Shown here one piece after another: positions 1 to 64,000 of a stretch of DNA of 64,000 nucleotides. The translations under genes and the position numbers were made by a program. The stretch's first letter is position 1. Each line of letters starts with the position of its first letter. Source of the stretch: an uncultured Bacteroidaceae bacterium (GTDB lineage: Bacteria; Bacillota; Clostridia; Christensenellales; CAG-917). The stretch spans positions 103,913-167,912 of the forward strand of contig CAZJZV010000001.1 of the NCBI GenBank assembly GCA_964550635.1, read 5' to 3'. The notes beneath the pieces are model-generated. The model made no database searches and was not told the origin of the DNA. It saw nothing but the letters and a program-made list of their open reading frames with translations.

Positions 1-67
1 GCGCGCTTGCCAGTTGAAGCAAGCCTTTCGCTTTGTATCCGTCGTCGTTGGTGAGAAGAATTTTCAT
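1..67 (-). CDS. surE: 5'/3'-nucleotidase SurE, N-terminal 22 codons only (gene runs off the window start)
   Basis: The reverse complement of 1-67 reads MKILLTNDDGYKAKGLLQLASA, the conserved SurE N-terminus (LTNDDG). It has an ATGA start/stop overlap with the upstream rluB-like gene. It is truncated, so it is absent from the ORF track. Confidence 0.55.
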   Translation of the reverse strand, partial: MKILLTNDDGYKAKGLLQLASA

Positions 68-804
68 AGTTTTTGAAGATATGCGACTTCGACTTCGTTG
101 AGTTCTCTATGTCCGCCACGGGAAAGTCCGCCGAGACGAAGTTCACCGATTGCGACTCTTTTCAAGAAGATAACGTTCTTTTCGACCGCCTCGAACATAC
201 GTCTGATTTCGCGGTTTTTGCCTTCGAAAATGACGACTTCGAGACGAGTGAACGCTCTCTCGGTGCCGTCGGGATTTTTCACCCTTTCGACCGCGCTGAC
301 TTTGACTTTCGCGTGTCCGAAACGCACTCCGTCGACAACCACGCCTTTTCTCAATATAGCAAGGTCGCTTTCCACGATTTCGCCTTCGATTTTGACGACG
401 TAGGTTTTAGGAATTTCGGACGACGGATGAGTGAGTTTGTGTTGAAGCGCTCCGTCGTTTGTGAACAAAAGAAGACCTTCGCTGTCGTAGTCCAGTCTGC
501 CGACCGGCATCATTCTCTTTTCAACGAAGGATTTATCGAGATAATCGTATACGGTTTTTCTGCCCTTCTCGTCGCTCGTGGACGTGATACAACCCTTTGG
601 CTTGTTGAACATAACGTACTCGTAATGAGTGACGGGGACGATTTTTTTGCCGTCCACGAAAACTACGTCGTTGGATTCATCGACTTCGACGCCGAGGGAA
701 GTCACGACTTTGCGATTGATCGTAACTCTGCCTGCCGCTATGATTTCATCGGCTTTTCTTCTTGAGCATACACCGCATTCTGCAAGGTATTTGTTTAGAC
801 GCAT
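64..804 (-). CDS. rluB: RluB/RsuA-family rRNA pseudouridine synthase
   Basis: Contains the S4 domain MRLNKYLAECGVCSRRKADE and the catalytic motif GRLDYDSEGLLLFTNDG. I moved the start from 897 to the ATG at 804 (MRLNKYL). Synteny with dacB and scpAB matches B. subtilis. Confidence 0.85.
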   Translation of the reverse strand: MRLNKYLAECGVCSRRKADEIIAAGRVTINRKVVTSLGVEVDESNDVVFVDGKKIVPVTHYEYVMFNKPKGCITSTSDEKGRKTVYDYLDKSFVEKRMMPVGRLDYDSEGLLLFTNDGALQHKLTHPSSEIPKTYVVKIEGEIVESDLAILRKGVVVDGVRFGHAKVKVSAVERVKNPDGTERAFTRLEVVIFEGKNREIRRMFEAVEKNVIFLKRVAIGELRLGGLSRGGHRELNEVEVAYLQKL

Positions 805-899
805 AAATGCTACCACCTTAATTAGTGATAGCATTATACTATTTTTTTTGTGAACGCGCAAGTGTTTAGGCGCATATGCGCCCGACCGCCTACGCACGA

Positions 900-1919
900 C
901 TAATATATCGGCGTGATTTTTTCGCTACCGTCTCGTTTCAGCGGATAGCGAGCGGGTGAAAACTCACCGTTATTGTCAAAACCGAGTTTGACGGTTATTT
1001 CGCTATCGGCACACACGTTTGCAATACCCTTTTCGACGTCCGTCATCTCGTATTCGTCAAAACAAGCGTTCAATATATCCGCACTGTCCGCCCACATATC
1101 AGGGCAATTCAGGACGACGGATATGAGCGTCATACCGTTTCTCGTTGCGCTCGACACAAGACAACGACCGCTTGCTTTCGTATACCCTGTTTTCACGCCG
1201 TTTGCGCCGTCGAATGCGGACAACATTTTGTTTTTGTTGGCGATAATACGAGTGCTTTCACCGCTACCGATCTTCGCACGTTTTGCGGAAACTATCCGCC
1301 TGAAATTCTCGTTTTCCATTCCTTTTGCGGTGATCAAAGCAAGGTCTAATGCAGTCGTGTAATGCTCGTCGTCGTGAAGTCCGTGCGGATTGACAAAGTG
1401 TGAGTTTGTCGCTCCGCATTCCACCGCTTTCGCATTCATTTTCTCGGCAAACGCGCTAAGCGTCGGAGATACCGCAAGCGCAAGTGCAACCGCAGAATCG
1501 TTTCCGCTCCGTAGCATCATTCCGTAAAGCAAGTCTTCTACCGTCAACCTTTCCCCTTCTTTCAGGTAAATCGAACTGCCTTCGATACCTACCGCGCGCC
1601 TGTCGATAGTTATCGGCATTTCTAGGGGAAGATTGTCAAGGACGACCATAGCGGTCAAAATTTTCGTCGTGCTTGCGGGATAGAGTTTTACGTTTTCCCC
1701 GCTTGCGTATAGCACCCTTCTCGACGACTGCTCGACGACGATTTTCCCGCTATTTATCGAACGAGCGAAACATACCGCACTTTCCTTTTCCGAAAAAACC
1801 GCAGGTTTTTCAACTTGGTAGGATAATCCGTCCGCACAAACCGCAATAACCGCCACGACGGACAGGAAAAACAACGTTAGAAAACAAAGCGCAAATATCT
1901 TTCCGATTTTATTCGTCAT
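900..1919 (-). CDS. dacB: Serine-type D-alanyl-D-alanine carboxypeptidase (DacB-like, PBP5 family)
   Basis: Motifs are SxxK (ASTTKIL), SxN (RSGNDS) and KTG (VKTGYT). There is an N-terminal signal/TM segment. I chose the start at M14 (1919, MTNKIGKIF). Neighbourhood is scpA-scpB...dacB-rluB as in Bacillus. Confidence 0.8.
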   Translation of the reverse strand: MTNKIGKIFALCFLTLFFLSVVAVIAVCADGLSYQVEKPAVFSEKESAVCFARSINSGKIVVEQSSRRVLYASGENVKLYPASTTKILTAMVVLDNLPLEMPITIDRRAVGIEGSSIYLKEGERLTVEDLLYGMMLRSGNDSAVALALAVSPTLSAFAEKMNAKAVECGATNSHFVNPHGLHDDEHYTTALDLALITAKGMENENFRRIVSAKRAKIGSGESTRIIANKNKMLSAFDGANGVKTGYTKASGRCLVSSATRNGMTLISVVLNCPDMWADSADILNACFDEYEMTDVEKGIANVCADSEITVKLGFDNNGEFSPARYPLKRDGSEKITPIY

Positions 1920-2262
1920 CGGCGTCACCTTTGAGAGTTTGAATTGCGGTGCGAGCAAATTCAGTCCACTTGCTTTCGGTTGTTTTTTCGACGGAGATAA
2001 ACTTTTTCTCTTTCCCCGACACGAAAAATCCGATAGGAGTAACAGTCATACCCGCTCCGCTCACGCTTGCATTGATTTCACCGCTTTTGAGTTTGGAGTT
2101 ATCCCCAGTCCCACCGCCTACGACAAAGCCGTAAGACAGTTTGACTACAGGCAAAATCACGCTACCGTCAGCAGAAATCACAGGTTCTCCGAGAATTTCT
2201 TCGTCGTCGTAGACGGACTTCAAATTGTCGATTGTTTTTGAAATAATATCGTTAATATCCAT
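1909..2262 (-). CDS. ytfJ: Sporulation protein YtfJ (GerW family)
   Basis: 117 aa. The pattern ILGEPVISADGSVILPVVKLSYGFVVGGGTG...GAGMTVTPIGFFV is typical of YtfJ/GerW. Confidence 0.8.
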   Translation of the reverse strand: MDINDIISKTIDNLKSVYDDEEILGEPVISADGSVILPVVKLSYGFVVGGGTGDNSKLKSGEINASVSGAGMTVTPIGFFVSGKEKKFISVEKTTESKWTEFARTAIQTLKGDADDE

Positions 2263-2278
2263 ATTCCCTCCGTTTATA

Positions 2279-2809
2279 TCAAGCCAAACGCATTGCTTGA
2301 AAAAGTGAAATGCGCGCGTTGACGGTCATCTCGAAATCTCCCCTTTCGCTCTTGAAATCGGGATACAAAAAGGATGAAACGGCGGTCGGAAACAAAGCAC
2401 ATATAAAGGCGGACAACACACCGCAATTCATCGCGCTATCCTGCGCGTTTTCACCGCCGATGAAACCAAGACAACTCACTTCTTTGATAATTCCGTTGAC
2501 GGACAAAAAACCGAGAATTTTCGGTAGGTTTATTCTCATTCTTCCCATATCGTCAACTCTCATCGTTTTGCCGTTTTTCGATATTCTAAACACTCCGTTT
2601 TCTTCTTCAACCTTGATTTTCACTGCGGTCAAAGAAAAGATTTCCACCCCAATCAACACGAGTTTTCTCTCAATCGAAAACCGAGTTTTCACTTTCACCG
2701 GCATAGGCACAAGGCATATCAAAATCAAGACTTCAACGCATAGTAACACGTATATTGCAATCATACTTTTAGTTTGTTTCAAGGTGTAATTTTCATTCGC
2801 AAAACGCAA
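2279..2809 (-). CDS. Membrane protein, YtfI-like (DUF2953-type) by position
   Basis: 176-aa ORF with an N-terminal TM segment, immediately upstream of ytfJ as ytfI is in Bacillus. Family assignment rests on position and size only. The start codon is uncertain because I see no SD. Confidence 0.45.
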   Translation of the reverse strand: MRFANENYTLKQTKSMIAIYVLLCVEVLILICLVPMPVKVKTRFSIERKLVLIGVEIFSLTAVKIKVEEENGVFRISKNGKTMRVDDMGRMRINLPKILGFLSVNGIIKEVSCLGFIGGENAQDSAMNCGVLSAFICALFPTAVSSFLYPDFKSERGDFEMTVNARISLFQAMRLA

Positions 2810-2966
2810 TTTTTCTCGTCAAAAACAAAACGCATTGTTCGTGGTAAACAAACTGAACTCACCGCTCGTGAAAAACACAACGTTGCAAAAATCAAAACTA
2901 TGCTTTACTAAAAAAACTATTTGTTATAAAAATTAAAAATTATGTGTTGCACGCATGTTTTCGCAA

Positions 2967-2991
2967 CAAAAAAGCCACTCAAACGAGTGGC
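2967..2991 (-). terminator. Intrinsic terminator after scpB
   Basis: The minus strand reads GCCACTC-GTTT-GAGTGGC followed by TTTTTTG. It lies about 165 nt downstream of the scpB stop. Confidence 0.6.
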
Positions 2992-3157
2992 AATGTTGTT
3001 TTCTATTGTCTGTTTACTGTTTTATTGCTTGTTTATTGGCAATTTACTATTTGTTTATTGCTTGGTTTCTATCTGTTTGCCGTTTGTTTTTCGGCGGGTT
3101 TAGGAGGTTTCACGCGCTTTGAAACGCTCAAAACAAATGTGATTTTCGATATTCTCG

Positions 3158-3841
3158 TCAGTCGATGACCGAAACGTCCTCTTCTCCTTCAAGGAAGTCG
3201 GGGATTTCATCTTCCATATCTTCTTCATCCGCGGCGACAAGTTCCGCGTTTTCGTCCGTACCGTCCCCAAGGAGCGTCCTGTTTCCGAACAAACTGTCTT
3301 CAGGTGGTGCGTAGATGACTTGAATTTTTTCCATGACTTCCACAAGGTCGGGAAGTTCTTCAAGAGAAGAAATCTCGAATTTCTTGAGAAATTCGTCCGT
3401 TGTGCCGTACAAAATGGGTTTGCCGACGGTGTCTTTTCTGCCGACCGCCTCAATCAGTCCCGCTTTCAAAAGACCGCTGATTGCGTACTCGGAGTTGGTG
3501 TTTCCGCGCATTTCTTCGATTTCGAGTTTGGTTATGGGTTGTTTGTAGGCAATTGTCGAAAGTACTTCGAGAAGTGTTTTGCTGAGTGCCTTTTCTTTGA
3601 GCGGAGTGAGAATTTCCGCGACCGTTTCACCGTAGCGCGGATTGGAAGTGAATTGCAATTTTCCGTTGAATTCCATAAGGATAATACCGCTATCTTCAGA
3701 GTAGCGTTTTTGCAATTCTTTTACGATTTTGTTGAGGGATGCGGTCGTCAATTCGGGGATTTTGTCGCACAAGTCCTTTTTTTCAATGGGATTACCACTC
3801 GAAAAGATAATCGCTTCAACTACGTTAGTTATATTCTCCAT
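3158..3841 (-). CDS. scpB: Segregation and condensation protein B
   Basis: N-terminus VEAIIFSSGNPIEKKDL and two winged-helix regions. Overlaps scpA. Carries an acidic C-terminal tail. Confidence 0.9.
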   Translation of the reverse strand: MENITNVVEAIIFSSGNPIEKKDLCDKIPELTTASLNKIVKELQKRYSEDSGIILMEFNGKLQFTSNPRYGETVAEILTPLKEKALSKTLLEVLSTIAYKQPITKLEIEEMRGNTNSEYAISGLLKAGLIEAVGRKDTVGKPILYGTTDEFLKKFEISSLEELPDLVEVMEKIQVIYAPPEDSLFGNRTLLGDGTDENAELVAADEEDMEDEIPDFLEGEEDVSVID

Positions 3842-4793
3842 CTGCCGTGCCCTCCGCCGACAACGCTTCTTCGTTGCCTTCTACGTTATAAAGCATAATT
3901 TTGCCGAAAATTTCTTCTTGTTCCGCCCTGATTTGACCGTATTTCATGAGTTCGAGCACCGCAAGGAAGGTGATGACGATATCCCCTTTGTCGAAGTCGG
4001 GTTCAAACAAAAACTCGAAATCGAACGTGCCGTGATATGCGATGAGTTCCTTGATATGCACCATTTGTTCATGAACGGAAAACCTATCTTTGACGACCTT
4101 TTTGGGAATTGCTTCCTTGATTGCTCTCTCAGAATTCGCGAGCACTCTTGCAAACGCTTCCACGAGTTTTGCAAGTGAAAAGTCGGTCAAACAAACGCGA
4201 TAATCCTTTTCGGTATATACGGGTTCGCGTTCAAAGCGGTTTATTGTTTCCATTTCGCGAAGTTTCTCGGACTCTTCCTTGAAGATTGCGTAGAGTTTCA
4301 ACTTGCGAATGAATTCTTCTCTTTCGACGTCTTCGTCTTCGGGATCTTCGTCCTTTTCTTCAAATAGCGAATTTGTGTGTTTTGATTTGAGATAGACGAG
4401 TTCCGCCGCGAGCGTGATAAACTCCCCTGCGTATTCGTAGTCAAGTTCTTCACGCGGTGTGTTTTTGATGATTTCGACGTATTGATGAGTGACTTCACTG
4501 ACAAATATATCTTCAATTCTGATTTTCGCACGCGAGATAAGTTCAAGCAAAAGATCGAGCGGTCCGTCAAAATCGCTCAAATGATAGACGTACTTGCTCT
4601 GTATGCCAAAAACCTTGTCGGCATCGTCAAGTTCGGCTTCTTCGATAGTAGACGGAGAGTTATTTTCACTTTCTGCATGCTCCGCGTCGGACTGTGAATT
4701 ATCTTCAACAACCGCAGTTGCGACAGACTGTGAGTTTTCTTCGCTCTCCGCCTGCTCTTCGCTATTCAACTGTATCTTTTCTTCATCTATCAT
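3825..4793 (-). CDS. scpA: Segregation and condensation protein A (kleisin), with ~70-aa acidic N-terminal extension
   Basis: Core motif FDGPLDLLLELISRAKIRIEDI. ATGA overlap with lysA. Confidence 0.9.
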   Translation of the reverse strand: MIDEEKIQLNSEEQAESEENSQSVATAVVEDNSQSDAEHAESENNSPSTIEEAELDDADKVFGIQSKYVYHLSDFDGPLDLLLELISRAKIRIEDIFVSEVTHQYVEIIKNTPREELDYEYAGEFITLAAELVYLKSKHTNSLFEEKDEDPEDEDVEREEFIRKLKLYAIFKEESEKLREMETINRFEREPVYTEKDYRVCLTDFSLAKLVEAFARVLANSERAIKEAIPKKVVKDRFSVHEQMVHIKELIAYHGTFDFEFLFEPDFDKGDIVITFLAVLELMKYGQIRAEQEEIFGKIMLYNVEGNEEALSAEGTADGEYN

Positions 4794-6097
4794 ACGAAAT
4801 CCGGAACGACGTTATTTCTGATCACGTCGTCGTAGGTTTGTGGTTTCACGATATAGTCCGCCTTGTCCCCCATAACAAGCACGACGGGAGGCACTGCGTT
4901 GAGATTGTAATTGGACGCCATCGAATAGTTGTATGCGCCCGTCGTAAAGACTGCGACGATATCCCCGACTTCCGCCTTTTGCAAAGGCACGTTTTCGGAG
5001 ATTATGTCACCGCTTTCGCAACACTTACCCGCGATGACGACTTTGTCGTCAAAAGGCGCGCCCGCCTTGTTTGCGACGATTGCGGAATACTCCGAGCCGT
5101 AAAGTGCGTGGCGGGGACTATCAAACATACCGCCGTCGACCGCAACGTACTTTTTGACCCCCGGGAAATCCTTGATTGCACTGACGGTGTAAAGCGTGAT
5201 ACCGCTTTCCCCGACGATACTTCTGCCCGGCTCGACGATAAGGAAAGGTTTTGAAAGCCCTTTCTTTTCGAGTACGGAAGCAAGATTGAGTGCGATATTC
5301 TTGACGATATAGCCATATCTTCTTGCCGTGAAAGCGGGGTCCGACTCAACGTAATGCACACCGTAGCCACCGCCAAGGTCGAGAGTTTCGATTTCGGTGC
5401 CTTCGCCTTTCAATTCAAGCATAAAGTCGGTGACTTTTTCAATGCATTCGTCGTATGCGGAATGGTCGAAAATTTGCGAGCCAACGTGTACGTGCAAGCC
5501 TTTGAATGAAATATTTTTGCGAGAGATTATATCTTTGATATAATAAACTGCGTCTTTCGTTATATCGAATCCGAATTTGGAATTGGGAGCGGACGTTTGC
5601 ACCGCTTCGTACGTATGCGCGCTCACAAGGGGATTTATTCTCACGATGACTTCTTGTTTCACCCCGAGTTCCCCTGCGATTTTGTCGATATTGTCGATTT
5701 CGGGAATGCTATCAACCGCAAAATATCCTATCCCCGCTCTCACCCCTTCTTCGATCTCTTTCGGGGTTTTCGCGTTGCCGTGAGCGATGATATGCTTGGG
5801 ATTCACTCCCGCCTTCAAAAGAAGATACAACTCTCCGCCCGACACGCAGTCAAACCACAAGCCGTGAGAAGATAGCATCTTCGTAGTCGCGATAGACGCA
5901 AACGCTTTGGATGCGTAAGCGACCGCGCCGTCACCATATGCGGACAGTCCTGCGACCATTTCATCCGCTACGGACAACATATATTCTCCGTCCATAACGT
6001 ATAGCGGAGTGCCGAACTTTTTTGCAAGGTCGGTTGCTTTCAATTTTCCGACGAACAAGTCGCCTTTTTCGATATAAAGTGTTTCGCGCAAATTCAT
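4790..6097 (-). CDS. lysA: Diaminopimelate decarboxylase
   Basis: 435 aa with a fold-III PLP decarboxylase pattern (YASKAF, HVHVGSQ, GGGYGV, CESGD). Confidence 0.92.
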   Translation of the reverse strand: MNLRETLYIEKGDLFVGKLKATDLAKKFGTPLYVMDGEYMLSVADEMVAGLSAYGDGAVAYASKAFASIATTKMLSSHGLWFDCVSGGELYLLLKAGVNPKHIIAHGNAKTPKEIEEGVRAGIGYFAVDSIPEIDNIDKIAGELGVKQEVIVRINPLVSAHTYEAVQTSAPNSKFGFDITKDAVYYIKDIISRKNISFKGLHVHVGSQIFDHSAYDECIEKVTDFMLELKGEGTEIETLDLGGGYGVHYVESDPAFTARRYGYIVKNIALNLASVLEKKGLSKPFLIVEPGRSIVGESGITLYTVSAIKDFPGVKKYVAVDGGMFDSPRHALYGSEYSAIVANKAGAPFDDKVVIAGKCCESGDIISENVPLQKAEVGDIVAVFTTGAYNYSMASNYNLNAVPPVVLVMGDKADYIVKPQTYDDVIRNNVVPDFV

Positions 6098-6162
6098 AGT
6101 GAAAACATTTTATCACACACGCGCAAAATAATCAAATAGTAAATTTTAATATGTAAAATTAT

Positions 6163-6195
6163 GTGAAAACCGCAGTCGATAGATTTCGACTGCGG
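6163..6195 (-). terminator. Intrinsic terminator after the dacF-like gene
   Basis: The 9-bp stem CCGCAGTCG / CGACTGCGG (6170-6178 and 6187-6195) is followed on the minus strand by TTTTCAC. Confidence 0.6.
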
Positions 6196-6201
6196 CCGTC
6201 T

Positions 6202-7389
6202 TCACCACTTTTCGGTTATTTGTTTGATAATATCAAAGATATTCGCTCTTGCCACGTCCCCCGCCGATACGACGTCATAGGTCGCGACGATTTCACCGTT
6301 TCTCGTCAGATACGCTTTGCCGACTATATCCCCCAGTTTCACGGGTGCTTTGACACTGTCTTTCAAGTCGTAGCGCACTTCGTAGTCGTCTTGATTACCC
6401 TTTTTCACGAGAGCACAGATATTCTCATTCGTCTTCACCGCCACGGATTTATCCTTTCCGCCCGCGACTTTGACGGATATATCGAGATTATCCTTTGACA
6501 CCAACGTTCGATTTTCGAAGTTTGCGAATGAATAGTCGAACATTTTCGACACCGATGCAAATCTCTCTTTCGAGCCGTCCGCACCTATGACGACCGCTAT
6601 CGTACGCAGTCCGTTTCTCTCTGCCGTTGCGGACAAGCAGAATTTTGCCTCGGACGTAAACCCTGTCTTTCCACCGTCGCAACCGCGATAGTTGCGGATG
6701 AGTTTATTGGTGTTCGTCATCACGGTCGTTCTGCCGTCGGGGTGCGCGAAATCTTCAAGCCAAATCCCTGCAAAATCAAAGTATTTTTCATGGGATATGA
6801 GTTTTGAAAACATAGTCGCAACGTCCTTTGCGGAAGAATATCCGTTAGGTGCGGGAAGCCCCGTACAGTTAACGAAATTCGTATTATCCATGCCGAGTTC
6901 TCTCGCCCTTTCGTTCATAGCGGAAACGAAACCTTCAACGCTACCGCCTATACGCTCGGCAAGCGCAACGCAACTATCGTTTGCAGATGCGACTATAACG
7001 GATTTCAAGAGTTCTTCAACCTTGTATTCCTTGCCCGCGTCGAGAAAAACCTGACTACCGCCCATGCTCTCCGCGTAGTCGCTGACGAGAATCATATCAG
7101 AGTAATCGAGTTCGCCCCTATCAATCGCTTCAAAAGTCAGTAGCGACGTCATAATTTTCACCATACTTGCGATAGGAAAACGTTCGTTTTCATTCTTCGC
7201 GAACATAACCGACGACAAATTCGAGTCGGTTAGATACGCAGATTTTGCATTTATAGCGATTTCGTCCGCAAATGCGACCGCGCTTTTATTCGTCGCTACT
7301 CCGACAGTCGAAAGCGCAAGCGTAACAACCGCCAAAAGCGCAACCAAAATCCCGAAAAGTCGAGTGTTTATCTTGTTGTCAAATGCCAT
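6202..7389 (-). CDS. D-alanyl-D-alanine carboxypeptidase with PBP5 C-terminal domain (DacF/DacA-like)
   Basis: Motifs are SxxK (ASMVKIMT), SxN (ASANDS) and KTG (GKTGFT), plus a signal/TM N-terminus. At 395 aa it is the same size class as B. subtilis DacF. Confidence 0.85.
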   Translation of the reverse strand: MAFDNKINTRLFGILVALLAVVTLALSTVGVATNKSAVAFADEIAINAKSAYLTDSNLSSVMFAKNENERFPIASMVKIMTSLLTFEAIDRGELDYSDMILVSDYAESMGGSQVFLDAGKEYKVEELLKSVIVASANDSCVALAERIGGSVEGFVSAMNERARELGMDNTNFVNCTGLPAPNGYSSAKDVATMFSKLISHEKYFDFAGIWLEDFAHPDGRTTVMTNTNKLIRNYRGCDGGKTGFTSEAKFCLSATAERNGLRTIAVVIGADGSKERFASVSKMFDYSFANFENRTLVSKDNLDISVKVAGGKDKSVAVKTNENICALVKKGNQDDYEVRYDLKDSVKAPVKLGDIVGKAYLTRNGEIVATYDVVSAGDVARANIFDIIKQITEKW

Positions 7390-7431
7390 ATTTCACCTCG
7401 ATAGTAGCGTGTGTCGTCAAGGCGGAATTAT

Positions 7432-7773
7432 TCATCTATACTGCAACCTTTCAATAGCAGTCAACAAAAATTGCTTGTTTGTGGGTTTCCCCTTATCTTC
7501 GTCGAGAGTTTCCCCGAATTCATCGTAGAGTGCGTCCACGTTCCCGCGTAGCCAAGCGGACGATATTGCGTTTTGTATGTCCTTTTCCACGCTTGCAACG
7601 CTCACTCCGTACTTTTTCGAGAGCGCGACGTATCCCCTATATTTCAACGGCATAACCGCCACTCCGCTCTTTGCCTGCAATATCAAATCGGCGATGAGAT
7701 AGTAGCCTTTCAAATTGGGTTGAAAGCCAAGGGACAGTAGGTATTTTTTCACGTTAAATTCGTCGGATTCCAT
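7432..7773 (-). CDS. Stand-alone Spo0A C-terminal (DNA-binding) domain protein, no receiver domain
   Basis: KGYYLIADLI...ASVEKDIQNAISSAWLRGNVDALYDEFG...KGKPTNKQFLLTAIERL aligns by eye with B. subtilis Spo0A (KGYLYLREAI...[29 protein letters not shown]...KAKPTNSEFIAMVADKL). I chose the ATG at 7773 (MESDEF). The ORF track starts at the GTG at 7779. Confidence 0.75.
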   Translation of the reverse strand: MESDEFNVKKYLLSLGFQPNLKGYYLIADLILQAKSGVAVMPLKYRGYVALSKKYGVSVASVEKDIQNAISSAWLRGNVDALYDEFGETLDEDKGKPTNKQFLLTAIERLQYR

Positions 7774-7779
7774 ACGCAC

Positions 7780-7788
7780 ATAATACCA
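7780..7788 (-). promoter_or_regulatory. Extended -10 (TGgTATTAT) 6 nt upstream of the Spo0A_C start codon
   Basis: The minus strand reads TGGTATTAT-gtgcgt-ATG with no SD. This predicts a leaderless or near-leaderless transcript. Confidence 0.4.
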
Positions 7789-7853
7789 AACGCAAGCACG
7801 AGTTAAACCGCCTATTTTGTCATAATTTCAGTCATTTTGATATATCTTTTTAT

Positions 7854-8438
7854 ATGAATACAAAAATCAAAAATCTGCAATATATGCTCGGTGATTTCGT
7901 ATCGTCAAACAAAAAAACGATAATATGTTGCCTATCCCTTTTTCTCGTCGGGTTAGTGGTCGGAATCGTCTACACGGTGAGCGCAAACGGCGGTGAATTT
8001 GAAAAGATTTCTCGGAGCGATATGGACTTTGGCGCGGTGAAAGTTTTCTTCTATTCGTCGTTGCTTGTTGCAATAGGTTATTTTGCAGTTGCGATTGCCT
8101 CCGTCGTGCGCGGACTAAACTTTATAGCGGCACTTCCCTTTCCGATTTTAGGTTTCATTTTCGGCGACTACACGACTATGCTCATAGGCAGTTACGGCGG
8201 AATGGGAATATGCAATTTGCTTTTTGTCTATATGCCCTTCTTTTTGCTCACTTTCGGCATTCTAACCGCTTCTTCTTGCGTTGCGCTGCGGCTATCCGAC
8301 GTCTGCGAATGCAGAAAAGGAGCGCTATTGCGCCCCTCCGTGTCCGCCGTACTCAAAGGTTACGGAATAAATATCGTCGTCAATTTCGTCATCTTCTTGA
8401 TAATCGGCGGAATTGTCAAAGTCATTGTCGTGAGTTAA
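7854..8438 (+). CDS. Polytopic membrane protein (possibly SpoIIM-like)
   Basis: 194 aa with roughly 5 hydrophobic segments. Size and topology resemble SpoIIM, but I recognise no diagnostic motif. Confidence 0.4.
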   Translation: MNTKIKNLQYMLGDFVSSNKKTIICCLSLFLVGLVVGIVYTVSANGGEFEKISRSDMDFGAVKVFFYSSLLVAIGYFAVAIASVVRGLNFIAALPFPILGFIFGDYTTMLIGSYGGMGICNLLFVYMPFFLLTFGILTASSCVALRLSDVCECRKGALLRPSVSAVLKGYGINIVVNFVIFLIIGGIVKVIVVS

Positions 8439-9553
8439 GCGGCATAGGGTATCTCGACTTCTTGATTTTGTCCGTTTTTCACCGCGGGCACGTCTTGTGC
8501 GTAGTCGTACATAAACCGCGAATGCACGCCGTATCCCCTTGTCGCATCCCCTATGAAAACGTGCGTAACCGCACCGACAAGCAGACCGTTTTGTATGATA
8601 GGACTTCCGCTCATACCCTGCACGATACCGCCCGTTTTTTCAATAAGCTCCTTATCTCTCACGGACAGGACGAGACCTTTTTCGCTCGCTCCGCTCTGCG
8701 ACACGACCTTCACAATATCCACGTCGTAGAGTTTAGGCTCCGTACCGCTCACTGTCGTGAAAATCTGCGCTCTGCCAATCTTCACTTCCCCCTTTTCCGC
8801 AATGCGAATCATATCCCCGACAGGCTCGTCGTAGTACTCGCCGTATATACCTATATCCGTGTTCTTTTCGATATTGCCGATAGGTGTGTCAAGGCGGTTT
8901 AGAGATGCAACCAATCCCCCTGCTTGCGACTTCGTGCCTTTGATGACGTCATTCACGGAAGTCGGAAAGATATTCCCCGACTGCAACTCTTCGCAAGCAT
9001 TCGTTTCCACGTCCAAAACGTGATGACCGAGTGCGCCGTATCTGCCGTTTTCGGTGACGAAAGTCATCGTACCGACACCGCCAACGTCTTCTTTTGCGAC
9101 GAGTCCGATTTTCTTTTCATCGGAGAGTTTGTCAACCGCAGGCTCGACGGATATTATCTCTTCGTTACCACTCTTTCTTCTGACGACAAGTTCAACTTCT
9201 CCGTCCGAATTTTCAACTGCGCGTTTGAGTTTGTAGATGCTATCCGCCTTTTCGCCCTGAATTTCGACGATGACGTCCCCTTTCCCGAGCGAGAATTTCT
9301 CAAGCGGAAAGACTTCTCCGTTTTCTGTTGCCACCGCCCCTACGTCGACGACGATTAGTCCGTCCGTTTTGACCGCTATCCCGATAGGATAACCGCCCAA
9401 CCGCACGTATTTTCCGTCCGACGTGTCTGCGTAAGCAATTTCACCGCTTGAAAACACCGCGCAACCCGCCGAAAAGACAAACAATGCCACCACACATAAT
9501 CTCAAAATTTTTCTCATACCCATAGTTTGCGCCCAATCGATCGACAAACGCAT
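8435..9553 (-). CDS. spoIVB: SpoIVB peptidase (S55 family, PDZ + serine peptidase)
   Basis: PDZ-like region GDVIVEIQGEKADS and the S55 catalytic region GGIVQGMSGSPIIQNGLLVGAVTHVF. The start is uncertain, with ATGs at 9553, 9523 and 9517. Confidence 0.85.
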   Translation of the reverse strand: MRLSIDWAQTMGMRKILRLCVVALFVFSAGCAVFSSGEIAYADTSDGKYVRLGGYPIGIAVKTDGLIVVDVGAVATENGEVFPLEKFSLGKGDVIVEIQGEKADSIYKLKRAVENSDGEVELVVRRKSGNEEIISVEPAVDKLSDEKKIGLVAKEDVGGVGTMTFVTENGRYGALGHHVLDVETNACEELQSGNIFPTSVNDVIKGTKSQAGGLVASLNRLDTPIGNIEKNTDIGIYGEYYDEPVGDMIRIAEKGEVKIGRAQIFTTVSGTEPKLYDVDIVKVVSQSGASEKGLVLSVRDKELIEKTGGIVQGMSGSPIIQNGLLVGAVTHVFIGDATRGYGVHSRFMYDYAQDVPAVKNGQNQEVEIPYAA

Positions 9554-9565
9554 GACAAATTATGG

Positions 9566-9595
9566 AAAAACCGCTCCAAACGGAGTGCTTTTTTA
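9566..9595. terminator. Terminator-like hairpin (CCGCTCC-aaac-GGAGTGC + T6) flanked by an A5 run
   Basis: The stem carries a G-U pair on the plus-strand RNA and an A-C mismatch on the minus-strand RNA. It is near-identical to the hairpin at 45440-45466. It sits only ~13 nt upstream of the first spoIVB ATG. Confidence 0.3.
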
Positions 9596-9611
9596 TAAGG
9601 TGCCGTCCCCG

Positions 9612-9640
9612 GAGATTCCCACGCTTCGCTCGGAATGACA
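9612..9640. repeat. 29-nt dispersed repeat, copy 1 (GAGATTCCCACGCTTCGCTCGGAATGACA)
   Basis: Identical 29-mer at 15530-15558 in the same orientation. Similarity extends about 13 nt further left. Contains the ATTCC/GGAAT inverted arms and a GCGAAGC core on the minus strand. Confidence 0.9.
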
Positions 9641-9680
9641 CTCATAAAACGGCGATATTTGGATGCAGAACAAGGAAACA

Positions 9681-9731
9681 AAAAATCCGACGACCGAAGC
9701 GCACTTGCGTACGTGAGGGTGTCGGATTTTT
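9681..9731. terminator. Long-loop inverted repeat AAAAATCCGAC / GTCGGATTTTT (possible bidirectional terminator)
   Basis: 11-nt perfect arms with a 29-nt loop, downstream of the FAD-protein gene on the minus strand. Confidence 0.35.
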
Positions 9732-9897
9732 ACATATAAATATTCGTTTTGCGCCGAGCCGCCTCAAGCAAAACGCACCGCTATCGCGTTTGCGGCAGAG
9801 CACACAGGCGATGTGCGTCGGCGCTCGATGCAAGGCATCGACATTCGGCGCCGAGAGCGGCAGACCAGGAAAAACGAAGTTTTTATCGTGTCGCCGC

Positions 9898-11286
9898 TCA
9901 AATTTGGCGCGCCATTAGTACGCCCATCACCGATGCCATCATCAAGCCTCTAGTCCAACCGCTACTGTCGCCCAAGCAGTGAAGTCCTTTGATGGACGTG
10001 TTGAGTGCGGTGTCCATTTTGATTTTGTTGCTGTAGAACTTGAGTTCGGGGGAATACAGGAGAGTTTCGTAGCCTGCAAATCCGGGAACGACTTGGTCTA
10101 CCGCTTGGATAAATCCAAGAATGTTGGTGAGTGAACGATAAGGCATTGCCGCGGTTATATCCCCTGCGACTGCGTCCTTGAGCGTAGGTTTGACATTCGA
10201 GAAGTTGAGTTCTTTTTGCCATGTGCGTTTGCCCGCCAAGATGTCGCCGTAGCGTTGCACGAGAATTTTGCCCGCGCCGAGCATATTGGTGAGTTCGCCT
10301 ATCTTGATTGCGTATTCGATAGGTTGTTTGAACGGTTCGGTGAAGGAGTGCGAGCAAAGGATTGCAAGGTTGGTATTTTCGCTCTTGAGTTCCTTATAGC
10401 TATGGCCGTTGACGACTGCAAGGTCGTTGTCGTAGTTCTCTTGAGAGACGAAACCGCCGGGGTTTTGGCAGAAGATACGGACCTTGTTTTTGAAGGGAGC
10501 GGGATAGCCGATGAGTTTGCTTTCGTAGAGTACTGAGTTGATTTCTTCCATAATCTCATTGCGGACTTCCACTCTGACACCGATATCGACGACGCCGGGA
10601 GCGTGAGCGATATTGTGTTCCGCACAGATTTTTTCGAGCCATTCCGCACCGCGTCTACCCGTTGCGATGATGGTTTTTTCAGCGTACACTTCTTCTCTAA
10701 CGCCGTTTATGGTCACGTATGCGCCCTTGCATTCGTCGTTTTCGAGAATGATATTGTCGCACTCTGCGCCGAAGAAGATATCCACACCGTTGGTGATGAG
10801 ATATTGTTCGATGTCGTAGTAGATTTGTTGAGCCTTTTCGGTGCCCATATGGCGAATGGGGCAATCCACGAGTTTAAGCCCTGCTTTGATTGCTTTTTTG
10901 CGGATTTCCTTGACCTTATCTTCGTTGCCGAGACCTTCGATATGCTCGTCCGCGCCGAATTCAAGGTAGATTTTGTCGGTGTAGTTGATGAGTTCTTGTG
11001 CAAAATCCGTGCCGATAAGTTCGGGAAGCGCACCGCCTACCTCTTGAGATAGAGAAAGTTTGCCGTCCGAAAACGCACCTGCGCCCGAAAAACCGGTCGT
11101 AATATGGCAATAAGGCTTGCAATTCATACATTTGCCCGTTTGGGATTTGGGGCAACGTCTGTTTTCGACCGCCTTGCCCTTTTCAAAGATAACGATTTTC
11201 TTATCCGAACCGCGTCTGATGAGTTCGAGAGCGGTGAAAATACCGGCAGGACCGGCGCCGACTATACATACATCATACTTTTTCAT
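9898..11286 (-). CDS. FAD-dependent oxidoreductase (COG2509-like uncharacterised dehydrogenase)
   Basis: N-terminal dinucleotide-binding motif MKKYDVCIVGAGPAGIFTALEL. 462 aa. Confidence 0.75.
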   Translation of the reverse strand: MKKYDVCIVGAGPAGIFTALELIRRGSDKKIVIFEKGKAVENRRCPKSQTGKCMNCKPYCHITTGFSGAGAFSDGKLSLSQEVGGALPELIGTDFAQELINYTDKIYLEFGADEHIEGLGNEDKVKEIRKKAIKAGLKLVDCPIRHMGTEKAQQIYYDIEQYLITNGVDIFFGAECDNIILENDECKGAYVTINGVREEVYAEKTIIATGRRGAEWLEKICAEHNIAHAPGVVDIGVRVEVRNEIMEEINSVLYESKLIGYPAPFKNKVRIFCQNPGGFVSQENYDNDLAVVNGHSYKELKSENTNLAILCSHSFTEPFKQPIEYAIKIGELTNMLGAGKILVQRYGDILAGKRTWQKELNFSNVKPTLKDAVAGDITAAMPYRSLTNILGFIQAVDQVVPGFAGYETLLYSPELKFYSNKIKMDTALNTSIKGLHCLGDSSGWTRGLMMASVMGVLMARQI

Positions 11287-11426
11287 ATCTCACCTCTATG
11301 CACCTTTTGGCGCAACCTTAGCGACTTTATCACGGAATTGCGATTTTGTCAATACTTATTTTATATAAATAGGCAAGATATAGTCAAGCGGATTTTTTTG
11401 CGCTATGACGGTTGGCGAATTTTGAT

Positions 11427-12122
11427 TTAGAAAAGTTCTTCGCGTTTGACGTGGTCGCGGACTTTTTCAAGGGACTTCTTCTCTATCCGACTGACGTAAC
11501 TGCGGGATATGCCGAATTTATCCGCCACTTCGCGTTGCGTTAGTCCGCCGTTTCCGTCAAGTCCGTAGCGAAGAGATATGATTTCGTATTCCCTATCGTC
11601 GAGCACCGCACGAGTGATTTCGACAAGTCTTGCCATAACGATATCCCTTTCGGTGTTTTCGATGACGTTTTCATCGTCCGCAAGCATATCCATCAAAGTC
11701 AATTCGTTTCCGTCCCTATCCGTCCCCATCGGGTCAGACAAAGATACGGTATTCTTATGTTTTTTGTTCACGCGCAGAGTCATAAGGATTTCGTTTTCAA
11801 TGCAACGAGAGGCGTAAGTCGCAAGTTGTATGCCCTTTTCGGGTTTGAAAGAGTCGATCGCCTTGATGAGTCCGATAGAGCCGACCGAAATAAGTTCGTC
11901 GTTATCACCGTAGTTTGCGTACTTTTTGACGATATGAGCGACAAGGCGGAGATTGTGTTTGACGAGAATATCCTTTGCGGATTTATCCCCCTGACTCGCC
12001 CTTGTGAGATAAACGCTTTCCATTTCTTTTGAGAGCGGCATGGGAAAAGACTTCTTTTCACTGACGAACGACGAATATATGAGCAAGTTTTTGATGAGCG
12101 CGAAAAAACTTTCAAGTGCCAT
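11427..12122 (-). CDS. sigK: RNA polymerase sporulation sigma factor SigK (pro-sigma-K, uninterrupted)
   Basis: The pro-sequence ends ...SFVSEKKSFPMPLS, followed by HNLRLVAHIVKKY and ATYASRCIENEILM, very close to B. subtilis pro-SigK. There is no skin-like insertion. Confidence 0.85.
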   Translation of the reverse strand: MALESFFALIKNLLIYSSFVSEKKSFPMPLSKEMESVYLTRASQGDKSAKDILVKHNLRLVAHIVKKYANYGDNDELISVGSIGLIKAIDSFKPEKGIQLATYASRCIENEILMTLRVNKKHKNTVSLSDPMGTDRDGNELTLMDMLADDENVIENTERDIVMARLVEITRAVLDDREYEIISLRYGLDGNGGLTQREVADKFGISRSYVSRIEKKSLEKVRDHVKREELF

Positions 12123-12141
12123 AATACCTCCAAAGTTCTAC

Positions 12142-12149
12142 AATATATG
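12142..12149 (-). promoter_or_regulatory. Candidate mother-cell (sigma-E/K-type) -10 element CATATATT upstream of sigK
   Basis: The minus strand reads tgtCATATATTgtagaactttGGAGGtattATG, resembling the CATAcanT / CATAnnnTa consensus. No convincing -35 element. Confidence 0.25.
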
Positions 12150-12213
12150 ACAAAACTCCGCGCCAATTGACTGCAAAAAGAAAAATAATGCGGCGACAAC
12201 GAAAAAATTGCAT

Positions 12214-12237
12214 GAAAAAACCCGACTAAAGTCGGGT
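12214..12237 (-). terminator. Intrinsic terminator after nrdR
   Basis: The minus strand reads ACCCGAC-TTTA-GTCGGGT followed by TTTTTTC. Confidence 0.6.
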
Positions 12238-12257
12238 TTGAATGGTCAAAATGGATT

Positions 12258-12743
12258 TTACTTTTTGGGTTTGTCAGAGGAGAGAGTTTCTTTCAATTTC
12301 ACAAGACCTTCGATTTCTTCGAGCAAGGTGTTGATGTCCTTGAATTGACGGTGGACGGACGCATAACGCACATATGCGACTTCGTCGATTTCTTTGAGTC
12401 CTTCCATAACGAGATCGCCGATATAATCGGATGCGACTTCTTGATCGAGGCTGTTGAGTATCTTGCGTTGAATGTCCGTGACGAGTCTGTCGATAGCGGT
12501 CATCGAGATGGGGCGTTTTTCGCAGGCTTTCATGATGCCGAGTTTCACTTTGCCGATGTCGAAAATTTGTCTGCTACCGTCCTTCTTGACGACGAGAACG
12601 GGGGTATTTTCAATGGTTTCGTAAGTCGTGAAGCGTTTCCCGCAACCGATGCATTCGCGACGACGACGAATGGAAGTGCCTTCTTCGTTTTGTCTGCTGT
12701 CGACGACTTTGCTATCCATACAACCGCAATAGATACATTTCAT
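12258..12743 (-). CDS. nrdR: Transcriptional repressor NrdR
   Basis: Zinc ribbon MKCIYCGCMDSKVVDSR...CIGCGKRFTTYE followed by an ATP-cone. Confidence 0.92.
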   Translation of the reverse strand: MKCIYCGCMDSKVVDSRQNEEGTSIRRRRECIGCGKRFTTYETIENTPVLVVKKDGSRQIFDIGKVKLGIMKACEKRPISMTAIDRLVTDIQRKILNSLDQEVASDYIGDLVMEGLKEIDEVAYVRYASVHRQFKDINTLLEEIEGLVKLKETLSSDKPKK

Positions 12744-12863
12744 TTTTCTACCTCAAAAGATAATTATCTTTTAGATTATACAATATCTTGCGCCGTTTGT
12801 AAAGATATTAACAAAAAAAACCATATTTTGCATAATCGCTCCGAAAAATACATATTTTTTGGT

Positions 12864-13139
12864 ATGAACAAGCAGTATTCGTTTTCGGAATTGAGCAGAA
12901 AAAGAACGATAAACGTGGCGGAAGGTTGCGAGTTAGGACACGTGTGCGACGTAGTATTCACCGCAAACGGAAGAGTTACGGGCATAGTCGTCCCCGGAAA
13001 AAAGAGTTTTTTGAAATCCTTTTCAAACAGTGAAAACCTTTTCATTCCTTGGTGCAATATCATCAAAGTCGGCAGTGACGTGATACTCGTTGAAGCGTGC
13101 GGAGCGACGGTCTGCGCCGAGAGCGAAGACCAAGAATGA
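12864..13139 (+). CDS. ylmC: YlmC/YmxH-family sporulation protein (PRC-barrel)
   Basis: This is the 3' third of ORF 12345..13139, starting at the ATG at 12864: MNKQYSFSELSRKRTINVAEGCELGHVCDVVF...IPWCNIIKVGSDVILV. The upstream part of that ORF is antisense to nrdR. Confidence 0.75.
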   Translation: MNKQYSFSELSRKRTINVAEGCELGHVCDVVFTANGRVTGIVVPGKKSFLKSFSNSENLFIPWCNIIKVGSDVILVEACGATVCAESEDQE

Positions 13140-13150
13140 TATGTAGCCGC

Positions 13151-13918
13151 TCACATAGTGAGCGTTTTTCGAAGTTTTTGAATTGCGGACGTTTCAAGCC
13201 GAGAAATCTGCGCCTGACTTATCCCCGTTATCGCACTGATTTCAACCTGCGTTTTCCCTTCATAATAGCGAAGTCGCAAGACGTTCATTTCTTTTTTGGG
13301 AATTTGTTTCATCGCTTCTTCGAGAGAAATTCTCTCACTCCAAATATCCGCGTTTTCTCTGTCGTCCGCGATTTTGTCGATGAGAAGAGTGCCTTCCTCT
13401 TCCCCGTAGACAGGTTCATAAAAGGATAGCGTATCGCTGACCGCATCGAGAGCGCAAGCAACGTCGGATAGCGGTATTCCGATTTCTTCCGCGATTTCGA
13501 CAAGTTCGGGCTCTTTCTCGGAGTCGGACAACGATTCTCTTGCTTTCAACGCTTTGAACGCGGTATCGCGCATACTTCTCGACACCTTAATCCCCGTCCT
13601 ATCTCGCAAACATTTTTTGATTTCACCGATAATCATCGGAACTGCGTAAGTCGAAAAGCACACCCCGATAGAAACATCGAAGTTGTTGAGTGCTTTCAAG
13701 AGTCCGACCATACCCACTTGAAACAAGTCGTCGGGATTTTCGTGTGAATTTGAAAACCGCCCTACGATTGACAATACGAGTCGCATATTCGCGTACACGA
13801 ACTTTTCGCGAGCGTCGTTGTCGCCGTCAAGTGCAAGTCGCAAGAGGTTTTCACTCTCTGTTTTGTTCAGTTTCGGAAGTGCGGACGTATCGAGTCCGCA
13901 AACGGTAACTTTACTCAA
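13151..13918 (-). CDS. sigG: RNA polymerase sporulation sigma factor SigG
   Basis: SigF/G-type sequence (VCGLDTSALPKL, ANMRLVLSIVGRF, FSTYAVPMIIGEI). Position directly after sigE matches spoIIGA-sigE-sigG. TTG start with a GGAGG SD. Confidence 0.85.
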   Translation of the reverse strand: MSKVTVCGLDTSALPKLNKTESENLLRLALDGDNDAREKFVYANMRLVLSIVGRFSNSHENPDDLFQVGMVGLLKALNNFDVSIGVCFSTYAVPMIIGEIKKCLRDRTGIKVSRSMRDTAFKALKARESLSDSEKEPELVEIAEEIGIPLSDVACALDAVSDTLSFYEPVYGEEEGTLLIDKIADDRENADIWSERISLEEAMKQIPKKEMNVLRLRYYEGKTQVEISAITGISQAQISRLETSAIQKLRKTLTM

Positions 13919-13940
13919 AATAGCCTCCTTATAGCGAATT

Positions 13941-13967
13941 TGCTATGTAAGAAGGCTAAAACTATTC
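13941..13967 (-). promoter_or_regulatory. Candidate forespore (sigma-F/G-type) promoter for sigG
   Basis: The minus strand reads GAATA-N15-CATAGCA, against the gnATr-15-CAtnnTA consensus as I recall it. It lies in the sigE-sigG gap. Confidence 0.3.
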
Positions 13968-13996
13968 TAAATTTTGCGCATTTTTAGAAAACTTAT

Positions 13997-14692
13997 TCAA
14001 CCAAGTTTGAGGAGTTCCTTTTTGAGCCCCGCGACAATCTTCTTCTCAAGCCTAGAAATATACGACTGTGATATGCCCATCATCTCCGCAATTTCCTTTT
14101 GAGTCATCTCCTCTTTTCCGCCGAGTCCGAAACGCAGTTCAACGATTTGTCGCTCCCGCTCTCCGAGTTTTTTGAAACTTTCCATGAGCATTTCTTTCTC
14201 GTCTTTCATCTCGACGTCGTGATAAATCGCATCTGGTTCGGTGCCAAGCACGTCGCTGAGCAGTAGCACGTTACCTTCCCAATCCACGTTGAGCGGTTCG
14301 TCAAGAGAAATCTCTCCCCTTGTGCGACTGATTTTTCGTAGATACATCAAGATTTCGTTTTCGATACATCTCGATGCAAAAGTCGCAAGTTTGATATTTT
14401 TACTGCTATCAAATCCCGAAACCGCCTTAATCAGTCCCATTGTGCCGATTGAAACAAGGTCGTCGAGTTCGACACCAGTGTTGTCAAACTTCTTCGCTAT
14501 GTAGACGACGAGTCGCAAATTGCGCTCGATGAGCGTTAATCGTGCTTTTTCGTCCCCCTCAACCATTCTTGCGACGGTTTCCGCCTCTTCTTCAGGGGTT
14601 AAAGGCGCAGGCAGGCTCTCGCCCGAGGACACGTAATCAACTCTGTCAAGTCCCAAACAGGACAAAATTTTTGCAATCAATTTTTTCAACAT
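13997..14692 (-). CDS. sigE: RNA polymerase sporulation sigma factor SigE (pro-sigma-E)
   Basis: Pro-sequence followed by RNLRLVVYIAKKF and ATFASRCIENEILMYLRK. Directly follows spoIIGA. Confidence 0.9.
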   Translation of the reverse strand: MLKKLIAKILSCLGLDRVDYVSSGESLPAPLTPEEEAETVARMVEGDEKARLTLIERNLRLVVYIAKKFDNTGVELDDLVSIGTMGLIKAVSGFDSSKNIKLATFASRCIENEILMYLRKISRTRGEISLDEPLNVDWEGNVLLLSDVLGTEPDAIYHDVEMKDEKEMLMESFKKLGERERQIVELRFGLGGKEEMTQKEIAEMMGISQSYISRLEKKIVAGLKKELLKLG

Positions 14693-14701
14693 AATAACCT
14701 C

Positions 14702-15454
14702 TCAAAACATAGTGTTTTGCAAAATCAAATCACAATCGTCAAAGTCGCTATCAGAGATTGCGCCGTATGCATCCAACTCTTTACCGCGCACGACAATCTT
14801 GTCGAGTTTTACAAGCGGTAGACTGCTTTCACTGTTCACCGTTTTCACCGATATGAAACCTTGAATGTCAACTTTTCCGTCATCTAATGCGGTCAATTTG
14901 TTTTCAAACGACTTTGACAAGATGACTACGGGCTTGCCTGAAAACTCATCGACAAGGGAATTTCCACTGTCGCATAGCGCACGCGCGACCGCAGAATATC
15001 CGTCAATCACAACGTCCACGTTGCAAATTTTGCGTCTGAATTTTGACTGCGTAACAACAAACGAAAGCACTACGATTTCAAACGCAACCGCACATAAACA
15101 CGTTAGTCCCAAAAGCGGATAACCGTATATATCCACACCGATCAAATTGCGTATGCCTTCGATAATTCCGCCAAGCGAATAAGTGAGCAAAACGAAAGTC
15201 AAAAGCGTAGGAAGATACTCTTTTCTCGACTTGACGAGCGGCAAAGTCATCAAAGGCGCAAGCACAATTCTCGTCAAAATTTTCATCCATTGTGGCATTA
15301 TCGCATAGCAAACCGCAACGCACGCACCTAAAAAACATAGCATTAGAATACGGATTTTCGATATTTTTGACCGCCTGAAAGCGAGTGTTGACACGACGAG
15401 CAACAAGTCGATGAAAAAGTTGTTGATGAAAACTATCTCCACGTACACTTTCAT
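14702..15454 (-). CDS. spoIIGA: Sigma-E processing peptidase SpoIIGA
   Basis: Starts MKVYVEIVFINNFFIDLLLV, with about 5 TM segments and the aspartic-protease motif CDSGNSL. I moved the start to 15454. The 40 upstream codons of the ORF are read-through of the 29-nt repeat. Confidence 0.8.
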   Translation of the reverse strand: MKVYVEIVFINNFFIDLLLVVSTLAFRRSKISKIRILMLCFLGACVAVCYAIMPQWMKILTRIVLAPLMTLPLVKSRKEYLPTLLTFVLLTYSLGGIIEGIRNLIGVDIYGYPLLGLTCLCAVAFEIVVLSFVVTQSKFRRKICNVDVVIDGYSAVARALCDSGNSLVDEFSGKPVVILSKSFENKLTALDDGKVDIQGFISVKTVNSESSLPLVKLDKIVVRGKELDAYGAISDSDFDDCDLILQNTMF

Positions 15455-15529
15455 ACCCCGACTATACCCCTTATCAACTGCGAAATCTTTCTTTTCGTGG
15501 CAGTCGTTGAATTTTTGGTGCGCTCCCGC

Positions 15530-15558
15530 GAGATTCCCACGCTTCGCTCGGAATGACA
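15530..15558. repeat. 29-nt dispersed repeat, copy 2
   Basis: Identical to 9612-9640. It lies between the ftsZ terminator and the spoIIGA start, 76-104 nt upstream of the ATG. Confidence 0.9.
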
Positions 15559-15580
15559 GCAATATACAAAGCATATAAGT

Positions 15581-15608
15581 AAAAACGACCGCGCGGTTGC
15601 ACGGTCGT
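15581..15608 (-). terminator. Intrinsic terminator after ftsZ
   Basis: The minus strand reads ACGACCG-(10-nt loop)-CGGTCGT followed by TTTTTAC. Confidence 0.55.
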
Positions 15609-15627
15609 CATATTGATTAGATTTTGA

Positions 15628-17088
15628 TTATTCGCGGTCGCCTTTGAGTTTTCTGAGGAATGCGGGTACTGCTCTTCCGCTCTTTTGAACGTCTATTCTC
15701 GAACTTGCAATTCCGTCTTGTGCAGGTGCGGTGGGTGCAGGTGCGGGTGCGGGAGCGACGGGTTTCACAGGCTCTTGATAAGTTTCGACAGGTGCTTGTT
15801 GTTCCGCACTCGGATCGATTCTTTGGAAGATAGGACGACTTGCAAAGATGTCGACTTCTCTCACAGGAGTGAGTTGTTCTTCGGGGACTTCCTTTTCAAC
15901 GGTTGCCGCCGCAAGAGTGCTTGCCACAGGTTTTGCACTGACGGGAGAAGATCCTACGCTACGAGCGGGAACGGTGTTTTTGTCCACAAAGCCGGTTGCG
16001 ATGATGGTGATTTCGATGTCTTTCTTGTCGGGAACGAACGCGGTACCGAGAATGATATTCGCATCGGGATCCACGACTTGACGGACGATGTCGCATGCTT
16101 CGGTGACTTCGCTAAGGAGCATATCTTCACCACCGCTGATATTGACGATGATGCCGGTTGCACCCTCGATGTCGGTTTCGAGCAAAGGACTGAACACTGC
16201 GCCTTTGACCGCTTCGATGACCCTCTTTTCGCCTTTGCCGTAGCCGATACCCATATGAGCAAGACCTTTGTTCATAAGAATAGTTCTGACGTCCGCAAAG
16301 TCAAGGTTGATAAGTTCGGGATTGGTGATGACGTCGCTTACGCCTTGAACGCCTTGGCGGAGAACGTCGTCTGCGATTTCAAACGCGCGCTTGAAGGATA
16401 CGCCCTTGTCAAGCACTTCGATGAGTTTTTGATTGGGGATGACGAGCAAAGTATCCACAAAGTTTTGGAGATTGCGAATACCTGCTTCGGCGTTTTTCAT
16501 ACGTTGCGCGCCTTCGAACACGAAAGGTTTCGTGACGACTGCGACGGTGAGAATACCCATACTCTTTGCGACTTCCGCGATGACGGGTGCCGCACCCGTA
16601 CCGGTGCCACCGCCCATACCTGCGGTTATGAACAAAAGGTCGATACCTTTGAGAGCCGCTTTGATGGTTTCTTTGGACTCTTCAGCCGCAAGTCTGCCGA
16701 TTTCGGGATCGGAGCCTGCGCCCAAACCGCCGGTTTTGGAAGAACCGAGTTGGATTTTGTTTTCGAGCGGGACGAGAGAAAGATTGAGTGCTTGAACGTC
16801 CGTGTTCATAACCACGAAAGTTGCGCTCTTGATGCCTGCTCTAATCATATTGTTGACTGCGTTGTTACCGCCACCGCCGACGCCGACTACCACGATATTT
16901 GCTTTGCCGGGAGTTTTTTGGCTGACGGGTTTGCGCACGACGTTTTCTTGATATTCGCGCACTTCGGATTCCACGTCTGCGAAAGTCTGTTCCACGACTT
17001 CTTCGGTGGTATCTTCGGTTTCAGCGGATTCGATATCGTTATTGTCGTTGATAACATCGTTATATCCGAATTTGTCAAAATCTATCAT
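15628..17088 (-). CDS. ftsZ: Cell division protein FtsZ, with ~60-aa acidic N-terminal extension and P/A-rich linker
   Basis: Motifs VVGVGGGGNNAVNNM and GMGGGTGTGAAPV, with C-terminal peptide VPAFLRKL. A strong SD (GGAGGTaaattATG) sits at the 17088 start. Confidence 0.95.
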   Translation of the reverse strand: MIDFDKFGYNDVINDNNDIESAETEDTTEEVVEQTFADVESEVREYQENVVRKPVSQKTPGKANIVVVGVGGGGNNAVNNMIRAGIKSATFVVMNTDVQALNLSLVPLENKIQLGSSKTGGLGAGSDPEIGRLAAEESKETIKAALKGIDLLFITAGMGGGTGTGAAPVIAEVAKSMGILTVAVVTKPFVFEGAQRMKNAEAGIRNLQNFVDTLLVIPNQKLIEVLDKGVSFKRAFEIADDVLRQGVQGVSDVITNPELINLDFADVRTILMNKGLAHMGIGYGKGEKRVIEAVKGAVFSPLLETDIEGATGIIVNISGGEDMLLSEVTEACDIVRQVVDPDANIILGTAFVPDKKDIEITIIATGFVDKNTVPARSVGSSPVSAKPVASTLAAATVEKEVPEEQLTPVREVDIFASRPIFQRIDPSAEQQAPVETYQEPVKPVAPAPAPAPTAPAQDGIASSRIDVQKSGRAVPAFLRKLKGDRE

Positions 17089-18254
17089 AATTTACCTCCG
17101 TTAAACAATCTTTTTATGAAACTGTCAAAACTATGTTTTGAAAGGGATTCCGCGACTTGCAACAAGGATATTTTGCTTGCGGCGGACGGCTTGACGTACC
17201 CGGGGAATTTGGGGGTGATGATTTCCACGTTCATACCGAGTTCGTTGCCGAGATATTTTTTCGCACCGCGGATAGACGCTATGCCTTCCCCCGTGAGATA
17301 GACGGGCGCATAAGACGGAAAATCTATTCCCGATGCGTAGATGACTTCTTTGATGATGTCCGATATATCTTCGAGACGACATCTGACCACTTCGCACGCT
17401 TCGGTGCCGTAGATGACGTCTTCCTGATCGGCGACCAAAATCGCATCGTCTGCGTAGTTGAGATTGAGATCGACGAGTTCGCGCGCCTTTTCTGCAAGGT
17501 CGAAACTTACGTCGAGTCCTTCGCACATATCGCCCGAAATGTGTCCACCGCCCAACGAGAAGGATTTCAAGTCGATGACTCCTTCCCCTCTTCCGATGAG
17601 AATTGACGACGAAATGAAGCCGACGTCCACAAGGATATATGCGTCGTCGCGTTCTTCCTTTTCAAAGAGAGAAACGCCTTCCGCCCAAGCGGTGCATACG
17701 TATTTGATTTCACTGAAACCAAGGGACTTGCCCACTTCGTCGAACATATCGACGAAAGACTGCTCGCAAAGCATATAGGACACTACGCCCTGAACCGAAC
17801 TTGCGGTGAGTCCTCTGACGTCGCGATAGGTTTTATCCGACGTATCCACGCTAAATTCCACGGGAGCGGAATTGATAAGCACGTGTCTATCCGAATTGAA
17901 GTTGTTTCCTTTTTTGATGAGAAAATCTATGTCTGCGTCAACTACTCTACGCTCTCTGTCAAGGGTGATACCGACGGTTTTGGTCACGTTTGCGACGAAT
18001 TCCGCAGGCACGCCGATGAAAAGTTTTTTCGTGCTTGACTCTGCGGTCTGCATAGCCTCTTTCAAGACAGCGATTGCAACGCTTTTGGTGTCTTCGGCGT
18101 CGAACCACTCACCGTTTTCAAAGCCCGAATTTTCTTTCTCCACGAGTGCTTTAACGCCAAAAACGCTCTGCGCCTTTTTCGCGCCTACGATGGCGGATAT
18201 AAGACGAGAGGTGACGTCGAGTATCGCAATATCTTTGGTGAAAATATTCGTCAT
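17085..18254 (-). CDS. ftsA: Cell division protein FtsA
   Basis: Actin-like ATPase fold pattern (ILDVTSRLISAIVG, VDVGFISSSI, LTGEGIASIRG). C-terminal amphipathic tail. SD GAGGAAGT before the ATG at 18254. 4-nt overlap with ftsZ. Confidence 0.8.
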   Translation of the reverse strand: MTNIFTKDIAILDVTSRLISAIVGAKKAQSVFGVKALVEKENSGFENGEWFDAEDTKSVAIAVLKEAMQTAESSTKKLFIGVPAEFVANVTKTVGITLDRERRVVDADIDFLIKKGNNFNSDRHVLINSAPVEFSVDTSDKTYRDVRGLTASSVQGVVSYMLCEQSFVDMFDEVGKSLGFSEIKYVCTAWAEGVSLFEKEERDDAYILVDVGFISSSILIGRGEGVIDLKSFSLGGGHISGDMCEGLDVSFDLAEKARELVDLNLNYADDAILVADQEDVIYGTEACEVVRCRLEDISDIIKEVIYASGIDFPSYAPVYLTGEGIASIRGAKKYLGNELGMNVEIITPKFPGYVKPSAASKISLLQVAESLSKHSFDSFIKRLFNGGKL

Positions 18255-18308
18255 ACTTCCTCGTGTGCGCAACGCGAGTGCGCACGTGTGCGTAATATTC
18301 TTACTCTT

Positions 18309-18336
18309 ATTATATATAATATATATATAATGTCAA
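18309..18336 (-). promoter_or_regulatory. Sigma-A-type promoter for ftsA-ftsZ (TTGACA-N16-TATAAT)
   Basis: The minus strand has TTGACA (18336-18331), a 16-nt AT-rich spacer, then TATAAT (18314-18309), about 55 nt upstream of the ftsA ATG. Confidence 0.5.
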
Positions 18337-18389
18337 GAATTTTTTTGTAAAAATTTCAAAATTTGCGCATAAATATTAAATTTGCCCCG

Positions 18390-19646
18390 CTATTCCCTGC
18401 CCCGCCGAATATCTCCGCCGAGAGATGAGAATATTTCTTCGATTTTTTCGTATCCGCGGTCGATATGATTCAAGCCGTATATCCTCCCCGTCCCCTTCGC
18501 GCCGAGAGACGCAACGACGAGTGCCGCCCCGCCGCGTAAGTCGTATGCGTGAAGTACGGACGAGTGCAAACCGCCCTTCCCCCTGACTATCGCTTCGTCC
18601 CCGTCGACGTCGATATTCGCACCCATATTGACGAGTTCGCCTACGTGCGCAAACCTGTTTTCAAAAACCGTTTCGGTGACGGTGCTAACTCCGTTTGCAA
18701 AGCACTGCACCGCGGTCATAATCGGTTGCATATCCGTGGGGAAAGTCGGGTAAGGTCCGGTGACGATATTTGACGGCAAAACCACTCCGTCGCTCTCGAC
18801 CGTGACTCCGCAAGATACGTCCGTGACTCTCACGTGCGACGATAGGATTTCTTTCAAAAACGCACCGAGATGAGAAGTACCTACGTTTTCCATTCTCACC
18901 TTTCCGCCTGCAACCGCAACCGCGGATATTATCGTCCCCGCCACTATTCTGTCCGATACGGGTTTGATTATCGTCCCCGAAAGCGAATCAACTCCCTTGA
19001 CCTTGACGACGGACGTGCCGTCCCCGACGATATTCGCTCCCATACTGCGTAACATATCGCATAAGGATACGATTTCAGGCTCACGCGCGCACCCTATGAG
19101 AGTGCTTTCACCATTTGCTTTGACGGCGGCGAGAAGTAGATTTTCGGTTGCGCCCACGCTCGGATATTTGAACGTGATATCCGCCCCGACGAGCCTATCC
19201 GCATAGCAATCGACCCAGTCCGTGCCGTATTCGATTTTTGCACCCAGTTTTGCAAGTCCGTCGAGATGAATGTCGATAGGTCTTGCGCCTATGTTGCAAC
19301 CGCCCGGCGTATGCAATCTGACTCGTCCGACTTCGGATAGTAGCGCACCGAGCAAAAACACCGACGAGCGCATAGCGCGGGATAGTTTTTCGGACACGGT
19401 TTCGCATTCTACCCTTCCGCTCACGGTTATATCTCCGTCGTTACTTTTGACGGAAAGTCCTATGGACTTCAATATTTTCATCATATTGTTTACGTCCGCG
19501 ATATTCGGGCAATCGGTCAGGGTGACTTCGTCGTCGGATAGTATCGCTCCTGCAAGCATAGGCAACACCGCATTTTTTGCGGACGGTATTTTCACGCTTC
19601 CGTAGAGAGCATTCCCGCCTTTGATTTCAAGATATTCCGTTTGCAA
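18390..19646 (-). CDS. murA: UDP-N-acetylglucosamine 1-carboxyvinyltransferase
   Basis: Motifs IKGGNALYGSVKIPSAKNAVLPMLAGAIL and the active-site region PGGCNIGARPIDIH. Confidence 0.92.
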   Translation of the reverse strand: MQTEYLEIKGGNALYGSVKIPSAKNAVLPMLAGAILSDDEVTLTDCPNIADVNNMMKILKSIGLSVKSNDGDITVSGRVECETVSEKLSRAMRSSVFLLGALLSEVGRVRLHTPGGCNIGARPIDIHLDGLAKLGAKIEYGTDWVDCYADRLVGADITFKYPSVGATENLLLAAVKANGESTLIGCAREPEIVSLCDMLRSMGANIVGDGTSVVKVKGVDSLSGTIIKPVSDRIVAGTIISAVAVAGGKVRMENVGTSHLGAFLKEILSSHVRVTDVSCGVTVESDGVVLPSNIVTGPYPTFPTDMQPIMTAVQCFANGVSTVTETVFENRFAHVGELVNMGANIDVDGDEAIVRGKGGLHSSVLHAYDLRGGAALVVASLGAKGTGRIYGLNHIDRGYEKIEEIFSSLGGDIRRGRE

Positions 19647-20766
19647 AATTCACCTCGTTCAAAAATCCGTCCTTTTTGGCGGTCTTGGATATGTTGACGA
19701 GAAGCCCAATCGCGCACGCATACGCGGTAACCGAACTTCCCCCTGCACTGATGAAAGGTAACGGCAATCCGGTCGGCGGTATCGCACCGCATACGACCGC
19801 AACGTTGAGCGCGGTCTGCACTGCGATAACAGACGTGATTCCCGCGGACAGATAGCAAGAAAACCTATCCTTTGCGCGCACCGAAATTATTATCCCTTTC
19901 ACGATGAGAAACATGAATGCGCAGATGATAAGCGCAACTCCGAAAAGTCCTAACTCTTCCCCTATCACCGACAAAATGAAATCGCTTTCGGCAAAAGGCA
20001 AGAATGCGTATTTCTGCCGAGAGTTGCCGAGCCCTAACCCGAAAAGTCCGCCCGAGCCGAAAGCGTAGTAGGACTGAATGAGTTGATAGCCCTCGTCGAG
20101 CGGGGACTCCCACGGATTGACGAATGCAAGCAACCGCCTAACCCGATACGGTTCGAGAAAAACGAGCGCGATACCACCTGCGATTATAGGTATCAAAATT
20201 AAGATGAGCCGTTTGATTTTCACACCGCTCACGAAGAGCATAATCATCAAAACCACACCCACGCAAATGGTGATGGACATATTCGGTTCAAGGATAAGCA
20301 ATACGCAAACCGCTCCCCCTATAGCAAGCATGGCAAGGGTATCTTTGATTTTGTCCGTGCCGTGACTCGACGCATACGCCGAGAGCGCGACGACCATTGC
20401 GAATTTTGCATATTCGGACGGTTGAATGGTGAAAAAACCTAGGTTCAACCACCGTTTTGCGCCGTAACTCTCCACTCCTATGACGGGAACGAATACGAGC
20501 GCAAGCAGTGCAAGGCATAGAATATAAACCGCATATCCGTACTTTTCGACTTTTTGGATTTTCACCCCCGACAAGAAAACCGCAAGCACGATACCGACTG
20601 CGATAGCGACCGCCTGCGTCTCGACGTAGTGATATTCGTCCCCCGCCTGCAAAGCGGCGGTATAGGAGGATGCGGAATGTATGAAAACAAGTCCGACGAG
20701 AGATAATCCGAGAGCAACGAGCGCAATGGACAAATCTCCGTCGAAGGTCTTTCTTGATTTAATCAT
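19627..20766 (-). CDS. SEDS-family protein FtsW/SpoVE
   Basis: 379 aa and polytopic. Contains the FtsW/RodA signature region QLIQSYYAFGSGGLFGLGLGNS...LPFAESDFI. Confidence 0.85.
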   Translation of the reverse strand: MIKSRKTFDGDLSIALVALGLSLVGLVFIHSASSYTAALQAGDEYHYVETQAVAIAVGIVLAVFLSGVKIQKVEKYGYAVYILCLALLALVFVPVIGVESYGAKRWLNLGFFTIQPSEYAKFAMVVALSAYASSHGTDKIKDTLAMLAIGGAVCVLLILEPNMSITICVGVVLMIMLFVSGVKIKRLILILIPIIAGGIALVFLEPYRVRRLLAFVNPWESPLDEGYQLIQSYYAFGSGGLFGLGLGNSRQKYAFLPFAESDFILSVIGEELGLFGVALIICAFMFLIVKGIIISVRAKDRFSCYLSAGITSVIAVQTALNVAVVCGAIPPTGLPLPFISAGGSSVTAYACAIGLLVNISKTAKKDGFLNEVNFANGIS

Positions 20767-22057
20767 CTAAACGGGACAGGGCTTTTTCAAACGCTTTTCC
20801 GCGTTCTTCAAAATTTGCGTACTTATCGAAACTCTTGCTTGCGGGGGAAAACAACAAGTTGTTTACACCGTGAGTTTTCGCCATATTCAACCCCTTTTTG
20901 ACTGCGTCGTCAAGGTCGCAAGCGACTTCGTAGTTTTCGTAGCCGTACTTATCCATACTATCGGTGATTTCCTTTTCGTTTTCACCGATCACGACAACCC
21001 CCGCGATATTCTCGCTCGCGCCGTCAAATATCAAATCGAAATTCTCCCCTTTCTTCGCACCGCCCATAATCACGACACCCTTTCCGTCAAGACTCTCGAC
21101 TGCGGACAGAGTCGCGCCAACGTTGGTCGCTTTGCTATCGTTGAATACGGACACCCCGTCGATGAGTGCGACTCTTTCTCTCCTAAACCGCGGGCGACTA
21201 AAACTCGTCAATGCGGATGCGACGGTATATACGCTCACACCTTTCGACATTGCGACGGCGGTTGCGGCAAGCGCGTTTTCAATTTCCCTGCCCTTCAAGT
21301 CTATCTCGCTAACGTCGATGACGGGCAAACCCTTGTAGCAAATGAAACCGTCCGAGATATACGCTCCGCAAGTCGGATTTTTCACACTGAAGGGTATCTT
21401 TTCCGCATTCATATACGGCACGAGAGAAAGGATGACTTCGTCGTCTGCATTGTAGATTATCTTGTCGCATTCGCTCTGTCTGATGAAGATATTCGACTTT
21501 GCCGAAACGTACTTATCAAAAGTCTTGTGGCGGTCGATATGGTCGGGGGTGATATTCAAAAGCACCGCCACGTCGGGCGCAAATTTGATTGTGCTTTCAA
21601 GTTGGAAACTGGACGCTTCAACGACCACGGTTTCGGATGAATCGTAGTTGTCGCATACGGACGAAAACGCAATTCCCACGTTTCCCGCCACGTGCGAAAA
21701 AGTCCCCGCGGTGCGCAAAATATGATTGATGAGATTGACCGTCGTCGTCTTTCCGTTTGTGCCTGTGACCGCGATGATTTCCGCATCGCAAAATGCAGAT
21801 GCAAGTTCAAGTTCGCCGACTACGGTTTTTCCTTCGAGTTTTGCGTCGAGAATGAAGTCCTTCCCCTGCTCAACCCCGGGACTCAACACGATAATATCCG
21901 CAGATGAGAAAACTCCCACCGACGAAGTCGCGTGCATAACGCACGGATTGTCGTCGTAAATTATCGCGCGACCGCCCTTCGATTTCACAAGGTCGTAAGC
22001 GGAAAGCCCGCTCACCCCACCGCCGTATATGACGACGTTTTTGCCGAGCAAATTCAT
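20759..22057 (-). CDS. murD: UDP-N-acetylmuramoylalanine--D-glutamate ligase
   Basis: Starts MNLLGKNVVIYGGGVSGLSAYDL, with P-loop VTGTNGKTTT. The ATG at 22057 forms an ATGA overlap with mraY. The remaining 182 upstream codons of the ORF overlap mraY out of frame. Confidence 0.9.
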   Translation of the reverse strand: MNLLGKNVVIYGGGVSGLSAYDLVKSKGGRAIIYDDNPCVMHATSSVGVFSSADIIVLSPGVEQGKDFILDAKLEGKTVVGELELASAFCDAEIIAVTGTNGKTTTVNLINHILRTAGTFSHVAGNVGIAFSSVCDNYDSSETVVVEASSFQLESTIKFAPDVAVLLNITPDHIDRHKTFDKYVSAKSNIFIRQSECDKIIYNADDEVILSLVPYMNAEKIPFSVKNPTCGAYISDGFICYKGLPVIDVSEIDLKGREIENALAATAVAMSKGVSVYTVASALTSFSRPRFRRERVALIDGVSVFNDSKATNVGATLSAVESLDGKGVVIMGGAKKGENFDLIFDGASENIAGVVVIGENEKEITDSMDKYGYENYEVACDLDDAVKKGLNMAKTHGVNNLLFSPASKSFDKYANFEERGKAFEKALSRLDD

Positions 22058-23040
22058 ATTCCCTCCCCAAGCACGAGCGTTACCGCCCCGCCGATTAACG
22101 TAGCAACGAGATATATCGCGCAGATTTTCGTTTCGCTCATCCCGCACATTTCGAGATGATGATGAAAGGGGGACATTTTGAACACCCGCTTTCCTGTGGA
22201 CTTGAACGAGATAACCTGCACAATAACACTTATGCTCGACCATACGAACATTATGCCTGAAGTGAGAATAAAAATCGGATTTTTCGCAAGCACCGCAACG
22301 GACGCGACCGCACCGCCGAGCGCAAGAGAGCCCGTATCTCCCATGAATACGCGGGCGGGCGACGAGTTGAAAACGAGATAGGCGGTAAGCGCCCCGACAA
22401 GCACCGCGCATAGTGCGACGAGAGAAAACAAATTTTCTTGCAATTCTCCGTCCGCTTTTGAAAATTGAAGGAAGATCGCAACCCCTACGATGAGAAAATA
22501 TCCAAGGCAAGTCGTCCCCGCAAGTCCGTCCAGTCCGTCGGTTAGATTGACGGAATTTGTGGTCGCGATGAAGGTGAATGCGACGAAAGGAATTATCCCC
22601 CATTTCAAGTCGACAGGCGAGATATACGGCAAGTTGATTTCACTCCCAACGAGTCCCGATTTGTAGACGAAAACGCCGACTATCACGGATAGTCCGACTT
22701 GTCCGATAATCTTCTGATACGCTTTCAAACCGAGATTGCGATTAAAGCGTATTTTGATGAAATCGTCAAGAAACCCAAGCGCGCCGAAACCGAGAATCAT
22801 ACTCATCGCAACGAGCGCAAGCGGAGTGCGCTCAACAAGCGCAAAAATTACCACGGGCAGAGCGAAAACCACTCCGCCCATAGTAGTTGTGCCCGCTTTG
22901 CTTTCGTGTTGGACGACGTAGCCGAGTATGCTTTGCCCCGCCTTAACCTTTTTCAACAGTTTGATAAGTGGCGGCATGACGAGCAAAGTTAAGACGGCGG
23001 ACACCGTAAAATACAGTGCGATTTTTTGGATAGCCGTCAT
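22054..23040 (-). CDS. mraY: Phospho-N-acetylmuramoyl-pentapeptide transferase
   Basis: 328 aa and polytopic. Motifs are LGFLDDFIK, NSVNLTDGLDGLA and SPFHHHLE. Confidence 0.95.
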   Translation of the reverse strand: MTAIQKIALYFTVSAVLTLLVMPPLIKLLKKVKAGQSILGYVVQHESKAGTTTMGGVVFALPVVIFALVERTPLALVAMSMILGFGALGFLDDFIKIRFNRNLGLKAYQKIIGQVGLSVIVGVFVYKSGLVGSEINLPYISPVDLKWGIIPFVAFTFIATTNSVNLTDGLDGLAGTTCLGYFLIVGVAIFLQFSKADGELQENLFSLVALCAVLVGALTAYLVFNSSPARVFMGDTGSLALGGAVASVAVLAKNPIFILTSGIMFVWSSISVIVQVISFKSTGKRVFKMSPFHHHLEMCGMSETKICAIYLVATLIGGAVTLVLGEGI

Positions 23041-24470
23041 CTTGCCAACCTTCTTGCCACGTCGAAATCGCTATACGGCAACTTCCGTCCCTTGATTTCA
23101 AAATATTCTTCGTTACCCTTGCCCGCAATGACGACGGTATCTCCTTCGAGCATTTCGCTCACGGCAAAGGAAATCGCCTCCGTCCTGTCGAGTATGCACT
23201 TATAGTTTTTGTTTTGGAATCCGACTTCGACGTCCGCGATGATACGGTCGGGGTTTTCGTATCGCGGATTATCCGAAGTCACCACCGTGAAATCGCTATA
23301 CCTTTCCGCGACCTGCGCCATAAGCGCGCGCTTACCCCTATCCCTTTCTCCACCGCAACCGAAAACGGTGATAAGTCGGGATTTAGTTATCGTCCTTGCG
23401 GTGGACAACAACTTCTCAAGTCCGTCGGGTGTGTGCGCGTAATCAATGATTATGCTCCCTTTTTCCGCACGTAAAACACTGAATCTGCCTTTTACGTTGC
23501 GTACCTTTCGCACTGCGGTTGCAAGATTTTCCGCACCGACTCCGAGATATGCGCAAGCGGTCATAGCGGCAAGCAGGTTGTATGCGTTGAACTCTCCGTA
23601 TAGCGCGGAGCGCACGTCCACTATCTTGTCGAAAAGGTTTGCGACGAATTTTATTCCGTCCAAGTTTTCGTCAAGGTCGATTGCAAAACAATCCGCGGGA
23701 TTGTATAGTCCGTAAGTTACAAGCGCGACGTCTTTTCCGCTCTCCAATCTTTTTGCGAGTTTTCTCCCCGCTTCGTCATCGATATTGACGATTGCCGTCT
23801 TGACGTAGGTCGGAGAGAAATAGGAGAGTTTTACGCTCTCATAGGTTGCGTAATCTTTGAAATAGTCGAGATGGTCGCGGGATATATTCGTAAAAATCGC
23901 AACGTCCGCTTTGAGTCCGTAAGTCTTTTTGAGATAGACTGCGTGCGCGCTCACTTCGGACACCACGACTTCCACCCCTTTCGCTCTCATCTTGAATAGC
24001 AATGAATTCATCTCATAGGGGTCGGGAGTCGTGAGCGACGTGGACACCTTTTCACCGAGTATGAAATGTCCTTCGGTGCCGATGAGTCCCGTCTTGAATC
24101 CGCAATGCGCAAGGATTGAATTTACGTAGTGCGCCGTCGAAGTTTTGCCGTTTGTGCCGACGACCGTCACGAATTTCATACCTTCGAGCGGTTTTGAAAA
24201 GTAGTTATACGACAATAGCGCATACGCTTTTCTTGCGTCTTCGACGACGACGTACTTTCCTTTTTCGGGTTGTTTTTCGGTGATTGCGACGAAGTCTTTA
24301 TCGATTTCGTCAAGGTGCAGATTTCCGTCGTCCCGCACCCCCTGCATACACACGAATACGTCCCCGTCGTCGACGGTTTTCGAGTTGATTTTAATATCCT
24401 TAATATCCCTGTTGAAATCTTCGTTAGTGCTTAAAACTTTTATCCCTTCGAGTAACTTTTCGAGCGTCAT
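23037..24470 (-). CDS. murE: UDP-N-acetylmuramoyl-L-alanyl-D-glutamate--2,6-diaminopimelate ligase
   Basis: P-loop VVGTNGKTST. The DNPR motif (TSDNPRYE) indicates meso-DAP specificity. Confidence 0.9.
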   Translation of the reverse strand: MTLEKLLEGIKVLSTNEDFNRDIKDIKINSKTVDDGDVFVCMQGVRDDGNLHLDEIDKDFVAITEKQPEKGKYVVVEDARKAYALLSYNYFSKPLEGMKFVTVVGTNGKTSTAHYVNSILAHCGFKTGLIGTEGHFILGEKVSTSLTTPDPYEMNSLLFKMRAKGVEVVVSEVSAHAVYLKKTYGLKADVAIFTNISRDHLDYFKDYATYESVKLSYFSPTYVKTAIVNIDDEAGRKLAKRLESGKDVALVTYGLYNPADCFAIDLDENLDGIKFVANLFDKIVDVRSALYGEFNAYNLLAAMTACAYLGVGAENLATAVRKVRNVKGRFSVLRAEKGSIIIDYAHTPDGLEKLLSTARTITKSRLITVFGCGGERDRGKRALMAQVAERYSDFTVVTSDNPRYENPDRIIADVEVGFQNKNYKCILDRTEAISFAVSEMLEGDTVVIAGKGNEEYFEIKGRKLPYSDFDVARRLAR

Positions 24471-24565
24471 ATATACGTCCTCCGAAGGTTTGATACACTT
24501 ATTTTAATAAGTGTAATCGCTCTCGTCAACGGGTGGGCGAAATTAGACGCGAACGGAAAATATTT

Positions 24566-26365
24566 TCAATCTTCCGCAATATCCGCATAATCTTCGACAC
24601 GCGACGGATTGAAGGTGTTTTCCACTTCGCTTGTTGTGGATTTCGGCACGTCGAGATAGGAGAATATCCCCTTGAATATATCCCCGACCAACGGCGCCGC
24701 CACGAGTGAGCCGTAGTAAACCGAGCCTTGCGGTTCGTCCACTATCATCAACACTCCGTAAGGCGCGCTCCCTTCAAGAGAAAATCCGAGAAATGACGAG
24801 ATATATTTCCCTCTTGCAATCCCGCCGTTTTCATATTTTTGCGCAGTACCCGTCTTGCCCGCAATTTGATAGCCGTTCACGCCTGCGCCCTTACCGCTCC
24901 CCTGACTGACCACCCTTTCGAGCAAAATTCTCATCGTATCCGAAGTTTCTTTGGACACAATTCTGTCGTTTCCGATTTCAAACGAAGTCCCGATAGTCGT
25001 TCCCGACGTCGTATCTTTTACCGACGAAACAAGGTGGGGCGTAACTTTGAATCCGCCGTTCACGACCGCGGACGCCGCAGTCAACATACCGATAGGCGTG
25101 ACCGCCACCGCCTGCCCGAAGCCAATACGCGCAAGGTCTACGTTTTTGACAAGGTTAGGCGATATGAAAATCCCCGACGTTTCCCCCGCCATATCGATAC
25201 CCGTCCGACTTTTCAGTCCGAAAGCGGTAAGGTATGAGTAGAATTTCTCCGTCCCCATAGAGAGTGCGCAATCCATAAACACGCAGTTACAACTTTTCTC
25301 AACCCCTTCCGCGAAGTCGATCGAGCCGTGTCCTTTCGTGCGCCAACATTTGATTTTCTTACCGTCCACCACCCTTGAGCCGGGACAGTAAAACCGCCTT
25401 GACGTGCTTATCGTGCCCGAGTCGAGAGCGGCGGCGGAAGTCAAAATCTTGAAAGTTGATCCCGGTTCGTACACCGTCGATACGAGCGTGCTTTTGGAAT
25501 TTGCGAAAAGGGTTTCGAGATCGTCGCGCGGCACTGCGTTCAAATCGAAAGACGGATATTCCGCAAGGGAAAGTATCTCACCGTTTTCGTAGTTCATCAC
25601 GATACACGCAACTCTTTTTGGATTGTAAGTCGCGACCGCCTTATCAACCGCTCCTTCCACTATGCGTTGGATGGTCGCATCGAGCGTGGTATTCACGTTC
25701 ATACCCCTGACGTACGGCAAATAGTAATCGCTACCGCCGAGTTCTCTACCCACAAGGTCGGTTTCGGTCAAGATTTTTCCGTTTACACCTTTCAGGTATT
25801 TATCGTAATACGCCTCGATCCCCGTCTGTCCGACTCCGTCCGCGCTAGTGAATCCAAGCACCTGCGTCATAAAGTCGCCGTAGGGATAATATCGCAAATT
25901 GTCTTCCGAATAATAAATTCCGCCGAGTCCGCTGTCATAGAGCAAGTTGAGTTGCTCTTTCGTCGCTTTTGTTGCGACTGTGATTTCGGATGCGAATTTC
26001 GAGATTTTTTTCAAAGTTTCGTCGTAATCATAGCCGAAAACGCCTGATAGCAGTCTTGCGACCGCACTTTTATCCGTAACCGCATTAGGTCGCACGTAGA
26101 TATTATATCTCGTTGCGGTCGATGCGAGCGGTTCGCCGTTTCTGTCAAGAATATCCCCGCGGGGTGCGTCCGTAGGCACGCTACGTAGCCACTGCCCGAT
26201 AGCCTTTTTCTGCAAGTCGGCGGAATCTACTATCATCACAAATACCAGTTTTACGAAAACCGCGCAAAATAAAAAGACTATCAGCATTAATGTTGCCAAC
26301 AGTCTTTTCTTTGGATTATGAAAGATTAAAGGATTACTTGATATTGAACGCCGCGTCATAGTCAA
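24566..26365 (-). CDS. Class B penicillin-binding protein (SpoVD/FtsI-type transpeptidase)
   Basis: N-terminal TM segment, with SxxK (GSTFKIL), SxN (KSCNCV) and KTG (GKTGTA). I recognise no PASTA repeat. Confidence 0.85.
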   Translation of the reverse strand: MTMTRRSISSNPLIFHNPKKRLLATLMLIVFLFCAVFVKLVFVMIVDSADLQKKAIGQWLRSVPTDAPRGDILDRNGEPLASTATRYNIYVRPNAVTDKSAVARLLSGVFGYDYDETLKKISKFASEITVATKATKEQLNLLYDSGLGGIYYSEDNLRYYPYGDFMTQVLGFTSADGVGQTGIEAYYDKYLKGVNGKILTETDLVGRELGGSDYYLPYVRGMNVNTTLDATIQRIVEGAVDKAVATYNPKRVACIVMNYENGEILSLAEYPSFDLNAVPRDDLETLFANSKSTLVSTVYEPGSTFKILTSAAALDSGTISTSRRFYCPGSRVVDGKKIKCWRTKGHGSIDFAEGVEKSCNCVFMDCALSMGTEKFYSYLTAFGLKSRTGIDMAGETSGIFISPNLVKNVDLARIGFGQAVAVTPIGMLTAASAVVNGGFKVTPHLVSSVKDTTSGTTIGTSFEIGNDRIVSKETSDTMRILLERVVSQGSGKGAGVNGYQIAGKTGTAQKYENGGIARGKYISSFLGFSLEGSAPYGVLMIVDEPQGSVYYGSLVAAPLVGDIFKGIFSYLDVPKSTTSEVENTFNPSRVEDYADIAED

Positions 26366-27119
26366 AGTCTATTGAAGACGCGTCCGAAATATGACTGACA
26401 GCGGAATCCTGCACCACACCGGATATGGAGGAGGAAGGTGTGGTGGCAGTTCCGTTATTAAGATTGCCTGCGTTTACGATGATGAGCACCGCGACGAGAA
26501 TGATGACCGCAAAGTAAACCGCGAGAAGCACTTTTGCTTTGGTGTTGAGACGTGCTTTTTTGGTGCTTTCGCTCTTGTAGGATTTCTTTGCAGGAGCAAA
26601 AGAACTGGTCTTTTCATAGCTATTCTCTTCCACTCTTGCGGCGGGAGTAGCGGTCATGGCAGAACTTGCGGAGAGTCTGTCGAAGAGTTCTCTATCCGAA
26701 GGTCTTTCGCTATCCTGTCTTGCGAAATCGTGGAAAGAATTTTCTCTGGTTTCGACGGGAGCAAAGGAAGAATAATCTTTGTAGCCGTAGTCTTGGGATG
26801 CGGGGCGAACGGGTGCTTCGCTTCTGCGACGCATTTGTTCAAAACCTCTATCCGCGCTAGGTTGATATTCGCTCGTTCTGGGGAGTTCGTAAGGACGAGA
26901 CGCCTCGTAGGCTCTGATATTCTCTTCGGAGCGCGGGGAACTTTGAACCACGGTATAACCGTTGAAGCGACGTTGTTCTTCGTCCGCACGGACCGTGCGA
27001 CCTCTACCGCTTCTGATTTCGTTATATTGATTAAATTGAGGGAAACTGTCGTAAGTCACCTCGTCTTTGGTTTTCGAATTCATACCGAGCAATTCGTCCA
27101 ACGTAATAGCCATAGTCAT
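26334..27119 (-). CDS. Hypothetical bitopic protein at the FtsL position (long disordered N-terminus, one TM, short tail)
   Basis: 261 aa with a single hydrophobic segment VLLAVYFAVIILVAVLIIV near the C-terminus. It lies between rsmH and the PBP. I see no recognisable FtsL coiled coil. Confidence 0.5.
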   Translation of the reverse strand: MTMAITLDELLGMNSKTKDEVTYDSFPQFNQYNEIRSGRGRTVRADEEQRRFNGYTVVQSSPRSEENIRAYEASRPYELPRTSEYQPSADRGFEQMRRRSEAPVRPASQDYGYKDYSSFAPVETRENSFHDFARQDSERPSDRELFDRLSASSAMTATPAARVEENSYEKTSSFAPAKKSYKSESTKKARLNTKAKVLLAVYFAVIILVAVLIIVNAGNLNNGTATTPSSSISGVVQDSAVSHISDASSIDFDYDAAFNIK

Positions 27120-27123
27120 CTCC

Positions 27124-28059
27124 TTATAATCTTTCCGCTATTCTGAGTTTTGCGCTTTCGGCACGAGAGTTGATTTTCAATTCATCGTCCGAAGCAATGA
27201 TAGGTTTTTTATTTATTAGTTTTATTTCTTGTTTCTTACCGCATACGCACACCGGGAAGTCGGGCGGACACGTGCAAGAGAGAGTGAGTTCTTTGAACGC
27301 GTTTTTCACTATTCTATCCTCAAGGGAATGGAAGGTGATTATCGCTATTCTACCGCCCTTTTTCAGTCGAAGCGCCATTTGCTTGATTGTTTCTTCGAGC
27401 GCCGTCAATTCCCCGTTAACCGCTATTCTAATCGCTTGGAACGTGCGTTTTGCAGGATGACCGAATTTCCATCTCACCGCCGCGGGATAACAATCTTCGA
27501 CTATCTTTGCAAGTTGCAGAGTGGTCGATATGGTTTGCTTTTCTCTGACGAGTGCTATCCTTTCCGCTATTCTCGGCGCGAACTTTTCTTCGCCGTAGTC
27601 GTATAGTATTTTTGTGATTTCCCCAACGCTGTATTCGTTCACGATATTGAATGCGGTCAGATATTGCGACCTGTCCATTCTCATATCGAGCGGAGCGTCT
27701 TTCATATAACTGAATCCTCTTTCCGCGTTGTCGAGTTGATAAGAACTGACGCCGAGATCGAGAAGTATTCCGTCCACTTCCTCAATGCCGAGTTGGTCGA
27801 GCACCGAACAAAGATTTTTGAAGTCGTCGTGTACGTACGTAATATTGTTCGCGTACGCGTGCAACCTTTCCCCTGCCGCAAGAAGTGCGTCTTCGTCGCG
27901 GTCGATTGCGATAAGTCGTCCGCTCTCTCCGAGCCTCTTGACGATTTCCAAGGAGTGTCCCCCACCGCCGAGCGTACCGTCCACGTAGATGCCGTCTTGT
28001 TTGACGTCAAGCCCTTTCAGGCACTCTTCGAGCATAACCGGGATATGTACGAATTCCAT
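27124..28059 (-). CDS. rsmH: 16S rRNA (cytosine1402-N4)-methyltransferase
   Basis: Motifs HIPVMLEECL, DGTLGGGGHS and DLGVSSYQLD. Confidence 0.95.
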   Translation of the reverse strand: MEFVHIPVMLEECLKGLDVKQDGIYVDGTLGGGGHSLEIVKRLGESGRLIAIDRDEDALLAAGERLHAYANNITYVHDDFKNLCSVLDQLGIEEVDGILLDLGVSSYQLDNAERGFSYMKDAPLDMRMDRSQYLTAFNIVNEYSVGEITKILYDYGEEKFAPRIAERIALVREKQTISTTLQLAKIVEDCYPAAVRWKFGHPAKRTFQAIRIAVNGELTALEETIKQMALRLKKGGRIAIITFHSLEDRIVKNAFKELTLSCTCPPDFPVCVCGKKQEIKLINKKPIIASDDELKINSRAESAKLRIAERL

Positions 28060-28062
28060 TTG

Positions 28063-28530
28063 TTACACTCCGCGATTTCTGAGGTTCTCAAGCGCGCGAT
28101 TGACGTTTTCGGAATTGAGATAGTTGAATCTTTCGTCCCACACTTCCCCCGACCACAGTTCGAGATAGTGTCCCTTGCCGACGAAGACTATATCTTTCGT
28201 CGCTTTCAACATTGCGCTGAGATTGGGTGAGAGTTTCATTCTGCCTTGACCGTCTTCCTCGACGTCCTGCATAGAGCCGAAATACGTCGTGAGGTTGTCC
28301 GCGTCTTCTCCACCGCTATACAAGCGAGGATCGTTGATACGTTCGTAGATTTCTTCAAATCTGTTTTCCGAAACGATATACAGACAGAATTTCCCGGTTT
28401 GCTTGCCGACTTCCCTGCCCGGAAGGATATAGGCTTTCTCACCAAGTGTCTGACGGAACTTGGCGGGGATCCTAAATCTTTCTTTGTCGTCCAGTTGGTG
28501 GCGGACGCTACCGAGCATCAAATCGAGCAT
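28063..28530 (-). CDS. mraZ: Transcriptional regulator MraZ
   Basis: Two SpoVT/AbrB-like halves with the DxxxR motif (LDDKERFRIPAKFR; QGRMKLSPNL). First gene of the dcw cluster. Confidence 0.9.
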   Translation of the reverse strand: MLDLMLGSVRHQLDDKERFRIPAKFRQTLGEKAYILPGREVGKQTGKFCLYIVSENRFEEIYERINDPRLYSGGEDADNLTTYFGSMQDVEEDGQGRMKLSPNLSAMLKATKDIVFVGKGHYLELWSGEVWDERFNYLNSENVNRALENLRNRGV

Positions 28531-28560
28531 AGTTTACCCTTTGTTTTTTATTTCGATATT

Positions 28561-28589
28561 AGTCTAGCACAATGTATGACCATTGTCAA
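28561..28589 (-). promoter_or_regulatory. Candidate Pmra: TTGACA-N17-(TGc)TAGACT
   Basis: The minus strand reads gggTTGACAatggtcatacattgTGcTAGACT, about 30 nt upstream of the mraZ ATG. Confidence 0.45.
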
Positions 28590-28825
28590 CCCGATTTTTA
28601 AAAAATTTTTTTGCCACTATTTAGTAGGGTTTTTGCGGTTTTTCGATTTTTGCCATTGTTCACAAGTTAACCGTATGCAAAACACTTCCCCGCTCGTTTA
28701 TTCAAAATTGCATAACCCCTGTGAACAGTGGATTTTTCGGTGTTTTCGCCATGAATAACCACCCTGTTTTTCGCAAAAATTCCGCCAAAAATCGCCAAAA
28801 ATCAAAATTTTTCGACCACGTCCGC

Positions 28826-28853
28826 ACCATTCTCAACCCATAGACATAAAATA
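28826..28853 (+). promoter_or_regulatory. Candidate sigma-K-type promoter (AC-N17-CATAAAATA)
   Basis: gcACcattctcaacccatagaCATAAAATA matches the recalled sigma-K consensus AC-16/18-CATAnnnTA. It lies 28 nt upstream of the 28881 ATG, which has the SD AAGGAGG. Confidence 0.4.
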
Positions 28854-28880
28854 CAACGACAAATTCAAGGAGGTAAAAAG

Positions 28881-29513
28881 ATGTCTTTTTGCAACAATTC
28901 AAGCACCGACAGATGTCCCGGGAACATCAGCGGAAACCCTATCAACGGACTGTCTGAAAAAGTTTGCGTTCAAGTCAGAAAGGTTTTCGACGCCTGCATG
29001 ACTCAACAAACTCTCGAAACAACCACAGTCACTCTCACCGACTTAACGCCGGCAAGTCCCACCCTCCCCCTAACCTTCGTTAGCGGCACTTCAACGTCGA
29101 GTACGGGAACAATCACCGCACTCACCGTCACCCCGATTGCCGATAGGCAAGGACTGTCGAGAGTGCAAGCAACCGTATCTATCCCTATCCGCATCAACTA
29201 CACCGATGCAAACGGCACGGCAGGTAGCGGAACGGGCACGATTTCAATCACCGAAGACGTCGTTATGTGCGTCCCTACGGGAAGCGTATTCCCCGCCGAA
29301 CTCGTAGCGTCCGTCAATATGGCAAGTCCGAGCGGTTCATTTGTCAGCGACAACGACTTCTCGATAACCGCCTGCACGACGGTAATACTTAAAGTGGTAG
29401 CAGACGTCAATCTTTTGGTGCCGTCCTACGGCTATTGCAGAATACCCGAATGTACCCAATTCAACCAAGAAGCGTGTCAAGGAGTATTCGATTTGCCGTT
29501 ATTCCCGTCGTAA
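28881..29513 (+). CDS. Hypothetical Cys- and Thr/Ser-rich protein (possible spore-surface protein)
   Basis: 210 aa with a strong SD and no signal peptide. Cys residues cluster at the N-terminus (C4, C12, C29, C39) and the C-terminus (YGYCRIPECTQFNQEACQG). The middle is T/S/G-rich. Confidence 0.7.
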   Translation: MSFCNNSSTDRCPGNISGNPINGLSEKVCVQVRKVFDACMTQQTLETTTVTLTDLTPASPTLPLTFVSGTSTSSTGTITALTVTPIADRQGLSRVQATVSIPIRINYTDANGTAGSGTGTISITEDVVMCVPTGSVFPAELVASVNMASPSGSFVSDNDFSITACTTVILKVVADVNLLVPSYGYCRIPECTQFNQEACQGVFDLPLFPS

Positions 29514-29660
29514 TCGACAGTTTTCGACATTCTAATGCGGCGAATTTCGCATTTCATAGCAAACGAAACTCACCGCAAAAGGAAAAGTGCCGACGCACCC
29601 AACCATTCGCAAAAACAAATATCGGCACAAACAACAGATTTGAACAGAAAAAATCACACC

Positions 29661-29692
29661 GATTGCGACGCATTTGCGTCGCAATCTTTCTC
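29661..29692 (+). terminator. Intrinsic terminator-like hairpin
   Basis: GATTGCGACGCA-TT-TGCGTCGCAATC is a 12-bp perfect stem followed by TTTCTCT, about 150 nt after the 29513 stop. Confidence 0.5.
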
Positions 29693-29951
29693 TAAAAACT
29701 GTTTTTATTCCCACGTAACACCTTATGACAACAATCAAATCGTTTTAGTTCTATCCGCTCAACTTATGACAAAAAAAAATCAAACTGCCTTACTTTACCC
29801 CAACAACCGATGATTATAACGTTACGTTTTTATCCAAGCGACACGTGATAATAAACAAACCGCTTCGCCTCTGACCAAACAATTCGCAACAAGCACACCT
29901 ATATTTTTACGGTTTGCAAAATCAACTTTTATATAAATATAATAAACTTAT

Positions 29952-29979
29952 TTGAGTTTAGGAATTTTTATGATATAAT
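29952..29979 (+). promoter_or_regulatory. Promoter abutting the start codon: TTGAGT-N16-(TGa)TATAAT-N6-ATG
   Basis: TATAAT at 29974-29979, ATG at 29986, no SD. This predicts a leaderless mRNA. Confidence 0.45.
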
Positions 29980-29985
29980 AAAGTC

Positions 29986-30699
29986 ATGAAAGTATTTGCA
30001 ATAAGCGATCTTCATCTCTCCACCGTCGTAGAAAAACCTATGAACGTGTTTGGGGACGATTGGAACGACTATTTTGAAAAGATAACCGCGGATTGGCAGG
30101 AAAAAGTCACCGAGAATGACGTAATACTTCTCGGTGGCGATTTGTCTTGGGGAATTTCCATTGACGAGGCAAAACCCGACTACGACTTGATTTCCGCACT
30201 CAACGGCAAAAAAGTGGTCGTAAGAGGAAATCACGACTATTATTGGGACACTCTTTCCAAAATTCAAAAGGCATTCCCCGACTTTTTATTCTTGCAGAAT
30301 AACTGCATAAGAATCGGCAATCTTCTAGTCGTCGGTTCACGCGGTTGGACAATACCTACGGACGACACCACGCAAGAAGACAAGAAGATATACGACAGAG
30401 AGCTTATTCGCCTTGAACTTTCTCTCACCGCAATGCAAAGGGTGCGCAAACCCGACGACTTTGTCGTCGCACTTCTACACTATCCGCCCTTCGATGCAAA
30501 ATACAACGACACGGCAGTCACTACACTTCTTGAAAAATACGAAGTGAATGCAGTCACCTACGGACACCTACACGGCAAAAACGTGCGCGTGACTCCCAAG
30601 GTTGTGAAAAACGGTATTCCCTACTATCTGACGTCCTGCGACCTGATAGGCAACCGCCTTGTCTTCATCGCAGATTTAGGCGACACGGTTTCAGAATAG
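29986..30699 (+). CDS. Metallophosphoesterase (calcineurin-like)
   Basis: Motifs ISDLHL, GGDLSW, GNHDYYW and GHLHG. Confidence 0.8.
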   Translation: MKVFAISDLHLSTVVEKPMNVFGDDWNDYFEKITADWQEKVTENDVILLGGDLSWGISIDEAKPDYDLISALNGKKVVVRGNHDYYWDTLSKIQKAFPDFLFLQNNCIRIGNLLVVGSRGWTIPTDDTTQEDKKIYDRELIRLELSLTAMQRVRKPDDFVVALLHYPPFDAKYNDTAVTTLLEKYEVNAVTYGHLHGKNVRVTPKVVKNGIPYYLTSCDLIGNRLVFIADLGDTVSE

Positions 30700-30984
30700 C
30701 ACTCGCACCACACCCCACAACTGAAACCGTAGTAAAATCTCCGCCCAAAACATACGGAAAAACAACACAGACTAAAAGTTGAATAAACGGCTCAACTGCA
30801 CAATAATGCGTTGCGCAAAAAATCCGTCCTACATATACACAACCCAAGCCCGATAAACATTGCGTAATACAAGCGACTCAAACTTGTAAAAAAACAACGT
30901 TACATAACACACGAAACACAAATCCAATCTCAATCACACAAACGAAAAACAATAATTCATCAATCATAATGTAATGATAGATAA

Positions 30985-31017
30985 AAAAATGCGCACGCTG
31001 CACGCGTGCGTATTTAT
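30985..31017. terminator. Bidirectional terminator-like hairpin
   Basis: An A7 run, then CGCACGC-tgcac-GCGTGCG, then TATTTATTT. It lies between the phosphoesterase (+) and engB (-). Confidence 0.5.
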
Positions 31018-31087
31018 TTATATAAAGCGTGTTATATAAGTGAATTTTTGGAAAAGTATTCCAAAAAATCAACTTTTTTAGAATGGT

Positions 31088-31672
31088 TTAGCCTAAAATT
31101 TGGGCAATTCTTTCAAAAATCGCATCTTTTCCCGTCTTATTGAGAGAGGACGTGAAGTAGATATTATCCGCCCCTACTCCCATTGCAGACGCAATGATTT
31201 GCCTACTTTTCATCTGTTGTTGACGACTGAGTTTGTCCGCTTTCGTGGCAATCAACGTGAACGGAATGTTGAAGTGAAACAAGAAATTGACAAGCATTTT
31301 GTCGTCGTCCGTCGGCACGTGACGGCAATCAAGCAGGACGAAAACGTTTTTCAATCTATCGCTCTTTTGAAGATAACCTTCAATCATTCCGCCCCACTTC
31401 GACTTCTCCGTCTTTGCAACTTTTGCATAGCCGTAACCGGGCAAATCCACGATATAAAATTCACCGCCGTTGATTTCAAAGTAGTTGAGCAAGCGCGTGC
31501 GACCGGGGTCCCCCGACGTGCGTGCAAGTTTTCCGTTGTTGCAAATGAAGTTTATGAAGGAAGATTTTCCGACGTTAGACTTCCCCGCAATCGCGATTTC
31601 AGGCGCACCCGTATCGTAGAGTGCGTTTGAGTCCGCAACGGACGTTACGAATTTTGCATTTTTGATAACCAT
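31088..31672 (-). CDS. engB: Ribosome biogenesis GTPase YsxC/EngB
   Basis: G1 GKSNVGKSS, G3 DLPGYG and G4 TKADK. The ATG at 31672 has the SD AGGTG. Confidence 0.9.
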   Translation of the reverse strand: MVIKNAKFVTSVADSNALYDTGAPEIAIAGKSNVGKSSFINFICNNGKLARTSGDPGRTRLLNYFEINGGEFYIVDLPGYGYAKVAKTEKSKWGGMIEGYLQKSDRLKNVFVLLDCRHVPTDDDKMLVNFLFHFNIPFTLIATKADKLSRQQQMKSRQIIASAMGVGADNIYFTSSLNKTGKDAIFERIAQILG

Positions 31673-31747
31673 AATCACCTCACGGCAAATTGCCGTTTTC
31701 TTTTCGAGAGTATAAAAATAGCGCATCTAATGCGCTATTTTTGATTG

Positions 31748-32992
31748 TTACGCTATTTCTTCCGCGTTCTTTCTGACGATTTCGGGTTTCGCTTTTTCGG
31801 TTATGCACTTCTCGCCGACGATGACTTTTGAAATCGTTTTGTCGGACGGAATGTCGTACATAAGGTCAAGTAACAACGTTTCGAGAATGGATCTCAAACC
31901 GCGTGCGCCCGTTTTCAGTTGGATTGCTTTGTTTGCAATCGCTTTCAACGCGGAATCGTCAAACTCAAGGTCGACGTCGTCAAGTTTGAATTGAGTCTTA
32001 TATTGCTTGGTGAGAGCGTTCTTCGGCTCGGACAAAATCTTCACAAGTGCGGTTTCGTCAAGCGCATTGAGTCCGACAACGATAGGCACTCTTCCCACAA
32101 ATTCGGGAATCAAACCGTATTTCACAAGGTCTGCGGGTTGCAACGCTTCGATAAGTTCGTCGTAACGATATTCGATCGTGCCTTTCACCGCACTGCCGAA
32201 ACCAAGTTTGGAGTTATCCTTTCTCTCGTCCACGATTTTATCAATGCCCACGAACGCACCACCGCAGATGAACAGGATATTCGTCGTGTCGATTTGGTAG
32301 CATTCTTGATTGGGATGCTTTCTTCCGCCTTGAGGAGGAACGCTTGCAACGGTGCCTTCGATTATTTTAAGAAGTGCTTGTTGCACGCCTTCACCGCTAA
32401 CGTCGCGAGTGATGGACACGTTTTCGCCTTTTCTTGCGATTTTGTCGATTTCGTCGATATAGATGATGCCGACTTCCGCTTTTTTGACGTCGCCGTCCGC
32501 GGCTAATATGAGTTTGAGCAAGATATTTTCCACGTCTTCACCGACGTAACCCGCTTCAGTGAGCGTGGTTGCATCCGCAACCGCGAAGGGTACGTTGAGA
32601 ATTTGCGCGAGAGTTTTGGCAAGCAGAGTCTTCCCCGAGCCCGTAGGTCCGAGAACGAGAACGTTGCTTTTTTCGAGAACAACGCCGTCGCTATTTCTCT
32701 TTTTTGCCTGATTCACGCGTTTGTAGTGGTTGTAAACCGCGACGGAAAGCACCTTTTTAGCAGCTTCTTGACCTACGATATATTCGTCGAGTTTTTCTTT
32801 TATCTGGCGCGGAGTGTAGAGAGAAACCACGTCTTCCTTCTCGATTCTTCTATCCTTTTTCTTTTCGAGAAGGTAGGCGCACTTTCCGATACACTCGTTG
32901 CAGATGAACAACTCGTTAGGTCCTGCCACGAGGTCGACTTCGTCGCTGCTTTTACCGCAGAAACAACAATGCTCGATTTTTCTATAATCCAT
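31748..32992 (-). CDS. clpX: ATP-dependent Clp protease ATP-binding subunit ClpX
   Basis: Zinc finger CCFCGKS...CNEC, Walker A GPTGSGKT and the GYVGED pore loop. Confidence 0.95.
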
Positions 32993-33007
32993 ATTACTCC
33001 GTTGGAA

Positions 33008-33601
33008 TTATTGACGATGCACGAAAATTTTGTCGATGAGACCGTACTTTTGCGCCTCGTCGGCGGTCATGTAGTAATCTCTATCGGTGTCAATTTCCAC
33101 TTTTGCAAGGGGTTGACCTGAATTTTCGGCAAGAATACTATTGAGTTTGCTCTTCGTTTTGAGAATCTCTTCCGCTACGATTGCGATATCGCTCGCTTGA
33201 CCTTGAGCACCGCCGAGAGGTTGGTGGATCATGATCTTGGAGTTCGGGAGAGAATATCTCTTGCCCTTCGTGCCCGACGACAGCAAGAATGCACCCATCG
33301 ACGCCGCAAGACCGATGCAGATAGTGGAAACGTCGCACTTGATATAGTTCATAGTGTCGTAGATTGCCATACCTGCGGACACCGATCCGCCCGGGCTATT
33401 GATGTAGATGCTAATATCCTTTTGGCTGTCTTTGCCTTCCAAGAACAAAAGTTGTGCGACTATGCTATTTGCAAGATCATCGTTGATTTCTCCGCTGAGG
33501 AAGATGATTCTATCATCGAGAAGTCTTGAATAGAGGTCGTACGAACGTTCGCCTTGGGCGGTTCTTTCGACAACGTAAGGTATGAGGGTGTTATTCATCA
33601 T
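33008..33601 (-). CDS. clpP: ATP-dependent Clp protease proteolytic subunit
   Basis: Motifs [22 protein letters not shown] and MIHQPLGG. Confidence 0.95.
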
Positions 33602-33625
33602 TTCATTCTCCTTCCTGACCGAGAA

Positions 33626-35050
33626 TTAGTCCTCGGGTTGTTCCGCTTTTTTAGTGGTTTTTTTGGTTGCTTTTTTGGCGGGAGCTTTCTTCTCTGCCTT
33701 TTCTTCTTTCTCGTCCTCGACCTTGCCTACGGGTGCCGCGGCGGGTTTCTTGGTGGACGCTTTCACGACTGCGGGATTGGCTTCTTTGAGGGTCGCCATG
33801 AGTTTGTCCGAAAGAATTTGATTGACGAGATAGTCGATTTGTTCTTTGCGGAGAGTCTTCTTGAAGTCTTCGAGGCTCTTGCCTGCTTCTTCTGCGGCTT
33901 TTGCGAGTTTCTCGTCGATTTCGCTATCCGCGAATTTAAGGTCTTCGACTTTCACGATTTGTTCCATGACAAGACGGACTTTGACGCTTCTTTCGGCTTG
34001 TTCTTTGTATTCGCCTTTGAGTTGGTCCTTGGTGAGTCCGACGTAGCCGAGATAATCGTCGAGTTTGATACCTTGATACATAAGGCGGTATTCAAATTCA
34101 TTCACCATATCTTCGACTTCGTTGTCGATCATGACTTCGGGGATTTCTACGGTTGCGTTTGCGACGATGGTTTCGATGAGTTCGTCTTCATACGCTCTTT
34201 CCGCCGCTTGTTCCGCTTCTGCTTTAAGTTTATTTTTGACGTCCTCTTTGTATTCTGCAAGAGTATCGAATTCGGATGCGTCTTTTGCGAAATCGTCGTC
34301 GAGCGCGGGGACTTCTTTCACTTTGACTGCGTGAACGTCGCATTCAAAGGTTGCTTCTTTGCCTTTGAGTTCTTCCGCGTGATAGTCTTCGGGGAAGGTG
34401 ACTTTGACTGCAACGTGGTCGCCTGCTTTCGCGCCTACGAGTTGCTCTTCGAAACCGGGAATGAATTGACCACTGCCGAGTTCGAGTTCGTAGTTGTTTG
34501 CCGCACCGCCGTCGAATGCGTTGCCGTCGACGTAGCCGGTGAAGTCGATTTCGACGATATTGCCGTTTTGAGCCGCTTCTTCGACGTCGATAAGACGCGC
34601 TTGTTTTTGACGGTTTTCTTCGACTGCTTCGTCAACTTGTTTTGCAGTGACTTTTTCCACTTTCTTGGAAACGGATAAGCCTTTGTATTGTCCGAGAACG
34701 ACTTGGGGTTTCACGGTCACGAAAAGAGTGAAAGTCGCACCGCCGTCTTCTTTGAAATCGAAAGCGGTAAGTTCGGGTTGGGCAACGACGTCGAGGTCGG
34801 ATTCTTTTTGGAGCGCTTCGCCGTAGGCTTCGGGTATAACGATATCCATTGCGTCCTCATAAAATACCTCTTTTCCGTAAATTCCTTCGATAACTTTCAT
34901 AGGAACGTGTCCTTTTCTGAAGCCTTGAATTTGGAACTTATGTTTCGTTTTCTGATAGGCTTCTTTGACAGCGTTGTCAAAGGTCGTTGCGTCTACGTCA
35001 AAGACGAGTTTCACTTGGCTTTTTTCAAGTTTTTCAACTGTATAACTCAT
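33626..35050 (-). CDS. tig: Trigger factor, with ~45-aa K/A/E-rich C-terminal tail
   Basis: Starts MSYTVEKLEKSQVKLVFDV, with the ribosome-binding motif GFRKGHVP. SD GGAGGacaaATG at 35050. Confidence 0.92.
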   Translation of the reverse strand: MSYTVEKLEKSQVKLVFDVDATTFDNAVKEAYQKTKHKFQIQGFRKGHVPMKVIEGIYGKEVFYEDAMDIVIPEAYGEALQKESDLDVVAQPELTAFDFKEDGGATFTLFVTVKPQVVLGQYKGLSVSKKVEKVTAKQVDEAVEENRQKQARLIDVEEAAQNGNIVEIDFTGYVDGNAFDGGAANNYELELGSGQFIPGFEEQLVGAKAGDHVAVKVTFPEDYHAEELKGKEATFECDVHAVKVKEVPALDDDFAKDASEFDTLAEYKEDVKNKLKAEAEQAAERAYEDELIETIVANATVEIPEVMIDNEVEDMVNEFEYRLMYQGIKLDDYLGYVGLTKDQLKGEYKEQAERSVKVRLVMEQIVKVEDLKFADSEIDEKLAKAAEEAGKSLEDFKKTLRKEQIDYLVNQILSDKLMATLKEANPAVVKASTKKPAAAPVGKVEDEKEEKAEKKAPAKKATKKTTKKAEQPED

Positions 35051-35099
35051 TTGTCCTCCATGCGCTAAATGCGCTTGCGTTATTTCATAAGTATTAAAG

Positions 35100-35128
35100 A
35101 GTATATCATACGAACAAATAAATTGCAA
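35100..35128 (-). promoter_or_regulatory. Sigma-A-type promoter for tig (TTGCAA-N17-(TGa)TATACT)
   Basis: On the minus strand, TTGCAA is at 35128-35123 and TATACT at 35105-35100. Confidence 0.5.
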
Positions 35129-35184
35129 TAGAAATTTTAGTCAAATTAAGAGTGCAAAATTCAGGCGAAAAATGAAAGATAGTG

Positions 35185-35212
35185 TTGTGAAAACGCGGTT
35201 TTGGTGTATAAT
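35185..35212 (+). promoter_or_regulatory. Promoter abutting the start codon: TTGTGA-N16-TATAAT-N6-ATG
   Basis: TATAAT at 35207-35212, ATG at 35219, no SD. This predicts a leaderless rqcH mRNA. Confidence 0.45.
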
Positions 35213-35218
35213 GGTCGT

Positions 35219-36916
35219 ATGGGCAGCGATCTTTTGACTTTATCCGCCCTTGCAAACGAGCTAAATCGCAGTATCGCAGGCGGAAGAATTGACAAAATCG
35301 TCCAACCGGACGCGGACGAAGTGAGGTTTTATCTGAGAGCAAACGGAAAAAACCTCTGTCTTTGCGCGTCTTGCAACGCGGGTGCGCCCCGTTTGCACCT
35401 GACGACGAGCAAAAAACCTAATCCCGTCACCGCCCCTGCCCTTTGTATGCTTCTCCGAAAACACCTGTCCGTTGCGACGATAACCGACGTTTCGGTCTAC
35501 AACTCCGACCGCATAATAAAAATCACTTTCAGTGCAAGGACGGAGATGAAAGACGATGCGACCTACTATCTTTTCATCGAAATAATGAACAGATATAGCA
35601 ACGTTGTTTTCACGGACGGAAATCTCATTATTCTCGATGCGGTCAAGCATCTTCCCCTTGACGTTGCTCGCGATCACGTCGTGTTGCGCGGAGTGCGTTA
35701 CGAACCCGTCGGACAAGCAAAAACCAGTTATCTAACCGACTATTATTCCGTATTCGACGATTTCAACGGCGGTGATTTGCACAAGTTTATCATCGACAAA
35801 ATTTCAGGTTTTTCGGGAGTTACCGTATCAGAGATTTTGGCGCGAGCAGGACTCAAAGCAGACCACGCGGAACCGCTTTCAAAGGATGAATTGACCGCCC
35901 TTTTGAAAGTCATCGACGAACAGAAAAACGTCAATTCTCAACCCTATTTCAGTCCCTGCGTCATAGGCGGAAAGGAAGTCTATCCCTACGACTACTCTGT
36001 TTTGAGCGGTGAAAAAGTATTTTATCCCACAATGAGCGAAGCGTTTGACGCACTCTACTCGAAAACGGATGCGGACATTCGAAACAAAGCGCGACTCAAA
36101 ACCCTTGCAACCGCGGTAAAACACCTGAAAGCAAGAGTTGAAAAAAATATCAAAACGGATATCGAGCGACTCGAAGAGTGCAAAAATATGGAAAGTTTCC
36201 GTGTGAAAGGCGAACTCATCGTCGCAAATATCTATCGCATCAAAAAGGGGGACGAAACTCTAATCTGCGACGACTACTACACGGGTGAAAAGGTTACGAT
36301 TGCGCTCGATACGATGCTCACACCGTCGGGAAATTCCACATTTTATTATACAAAGTATAATAAACTCAAACGCCAAAAGGAGTTCACCGAAAAAAAACTG
36401 ACCGACGACAAACGACTTCTCGAATACGTTTTGTCCGTTGAAAAGGAAATCGAAACTCTCCCCTACGACCAATCTTATGCGGGAATCGAAGAAGAACTCG
36501 AACGACTCGGTGCGGTGAAGAAAAAATCGCAAAAAGGAAAAGTCCGCAAAGAAAAACCAGAACCACCTATAACCTACGAATATAACGGTTTCACCATTCT
36601 CAAAGGACACAACAATCTGCAAAACGACGAATTGACTTTCCGCATCGCATCGTCAAGCGACGTGTGGTTCCATATCAAAAACGGACACGGCGCACACGTC
36701 ATAGTCCTGACCGAAGGAAAGTCCCTACCCGACGACGTAATCAAGGTTGCGAGCGAGATTGCCGCGTCAAGCGAAAGCGGAAGCGTTGACGTCGACTACA
36801 CCGAAAGACGCAACGTGAAACGCCAACCGAACGGACATCCGGGGCAAGTGATTTACGTCAATTACAAGACTGCAAAGGTTGAACCGAACGCTCACGAAAA
36901 ACTGTTGATAAAATGA
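35219..36916 (+). CDS. rqcH: Ribosome quality-control factor RqcH (NFACT / FbpA family)
   Basis: N-terminus MGSDLLTLSALANELNRSIAGGRIDKIVQP and the C-terminal NFACT-R region (WFHIKNGHGAHVIV). I chose the ATG at 35219 over the TTG at 35201. Confidence 0.85.
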   Translation: MGSDLLTLSALANELNRSIAGGRIDKIVQPDADEVRFYLRANGKNLCLCASCNAGAPRLHLTTSKKPNPVTAPALCMLLRKHLSVATITDVSVYNSDRIIKITFSARTEMKDDATYYLFIEIMNRYSNVVFTDGNLIILDAVKHLPLDVARDHVVLRGVRYEPVGQAKTSYLTDYYSVFDDFNGGDLHKFIIDKISGFSGVTVSEILARAGLKADHAEPLSKDELTALLKVIDEQKNVNSQPYFSPCVIGGKEVYPYDYSVLSGEKVFYPTMSEAFDALYSKTDADIRNKARLKTLATAVKHLKARVEKNIKTDIERLEECKNMESFRVKGELIVANIYRIKKGDETLICDDYYTGEKVTIALDTMLTPSGNSTFYYTKYNKLKRQKEFTEKKLTDDKRLLEYVLSVEKEIETLPYDQSYAGIEEELERLGAVKKKSQKGKVRKEKPEPPITYEYNGFTILKGHNNLQNDELTFRIASSSDVWFHIKNGHGAHVIVLTEGKSLPDDVIKVASEIAASSESGSVDVDYTERRNVKRQPNGHPGQVIYVNYKTAKVEPNAHEKLLIK

Positions 36917-36920
36917 GAAA

Positions 36921-36954
36921 ACGGCAAAACCATTTCAAAATTTGCCGTTTTTTA
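36921..36954 (+). terminator. Intrinsic terminator after rqcH
   Basis: ACGGCAAA-(12-nt loop)-TTTGCCGT followed by TTTTTT. Confidence 0.65.
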
Positions 36955-36978
36955 GAATACTTTTTCAGAAAATCCACA

Positions 36979-37890
36979 CTAATCAGTGGATTTTTTCATT
37001 TTGCGCAACTTCTCAATGACGTCGATGAAATACTGTGGCAAATCGCATTCAAAGGTCATATCTTTACCCGTCACCGGATGAGTCAAACGCAATTCTTTTG
37101 CGTGAAGAAGTTGCCCGTTTTTGTATAGCGCGGTCGATCCGCCGTAGACGGTATCCCCCACAATCGGATGATGCAATGAAGACGCGTGCACTCTGATTTG
37201 ATGAGTCCTACCCGTTTCAAGTTCAAAGCGAACAAGCGTATATTTCCCGAAACGTTCCAAAACTTCGTAGTGCGTGACCGCCCTGCGCCCGTCTTGGTCG
37301 ATTGCCATTTTCTTTCTGTCTTTCTTGTTTCTTGCAATGGGAGCGTCAACCGTGCCGCTATCTTCTTTGAAATTGCCGTCGCAGAGTCCGAAGTATATTC
37401 TTCTTGCGGTTTTTCTTTCAATCTGTCCTGCAAGGCTTTTGTGCGCTTCGTCGTTTTTCGCGACGACAATTAGCCCCGAAGTGTCCTTATCAAGTCTATG
37501 CACGATACCGGGGCGAATGACTCCGTTTATCGAACTCAAATTGTCAAGGTCTGCAAGAAGAGCGTTGACGAGCGTATCGTTGCCGTGATAACTGCTTGCG
37601 GGATGCACGACCATTCCCTGCGGTTTGTTGATGACAGCGAAACTGTCGTCTTGATAGACGATGTCGAGTTTTATCTCTGCATTCGGGGTTACGTCAAGCA
37701 TTTTCGGCTCGGGAACGACGAAATCGACCTCGTCACCGACTTTCAATTCAAAACCGCTTTTAGTCTTTTTGACTCCGTTGACAAGCGCGCCGTCACTTTC
37801 GATGATTGTCTTTGCATTTGAACGAGAAATACCGCACTCACGTGCCAAAAAGTTGTCAAGTCTAATATTTTCAGACGCTACGTATCTCAT
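36979..37890 (-). CDS. rluD: RluA/RluD-family 23S rRNA pseudouridine synthase
   Basis: S4 domain plus HRLDKDTSGLIVVAK and TGRTHQIRVH. Confidence 0.9.
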   Translation of the reverse strand: MRYVASENIRLDNFLARECGISRSNAKTIIESDGALVNGVKKTKSGFELKVGDEVDFVVPEPKMLDVTPNAEIKLDIVYQDDSFAVINKPQGMVVHPASSYHGNDTLVNALLADLDNLSSINGVIRPGIVHRLDKDTSGLIVVAKNDEAHKSLAGQIERKTARRIYFGLCDGNFKEDSGTVDAPIARNKKDRKKMAIDQDGRRAVTHYEVLERFGKYTLVRFELETGRTHQIRVHASSLHHPIVGDTVYGGSTALYKNGQLLHAKELRLTHPVTGKDMTFECDLPQYFIDVIEKLRKMKKSTD

Positions 37891-38810
37891 TTGTCCGTAT
37901 CGTCCACGCTTTCGATAGAATAAGATTTTGCGGAATTATCTTCCTTTTCGTCCGCACTTTCAATGGTGAAAGACTGCTTTTCTCCGCTTGAAACGCTTGT
38001 ATTATCATCAAACGGACTACGGTTATCCGCATTGCCGTTTTCGGTGTTTTGAGCGGTTAGATTATCGTTTTCGTCCGTCTTGACGTTTTCATCTGTTGCG
38101 ATTTGGAACTCTTCTTCATCGTCATCGAGTCCCGGCACAACGAATTTGATAACCATTTCTTCTTCGTCGTCGTTTTCTTCGCTCTCTTCGTTTTTCTTGC
38201 TCGGCTTGAAAATCTGCACGACAAGATAGATGATGAGAAGAATTGCGCCCACCGTCACGAATGAATCCGCAACGTTGAAGACCGCAAAATCCACAAACGT
38301 AAACTTGAAAAAGTCCCTGACAGCGCCGATTGCGATTCTGTCCACGAGATTGCCTATTCCGCCACCCGCTATCATAACGAGAGGCACGCGCAAAAATTCG
38401 CTATCCTTGTGATAGACGGTGAGATAAGCAAGAAGTGCGACTATGACGATTGCGGTGATGACGATAAGCCCTGTCGTGCCGTCCTTCATCATGCCGAATC
38501 CCATACCCGTATTCAAGGAATATTCAAGGTCGAGAAAGCCTTTTATTGCAGTGAAATCAATATATTCCGCCTTTGAATAAGTAAGTCCGTGATTGATATA
38601 CCATTCCGCGCCGTTTTCTTCGCACAAGAAACGAAGAAGATATTTTTTGGAGAGCAAGTCCCCTACGATTATCACCGCAAGCAACAATATTTCAAGCAAA
38701 AACGGCAAAAGTTTCAACAAATGCTCTTTGTCGAAACGGAAGTTTTTGATTTCTTCTTTGATTTTTCCGAAGTCAATCAGTGGTTTTTTATTTTGTTTTT
38801 CGTTTGTCAT
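37887..38810 (-). CDS. lspA: Lipoprotein signal peptidase II with ~105-aa acidic C-terminal extension
   Basis: Motifs NTGMGFG and FNVADSFVTVG. The core is about 190 aa, followed by an E/D/N/S-rich tail. Confidence 0.8.
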   Translation of the reverse strand: MTNEKQNKKPLIDFGKIKEEIKNFRFDKEHLLKLLPFLLEILLLAVIIVGDLLSKKYLLRFLCEENGAEWYINHGLTYSKAEYIDFTAIKGFLDLEYSLNTGMGFGMMKDGTTGLIVITAIVIVALLAYLTVYHKDSEFLRVPLVMIAGGGIGNLVDRIAIGAVRDFFKFTFVDFAVFNVADSFVTVGAILLIIYLVVQIFKPSKKNEESEENDDEEEMVIKFVVPGLDDDEEEFQIATDENVKTDENDNLTAQNTENGNADNRSPFDDNTSVSSGEKQSFTIESADEKEDNSAKSYSIESVDDTDK

Positions 38811-39472
38811 ACGTAACGTCTTTCTCCGAAAAGGACTCTGCCTAGTCTTATCATATTGGATTTGTGGCGGAGTGCGACTTGATAATCTCCGCTCATACCT
38901 GCGGACAGATATTTCGCTTCGAGGTTAGGTTGTTTGATTTCGCGCACTTCGTCGAAAAGGTCGTCGAGTCGAGAATAAAGTCCGTCGAGCGCGGGAGTAT
39001 CTCCGAGATTTGGCAAAACGGACATTATGCCTTCGATTTTTATATGCGGATATTTTTCGAGAGAGCGGATGAAATCGTACGCATTTTCAGGCGCAACACC
39101 GCCCTTCGTGATTTCCGCACCCATATTGATTTCGACAAGACAAGGTATAATAATATCCCTTTTTCCGCCCTGTTTTTCAATTTCTTTCGCAAGGTCGTCG
39201 CGGTCGAGAGAATGGATAAGACTCACTTTGTCCGCGATATATTTGACTTTGTTCGTTTGAAGTTGCCCGATGAAATGCCAATCGTAGCGTTCATCGTACT
39301 TGTCGACGAGTTCCTGCACTCTGTTTTCGCCGAGAATGACGTCGGGCGCAAGTGAATGAAACTCATCCACGGTTTCTTTTGTTTGGGTTTTCGTTGCGGC
39401 GATGATTTTGACGTCGCGACCGAGAGCCTTGATTTCTCGTCTTACTTCGTCAAGTTTATCGATATAAATCAT
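38807..39472 (-). CDS. ylmE: YggS/YlmE-family PLP-binding (PLP homeostasis) protein
   Basis: Contains IIAATKTQ (PLP lysine), WHFIGQLQTNKVK and LSAGMSGDY. Confidence 0.88.
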   Translation of the reverse strand: MIYIDKLDEVRREIKALGRDVKIIAATKTQTKETVDEFHSLAPDVILGENRVQELVDKYDERYDWHFIGQLQTNKVKYIADKVSLIHSLDRDDLAKEIEKQGGKRDIIIPCLVEINMGAEITKGGVAPENAYDFIRSLEKYPHIKIEGIMSVLPNLGDTPALDGLYSRLDDLFDEVREIKQPNLEAKYLSAGMSGDYQVALRHKSNMIRLGRVLFGERRYV

Positions 39473-41145
39473 TTTATGACCTCTACGCTATTCTCGCCCG
39501 TGAGATTGTTGTATACAAATCTCTGTTTCACGCCGTTTTCGACGTAGACGATTTCGATATGCTCGTCGTCGATATACTCGGCGGAAAGCACTTGTCCGTC
39601 GAATTTTTCATATGATTTCTTGAGAATTTCGACTTTTTCATCGTCGTACGCGCCCACGTTGTCGCTGACAAACAAAACCGAGCCGAACGTGTTGTTGACT
39701 TTTGCAAGCAACTTCTTTTGCGCCATACTGAATTTTGCGGGTTTCATACCGTCGTCGCGTAGGAAGAACACGTCGGGATCGTTTGCGAAAATTCTGCCGT
39801 TCAGGTGACGGCGGAAAATGGTGTTATTCATTGCGTTTTTGGCGGAAATTATCTCTTGATTGGTGACTTTCACGTACCATTTCTCTTTGAAAGAAAGTTC
39901 CACGTCGCAACTGATTCTGCACGCGTCCACCTTTCCGAAACTTGCGCCGAGAGGCACTCCGCAACCGAGAATGATTTTATCCTTGCAACATTCGCGCAAA
40001 AATTCCATTGCTTCGCACATCAACTGCCCTCTCGACTTGTTGTATGCGGGCAAAATCGCTACTGAATAAAGGAAATCGAGCTTGACCATATCGTAGCCCC
40101 ATTCGTCGAAAACGACGTTGAAGACCTTGCGGATATAGTCCTTGACTTCTTCCTTTTCGATATCGAGAACGTAGAAACCGTTCCAAGACATACCGCCGAT
40201 GAGAAGTTTGCCTTTCTTGTCGCGGATGAACCAATCGGGATGCTCTTTGACGATATTCGCTTTGAACTCTGCGGCGAAAGGCGCAAGCCAAATGCCCGCC
40301 TTATATCCTTTTTTGTGGATTTCGTCCGCGATATGCGCCATACCGCCGGGGAATTTTTCGGGATCGACGTTGAGCCAATCCCCGACTTTGCTCTCATAAC
40401 CGTCGTCGATTTGGAAAATATTCGCACCGGCGCCCACTTTTGCATGGAGTCCTTCAAGGTCGCGTAAAACTATATCTTCGGTTATGTTTTGGAAGTAGTT
40501 ATACCAAGAAGTGTAACCTTCAAAATGATCAACTCTGCCCGTACTCTTTTCGGGATATTCCGCAAAATACGCATCGAAAACTTCGTCGTAAGTGCCAACG
40601 TGTTGGGTGACGTTGAAAATCTCGTAATCACCGAGAATTGTCACGCCTTCAAGGTCCTTCTCGATTGCGAAAACGTGTTCTCTGACGTCCGCATAGAAAA
40701 TCGTGTAACCGCTCTTTTCGTTGAGCGTGCCGAAAAGTTCGCACTTGTCGCCGTGACGAAGGTAGGTGTACGTGTGGGAATGGAACAAATCTTTGCCGTA
40801 TTCCGTGAAATCGTAGTCACCCGACGGACCCGCAAATTTGCGCGCAATAGTCAAAACGTCGCAGGGGAAACGCAAGCCGTATTGTCTATCTCCGATTTTA
40901 TACTCTCTTGCGGTCGTCCAACTCTGATAGCCGTTCGCGAAAAACCATTCCTGACTCTCGAAATAGTGGTCGTAAATGAGTTCCGCAAGCTTGATTTTGA
41001 CGGGCTTTTTGGCGGTCATGGTAATGAGAACGTGGGACTTGTCCCCGCTATCGACAAAAGACAAAACGTCGTCGTTTCCGTGGATGGTCTTTTCCACGCC
41101 GCCGAGTTCGTAGACAACTTTGAGGGTGTAATCTTTGATATTCAT
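39469..41145 (-). CDS. Alpha-galactosidase-like glycoside hydrolase (GH36, short type)
   Basis: Motifs FQIDDGY, KAGIWLAPF, VKLDFLY and NDPDVFFLRD. Confidence 0.7.
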   Translation of the reverse strand: MNIKDYTLKVVYELGGVEKTIHGNDDVLSFVDSGDKSHVLITMTAKKPVKIKLAELIYDHYFESQEWFFANGYQSWTTAREYKIGDRQYGLRFPCDVLTIARKFAGPSGDYDFTEYGKDLFHSHTYTYLRHGDKCELFGTLNEKSGYTIFYADVREHVFAIEKDLEGVTILGDYEIFNVTQHVGTYDEVFDAYFAEYPEKSTGRVDHFEGYTSWYNYFQNITEDIVLRDLEGLHAKVGAGANIFQIDDGYESKVGDWLNVDPEKFPGGMAHIADEIHKKGYKAGIWLAPFAAEFKANIVKEHPDWFIRDKKGKLLIGGMSWNGFYVLDIEKEEVKDYIRKVFNVVFDEWGYDMVKLDFLYSVAILPAYNKSRGQLMCEAMEFLRECCKDKIILGCGVPLGASFGKVDACRISCDVELSFKEKWYVKVTNQEIISAKNAMNNTIFRRHLNGRIFANDPDVFFLRDDGMKPAKFSMAQKKLLAKVNNTFGSVLFVSDNVGAYDDEKVEILKKSYEKFDGQVLSAEYIDDEHIEIVYVENGVKQRFVYNNLTGENSVEVIK

Positions 41146-41275
41146 ATGCGCTCCTTGCGCTACGCGCGTGATTTATACAAAGATTATATCATATACTTTT
41201 GTCAATGTAAACAGCGATTTTGGACAAAATGCCCCGAAAAACGCCGTTTTCAGTTGGTTTTCTGCGGTATATCCG

Positions 41276-41881
41276 CTATTTTTCGATTTTCGCGACGGAC
41301 ACTTCGTAGGCGGTGCGCTCTTCGACGGAGCCGTCGTCGAGCGTTTTTTGATACACTCGCGACTGTATTCTGCCCTCAACTCTCACCCTATCGCCAACCG
41401 AAAAAGTTTCGGCGTATCTTGCGTTTCTGCCCCAAGCGATTGCGGGGATATAATCCGACTTGTTGTACGCGCGATTGACTGCAAGCAGCAAGTCGCATAT
41501 CTCTCGTCCAAAGGGCGTAGTGCGGTATACGGGTTGTTTGCACACGTACCCTTCGATCTCTATATAATTCGGCACGTCGGGATCACATTCTGCAAGTTCC
41601 CTGACGAATACGCGAAGCACGAGTTTACTCTTGCCGTCCGCCATTTTATTGTAGGAGCGCAACTGTCCGCATATGCCTATATCCGCACCTACATCGAGAT
41701 TGTCGCCGATTAGTCGTTCGGAAATCGTAACGGGGATTTCGTCGATTTGACCTGATAATCTCTCGACCGCTACGACAAAGTCGTAGAACCCTTCCCCCAT
41801 AACCTCGTGTGAAAATTCAGGCGTAGTCGCCACTTTACCCGACACGTAAACTCTGTTGTTTTGCATTTGCTCGTAACTCAT
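41276..41881 (-). CDS. SSB-like OB-fold protein (two OB-like halves)
   Basis: 201 aa from the ATG at 41881, with SD AAAGGAG. It resembles Clostridial proteins annotated as single-stranded DNA-binding protein. The upstream 88 codons of the ORF overlap the deacetylase gene. Confidence 0.5.
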   Translation of the reverse strand: MSYEQMQNNRVYVSGKVATTPEFSHEVMGEGFYDFVVAVERLSGQIDEIPVTISERLIGDNLDVGADIGICGQLRSYNKMADGKSKLVLRVFVRELAECDPDVPNYIEIEGYVCKQPVYRTTPFGREICDLLLAVNRAYNKSDYIPAIAWGRNARYAETFSVGDRVRVEGRIQSRVYQKTLDDGSVEERTAYEVSVAKIEK

Positions 41882-41898
41882 ATTTATCTCCTTTGCTT

Positions 41899-42678
41899 TC
41901 AATTCTGTTTGTGTTGGACTCCTTGAGAGTCCGTGTAGTAATTTTCTGTCGCGACCATTTCCGATAACGCAACGAAACGAAAACCTTTTTGTTTCAACCC
42001 TTCGAGCACGATAGGAAGCGCGTCCAAAACGTGGTCGGAATTGTTGTGAAATAGGATTATGTCGCCGCTTTTTGCCTTTGGCAAAACTCTTTCTGCGATT
42101 TGAGAAGCGGAGAGTCCTTTCCAATCGAGAGTATCTATGCTCCACTGCACTCCCGTCATACCCATATCGTCAAGGCAAGTCATCAAAGAATTGTCGTAAT
42201 CGCCGTACGGTGCGCGAAAATATTTCGGTGTTTTCCCCGTCAAGTCGAAGACTTTATCGTTGACGGATTTGATTTCTTCTTCCATTTTCGCTCGTGCAAG
42301 ACGTGGCATATTCAGGTGATTTTCGGAGTGATTGCCAATATCAAGCCCCGAGGAAGCAATCGCCTTGACTTCATCGGGGTATTTATCAATCCAAAACCCC
42401 ACGAGAAAGAAGGTTGCTTTCGCATTATAGTCGTTTAGAATGTCGATTATGCCGAGAGTTTTGTCCGCTCCCCACGCCGCATCAAAGGTCAGTGCGATGA
42501 CTTTTTCATCCCCGCTTTCGACGGAATAGACAGGCACTTTTCTCGTGCTTTCCCCGAAAAACACCTGCGCGGACGAGGTCACTCCCAACCCTGTACACAA
42601 CACCGCAAACAACACCGCTACGGCAATTCCAACGATAATGCTCTTTTTGCCTACGACGACGAACACTCTCCACCTCAA
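41899..42678 (-). CDS. Polysaccharide deacetylase (NodB domain; PdaB-like sporulation type)
   Basis: N-terminal TM segment. Motifs LTFDAAWG, ATFFLVG and HSENH. Confidence 0.8.
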   Translation of the reverse strand: MRWRVFVVVGKKSIIVGIAVAVLFAVLCTGLGVTSSAQVFFGESTRKVPVYSVESGDEKVIALTFDAAWGADKTLGIIDILNDYNAKATFFLVGFWIDKYPDEVKAIASSGLDIGNHSENHLNMPRLARAKMEEEIKSVNDKVFDLTGKTPKYFRAPYGDYDNSLMTCLDDMGMTGVQWSIDTLDWKGLSASQIAERVLPKAKSGDIILFHNNSDHVLDALPIVLEGLKQKGFRFVALSEMVATENYYTDSQGVQHKQN

Positions 42679-42799
42679 TATAAAACTTATTCGCGCTCAC
42701 AATTTGACGTATTTTGTTGCAAGCGTTCGTTTTTCGTCTTATTTACCCTAAATCGTATGCGGTAGGCGGGAGCAATAGAACGTAATTAGGTTCAATCGG

Positions 42800-42827
42800 T
42801 TGACAATTATTTTTATCACATTAAAAT
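42800..42827 (+). promoter_or_regulatory. Promoter abutting the start codon: TTGACA-N16-TAAAAT-N7-ATG
   Basis: TTGACA at 42800-42805, TAAAAT at 42822-42827, ATG at 42835, no SD. Confidence 0.5.
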
Positions 42828-42834
42828 AATTGGT

Positions 42835-43656
42835 ATGGAAACGGATTTGCGAAATGAAAATCTCCAAAACAAACTCACCGCCAAAGATATATGGCGCAGA
42901 GTTTTGTTGCACGTGCCTTTCGTGCTTCTCGTAGCGTTGACTCTCGCACTCGTTTTAGGCGGACTTCTTCTCGTCGTCTACGCAATTGTGCTAATCACCG
43001 CAACTTCGTCCGGCATGATGTTCACCGTCCTATTCGGCGCAGGTACGCTTGCGGTAGGTCTGGGACTTCTCTCAATCGAGGGTTTCATCAAGTATCTTGC
43101 GTACTACAACGAGAGAGAAAAATTCATCGCTCGCCCCGCAAAGACGGAAATCAAGAAAAAACCTTTTTCATTTGCAAATATTTGCTTGTACGTCACGTTG
43201 GTAGGCTCTGTTTTCGTGATAGTATCCGCCGCTCTCGGCTCAATCGACCCTGCAAAATGGGTGTCTGAAAGAAGCGGATATATGGCGGAAAACGGCTACT
43301 TCGACGAAACGAAAGTATTCGACGTCAGTTACGACACCACGAACGAATACCCAATTCAAAAAATTGTGATCGACCTTGACCAAAAAAACGTAGCGGTTTT
43401 CTACACCGACGAGCAAATCTTCATCAACGTAAAAGGTTACCAAAAATTCAACGGCGCAATCCAAACAAGCATTGACAAAAACGACGGCGTCATCCGTATC
43501 ACCGACGGCGACTCCCCCAAAGCGGACAACGCGCTCAACGATATGCTTTTCTTCCTTTTCAACGACAACAAGGCGGAAGCGCAAATCAGGTTGTATATCC
43601 CTAAAAGGTTGAAAGATTCTATCGCAATCGAGGGTGAATATATCCTTGCAAAATAA
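42835..43656 (+). CDS. Hypothetical membrane protein
   Basis: 273 aa with 3-4 N-terminal hydrophobic segments and a beta-rich C-terminal half. I recognise no family. Confidence 0.55.
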   Translation: METDLRNENLQNKLTAKDIWRRVLLHVPFVLLVALTLALVLGGLLLVVYAIVLITATSSGMMFTVLFGAGTLAVGLGLLSIEGFIKYLAYYNEREKFIARPAKTEIKKKPFSFANICLYVTLVGSVFVIVSAALGSIDPAKWVSERSGYMAENGYFDETKVFDVSYDTTNEYPIQKIVIDLDQKNVAVFYTDEQIFINVKGYQKFNGAIQTSIDKNDGVIRITDGDSPKADNALNDMLFFLFNDNKAEAQIRLYIPKRLKDSIAIEGEYILAK

Positions 43657-43677
43657 AAAACAACCGATTAGATAATG

Positions 43678-43703
43678 AAAACCTGCCTTTCGGCAGGTTT
43701 TTT
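43678..43703. terminator. Bidirectional intrinsic terminator
   Basis: AAAACCTGCC-TTTC-GGCAGGTTTTTT between convergent genes. Confidence 0.7.
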
Positions 43704-43718
43704 CGTGGTCTTGAAATC

Positions 43719-44906
43719 TTATAATCTCGTTGCAATCGCTTCGAGGAACGCTTTGCTATCGAGAGTCTTGACTTCCACTCCGTCCTTCTTGAACAGAAGT
43801 GCCAAGTCTTTCGTCATTTCACCGCTTTCAATGGTGTCGATAGTGGCTTTTTCGAGTTTTTCCGCAAAGGCTACGAGTTCGGGAATTTCGTCCATTTCAC
43901 CGCGCTTTTTGAGTGCGCCCGTCCAAGCAAACAGAGTTGCGACGGAGTTTGTCGAAGTGGTCTCCCCCGCCTGCCATTTGCGGTAGTGACGAGTGACCGT
44001 GCCGTGCGCCGCTTCGTATTCATATGCGCCCGTCGGAGATACAAGCACCGAAGTCATCATCGCAAGAGAGCCGAATGCCGTTGCGACCATATCGCTCATG
44101 ACGTCGCCGTCGTAGTTTTTGCACGCCCAAATAAATCCGCCGTTGGAGCGAATGACTCTTGCAACCGCATCGTCGATGAGAGTGTAGAAATATTCTATGC
44201 CAGCTTTCTCGAATTTTTCCTTGTAATCCGCTTCGTAAATTTCTGCGAAAATGTCTTTGAAACGGTGGTCGTAGGTCTTGGATATGGTATCTTTCGTCGC
44301 AAACCAAAGGTCTTGTTTGGTGTCGAGAGCGAACTTGAAGCAACTGTGCGCGAAACTTGTGATACTCTTATCCGTGTTATGCACGCCTTGAATAACGCCC
44401 TTTCCGTCACCGAAGTCGAAGATAATCTTTTCTTCACCGTTTGCGCCGATGACCGCTTTTCCGCCTTCTACCCTGATTTCAACGTTTTTATATACGTCGC
44501 CGTATGCGTGACGAGCAATGGTAATAGGTTTTGTCCAAGTGGGCACGAGCGGAGTTACTCCGTCAACGAGTATGGGCGCGCGGAAAACCGTACCGTCCAT
44601 TATCGCGCGGATGGTGCCGTTGGGACTGGGCCACATCTTTTTGAGTCCGAATTCTTCCACTCTTTGAGCGTTTGCGGTAATTGTAGCGCACTTCACGCCT
44701 ACGCCGTATTTCAAACATGCGTTTGCCGCGTCAACCGTAACTTTATCATCCGTTGCATCGCGGTTTTGGATTGACAAGTCGTAGTATTCCGTCTTCAAAT
44801 CCACGTAGGGCTTGATGAGAATATCTTTCACCCACGCCCAAAGGATGCGAGTCATTTCATCTCCGTCCATTTCAACGAGCGGATTTATCATTCTAATTTT
44901 GTCCAT
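43719..44906 (-). CDS. icd: NADP-dependent isocitrate dehydrogenase (eukaryote-like subfamily II, ~400 aa)
   Basis: Motifs [16 protein letters not shown] and [14 protein letters not shown], with other typical IDH1-type blocks. Confidence 0.92.
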
Positions 44907-44924
44907 AACTACCTTCTGATAATG

Positions 44925-44930
44925 ATTATA
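44925..44930 (-). promoter_or_regulatory. Candidate -10 box (TATAAT) for icd
   Basis: The minus strand reads TATAATcattatcaGAAGGTagttATG. icd therefore appears to have its own proximal promoter. Confidence 0.35.
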
Positions 44931-45216
44931 TTAAAATGATAGCACAAAGAGCCGCTCAACGCAACTTGTTTCAGTTGCTTATGTTTCGTCACCGTCGTCG
45001 GTTGCTTACGCGTCGTAGCCGTCGGCAATTTTCAGTGAAAATTGTTCTGACGGTGCTTGCAACGCAACTTCTACCGCACGAAAATTTTTTGCTACAACTC
45101 GTGCATAATCTGTAACTCAATTCGTATTCGCAAAATTTTCGTTTTGGTGTTAAAGCTGGGGGGACACCCACACCCGAAAAATTTTTGTGCGATATTTGCA
45201 CTCAGTGTGAGCGGGT

Positions 45217-45466
45217 GTGAGTACGCACTCACTTATTCGGGGACGAAACACGAGCCGCAACGGCGGCGAGAACTTCGAGTGCGTATTTGGGACGGAGCAA
45301 AAATACGCACTTTATCCACAATATGCAGACGGCGTAGTGTATCGCACTACGCCGTCTTGCATATATCATGCTTGCGAAGCAAGTATATCATATTGCGATA
45401 GCAATATATCACACGCGACAGAGTCGCGTATATCATTGAAAAAGCGCTCCGCTCGGAGTGCTTTTT
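45217..45466 (+). ncRNA. Candidate structured ncRNA: chain of 6 stem-loops ending in a terminator
   Basis: Hairpins at 45217-45232, 45278-45311 (11 bp), 45323-45362 (17 bp with a bulge), 45368-45386, 45390-45407 and 45413-45429. Terminator at 45440-45466. The wobble positions are G-U on the plus strand and A-C on the minus strand. No promoter was identified. Confidence 0.3.
45440..45466. terminator. Terminator hairpin at the ddl 3' end (AGCGCTCC-gctc-GGAGTGCT + T5)
   Basis: Flanked by an A5 run and a T5 run. It abuts the ddl stop codon (45466-45468). The stem is better on the plus-strand RNA. Confidence 0.6.
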
Positions 45467-46578
45467 CACATACTGCATTTCCCGCCGCCGTGGAAGTTTT
45501 CGAGTACGCCCGTCGAGTAGGTGCGGTGAGTGGGTTTTCCCTTTTTTATTGCGTAGTCGATTATCCGCCGTAGCATTTCGGGATAGGTTATTCCAACTTC
45601 TTCAAACAGATAATACGCAAGCGAACCGGGGATTGTGTTGATTTCGTTGATATACACCTTATTTCTCGTTTTATCCACAAGGTAGTCCATTCTGACCACT
45701 CCGTCCAAATCCAACTCGTCGTAGAGTCTTGCGGTATTCGCCTTGACGACGGAATTGAGTGGACCTATATCCGCGGGCATAATACGACCGCCGCCACTCA
45801 TTTTCCCGCCCGATACGTACTTATCTTCAAAAGTCAGAATATCGTGTACGGATAGCGGTCTTTCTGTTTCGGACACGACGACACCGTCGCTATCCCTAAA
45901 CGCCGCGCAGTTGACTTCGACAAAATCCGTGAGCATTTGTTCAACGACCATTTTATCGTCGAACTCCTTTGCAACGTCGAGAGCGTATATTAGGTCTTCT
46001 CTATTCTCCGCCGTGCTAATACCTATGCTACTCCCCGCCCTTGACGGCTTGACGATGAGCGGATAGCCGAGAGTATTTTCAAGTCGGGAGAAGGTTTCAT
46101 CCGTCCTTTCTTCGTACTCCCTTTTCGTTACGACCGAATGCGGAATGACGTTCAAGAGCATATCATCGAATATCTTTTTGCTCACTCCCTTATCCATACA
46201 GATAGCGGACGGCAGTACTCCTGCGGACGTATACGGTATTCCGTAAAATTCAAGCAAAGCTTGAAGTGTGCCGTTTTCCCCTTCCCCGCCGTGACAACAG
46301 ATAAGCGCGACGTCGGGTGCATAAACCTTTTTGAGTTTACCCCTTTTCACCGTGTAGAATCCACCGCTATATAGCAAAGTCTTCACGTGCTTATGCGCTT
46401 CAAACGGTGTGAAATCGGACAGAGTTTTCATACCGCCCAAATAGAAATCACCGTCGTACATGAATATCGGTTCGACTTCATAACCGTCGAGTTGCTTATA
46501 AGTCTGAATTGCGGTAATGACGGATATATCGCTCTCGAGCGACCGCCCGCCGAAAATCAACGCTACTTTTCTTTTCAT
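45466..46578 (-). CDS. ddl: D-alanine--D-alanine ligase
   Basis: ATP-grasp fold. Motifs are ALIFGGRSLESDIS, HGGEGENGTLQ and YINEINTIPGS. Confidence 0.93.
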   Translation of the reverse strand: MKRKVALIFGGRSLESDISVITAIQTYKQLDGYEVEPIFMYDGDFYLGGMKTLSDFTPFEAHKHVKTLLYSGGFYTVKRGKLKKVYAPDVALICCHGGEGENGTLQALLEFYGIPYTSAGVLPSAICMDKGVSKKIFDDMLLNVIPHSVVTKREYEERTDETFSRLENTLGYPLIVKPSRAGSSIGISTAENREDLIYALDVAKEFDDKMVVEQMLTDFVEVNCAAFRDSDGVVVSETERPLSVHDILTFEDKYVSGGKMSGGGRIMPADIGPLNSVVKANTARLYDELDLDGVVRMDYLVDKTRNKVYINEINTIPGSLAYYLFEEVGITYPEMLRRIIDYAIKKGKPTHRTYSTGVLENFHGGGKCSM

Positions 46579-46585
46579 ACCCCTC

Positions 46586-48178
46586 CTATTCGTCGTACAC
46601 GTCGGGCAAATCGTTCAAAAGCAGTAGATTATCGCCCATACGTAGCAAAATACCAAAATCGTTTTTCGCCTCGTCCAAGGTGTCGTAGTGGTAGATTTTC
46701 CCGCTGAAATCCGCATTACGCAGTCCCCTTGCAACGAAGTCCGCGCGCATACCGCCGATCAAGACCACGACGTCCGCAACTGATGCGATACACTCTCCGA
46801 GATATTCGTTGACTTCGGTTTCTTTTTTGCCGAGTTCGACGAGTCCCGGTGTTACGACCACCTTTCTACCCGCGAATTTAGCAAGCACGTCGAGTGCGCA
46901 AATTGCTCCGTCGGGGTTTGAATTGAAGGTGTCGTCAATTATTCTTATGCCGTTACCGCGGATAAGTTGCAGGCGGTGCGGAACGGGTTTGAGAGTGGCA
47001 ATTCTCTCGACGATTTCTGCGGGCGACACTCCGAGATAGTAGGCGATAGCGGCGGAAAGTACGACGTTTTCAACGTTATGTTTGCCGAGAAGATAGGTTT
47101 TTGTCGGATAGACGTCATCCCCGAAGTGCAGGTTGAAAACAGAGCCGTCGTTTGCAACCGCAAGTTCGCTTGCATACACTCCGTCATCTTCGTCAAAGCC
47201 TGCAAAATACGGCAATTTCGTTTGCTTTTTGGCGGATAACAATCTTTCTTTCACACCGTCTGAAGCAAATCCTACTCCGCTATCGTCGAGCATGTTTATC
47301 ACTCTCGTCTTCTCCCTGACCAAGTTTTCCATACTGCCGAAAGTTTCGAGATGTTGCTCGTTTATCCCTGTCAAAACGCCGACGGTAGGATTGACGATTT
47401 TCATAAGTTTCTTTATATCCTCCACTCTACGCGCGCCCATTTCGGCAATCAAGACGTCGTGAGAGCCGTCGAGCATAGCGACCGTTTTCGCAATACCCAT
47501 AGGCGTGTTGTAACTCTCTGGCGACGACAAAACCTTATACCGTCCGCCAAGGATATGCGCAAGATAGTTTTTGACCGACGTTTTGCCGTAACTCCCTGTT
47601 ATACCTATTTTGACAAGGTGCGGATATTCGGCGAGAATGCGGCGAGTTTTTCTCTCATAGCGCAAATTATTTAGCCTTTCAAAACAGTTCACTACCGCCA
47701 TAGTTAGCGAAAAAGTAATCGGATAGAATATCGGAAACGCAAATATCGACGAATATCTGAAATATGCGTCCTCAACCACCGCGTTCAAGTGAAATAGAGT
47801 GAGCATAATGAGAGTGGAATTGACCGCAACGAGCGCGCTCAATGCCCTGACCGCGCGTTTCGTGTAGCGCATAGGTTTCTTCTTTTCGGGCATTTCTTCG
47901 GCAAAATACAACGTGATTTCAGCTATGAAAAAGAACATCGCGTCGAGAAATCCCCAGAATATTCTCGACTGCAAAAAACTCAATCCGATATATATCCCCG
48001 CGAATATCCCTACGCATAGCAAATCCATAAGGTAGGCGGTGCGCAGTCGCTTGCTTTTGAAAACGGTTGAAATTCGATAATTGTCCTGTTGCGCCACGTA
48101 TAAGTAAGGGCGGGATATGAATAGCGACGACAACAAGGACAGTATGATGAAAAACCAATTACCCCTTGCTAATACCAA
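46586..48178 (-). CDS. Mur ligase (MurF-like) with ~190-aa polytopic membrane N-terminal domain
   Basis: About 5 hydrophobic segments are followed by the P-loop IGITGSYGKTS, YNTPMGIA, AEMGA, and the central and C-terminal Mur ligase domains. Immediately upstream of ddl. Confidence 0.75.
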   Translation of the reverse strand: MVLARGNWFFIILSLLSSLFISRPYLYVAQQDNYRISTVFKSKRLRTAYLMDLLCVGIFAGIYIGLSFLQSRIFWGFLDAMFFFIAEITLYFAEEMPEKKKPMRYTKRAVRALSALVAVNSTLIMLTLFHLNAVVEDAYFRYSSIFAFPIFYPITFSLTMAVVNCFERLNNLRYERKTRRILAEYPHLVKIGITGSYGKTSVKNYLAHILGGRYKVLSSPESYNTPMGIAKTVAMLDGSHDVLIAEMGARRVEDIKKLMKIVNPTVGVLTGINEQHLETFGSMENLVREKTRVINMLDDSGVGFASDGVKERLLSAKKQTKLPYFAGFDEDDGVYASELAVANDGSVFNLHFGDDVYPTKTYLLGKHNVENVVLSAAIAYYLGVSPAEIVERIATLKPVPHRLQLIRGNGIRIIDDTFNSNPDGAICALDVLAKFAGRKVVVTPGLVELGKKETEVNEYLGECIASVADVVVLIGGMRADFVARGLRNADFSGKIYHYDTLDEAKNDFGILLRMGDNLLLLNDLPDVYDE

Positions 48179-48852
48179 TTTTTACCGCCTAAATTTTTAT
48201 TGCCGTCCTTAGTTTCAAACAAAAATGCGCGAAGTATGGATATGAAAACGTCCGCATCGTCCACGTAGGCGAAGTGTCCGCCGTTAAGCCAAAAAATCTC
48301 GCTACCGCGTATGCCTTTTTTGAGTTTTTTCGCCATATACGGCGGGGTAACTTTATCCTTTCCGCCCCAGAAAATAGCGGTAGGGCAATGGATTTCGGAT
48401 AGTAGTCCGCTTTGGTCGTAGGACACTACGTTTTTGAAAGTTTCCTTCATCACGGGAGAAAGCACCCGATAATCTTTCGAGCCTTTGAGTCCCCTAAATC
48501 CCAAACGGACGAGTGCTTTATGAAGATAAATCTTGAGATAATACGACGGTTTTCTGCGCGGTTTCAACCCGGCGGAGTCAACAAGCACGAGAGACCGCAC
48601 AAGGTCGGGGCGACTGCTTGCAATCTCAATCGCAACCCTACCGCCGAAAGAATGCCCGACGATACACGTCCTGCTCTCTCCCAACTCTTCGAGCATAGTT
48701 ACGATTTCATTTGCGTAGTCTTTCACGCTATACGGTTTATCAGGCTCCGCGCTCTCCCCGAAACCGCTGAAATCCACGACTATGCTTTTATATCCGCCGA
48801 GCCGTTTTGCGACAAACAAAAAGGCGGAAGCGCTACCGCCCCACCCGTGCAA
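48169..48852 (-). CDS. Alpha/beta hydrolase
   Basis: Contains HGWGGS and the nucleophile elbow GHSFGG. The listed start is a TTG. The in-frame upstream sequence INKFIVGSGESVLFL runs to 48894, directly after an AAGGAGG SD, so the true start may be non-canonical. Confidence 0.75.
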   Translation of the reverse strand: MHGWGGSASAFLFVAKRLGGYKSIVVDFSGFGESAEPDKPYSVKDYANEIVTMLEELGESRTCIVGHSFGGRVAIEIASSRPDLVRSLVLVDSAGLKPRRKPSYYLKIYLHKALVRLGFRGLKGSKDYRVLSPVMKETFKNVVSYDQSGLLSEIHCPTAIFWGGKDKVTPPYMAKKLKKGIRGSEIFWLNGGHFAYVDDADVFISILRAFLFETKDGNKNLGGKNWY

Positions 48853-48903
48853 GAATAATACCGATTCGCCACTGCCGACGATGAATTTGTTTATGCGTCC
48901 TCC

Positions 48904-49335
48904 TTAGACGTCCAGCCACATAATGAGCGCGTCGTCACGATTGTTATAATACCTCTTACGTACGCCCTCCACTCGGAAACCGAATCCCAAGTACATATTT
49001 TTTGCGACTTCGTTGGTAGATTTGACCTCCAAAGTCAAGTGTTTCACGCCGATTTCTCTCGCCTTCGAGATGAGCATCGACATAAGGAATTTGCCAAAAC
49101 CGCGTCCTCTTTCGGACTGTTTGACCGCTATATTAGTTATATGCCCTTCGTCAAGGACTTTGTGAAAACCGCCGTAGCAAAGCACTTCATCCCCCCTGAC
49201 TCCGACGAGATAATACGCATCCCCCGCATTCAATTCGGGGATAAACATATTTTCCGTCCAAGGTTGGTCGAAAGCTTCTCTTTCAATCTCCGCCATTTGA
49301 CGAAGATGCTCGTAGCGTAGCGGTTCGAATCTCAT
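48904..49335 (-). CDS. rimI: Ribosomal-protein-alanine N-acetyltransferase
   Basis: GNAT motif ITNIAVKQSERGRGFGKFLM. Its context after tsaB is as expected. Confidence 0.85.
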   Translation of the reverse strand: MRFEPLRYEHLRQMAEIEREAFDQPWTENMFIPELNAGDAYYLVGVRGDEVLCYGGFHKVLDEGHITNIAVKQSERGRGFGKFLMSMLISKAREIGVKHLTLEVKSTNEVAKNMYLGFGFRVEGVRKRYYNNRDDALIMWLDV

Positions 49336-49901
49336 TTCAAATTTCTCTCCGCTTGCGATTTTCTCATATATACAGGCTCGAATACGTCCACGAATTCTCC
49401 GTTTTTCACCTTCGATTTCAAGACGTTTTCAAGCGCAACGTGTGCGGGACAAGCAAGCGTATAGACGGTGTCGCTCGGGATACTGTCCTTATCCGTCTCT
49501 TCCACAAATCTCGTTTCAAGGATTTTGCCGTTTTCGCAAGTCGCAAGATAGGTATTTCCGTGACCTGCGTCCACCCCTGCCGTTATCCGCGCTCTACTAT
49601 ATGCGAGAAGTTCAAAATAGTTTACCGCAACTCTTTTCGCGCCGTTTGAAAAGGATATGGCAGTCATAGCGGACGCGCCTATGCGAATACCCGTGAACGA
49701 GCCCGGCCCCACGACTACGCAAGCGACGTCAAGATCGTCGGGGGTGAGTCCCGCACTGTCCATAACCTTTTTGATTTCGGGGATGAGCAAGGACGAATGT
49801 CCGCTTTTACCCACTTCAAATTCGGTGAAATAGGATTTTTCGTTGTCTACGACAACGATTGTGAGAGTTGTATTTGTGGTGTCAATTGCCAGTGCTTTCA
49901 T
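49332..49901 (-). CDS. tsaB: tRNA t6A biosynthesis protein TsaB
   Basis: Starts [11 protein letters not shown], with the motif VVGPGSFTGIRIG. Confidence 0.85.
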   Translation of the reverse strand: MKALAIDTTNTTLTIVVVDNEKSYFTEFEVGKSGHSSLLIPEIKKVMDSAGLTPDDLDVACVVVGPGSFTGIRIGASAMTAISFSNGAKRVAVNYFELLAYSRARITAGVDAGHGNTYLATCENGKILETRFVEETDKDSIPSDTVYTLACPAHVALENVLKSKVKNGEFVDVFEPVYMRKSQAERNLK

Positions 49902-51019
49902 TCTTCAATCTCGAATATTCTGCTATTTTCTCCGTCAACGGCAATTTTTATCTTGATGATTTTGCCGTTCAGGCTTTCAAATTTATTCCATTCTATGACG
50001 GTCACTCCGTCGTCCGAAATCGCCTCTTCCACGCCGAGTTCGACAAGGTCGTCTTCATGCTCCACCCTGTACATATCGAGATGATTGAGTTTCAATCTAC
50101 CGCTTTCGTACACGTTGAGTATGGTGAATGTGGGGCTTGTGACTTCTTCTTCAACACCGAGTGCTTTTGCAAGTCCTTTCGTGAAAGTGGTCTTGCCTGC
50201 GCCAAGGTCGCCGTCGAGCAATATGACCTCTCCGCCAACGAGAGTATCGGCAAGTTTTTCGGCAAGAGCGTAGGTTTCTTCCACGCCGTCTACCCTATAT
50301 TCTCCCGACAAATTCACGACTTCTTCGTCAACGTGCTTTTTCAAACTCGTACCGTCCCAATGCAGTATTTTCGTCAGGCGTTTGTACAACACGAACGTCA
50401 ACGCACCTACTATTATACATCTTAAAAGATTAAAAGGCAACACGCCTGCGAATAAATAATAAACGTAAAACGTGTCCATAGTGACGTCTTTATAGAGCGG
50501 TTGGAGCATTCCGACGATTGCGCCGAAGTCACCTTTGAAATACAACTCGACGAAAAACGGTATGGATATGAATCTGTTGACGATGATAGACGCGATAGTG
50601 AGAAGCACACCGCCTACGCAAATGCCTATGAAAGCGTGCTTTTTGTCTTTTTTGCGGTGATAAATAAGTGATGCGGGCAGGACGAACAAAATTCCGAGAA
50701 TAATATCCGTTGCCTCCCCGACGTATGCGGTGCTTGTCATAGGAAATTTGAAAAGGCATTTCAAGACGATAACTACGCAACCGCTGATAGGCCCCATAGA
50801 AAAGCCCGCGAGAAGTGCCGGCAATTCACTGATTTGAATTTCAAGGAAATTCGGGAATATGAACGGAAGATTGAACTTTCCGAAAGCGTACAAGATGAAT
50901 GATATTGCGGTCAAAATTGCGATTTTCGCAATATATGCCGTAGTAAAGCGCGGATTTTTGAACTGTGAAAACAGTTTTTTGATTCTTTCTTTCGCACCGA
51001 TTGCGTTTTCGTTGCCCAT
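49898..51019 (-). CDS. In-frame fusion: RibU-like ECF-transporter S component (N) + tRNA t6A ATPase TsaE (C)
   Basis: The N-terminal ~225 aa are polytopic ([35 protein letters not shown]). The C-terminal ~140 aa carry [13 protein letters not shown] and [19 protein letters not shown] before the ATG at 51019. An FMN riboswitch lies upstream. Confidence 0.8.
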
Positions 51020-51054
51020 ATTTCTCCTTCGGCGCACTTCGTCAATTTTCGGGA

Positions 51055-51212
51055 TACAAAAAATGCGCCTTCAAGGGCGCAAACTCGTCATTCGACGGTC
51101 GCTTCTATCATCCGGACTATACCGTCGGTCAGGGAATTTCACCCTATCGGCACGCTTTGCGTGTTCGCGGACTGTCACCGCCGGTGAGGAATCTAACCTC
51201 GCCCCGAAGCAT
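51055..51212 (-). promoter_or_regulatory. FMN riboswitch (RFN element) with terminator expression platform
   Basis: The minus strand reads CUUCGGGGCGAGGUUAGAUUCCUCACCGGCGGUGACAGUCCGCGAAC...GAUAGGGUGAAAUUCCCUGACCGACGGUAUAGUCCGGAUGAUAGAAGC, which matches the conserved RFN cores. It is followed by UGCGCC-cuugaa-GGCGCA and a U7 run. Confidence 0.85.
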
Positions 51213-51216
51213 TTAT

Positions 51217-51245
51217 ATTATATCTATCCCTATCCACATTGTCAA
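51217..51245 (-). promoter_or_regulatory. Consensus sigma-A promoter for the riboswitch (TTGACA-N17-TATAAT)
   Basis: On the minus strand, TTGACA is at 51245-51240 and TATAAT at 51222-51217, just upstream of the aptamer 5' end. Confidence 0.6.
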
Positions 51246-51262
51246 CGGTTTTGAAAAACGAG

Positions 51263-51838
51263 TTAGTTATCGGACAGGATTTCGATTGCTTTTTCCTTGA
51301 ACACCGCGTTGTTTTCGAGAAGTTCATCAAAGGTTACGGGTGCAAATCCGTTCACGTCCACCCCCGCATTGAGTGCGTTAGGCAAGTTGAAAATTGGCAG
51401 ATATTCCGGGCGGATATTTCCGTGCGTATGACCGTGAATAAGATAAGAGAGTTTTGCACTTCCGACCTTCCGACTTCCCTTCCATTCGAGCATCGGATAA
51501 TGGCAAAGAGTCATCGGACGAGAGCAAACGGACGTATCGAGCAAAGGGGTTATTTCCACGAAATAATCCCTAGGATTATCGAGTTTATCAAGCCAATTCG
51601 AGTCGTGATTCCCGCGCACGAGAATTTTTTTGCCTTTTAGGCGGTCGAGATAGGGTTTCGGATCAATTCCCTTCCAAATCAAATCCCCGACGATATAGAC
51701 GGTATCGTTGCCTTTGACCTTTTTGTTCCAATTCTCAATGAGAATATCATCCATTTCATCGACGGACGAAAACGGACGGTTGCACGTTTTGATGATGTTG
51801 TTATGCCCCAAATGCAAATCGGCTGTGAAATATACCAT
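51263..51838 (-). CDS. Metallophosphoesterase
   Basis: Motifs FTADLHLGH, VGDLIW, GNHD and HGHTHG. Confidence 0.8.
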   Translation of the reverse strand: MVYFTADLHLGHNNIIKTCNRPFSSVDEMDDILIENWNKKVKGNDTVYIVGDLIWKGIDPKPYLDRLKGKKILVRGNHDSNWLDKLDNPRDYFVEITPLLDTSVCSRPMTLCHYPMLEWKGSRKVGSAKLSYLIHGHTHGNIRPEYLPIFNLPNALNAGVDVNGFAPVTFDELLENNAVFKEKAIEILSDN

Positions 51839-51896
51839 TTATCCCCTAAAAAGCGTTTTCGGGTATCAAAACCGCAAAAACGCCAACAATACCGTT

Positions 51897-52190
51897 ATGT
51901 TAGTTTATGAAACCACGGTAGCAGACGTCGCATTATCCTTTGAAAAAGTTATTGCGTCGAGATATTATCAAGGCGACGGCGTAGTTATAGTCGCGGTCCT
52001 GACTTCTCAGATTTACAGCGCAAGCGAGCGGACTTCACTACGTGAAGAAATCCGCGCGGAAATCGAAAAACGGTTTTCAACGAAAACTCTCGTCACCTAC
52101 GATTTAGGCGCTTATCTATCCATGCACGACGGTATGAGCGAAGACGAAATCTCCGCTCTATACGCAAAAGTCGGCTATTCTCCCTTGTAA
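51897..52190 (+). CDS. Hypothetical small protein (97 aa), weakly supported
   Basis: This is the 3' part of ORF 51708..52190 from the ATG at 51897. It has plausible composition and fills an otherwise 336-nt gap. It has no SD and I recognise no family. Confidence 0.3.
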   Translation: MLVYETTVADVALSFEKVIASRYYQGDGVVIVAVLTSQIYSASERTSLREEIRAEIEKRFSTKTLVTYDLGAYLSMHDGMSEDEISALYAKVGYSPL

Positions 52191-52525
52191 AACTCTACGT
52201 TGTTTCCGTCGCTCCAGAGTTTTTCAAGGCAGTAAAACATACGAGTATCATCGTTGAAAACGTGCACGATGACTCCGCCGTAGTCGAGCACAACCCACTT
52301 TCCTTCGGTGAGTCCGTCGACGCGCAGGCAGTTTACGCCGTGATTTTCCATGGTTTCTTGCAGATATTCCGCAAGTGCCTTGACTTGACGATTGCTCTTC
52401 CCGGTGCAAATGACGAAGTAGTCCGCAACGACGGTCAGATGCTCGACTTTCAAGACGGTGATATCGACCGCTCTTCGGTCGTCAAGTTCTTTACAAATCA
52501 ATTTTTTCAGTTCTAAACTTTCCAT
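52175..52525 (-). CDS. rsfS: Ribosome silencing factor RsfS
   Basis: 116 aa. Contains DITVLKVEHLTVVADYFVICTG and WVVLDYGGVIVHVF. Confidence 0.92.
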   Translation of the reverse strand: MESLELKKLICKELDDRRAVDITVLKVEHLTVVADYFVICTGKSNRQVKALAEYLQETMENHGVNCLRVDGLTEGKWVVLDYGGVIVHVFNDDTRMFYCLEKLWSDGNNVEFYKGE

Positions 52526-52559
52526 TATTCCTCCAATTGAATGCGTTAGAATATCGTTT

Positions 52560-53699
52560 TCAGTTGTTTTTGTTCAAATAGTATTCGACCGCATCTTCGG
52601 TCAACGGATATATAGGTTTTCCCGCCGTTTTCAACTTGTCGTAGGTGTATTTTAGCACCGCTCGGAAACCCTTTTCAAAGTCCTCGTCCGCAATTTTACG
52701 TATATCGGGGATAGGCGCGTATTCCCTGTCGTAAGACGTACTGTCCGCCGTATAAATCAATTTTTCAAACGTGCTCATATCCGCCTTTGCGGTTGTATGG
52801 TATTTGATTGCGGAAAGCACTTCTTCATCCGTCACGCCGAAATCTCTCTCCGCCTTTTTCGCTCCCAAAAATTGATGAAGCACGGTTGTCCCGACTGCAT
52901 CCGCAGGCACGTCGAGACCGTCTAAAGACGGTCTTCTCTTTGCGTTATCGTGAAGTAGGGACGCTTCAAACGTCTTTTTGAAGTCCTGTTTGAGATTATG
53001 CAAGGAATTCAAATCAACCGCTCGCAACACCACCGCTTTAGTATGTGCAAAAAGTTCAGGCTCTTGCCACTCTTTGAGTTTTTCAAGCCACTCTTTGTAG
53101 TCGTCGAAATATCCGTTTTTCTTGATATAGTCGTACACTCCGTCGGGGAGTGAATCGGGTTGCATACCAAGGAGCAATTCCGCCTTTATTCTCGAAGAAG
53201 ACGTTTCTCCGCCCTCGAAATCCAACGTCAAAAAAGAGCCGACTTTGTATTTGTCGAGAAGTTTATTAACGCTATCGCCCACTCTATCATAGCCTTTTCT
53301 GCCAACAACCGCGATAGGACAGGTTTCCAAAATGCTTTTAGGCTCGTGCCAAGTGTCGAAATACTCAACGCTATCCCCGCCGATGAGATAGACGATTTCG
53401 CCGTATTTTTCCTTCAAAACGGGCAAAACGTCGGATGCATAGTTGAATTTCTCCCCCTTTTCCGCCCTTTCTCTCTCGATTTCGTCCACGATAAGTTCGT
53501 CTGCAACACCGCTAAATGCGATTTTGCAAAGGTCGATTCTCGCAGAGTACGGCAAATATCCTTCACTTTTGTGAGGGGGACGGAAGGTCGGCACCACGAC
53601 AAGACGAGTCGCACCCGTTGCGCCAACCGCGCTTTTCAACATATTTACGTGTTCGACGTGAGGAGGATCGAACGCTCCGCCGAAGATAATAGTTACCAT
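52560..53699 (-). CDS. Fusion: nicotinate-nucleotide adenylyltransferase NadD + HD-domain YqeK
   Basis: N-terminus IFGGAFDPPHVEHV (NadD HxGH-type). The C-terminal half is an HD domain (FAHTKAV...LLHDNAK). I chose the ATG at 53699. Confidence 0.85.
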   Translation of the reverse strand: MVTIIFGGAFDPPHVEHVNMLKSAVGATGATRLVVVPTFRPPHKSEGYLPYSARIDLCKIAFSGVADELIVDEIERERAEKGEKFNYASDVLPVLKEKYGEIVYLIGGDSVEYFDTWHEPKSILETCPIAVVGRKGYDRVGDSVNKLLDKYKVGSFLTLDFEGGETSSSRIKAELLLGMQPDSLPDGVYDYIKKNGYFDDYKEWLEKLKEWQEPELFAHTKAVVLRAVDLNSLHNLKQDFKKTFEASLLHDNAKRRPSLDGLDVPADAVGTTVLHQFLGAKKAERDFGVTDEEVLSAIKYHTTAKADMSTFEKLIYTADSTSYDREYAPIPDIRKIADEDFEKGFRAVLKYTYDKLKTAGKPIYPLTEDAVEYYLNKNN

Positions 53700-53705
53700 A
53701 GGTAT

Positions 53706-53734
53706 AGTATAGCAAAATAAGTGCGAACTTTCAA
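53706..53734 (-). promoter_or_regulatory. Promoter abutting the start codon: TTGAAA-N17-TATACT-N6-ATG
   Basis: On the minus strand, TTGAAA is at 53734-53729 and TATACT at 53711-53706. ATG at 53699, no SD. Confidence 0.5.
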
Positions 53735-53755
53735 TAGCAAAACGAACATTTGAGA

Positions 53756-54682
53756 ATGAAATCACAGGAATTTGTCAATGATAAGTCGATGACGAAAATT
53801 ATAGACGTATTCACTCTCACCCTGACGATATTTTTACTTAGCATAGTTTGGACGGGACGCTATCTGAACGTAGGTTTAGCATTGCTTCTTTCAAGCACTT
53901 TGACCGCACTCACAGTCATCACGACAATCTATCTGAAAAAGCAAAATTCCAAGCCCTACGACAAGGACAGACTTGCCCTTGAATTGTCCGTCCGCGGAAA
54001 CGAATATTTGGTCGAAATTCTCAAAAGTATTCTAAAAAATGCGGTTTTTGAGAGTGGTTCCAACTGGATTTTACTCGAAAACGCACTGATAATAGTGTGT
54101 TTTCGCTTTTCTCTCGTCGGTCTCAACGACGTCGGAAACTTCTATTCATTGTCTCTCAAAAAGAACAGAAATCAAGTGTTTTTGCTCTGTCGCGGAATTG
54201 ACAGAAAGGCTATGCACGTGCTTGAAATGCACGACGTCAAAATCAACGTCGTCAAAACAAAAGGCATATATGACTTTTTGAGAAGAAACTCCGCCCTACC
54301 CGCACTTGAAAAGGAAAAGAAAAATTTTTCCTTGAAAGCGGTCGCATATTCCATTCTCTCCCGCTCGAATACGAAAAGTTATCTCTTTTCGGGAATCGTG
54401 CTTATGACAACTTCTTTCATCACACCGCTCAAAATCTACTATCTAATTTTCGGCACAATCGCACTTATTCTTGCAATTCTCACCTTGACTCCCCTTGGAA
54501 ACGGCGAATTTGGCACAAACGGAAGTTTCAATGCACTCATCCAAGAAACCGAAAAATTCAATCTCTCCGAAAATTCCGACTGCGACCAATGCACCGCCGA
54601 AAACGACAATCACCAAAAAACCAACAAAGAAAACTCCCAAAACACAACAGACAACCAGAATCATCACGACACAAATCAATAG
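53756..54682 (+). CDS. Hypothetical membrane protein with N/Q/T/H-rich low-complexity C-terminus
   Basis: It has 2 N-terminal and 2 C-terminal hydrophobic segments around a soluble middle domain. The tail is encoded by the A/C-rich tract. The start is uncertain (ATG 53756 or 53789, TTG 53750). Confidence 0.55.
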   Translation: MKSQEFVNDKSMTKIIDVFTLTLTIFLLSIVWTGRYLNVGLALLLSSTLTALTVITTIYLKKQNSKPYDKDRLALELSVRGNEYLVEILKSILKNAVFESGSNWILLENALIIVCFRFSLVGLNDVGNFYSLSLKKNRNQVFLLCRGIDRKAMHVLEMHDVKINVVKTKGIYDFLRRNSALPALEKEKKNFSLKAVAYSILSRSNTKSYLFSGIVLMTTSFITPLKIYYLIFGTIALILAILTLTPLGNGEFGTNGSFNALIQETEKFNLSENSDCDQCTAENDNHQKTNKENSQNTTDNQNHHDTNQ

Positions 54683-55014
54683 CAATATAAAACGAAAAAT
54701 CAAACTAAATACACACGAAAACACCTAAAACAAGTAACAATTCTTTGAAAACGACTAAAACGCTTATCAAATACGTGCAAATCGGTCTAAACAACGTTAC
54801 TTCAAAAACGCATAATCCGCAAATTCACCGCAATTTTTCTCACTCAACGCAAATTTCCATTTACACATTCATATATGCACATTTGAAATCTCATACATAT
54901 TCGATATTTTCTCGGCTATTTATCTTTTCCGCCACCCCCTATTTTTACCTGATAAGGTAAAATCGCTTGTCATACGCAATCTAAACCGCTAAAATATTGT
55001 CGAGGTCATTGCAT

Positions 55015-56181
55015 ATGTATTCTGTTTATCTCAAAAAAGGCGAAGAAAAACGCATTATCAACGGACATTCGTGGGTGTACGCCAACGAAGTTTCCAAAAT
55101 CGAAGGCAAAGATTCCAACGGCTCCCTTGCCACCGTTTTCACGCACGACGGAAAATTCGTGGGCAAAGGCTATATAAATCATTTGAGCAAAATTCTCGTC
55201 AGAGTGTTTTTGCGCGACCAAAACGCAGTTGACGACAAGGATTTCTACCTTGATAAACTGCGCCAAGCAAACGAATACCGCGTAAATTTAGGTTTTGACA
55301 ACGCTTATCGTATGGTTTTCGCAGAGTCAGACGGCATTCCCGCTCTCATCGTCGATAGATATGCAGACTATCTCGTTTGCCAATTTCTCTCTTTGGGCAT
55401 AGACAAACGCAAACGTCTCATCGTTGATTGCCTTGTCGAACTTTTCAACCCGAAAGGAATTTACGAGCGTAGCGACGTCGCAGTCCGCGCAAAAGAAGGA
55501 CTAAACGAAGTCAAAGGCGTGATTTACGGCGAAGTCCCCGACGAAATCATCATCACCGAAAACGGTCTGAAAATGAGCGTCGACGTCAAAAACGGACAAA
55601 AAACAGGCTATTTTCTTGACCAAAAGGAAAACCGCTACGCGGTCAGACGCTATGCAAAAGGCAAAACCGTTCTCGATTGTTTCTGCAACAGTGGCGGTTT
55701 CAGTCTAAATTCCGCACTTTCCGCAAAGGCGGTTACTAGCGTCGACGTATCCGCAACCGCGCTCGCAAACGTCAATCGCAATGCCGAGCTAAACGGCTTT
55801 GACAATATCACCACTCTCGAAGGGGACGTATTTGAAGTTTTGCGTACTTTTAAGCGCGAAAATCGCAAATTCGACGTCGTAATTCTCGATCCCCCTGCAT
55901 TTTGCAAGAGTGCAAACGAAGTCAAAGACGCATATAGGGGCTACAAAGACATCAACGCATTAGGTCTAAAACTCGTCGAAAAAGGCGGTTTTCTCATCAC
56001 TGCGTCCTGCTCCCACTATATGACCTTACCGCTATTTGAAAAAATGCTCGTTGAGTCCGCAAAAGAAAGCGGGCGCACCATCCGCATCGTCGAAATCAAA
56101 ACGCAGTCCCCCGACCACCCGTCCGACCTATCCGCCGAAGAAACGAGTTATCTCAAATTCTTCGTCCTAAACGTTCAATGA
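55015..56181 (+). CDS. Class I SAM-dependent rRNA (cytosine-C5) methyltransferase, RlmI-like (PUA + MTase)
   Basis: N-terminal PUA region (KKGEEKRIINGHSWVYANEV) and SAM motif VLDCFCNSGGFS. ATG at 55015 with a GAGGT SD. Confidence 0.85.
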   Translation: MYSVYLKKGEEKRIINGHSWVYANEVSKIEGKDSNGSLATVFTHDGKFVGKGYINHLSKILVRVFLRDQNAVDDKDFYLDKLRQANEYRVNLGFDNAYRMVFAESDGIPALIVDRYADYLVCQFLSLGIDKRKRLIVDCLVELFNPKGIYERSDVAVRAKEGLNEVKGVIYGEVPDEIIITENGLKMSVDVKNGQKTGYFLDQKENRYAVRRYAKGKTVLDCFCNSGGFSLNSALSAKAVTSVDVSATALANVNRNAELNGFDNITTLEGDVFEVLRTFKRENRKFDVVILDPPAFCKSANEVKDAYRGYKDINALGLKLVEKGGFLITASCSHYMTLPLFEKMLVESAKESGRTIRIVEIKTQSPDHPSDLSAEETSYLKFFVLNVQ

Positions 56182-56370
56182 GCGTTAAAACCCAAGACAA
56201 TACAAATCGTTTTACGAAAAACAAACGTATCATAATCAAACAAAAAACCACCAAGGATACTCAATACAATCAACGTCACATAAAGTATCAACAATACTCG
56301 TAGCAATAAACACCGCACACAGTATCAACGATTAAAAATTCAATCGATCAACGAAAAATCAAAACCATAT

Positions 56371-56402
56371 AAAAAAGGCACTTCATCGAAGTGCCTTTTT
56401 GT
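56371..56402. terminator. Bidirectional intrinsic terminator
   Basis: AAAAAAGGCACTTC-ATC-GAAGTGCCTTTTT between convergent rlmI-like and obg genes. Confidence 0.7.
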
Positions 56403-56422
56403 TGTTATTTTTCAAGATTTCG

Positions 56423-57688
<1,266 letters not shown>

Positions 57689-57731
57689 TTATCCTTTTAG
57701 TGCATTACTTTCTTTGGATTATACACTATTT

Positions 57732-59111
57732 TCAGTCGTTTTGCAATTGCTTAATGATTGCTCTAGCGGATTTTTTGCCTGCACCCATAGCGAGAATAAC
57801 CGTAGCCGCACCCGTCATAGCATCCCCGCCTGCATATAGTCTAGGAATCGAAGTCCTGCCGTCCTCGTCGCAAACGATAGTGCCTTTCGCACTCACTTCA
57901 AGCGACGGACAACTGTGTTTGATTATGGGATTAGGCGTAGTGCCAAGCGCAACGATGACTTCGTCGCATTCGATATCGTATTCGCTACCCGCAATTGCAA
58001 CAGGCGATCTACGTCCGCTTGCATCGGGTTCACCGAGAGCCATTTTGACGACTTTCATCCCCGAAACCGCTCCGTCTTTTCCAAGAATTTCAACGGGGTT
58101 CGTGAGAAGGTCGAAGATGACTCCTTCTTCTTCTGCGTGTTCGATTTCTTCAGCACGTGCGGGCATTTCTTCGCGACCGCGACGATAGACGAGATGCACT
58201 TCCGCACCCATACGAACGGCGGTTCTAGCGGAGTCCATAGCGACGTTACCCGCACCTACGACCACGACTTTTTTCCCTCTAAACACAGGGGTTATCGCGT
58301 CGTTTTCGTACGCTTTCATAAGGTTTACGCGAGTGAGATATTCGTTTGCGGAATACACTCCGTTCAAGTTTTCCCCTTTCACTCTAAGGAATGACGGCAA
58401 ACCCGCTCCAGAGCCGATGAAAACGGCACCGTAACTATCGAGCAATTCATCGATGAAAATCGTTTTTCCTACAACCACGTTTTTCCTGATTTCAACGCCG
58501 AGTTTTTCAAGGTTTTCGATTTCACGAGCAACGATTGTTTTGGGCAAACGAAATTCGGGAATGCCGTAACTCAAAACACCGCCCGCCTTGTGCAGTGCTT
58601 CAAAAACGGTGACTTTGACGCCTGCTTTTGCAAGATCGGCAGCACAAGACAACCCTGCGGGACCGCTACCGACAACGGCAACTTTTCCGACATTTACCAC
58701 ATTAGAATCACTGTTTTTGACGGTTTCACCCCTTTCAAGTGCGTAATCCGCAACGTAACGTTCAAGCGCGCCGATCGACACCGATCCGCCGAGTTTGACT
58801 TTGCGCACGCAGTACTTTTCGCATTGATTTTCTTGCGGGCATACCCTACCGCACACCGCAGGAAGGTTGTTGTCTTTCGACAAAACTTCGCACGCGCCGT
58901 CCATATCGCCGTCTCTAATTTTGCGAATGAAATCGGGGATATGCACGCCGACGGGGCAACCTTTCATACAAGGAGCGTTTTTGCAATCAAGGCATCTATT
59001 CGCTTCGGACTGTGCGATTTCGGGGGTAAAACCGAGCGCAACTTCTTTGAAGTTGTTTCTTCTCTCTTCGGGAGATTGAGAGGGCATAACGTTTCTTTCT
59101 ACAATTTCCAT
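57732..59111 (-). CDS. nfnB: NfnB / GltD-like NADPH-dependent oxidoreductase (glutamate synthase small-chain family)
   Basis: N-terminal Fe-S cysteines (CLDCKNAPCMKGCP) and two dinucleotide folds (VAVVGSGPAG, VVVVGAGNVAMD). Paired with nfnA. Confidence 0.8.
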   Translation of the reverse strand: MEIVERNVMPSQSPEERRNNFKEVALGFTPEIAQSEANRCLDCKNAPCMKGCPVGVHIPDFIRKIRDGDMDGACEVLSKDNNLPAVCGRVCPQENQCEKYCVRKVKLGGSVSIGALERYVADYALERGETVKNSDSNVVNVGKVAVVGSGPAGLSCAADLAKAGVKVTVFEALHKAGGVLSYGIPEFRLPKTIVAREIENLEKLGVEIRKNVVVGKTIFIDELLDSYGAVFIGSGAGLPSFLRVKGENLNGVYSANEYLTRVNLMKAYENDAITPVFRGKKVVVVGAGNVAMDSARTAVRMGAEVHLVYRRGREEMPARAEEIEHAEEEGVIFDLLTNPVEILGKDGAVSGMKVVKMALGEPDASGRRSPVAIAGSEYDIECDEVIVALGTTPNPIIKHSCPSLEVSAKGTIVCDEDGRTSIPRLYAGGDAMTGAATVILAMGAGKKSARAIIKQLQND

Positions 59112-59112
59112 A

Positions 59113-59934
59113 CTAACCTCTCAAATTGCACTTATGTGCGTTTTCGTGTTCGCGGTAGATTTTCGAGCGGGATATAGCCTCGTCGAAATCAACGAGATGA
59201 CCGTCAAATTCAGGTCCGTCGATACAAGCATACTTTGTTTTACCGTCGACGGTGAGTCTGCAACAACCGCACATGCCGGTGCCGTCGACCATAATCGAAT
59301 TCATACTGACGACGGTATGGATTCCAAGCTCTTTCGTGAGTGCGCAAACCGCTTTCATCATAGGAAGCGGACCGACCGCAAACACGCAATCGAACTTTTT
59401 CTCCCCTACAACTTCGCGGATTTCATCGGTAACAAAGCCTTTTTTACCGCTCGAGCCGTCGTCCGTTATCAAATGAAGATTCGAGCATGCCTTAAATTCA
59501 TCGACGTAAGTCAACAAATCCACGTTTCTTGCGCCGAGTATGACGTCGGATTTTTTGTTTTCGGAAAACAGTTGTTTTGCCTGCGGATAGATAACCGCCG
59601 CACCTATTCCGCCCGCGACGAGCAAAATATTTTTGTATTCGCTCAAATCGGTTGCGTTTCCGAGCGGACCGACAAAGTCGCAAAGTGCGTCCCCCTCATT
59701 CATAGAGGCAAGTTTTGCAGTCGTATATCCGACCTCTTGCACGAGAATGGAAACAGTGCCGTTTTCGCGAGAATAGTCGCAAATTGTGAAAGGCACTCTC
59801 TCTCCGTTTTCGTCCGTACGGAGAATGATAAATTGCCCCGCAAGGCAATGTTTTGCGGTGTCTGGAGCGTAAATCGTATACTCGTTCACTCTCTCGGCAA
59901 GCGTTCTTTTTTTGATGATTTCGTAGTTCTTCAT
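59113..59934 (-). CDS. nfnA: NfnA / sulfide-dehydrogenase-like FAD/NAD-binding subunit with 2Fe-2S
   Basis: Starts MKNYEIIKKRTL, with the C-terminal cluster motif GTGMCGCCRLTVDGKTKYACIDGPEF. An alternative start lies at 59961. Confidence 0.8.
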   Translation of the reverse strand: MKNYEIIKKRTLAERVNEYTIYAPDTAKHCLAGQFIILRTDENGERVPFTICDYSRENGTVSILVQEVGYTTAKLASMNEGDALCDFVGPLGNATDLSEYKNILLVAGGIGAAVIYPQAKQLFSENKKSDVILGARNVDLLTYVDEFKACSNLHLITDDGSSGKKGFVTDEIREVVGEKKFDCVFAVGPLPMMKAVCALTKELGIHTVVSMNSIMVDGTGMCGCCRLTVDGKTKYACIDGPEFDGHLVDFDEAISRSKIYREHENAHKCNLRG

Positions 59935-59979
59935 TGTTCTCTTTTCGTCTGTTTTCAGCATTTTTGCCGAAAAGTATTC

Positions 59980-60606
59980 TCAATTTTGTTTATTTTTATA
60001 ATACTTACACCATTCTTTCAGGTTGCACTCGTCGCATTTCGGTGCGCGCGCGGTGCAAACGTATCTGCCGTGAAAGATGAGAAGATGATGCAGTTCTCCC
60101 CACTTGTTTTCGTCAAACGAAGCGTTCAGTTGTTCTTCGGTTTTTTCGGGAGTTTCCGCATTCACGATGCCGATGCGATTGCTCACTCTGAAAACGTGTG
60201 TATCAACCGCTATCGCATTTCCGCCGAATGCGACCGAATAGACGACATTGGCAGTTTTGCGTCCTACTCCGCTCAACTTCATCAACTCTTCTTGAGTTTC
60301 GGGGACTCCGCCGAGCGACAACACACTTTGCGCCATACTCTTTATGGATTTTGCTTTGTTGTGGTAAAATCCGCAGGAGTGTATGCGCTCTTCAAGTTCT
60401 TCTATCGGCATATTCACAAAATCTTCGGGAGTCGATGCGACTTTGAAAAGTTCTTTTGTCACCATATTCACCCTTTTGTCCGTGCATTGCGCCGACAAAA
60501 TGACCGCAACGAGCAGTTCAAACGGCGCATCGAAGTTTAGTTCGCATTGCGCGGACGGATGTTGCACTTTCAGTGCATTGAAGATTTTGTCATTTGTGCT
60601 TTCCAT
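59980..60606 (-). CDS. nth: Endonuclease III
   Basis: HhH-GPD region LSGVGRKTANVV and the 4Fe-4S motif CTARAPKCDECNLKEWC. Confidence 0.92.
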   Translation of the reverse strand: MESTNDKIFNALKVQHPSAQCELNFDAPFELLVAVILSAQCTDKRVNMVTKELFKVASTPEDFVNMPIEELEERIHSCGFYHNKAKSIKSMAQSVLSLGGVPETQEELMKLSGVGRKTANVVYSVAFGGNAIAVDTHVFRVSNRIGIVNAETPEKTEEQLNASFDENKWGELHHLLIFHGRYVCTARAPKCDECNLKEWCKYYKNKQN

Positions 60607-60661
60607 AAGTGTATTTTAACACTTAACCCGAAGTATAGCAACCCGAATTAGAGCGCGAATA

Positions 60662-60910
60662 TCAAAATTTTACGCTTTTTCCGTTTTCCCCGACATAAAA
60701 TCTGCCGATGACGGAGTTATATCTCCCCCTTTCAAGCACTTGCATGGCTTGCGACAGGTTTCTCGTCAGGCATTTGACGGACAATCCGCACCCCGCCGAC
60801 GCACTTGACGGCGTATTGATGAGTTTTGCGGGAATGCGGTAGTTTTGCAACGCTTCATAATATCTCGCTCCCTCGGACCTTGATCGGAACGCAACGAAAA
60901 ATTCTCTCAT
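60662..60910 (-). CDS. DUF3343-like small protein (putative S/Se carrier-like)
   Basis: The 82-aa version from the ATG at 60910 (SD GGAGGAATTT) reads MREFFVAFRSRSEGARYYEALQNYRIPAKLINTPSSASAGCGLSVKC. Confidence 0.65.
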   Translation of the reverse strand: MREFFVAFRSRSEGARYYEALQNYRIPAKLINTPSSASAGCGLSVKCLTRNLSQAMQVLERGRYNSVIGRFYVGENGKSVKF

Positions 60911-61014
60911 AAATTCCTCCACACATTTTATGTACGCGTTCCGAAATATACTATTGTTTTTCGACAAATAGTGTGATTATTGCGCGAAACCGCATAGAAT
61001 ACAACGAGGTGAAT

Positions 61015-62169
61015 ATGGTATATCTCGACAATGCGGCGACTTCAAATTTCAAACCAAAAAGCGTGTTCGATGCGATAAACTACGATTTGTCGCACTCTGC
61101 AAATAGCGGTCGAAGTGCACACCGCTATGCAAACGATTGCGCTCTGAAAATCGAAAAGACAAGAAACTATCTGCTTGAAAAACTCGGCGCGGACGAAGAT
61201 TACGGCATAGTTTTCACGAAAAACTGCACCGAAGCGTTAAATCTTGCGATTTTCGGCTATCTCGAAAGCGGTATGAAAGTCGTGACGACCGCAAACGAAC
61301 ACAATAGCGCATTGCGCCCGCTTTTTGAACTAAAAAAATGCGGTGTAATCACATTGACCGTAGTAGAGCAAGATGAAAACGGCAGAATACCTACGGATAA
61401 AATCGTCGAAACTGCGGAAAATGCCGACTTGCTTGTGGTCGGACATTCATCAAACGTAACAGGCGCAATAGTGAATTTGGACGAAATCGGGGAAAAACTC
61501 AAAGATTGCAAGGTCAAAATCCTTGTAGACGGCGCACAAAGCGTGCCGATTCTCAATCCGAACGTTTCAAAAAACCATATTGATATGCTCGCTTGCCCCG
61601 GGCATAAGGGATTGCACGGCATTCAAGGCACGGGATTTTTGATGATGAAAAGAGATCTAAATCTCAAACCGCTCAACTACGGCGGTACGGGTACTTTCTC
61701 CGAAAACGTCTATCAAGCACGGATTATCCCCGAAGATTACGAAGCGGGAACGTTGTTTGCAGGCGGAATTTCCGCCTTGCACGCAGGCGCAAAGTGGAGT
61801 TTTGACAATCTCAACAACACCAAAAACACGATTTTTAGACTTGCAAGCGACTGTATTCGCTATTTGAAATCAATGGGCGCAACGGTCTATACCGTTGACA
61901 GTCAAGTCGGAATCGTATCTTTCAATTTTGGTGATATTGAATCGCAAGAAATCGCAAACTTCCTTGCGGATAAAGATATAGCAGTCAGAAGCGGACTGCA
62001 CTGCGCGCCCCTTGTGCATAAGTTTTTAGGCACGGAGCACGGTGCGGTGCGAGTGAGTTTCGGTGCGGACAACGGAAACAAAGACTTGTTTGCATTGCTG
62101 TCCGCGCTTGACGAATTTTTGACAGTAAAACGACATTCTAACGGCGTATTTTTCAAGAAACAACATTGA
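61015..62169 (+). CDS. Class V aminotransferase-fold PLP enzyme (cysteine desulfurase family)
   Basis: Starts MVYLDNAATS, with HSSNVTGA and the PLP-lysine region CPGHKGLHGIQGTG. SD GAGGTG. Confidence 0.85.
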   Translation: MVYLDNAATSNFKPKSVFDAINYDLSHSANSGRSAHRYANDCALKIEKTRNYLLEKLGADEDYGIVFTKNCTEALNLAIFGYLESGMKVVTTANEHNSALRPLFELKKCGVITLTVVEQDENGRIPTDKIVETAENADLLVVGHSSNVTGAIVNLDEIGEKLKDCKVKILVDGAQSVPILNPNVSKNHIDMLACPGHKGLHGIQGTGFLMMKRDLNLKPLNYGGTGTFSENVYQARIIPEDYEAGTLFAGGISALHAGAKWSFDNLNNTKNTIFRLASDCIRYLKSMGATVYTVDSQVGIVSFNFGDIESQEIANFLADKDIAVRSGLHCAPLVHKFLGTEHGAVRVSFGADNGNKDLFALLSALDEFLTVKRHSNGVFFKKQH

Positions 62170-62332
62170 AAAACACACTGAAAAAAGCCGATAAAATAAC
62201 TTTGCACGCAAAATTTTCGGACATGATTTGGGAAACGTTTGCGCTTTGTAAAAAAAGATTAAAGTCAAAACGTAGCGAGCCGTTTAATCACAAAGTTTTG
62301 CACACGTAGCAATTGATTTCGCTTGTAGTCGC

Positions 62333-63421
62333 TCAATCCAACGTCAAAACAGGATTTCCGTCTACGTTTTTGCACGCTCCGAGAAGCGCTCTTTTCGCCA
62401 TTTGCGGTGTTAGATTGCGATACTTTTGATGAAGTAGACAACATGCACCCGCAACAAGCGGTGCGGACACCGAAGTCCCGGTCATATAACTATACGTGCC
62501 ACAGTTTTGAAGACCTTTGATTCTTACCCCGTTTGCATACAAATCGGGACGATAAATGCCGTTATAGTTTCCGCGTGATGAAAAATCCGCCACTTGCAAA
62601 TTTTCATCAACTGCGCCGACGGATATGACTTCGCCACTGATTGCAGGCGATTTCACGTTATTTTCACCGCTATTACCAACTGCACAAACGACTGTCAGTC
62701 CACTGCGCACAAGCATTTCCGCGCCGATTTTTAGCGGATCGGAGTATTCTGTAGGCTCTGCGCCAAAACTCATACAAACGACCTTGATATTGTATCGCCT
62801 GAAATTATCGTATAGCCATTGCATACCGTCGAGAATTTTGAAAGTACCGCTCTCACCCGATGCGGTTATAACTTTCACCGCCACTATTTCCGCCATAGGC
62901 GCGACTCCTGCGACTTCACCGCCCGACATAAGTCCGTTTCCGACTGCGACGCCAGAAACAAAAGTGCCGTGACCGTTGTCGTCATAGGGATATTCTCTGC
63001 CTTCGATCAAATCGACGAAACCGAAAATTCTATCCTTCGGCACGCACAAATCGCTATGCACCGACACGCCCGTATCCATCACGCAAAGGCGCACTCCGCG
63101 TCCGTCAAGACAGTCTTTGCTCGACAAGCAAATGTTATCTTTTATACTATCTAACTGCTTTAATTCGTCATAATCGACTTCGCCGAGCGCACTGACTCTG
63201 CTTTGAGCGGACACAAATTCAACGTCGTGAAGTGCAGACAAATTCTTGACATCCGCCATATCGCATTCAATTCCGACCGAGCGGATGAAAGGATAATCCC
63301 TGACAACCTTGAAATTGCGTTTCACGTAGCCGTACTGAAACGGAGTGCGCACGCGCACGATTGCCGTCGTTTTTTCTTGAACGGACAATATTCCAACCAA
63401 AGAGCCGTCGATTTTGTTCAT
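62333..63421 (-). CDS. S8-family (subtilisin-like) serine peptidase, no signal peptide seen
   Basis: The catalytic triad contexts are VMDTGV (Asp), GHGTFVSG (His) and GTSVSAPLVAG (Ser). Confidence 0.85.
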   Translation of the reverse strand: MNKIDGSLVGILSVQEKTTAIVRVRTPFQYGYVKRNFKVVRDYPFIRSVGIECDMADVKNLSALHDVEFVSAQSRVSALGEVDYDELKQLDSIKDNICLSSKDCLDGRGVRLCVMDTGVSVHSDLCVPKDRIFGFVDLIEGREYPYDDNGHGTFVSGVAVGNGLMSGGEVAGVAPMAEIVAVKVITASGESGTFKILDGMQWLYDNFRRYNIKVVCMSFGAEPTEYSDPLKIGAEMLVRSGLTVVCAVGNSGENNVKSPAISGEVISVGAVDENLQVADFSSRGNYNGIYRPDLYANGVRIKGLQNCGTYSYMTGTSVSAPLVAGACCLLHQKYRNLTPQMAKRALLGACKNVDGNPVLTLD

Positions 63422-63813
63422 TTTTCGAGCATATTGAGAAGTGCGCGAAGGCGCGTGAGTTGTTCGGTGTTCATAAACATAGTTGCAACCGAATAGAACT
63501 TTTCAAGTTCTTGCACGTTGAGAGTGCCGTTTGCGCGAGAAGCTGCGGTTTTTGCCATAAGTTCCGACATCAACTCGTCGTTTGACATTCCTGAAAACCG
63601 TCGCATTTCGTCTTCGATATTCAAATTCGCACCGTTTTTTCCCGCATTTTCTCCCCTTTCACCGCCATAAACTCCGCTACTTTTTGCATATGCGCTTGTA
63701 GACGTGTAGCCAAAATCATCATTATTATAGGCATTGCCTTTCTTTTCGGTATTGTTTTTGTCGTCATAGCCGTTTCTTTCCCAAAAATTCATAAACTCCT
63801 CCGTCACAATCAT
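63418..63813 (-). CDS. Hypothetical protein (131 aa)
   Basis: ATGA overlap with the S8 peptidase gene. The middle is N/G/Y-rich and the C-terminus is helical. I recognise no family. Confidence 0.5.
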   Translation of the reverse strand: MIVTEEFMNFWERNGYDDKNNTEKKGNAYNNDDFGYTSTSAYAKSSGVYGGERGENAGKNGANLNIEDEMRRFSGMSNDELMSELMAKTAASRANGTLNVQELEKFYSVATMFMNTEQLTRLRALLNMLEK

Positions 63814-63849
63814 TGTATGCCGTCATATATTGAAGGTGCAGGTGAAATT

Positions 63850-64000
63850 ATGAATTTTGATATTAACGCGATTATGAATATAATGACGATGATGAATGCC
63901 TTCAAGTCAAGCGCAAACAAACCAAGCGGAAAAAGCGGTTTCGATATGAGCGGACTAAACGCACTTCTTCCCCTAATTTCAGGAGTGAAAGGAAACGGCG
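63850..64000 (+). CDS. Hypothetical protein, 5' partial (runs off window end)
   Basis: ATG at 63850 after an AGGTG SD. Translation is MNFDINAIMNIMTMMNAFKSSANKPSGKSGFDMSGLNALLPLISGVKGNG. It is open to the window edge. Confidence 0.35.
   Translation, partial: MNFDINAIMNIMTMMNAFKSSANKPSGKSGFDMSGLNALLPLISGVKGNG

Follow-up and report, generated by a model that had tools for sequence, protein, structure and literature searches.

An FMN riboswitch, a RibU–TsaE fusion gene and a candidate internal promoter at the head of a housekeeping operon in uncultured gut Clostridia

The locus described here lies on the minus strand of a 64,000-nucleotide stretch of DNA, hereafter the window, from an uncultured lineage of gut Clostridia near the Christensenellaceae. 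Its leader, a single gene joining a transporter-like domain to TsaE, candidate signals for internal expression and the genes that follow are as below, in the direction of transcription.

51217–51245, minus strand: P1, sigma-70 promoter TTGACA-17-TATAAT, a 12/12 match to consensus, expected to drive the riboswitch leader
51096–51215, minus strand: FMN riboswitch aptamer (RFN element), RF00050, 98.1 bits against a gathering threshold (GA) of 66.2
51058–51081, minus strand: expression platform, an intrinsic terminator hairpin UGCGCC-CUUGAA-GGCGCA followed by U6, formed in the MFE structure
51024–51029, minus strand: Shine-Dalgarno (SD) sequence AAGGAG of the fused ORF (ATG at 51019), anti-SD duplex dG -9.3
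49898–51019, minus strand: fused ORF of 373 aa in one continuous frame (RibU-like ECF S component, linker, TsaE)
50384–50935, minus strand: RibU-like domain, aa 29–212, with six predicted TM helices (Pfam PF12822 and hydropathy)
50412–50440, minus strand: P2, candidate promoter TTGCCT-17-TATAAT (10/12), inside codons L194-P195...C201-I202-I203 of RibU TM6
50352–50359, minus strand: SD-like motif TGGGACGG, codons W221-D222-G223, 7 nt 5′ of codon 226
50342–50344, minus strand: candidate internal start at codon 226, TTG in the window, from which a 148-aa free TsaE would be made
49919–50284, minus strand: TsaE domain, aa 246–367 (PF02367, TIGR00150, motifs and Foldseek)
49332–49901, minus strand: tsaB (TIGR03725, 102 bits), its start ATG overlapping the tsaE stop (ATGA)
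48904–49335, minus strand: rimI (TIGR01575, 121 bits), overlapping tsaB by 4 nt
48169–48894, minus strand: alpha/beta hydrolase (Pfam), with a probable non-canonical ATA start at 48894
46586–48178, minus strand: MurF-like ligase, overlapping the hydrolase gene by 10 nt
45466–46578, minus strand: ddl (D-Ala-D-Ala ligase), after a 7-nt gap

The leader bears out most of what the initial annotation had read from the letters alone. P1 is a full consensus promoter, and in most relatives a TTGACA -35 box and, after it, a -10-like box lie 5′ of the aptamer. The proposed FMN aptamer was recovered by covariance-model search across the full length of the model (positions 1–138 of 138, E=1.8e-21), well above threshold. 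An aptamer also stands 5′ of all 34 fused loci in the window's clade, and of L015. The terminator lies 3′ of the aptamer as claimed (stem 51081–51064, 6 bp, -12.9 kcal/mol), but its supposed U7 run is in fact U6, at 51063–58. The aptamer segment AGGGUGAAAUUC is predicted to pair with GAGUUUGCGCCCU as an antiterminator (-51.5 vs -58.1 kcal/mol), and by this prediction the expression platform would be able to switch between terminator and antiterminator structures. Terminator-type leaders were seen in 16 relatives, and the platform is a transcription terminator in every relative examined.

The fused ORF comprises two recognisable proteins. Its N-terminal portion matches ECF_trnsprt (PF12822) at 87.9 bits (cutoff 30.7), and its sequence matches in the PDB are RibU chains only (3P5N at 6e-19; 5KC0 and 5KBW at 9e-14). 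Foldseek likewise places its fold nearest to RibU (TM 0.87 to TmRibU 5KBW and 0.84 to SaRibU 3P5N, E~1e-8), with ThiT, BioY, FolT and PanT more distant (E>=6e-3, TM<=0.72). NCBIfam returned no RibU-specific match for the fused protein, giving weak, sub-cutoff matches to MPN527 and the FolT family, so the assignment to riboflavin draws on the PDB and Foldseek similarity together with the riboswitch, a flavin-sensing element of the kind expected upstream of a RibU gene. On sequence and modelled structure, the domain is RibU-like and resembles RibU more than it resembles other S components; transport activity is predicted.

The C-terminal domain is a complete TsaE, as judged from its sequence, with a predicted ATPase/t6A role. 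It scores 126.7 bits on PF02367 (cutoff 26.6) and 113.1 bits on TIGR00150 (cutoff 60.1), and Foldseek matches its fold to YdiB (5NP9), TmTsaE (6S84) and 6N9A, at TM 0.72–0.79. The motifs GxxGxGKT (Walker A), SPTF, HxDxYR and EW are invariant across 21 fused proteins, the unchanged residues being G270, G273, G275, K276, T277, S295, P296, T297, H313, D315, Y317, E343 and W344. Both domain assignments made at the outset, a riboflavin-type S component followed by an intact TsaE, thus survived the Pfam check. The linker that joins them is of variable length and sequence, with predicted disorder, residues 225–234 being of low confidence in the AF2 model (pLDDT<50). Within the 64-kb window we found no second tsaE, no second ribU and no ECF ATPase or ABC-ATPase-like ORF.

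Behind the TsaE domain comes tsaB, in direct genomic linkage and with a 4-nt overlap, followed by the remainder of a string whose tight packing is just as first described: two 4-nt overlaps, the hydrolase SD (AGGAGG) sitting on the rimI stop, a 10-nt overlap and a 7-nt gap. The first canonical start after the hydrolase SD is TTG at 48852, and the gene may instead begin at the conserved ATA at 48894. The MurF-like ligase has a hydrophobic N-terminal region of ~185 aa in place of the canonical N-domain. The whole synteny, from tsaE through tsaB, rimI, the hydrolase and the murF-like gene to ddl, is kept across the clade.

Our comparison set comprised 34 fused loci (the window and 33 related contigs), amounting to 31 distinct DNA sequences, from which 18 representatives were taken. 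The same frame is open in all 34 independent contigs, which come from varied samples and assemblers and range from 52 to 99% amino-acid identity, so the fusion is real and in frame, as had been proposed. More broadly, >120 clusters at 90% identity carry both Pfam domains, and full-length fusions could be traced down to 34% identity. On a rough tree, fused genes occupy at least four separate places beside split sisters. The description of the fusion as unusual therefore holds overall, but not within this lineage, where it is common and present in several separate lines. A tblastn table implied 16 fused genomes, but ORF tracing left only L004, L005, L006 and L015 of these fused, many of the apparent full-length matches being pairs of adjacent genes.

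Split relatives suggest what the locus looked like before fusion. Loci L007, L009, L012–L014, L016, L046 and L072 share with the window their neighbours, the riboswitch with its terminator leader, and the string of genes that follows. In these, ribU ends at a stop codon, often with a terminator 3′ of it (L012, L014 and L046), and tsaE has a promoter of its own. That promoter reads TTGCAA-17-TATAAT and lies 6–8 nt before the tsaE ATG in L009, L012, L013, L014, L016, L072 and L007, where the tsaE mRNA is, on sequence, apparently leaderless; in L046 (Caldanaerobacter subterraneus), a promoter-like box followed by an SD precedes tsaE. These boxes suggest that tsaE originally had its own promoter. 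We read the split layout (riboswitch-ribU, stop, often a terminator, then promoter-tsaE), which is found in most related Clostridia, as ancestral. In the window's clade, by contrast, the promoter ahead of tsaE is gone and another candidate lies inside ribU.

This candidate, P2, is distinguished by its conservation. Across the 18 representatives, at 63–95% DNA identity, its hexamers are unchanged save for TATAAT->TACAAT in three; the change arises via an Ile->Thr substitution, affects the -10 position that matters least and leaves a good -10 box. Overall, just 5.1% of third codon positions show no change, and those of V193, L194, P195, R200, C201 and I202 are all among them. Of 157 invariant amino-acid columns with degenerate codons, the codon is also invariant in nine, five of which fall at P2. 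Codon usage does not account for this: the codons concerned are neither rare nor dominant (TTG 0.37, CCT 0.22, AGA 0.51, TGT 0.48, ATA 0.41), and a rare-codon cluster could be ruled out. Split relatives that share the LPFNLLRC motif encode it with different codons, and no promoter is formed there. The comparison shows here, at the level of sequence, that the P2 hexamers are under nucleotide-level purifying selection beyond coding needs, and P2 probably fires as a promoter. Single sequences carry no such signal, since promoter matches in the region number 13, against 9.1±2.9 in shuffles, which is chance level; accordingly, the initial remark that the string leaves no obvious room for promoters has no weight on its own. 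No internal promoter was found in the fused loci L006, L015, L108 and L164–L169 (in L006 and L108 even at relaxed thresholds), which makes P2 specific to its clade.

A possible start for a free TsaE lies ~68 nt 3′ of P2, inside the disordered linker. Codon 226 is ATG in 15 of the 18 representatives and start-capable in 17, with TTG in the window and ATT in L001. The SD-like motif ahead of it has a duplex dG of -7.7 in the window, within the top 1.4% of background windows (background mean -2.0), and of -6.4 to -10.7 in relatives; this signal is confounded by the presence of the same HW(D/E) tail, KILHW(D/E), in the split RibU of L007. We suggest that codon 226 serves as a start codon. In the alignment, the initiator Met of standalone TsaE falls ~5 codons 3′ of it, and the idea that M226 is the exact ancestral initiator was dropped for want of support. 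An alternative internal start, the GTG at V235 put forward in the initial annotation, did not hold up: its SD dG is only -1.5, it belongs to an insert present in two of 18 representatives, and it is GTG in the window alone.

Taken together, we think it rather probable that this gene has two outputs, an FMN-regulated RibU–TsaE polypeptide and, via P2 and codon 226, a constitutive supply of free TsaE and of the operon. In this proposal, the stop codon of ribU has disappeared together with the intergenic DNA that followed, and translation would now pass in frame from ribU to tsaE, with which a neighbouring housekeeping operon begins. P1 would transcribe the riboswitch, and bound FMN would let the terminator at 51081–51058 halt transcription. 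When FMN is absent, a read-through mRNA would be translated into a RibU-linker-TsaE polypeptide. As S components have a cytoplasmic C-terminus, its TsaE domain would be expected on that side of the membrane. P2, within the codons of RibU helix 6, would initiate an mRNA at about 50405, from which the SD-like motif and codon 226 would yield the free 148-aa TsaE. The downstream genes would be transcribed on this mRNA as well, independently of FMN. We infer that the fusion polypeptide is made, and that it is functional or at least harmless.

The most serious competitor, which we regard as possible though distinctly less probable, is that the locus is one unit driven by P1. FMN-dependent termination would then lower RibU, TsaE, TsaB, RimI, the MurF-like ligase and Ddl together, and the cell would survive through a leaky terminator or as a riboflavin auxotroph that never fully shuts the switch. 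The overlaps and tiny gaps 3′ of tsaE fit such a unit, and the terminator is short enough (6-bp stem, U6, -12.9 kcal/mol) to be plausibly leaky. Further, L164, L166, L168 and L015, which were fused independently, and the basal fused relatives L006 and L108 have the riboswitch and lack a detectable internal promoter, so a fusion expressed from the riboswitch only seems viable and P2 not strictly required. Against a single unit in the window's clade stands the synonymous invariance itself, which falls exactly on a -35/-10 pair spaced by 17 nt and is confined to the fused clade, with no other cause evident. The ancestral arrangement, with a promoter dedicated to tsaE and often a terminator after ribU, speaks the same way. 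The earlier suggestion that the riboswitch might throttle the t6A and D-Ala-D-Ala genes is thus probably wrong for this clade, whose candidate internal promoter is under synonymous-site constraint.

A different question is whether the fusion is itself adaptive. TsaE tethered to RibU might couple flavin uptake to t6A and translation capacity, or its ATPase might modulate the S component, and either would explain the repeated origin of the fusion at four or more places on the tree beside split sisters. The adjacency of ribU and tsaE is retained in L017 despite an inverted ribU, and the frame is open in 31 distinct sequences. We nonetheless hold this to be improbable. Adjacency alone makes fusion by a small deletion easy, the linker is variable and predicted disordered, and no covarying interface between RibU and TsaE was seen (model pTM 0.60). 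In the window's clade the RibU tail ends only ~6 codons short of codon 226, so the open frame is weak evidence of selection. No biochemical link between flavins and t6A is known, which also counts against an adaptive coupling. Were the fusion nevertheless selected, the window's clade would possess a dual-output gene, with an FMN-regulated, membrane-bound TsaE and a constitutive soluble one.

Slightly less credible still is the proposal that the invariant nucleotides at codons 193–203 do some job other than that of a promoter, as a rare-codon pause, an RNA structure or an RNase processing site. The conservation is real, the promoter function is predicted from sequence, and the neighbouring Y187-Y188-L189 (TAT TAT TTG) is nearly invariant too. 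However, the P2 codons are not rare, the two invariant blocks fit TTGACA and TATAAT at the exact 17-nt spacing, and the sole tolerated change is at the least critical -10 position. Lastly, although many 'full-length' tblastn matches turned out to be two adjacent genes, an artefact of sequencing or assembly (a frameshift), or a gene-calling error joining two genes, is already refuted by the continuous frame in 34 independent contigs.

Returning to the two-output proposal, all its parts are of known kinds, and the regulatory model that assembles them is a computational one. The FMN riboswitch-controlled ribU (ypaA) of Bacillota has the same RF00050 aptamer 5′ of a RibU-type S component and the same off-switch logic; the S component here is group-II-style, with no adjoining ECF module. 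The window differs in that its transporter ORF continues into TsaE with a housekeeping operon directly behind. The tsaE-tsaB-rimI(-tsaD) operon corresponds to ydiB-ydiC-ydiD-ydiE in Bacillus subtilis. Its order and its overlapping stops and starts are kept in the window, where the TsaE motifs are complete and the fold is YdiB-like, but here TsaE is fused to a membrane protein, and an alpha/beta hydrolase, a MurF-like ligase and ddl take the place of tsaD. In-frame internal starts that give short isoforms are familiar from CheA-L/CheA-S and IF2 alpha/beta. As in those cases, one frame would give a long product and a C-terminal short one through an internal RBS and start, which are predicted here; unlike them, a separate internal promoter would supply most of the short product, with FMN-dependent expression of one form and constitutive expression of the other. 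Searches of the literature for TsaE with an FMN riboswitch, RibU or an ECF-transporter fusion found nothing relevant, and a 2015 survey of riboflavin transporters does not mention the fusion. In the public sources consulted, the fused proteins bear no functional name, only an uninformative MGnify tag.

The RibU–TsaE architecture is hereby documented and is abundant in human-gut Clostridia, and the apparently leaderless tsaE promoters of the split relatives are brought to notice along with it. For annotators and predictors of regulons, the locus would be a caution that a gene placed 3′ of a riboswitch, even with no intergenic gap, need not be under its control. The importance of the finding is bounded by the several other fused lineages that seem to manage without an internal promoter. 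If our reading is true, this genome would have resolved a regulatory conflict made by gene fusion, in which an essential operon was caught behind a metabolite off-switch. The rescue would have come from a promoter that evolved within the codons of a transmembrane helix, visible only as constraint on synonymous sites.

The locus on the minus strand of the window opens with a riboswitch leader and continues into a single gene joining ribU to tsaE.

51245-51217, minus: promoter P1, TTGACA-17-TATAAT, a perfect consensus match
51215-51096, minus: FMN riboswitch aptamer (RF00050, full model, 98.1 bits, E=1.8e-21)
51081-51064, minus: terminator hairpin UGCGCC-CUUGAA-GGCGCA
51019, minus: ATG of the fused ORF, preceded by the Shine-Dalgarno (SD) sequence AAGGAG
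51019-49898, minus: fused RibU-TsaE ORF, a single 373-aa frame
50440-50412, minus: candidate promoter P2, TTGCCT-17-TATAAT, from a promoter scan, within the codons of RibU helix 6
50344-50342, minus: candidate internal start, codon 226, TTG in the window, about 68 nt past the P2 -10

The consensus promoter and FMN aptamer described in the initial annotation are both borne out, the aptamer at a score well above the RF00050 gathering value of 66.2 bits. The terminator hairpin it proposed is also present, followed by six U residues rather than seven. Folding predictions pair the aptamer segment AGGGUGAAAUUC with the terminator's left arm once its 3′ arm is blocked, and this pairing is a plausible antiterminator. 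The expression platform is of the terminator type in all leaders examined. Between P1 and an rsfS-like ORF (52175-52525; a name not taken from the Pfam run) lies a metallophosphoesterase gene (51263-51838, minus), with a weak paralogue match at 29992-30246; the related loci L001 and L002 carry a small opposite-strand ORF there instead.

The ORF runs without interruption from a RibU-like domain into TsaE, as had been claimed, with Pfam assigning aa 29-212 to ECF_trnsprt (PF12822) and aa 246-367 to TsaE (PF02367), and NCBIfam TIGR00150 scoring above its cutoff. The AlphaFold2 model (pLDDT 87) comprises two confident domains separated by a disordered linker (225-234). Foldseek matches the C-terminal domain to B. 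subtilis YdiB and T. maritima TsaE. A different S component at the N-terminus had been raised as a possible objection, and the evidence runs against it: PDB sequence matches are RibU structures only (3P5N, 6e-19; 5KC0; 5KBW), and Foldseek matches RibU at TM 0.84-0.87 (E~1e-8) vs E>=6e-3 for other S components. We regard the riboswitch, the fusion and the domain identities as virtually certain.

Both Pfam domains occur together in more than 120 clusters at 90% identity, and a search of 50%-identity representatives recovers full-length fusions at identities as low as about 34%. Across an alignment of 21 fusions, the TsaE catalytic motifs are all invariant, while linker length and sequence vary. 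The comparison of orthologous loci proposed earlier found both layouts, with 34 fused and 24 split loci, metagenome loci included. ORF tracing shows that only L004, L005, L006 and L015 are truly fused among the 'full-length' genome loci; ribU and tsaE are adjacent and separate in L007-L010, L012-L014, L016, L018, L046 (the cultured Caldanaerobacter subterraneus), L072 and L078. Where relatives carry names, these are of uncultured Clostridia, for instance Christensenella-labelled MAGs, Ca. Stercoripulliclostridium and Ca. Scatosoma. The labels 'uncultured Bacteroides sp.', 'Bacteroidaceae bacterium' and 'Parasutterella excrementihominis' also appear on this Clostridia-type locus (L004, L006, L008), and probably reflect mislabelled bins or contaminant contigs. 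A rough NJ tree puts fused genes beside split sisters in four places or more. These comparisons indicate that the fusion is real and recurrent.

The split loci point to how the genes were regulated before they were joined. A terminator follows ribU in L012, L014 and L046, and in seven loci TTGCAA-17-TATAAT lies 6-8 nt ahead of the tsaE ATG with no SD, a spacing that looks like that of a leaderless transcript, here from an essential gene. The promoter and tsaE start regions are as follows.

L009: 5590-5618
L012: 5810-5845
L013: 5830-5865
L014: 4150-4184
L016: 5550-5585
L072: 1560-1596
L007: 4515-4552

The -10 box of L007, which is the split sister of the window's clade, shares nucleotides with the ribU stop codon, and in L046 a promoter-like box and then an SD precede tsaE. 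L017, a Christensenellaceae MAG, has ribU (4118-4841, minus) and its FMN riboswitch inverted, divergent from a standalone tsaE (5004-5375, plus); the two remain neighbours even without co-orientation. The terminators and promoters at split junctions suggest that riboswitch control was ancestrally limited to ribU, with tsaE under its own promoter. Since fission would need a stop, terminator, promoter and start all at once, the fusion is most readily seen as the derived state. Almost every ribU, whether fused or not, comes with the FMN riboswitch; it is missing from three split loci (L008, L010, L018) and two fused ones (L167, L169). In the latter two, each independently fused, the gene (3001-4035 and 1500-2774) begins 8-9 nt past rsfS and a PAP2 phosphatase gene, respectively, and the fusion therefore also occurs outside the riboswitch context. 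One flank of L008 (230-317, minus) matches the TPP riboswitch, but at 48.5 bits (E=1.6e-6) it stays below the gathering score of 54.3.

As a scan match P2 means little alone, because the scan returned 13 matches vs 9.1±2.9 in shuffles. Its conservation is more informative. We codon-aligned 31 distinct fused genes from the window's clade and reduced them to 18 representatives (63-95% DNA identity), in all of which the P2 hexamers are identical, save for TATAAT to TACAAT in three, where an Ile to Thr replacement leaves a good -10. Third codon positions are invariant at 5.1% of sites gene-wide, and at V193, L194, P195, R200, C201 and I202 without exception. Only nine of 157 degenerate columns with an invariant amino acid use a single codon; five of these are V193, L194, P195, R200 and C201 (hypergeometric estimate about 2e-7, uncorrected for the choice of site). 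None of the P2 codons is rare or dominant (TTG 0.37, CCT 0.22, AGA 0.51, TGT 0.48, ATA 0.41), and the adjoining codons for F, N and L change freely between sequences. The LPFNLLRC motif of split L007, L008, L010, L011 and L014 is written in other codons that form no promoter, and P2 is missing from basal fused L006 and L108. Such synonymous-site invariance is the mark of selection acting on the DNA itself and fits a sigma-70 promoter acquired after fusion; P2 is probably a functional promoter. Just 5′ of its -35, TAT TAT TTG (Y187-Y188-L189; 50452-50463, minus) also hardly varies at synonymous sites. Among relatives, TATTAT forms the -10 of a weaker second promoter-like match, GTGACN-18-TATTAT (9/12; 8/12 in the window, ~50470-50490), and the stretch could be an UP-like element or tandem promoter.

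Codon 226 lies inside the disordered linker, about five codons upstream of the site where the first Met of standalone TsaE aligns. Fifteen of the 18 representatives have ATG here, the window and L005 have TTG, and L001 has ATT. An invariant TGGGA(C/T/G)GG stops 7 nt short of it, with predicted anti-SD duplex energies of -6.4 to -10.7 kcal/mol vs a background mean of -2.0; the window's -7.7 falls in the top 1.4% of background windows, comparable to the rimI and murF-like SDs. The KILHW(D/E) tail also occurs in split L007, so this SD-like conservation is in part protein-level. We lean only slightly towards codon 226 as an internal start. The GTG at V235 pointed to in the initial annotation is rejected, as it has no SD and sits in an insert present in only two of 18 representatives.

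Downstream, packing is as tight as first described: tsaB and rimI have 4-nt overlaps, the rimI stop carries the SD of the next gene, the murF-like gene overlaps by 10 nt, and ddl follows a 7-nt gap. The order ribU, tsaE, tsaB, rimI, alpha/beta-hydrolase, murF-like, ddl and often icd is kept to ~30% identity. Within 48852-48906 (minus), no ATG, GTG or TTG occurs between the strong hydrolase SD (AGGAGG) and TTG 48852, a start that would remove the strand preceding the HGWGG loop. The in-frame ATA 4 nt past the SD (48894-48892), which L001 shares, may be a non-canonical start; L099 and L105 have TTG at about this position.

46586-48178, minus: murF-like gene, 530-aa product, matching MurF from residue ~187 on (middle and C domains)

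In place of the canonical N-terminal UDP-MurNAc-binding domain, this product has ~185 aa with about four hydrophobic TM-like segments (1-28, 47-71, 110-135, 144-163), a region kept in L001-L005, L008, L010, L013 and L017 (tblastn, from q1-20). Elsewhere in the window, 21059-21775 gives another, weak match to Mur ligases at 24% identity.

We propose that P1 and the riboswitch would drive FMN-repressed transcription of the RibU-TsaE polypeptide, whose TsaE domain would lie on the cytoplasmic side, where RibU structures place the C-terminus of S components. P2 and codon 226 would supply free TsaE together with tsaB-rimI-hydrolase-murF-like-ddl, independently of FMN. The main alternative, that the entire string is riboswitch-controlled and sustained by terminator leakiness, is less probable for the window, given the codon invariance at P2, but viable; it may well describe the fused lineages without P2. 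In our preferred reading of two promoters, each part is of a familiar kind (ribU behind an FMN riboswitch, tsaE-tsaB-rimI in one operon, a promoter of the sigma-70 type). The RibU-TsaE fusion has no name in the public sources examined and is absent from the literature searched. What is new is the combination: a fusion recurring in several lineages, its apparent rescue via a promoter embedded in helix-6 codons, and one gene with two nested outputs that are predicted to be under different regulation.
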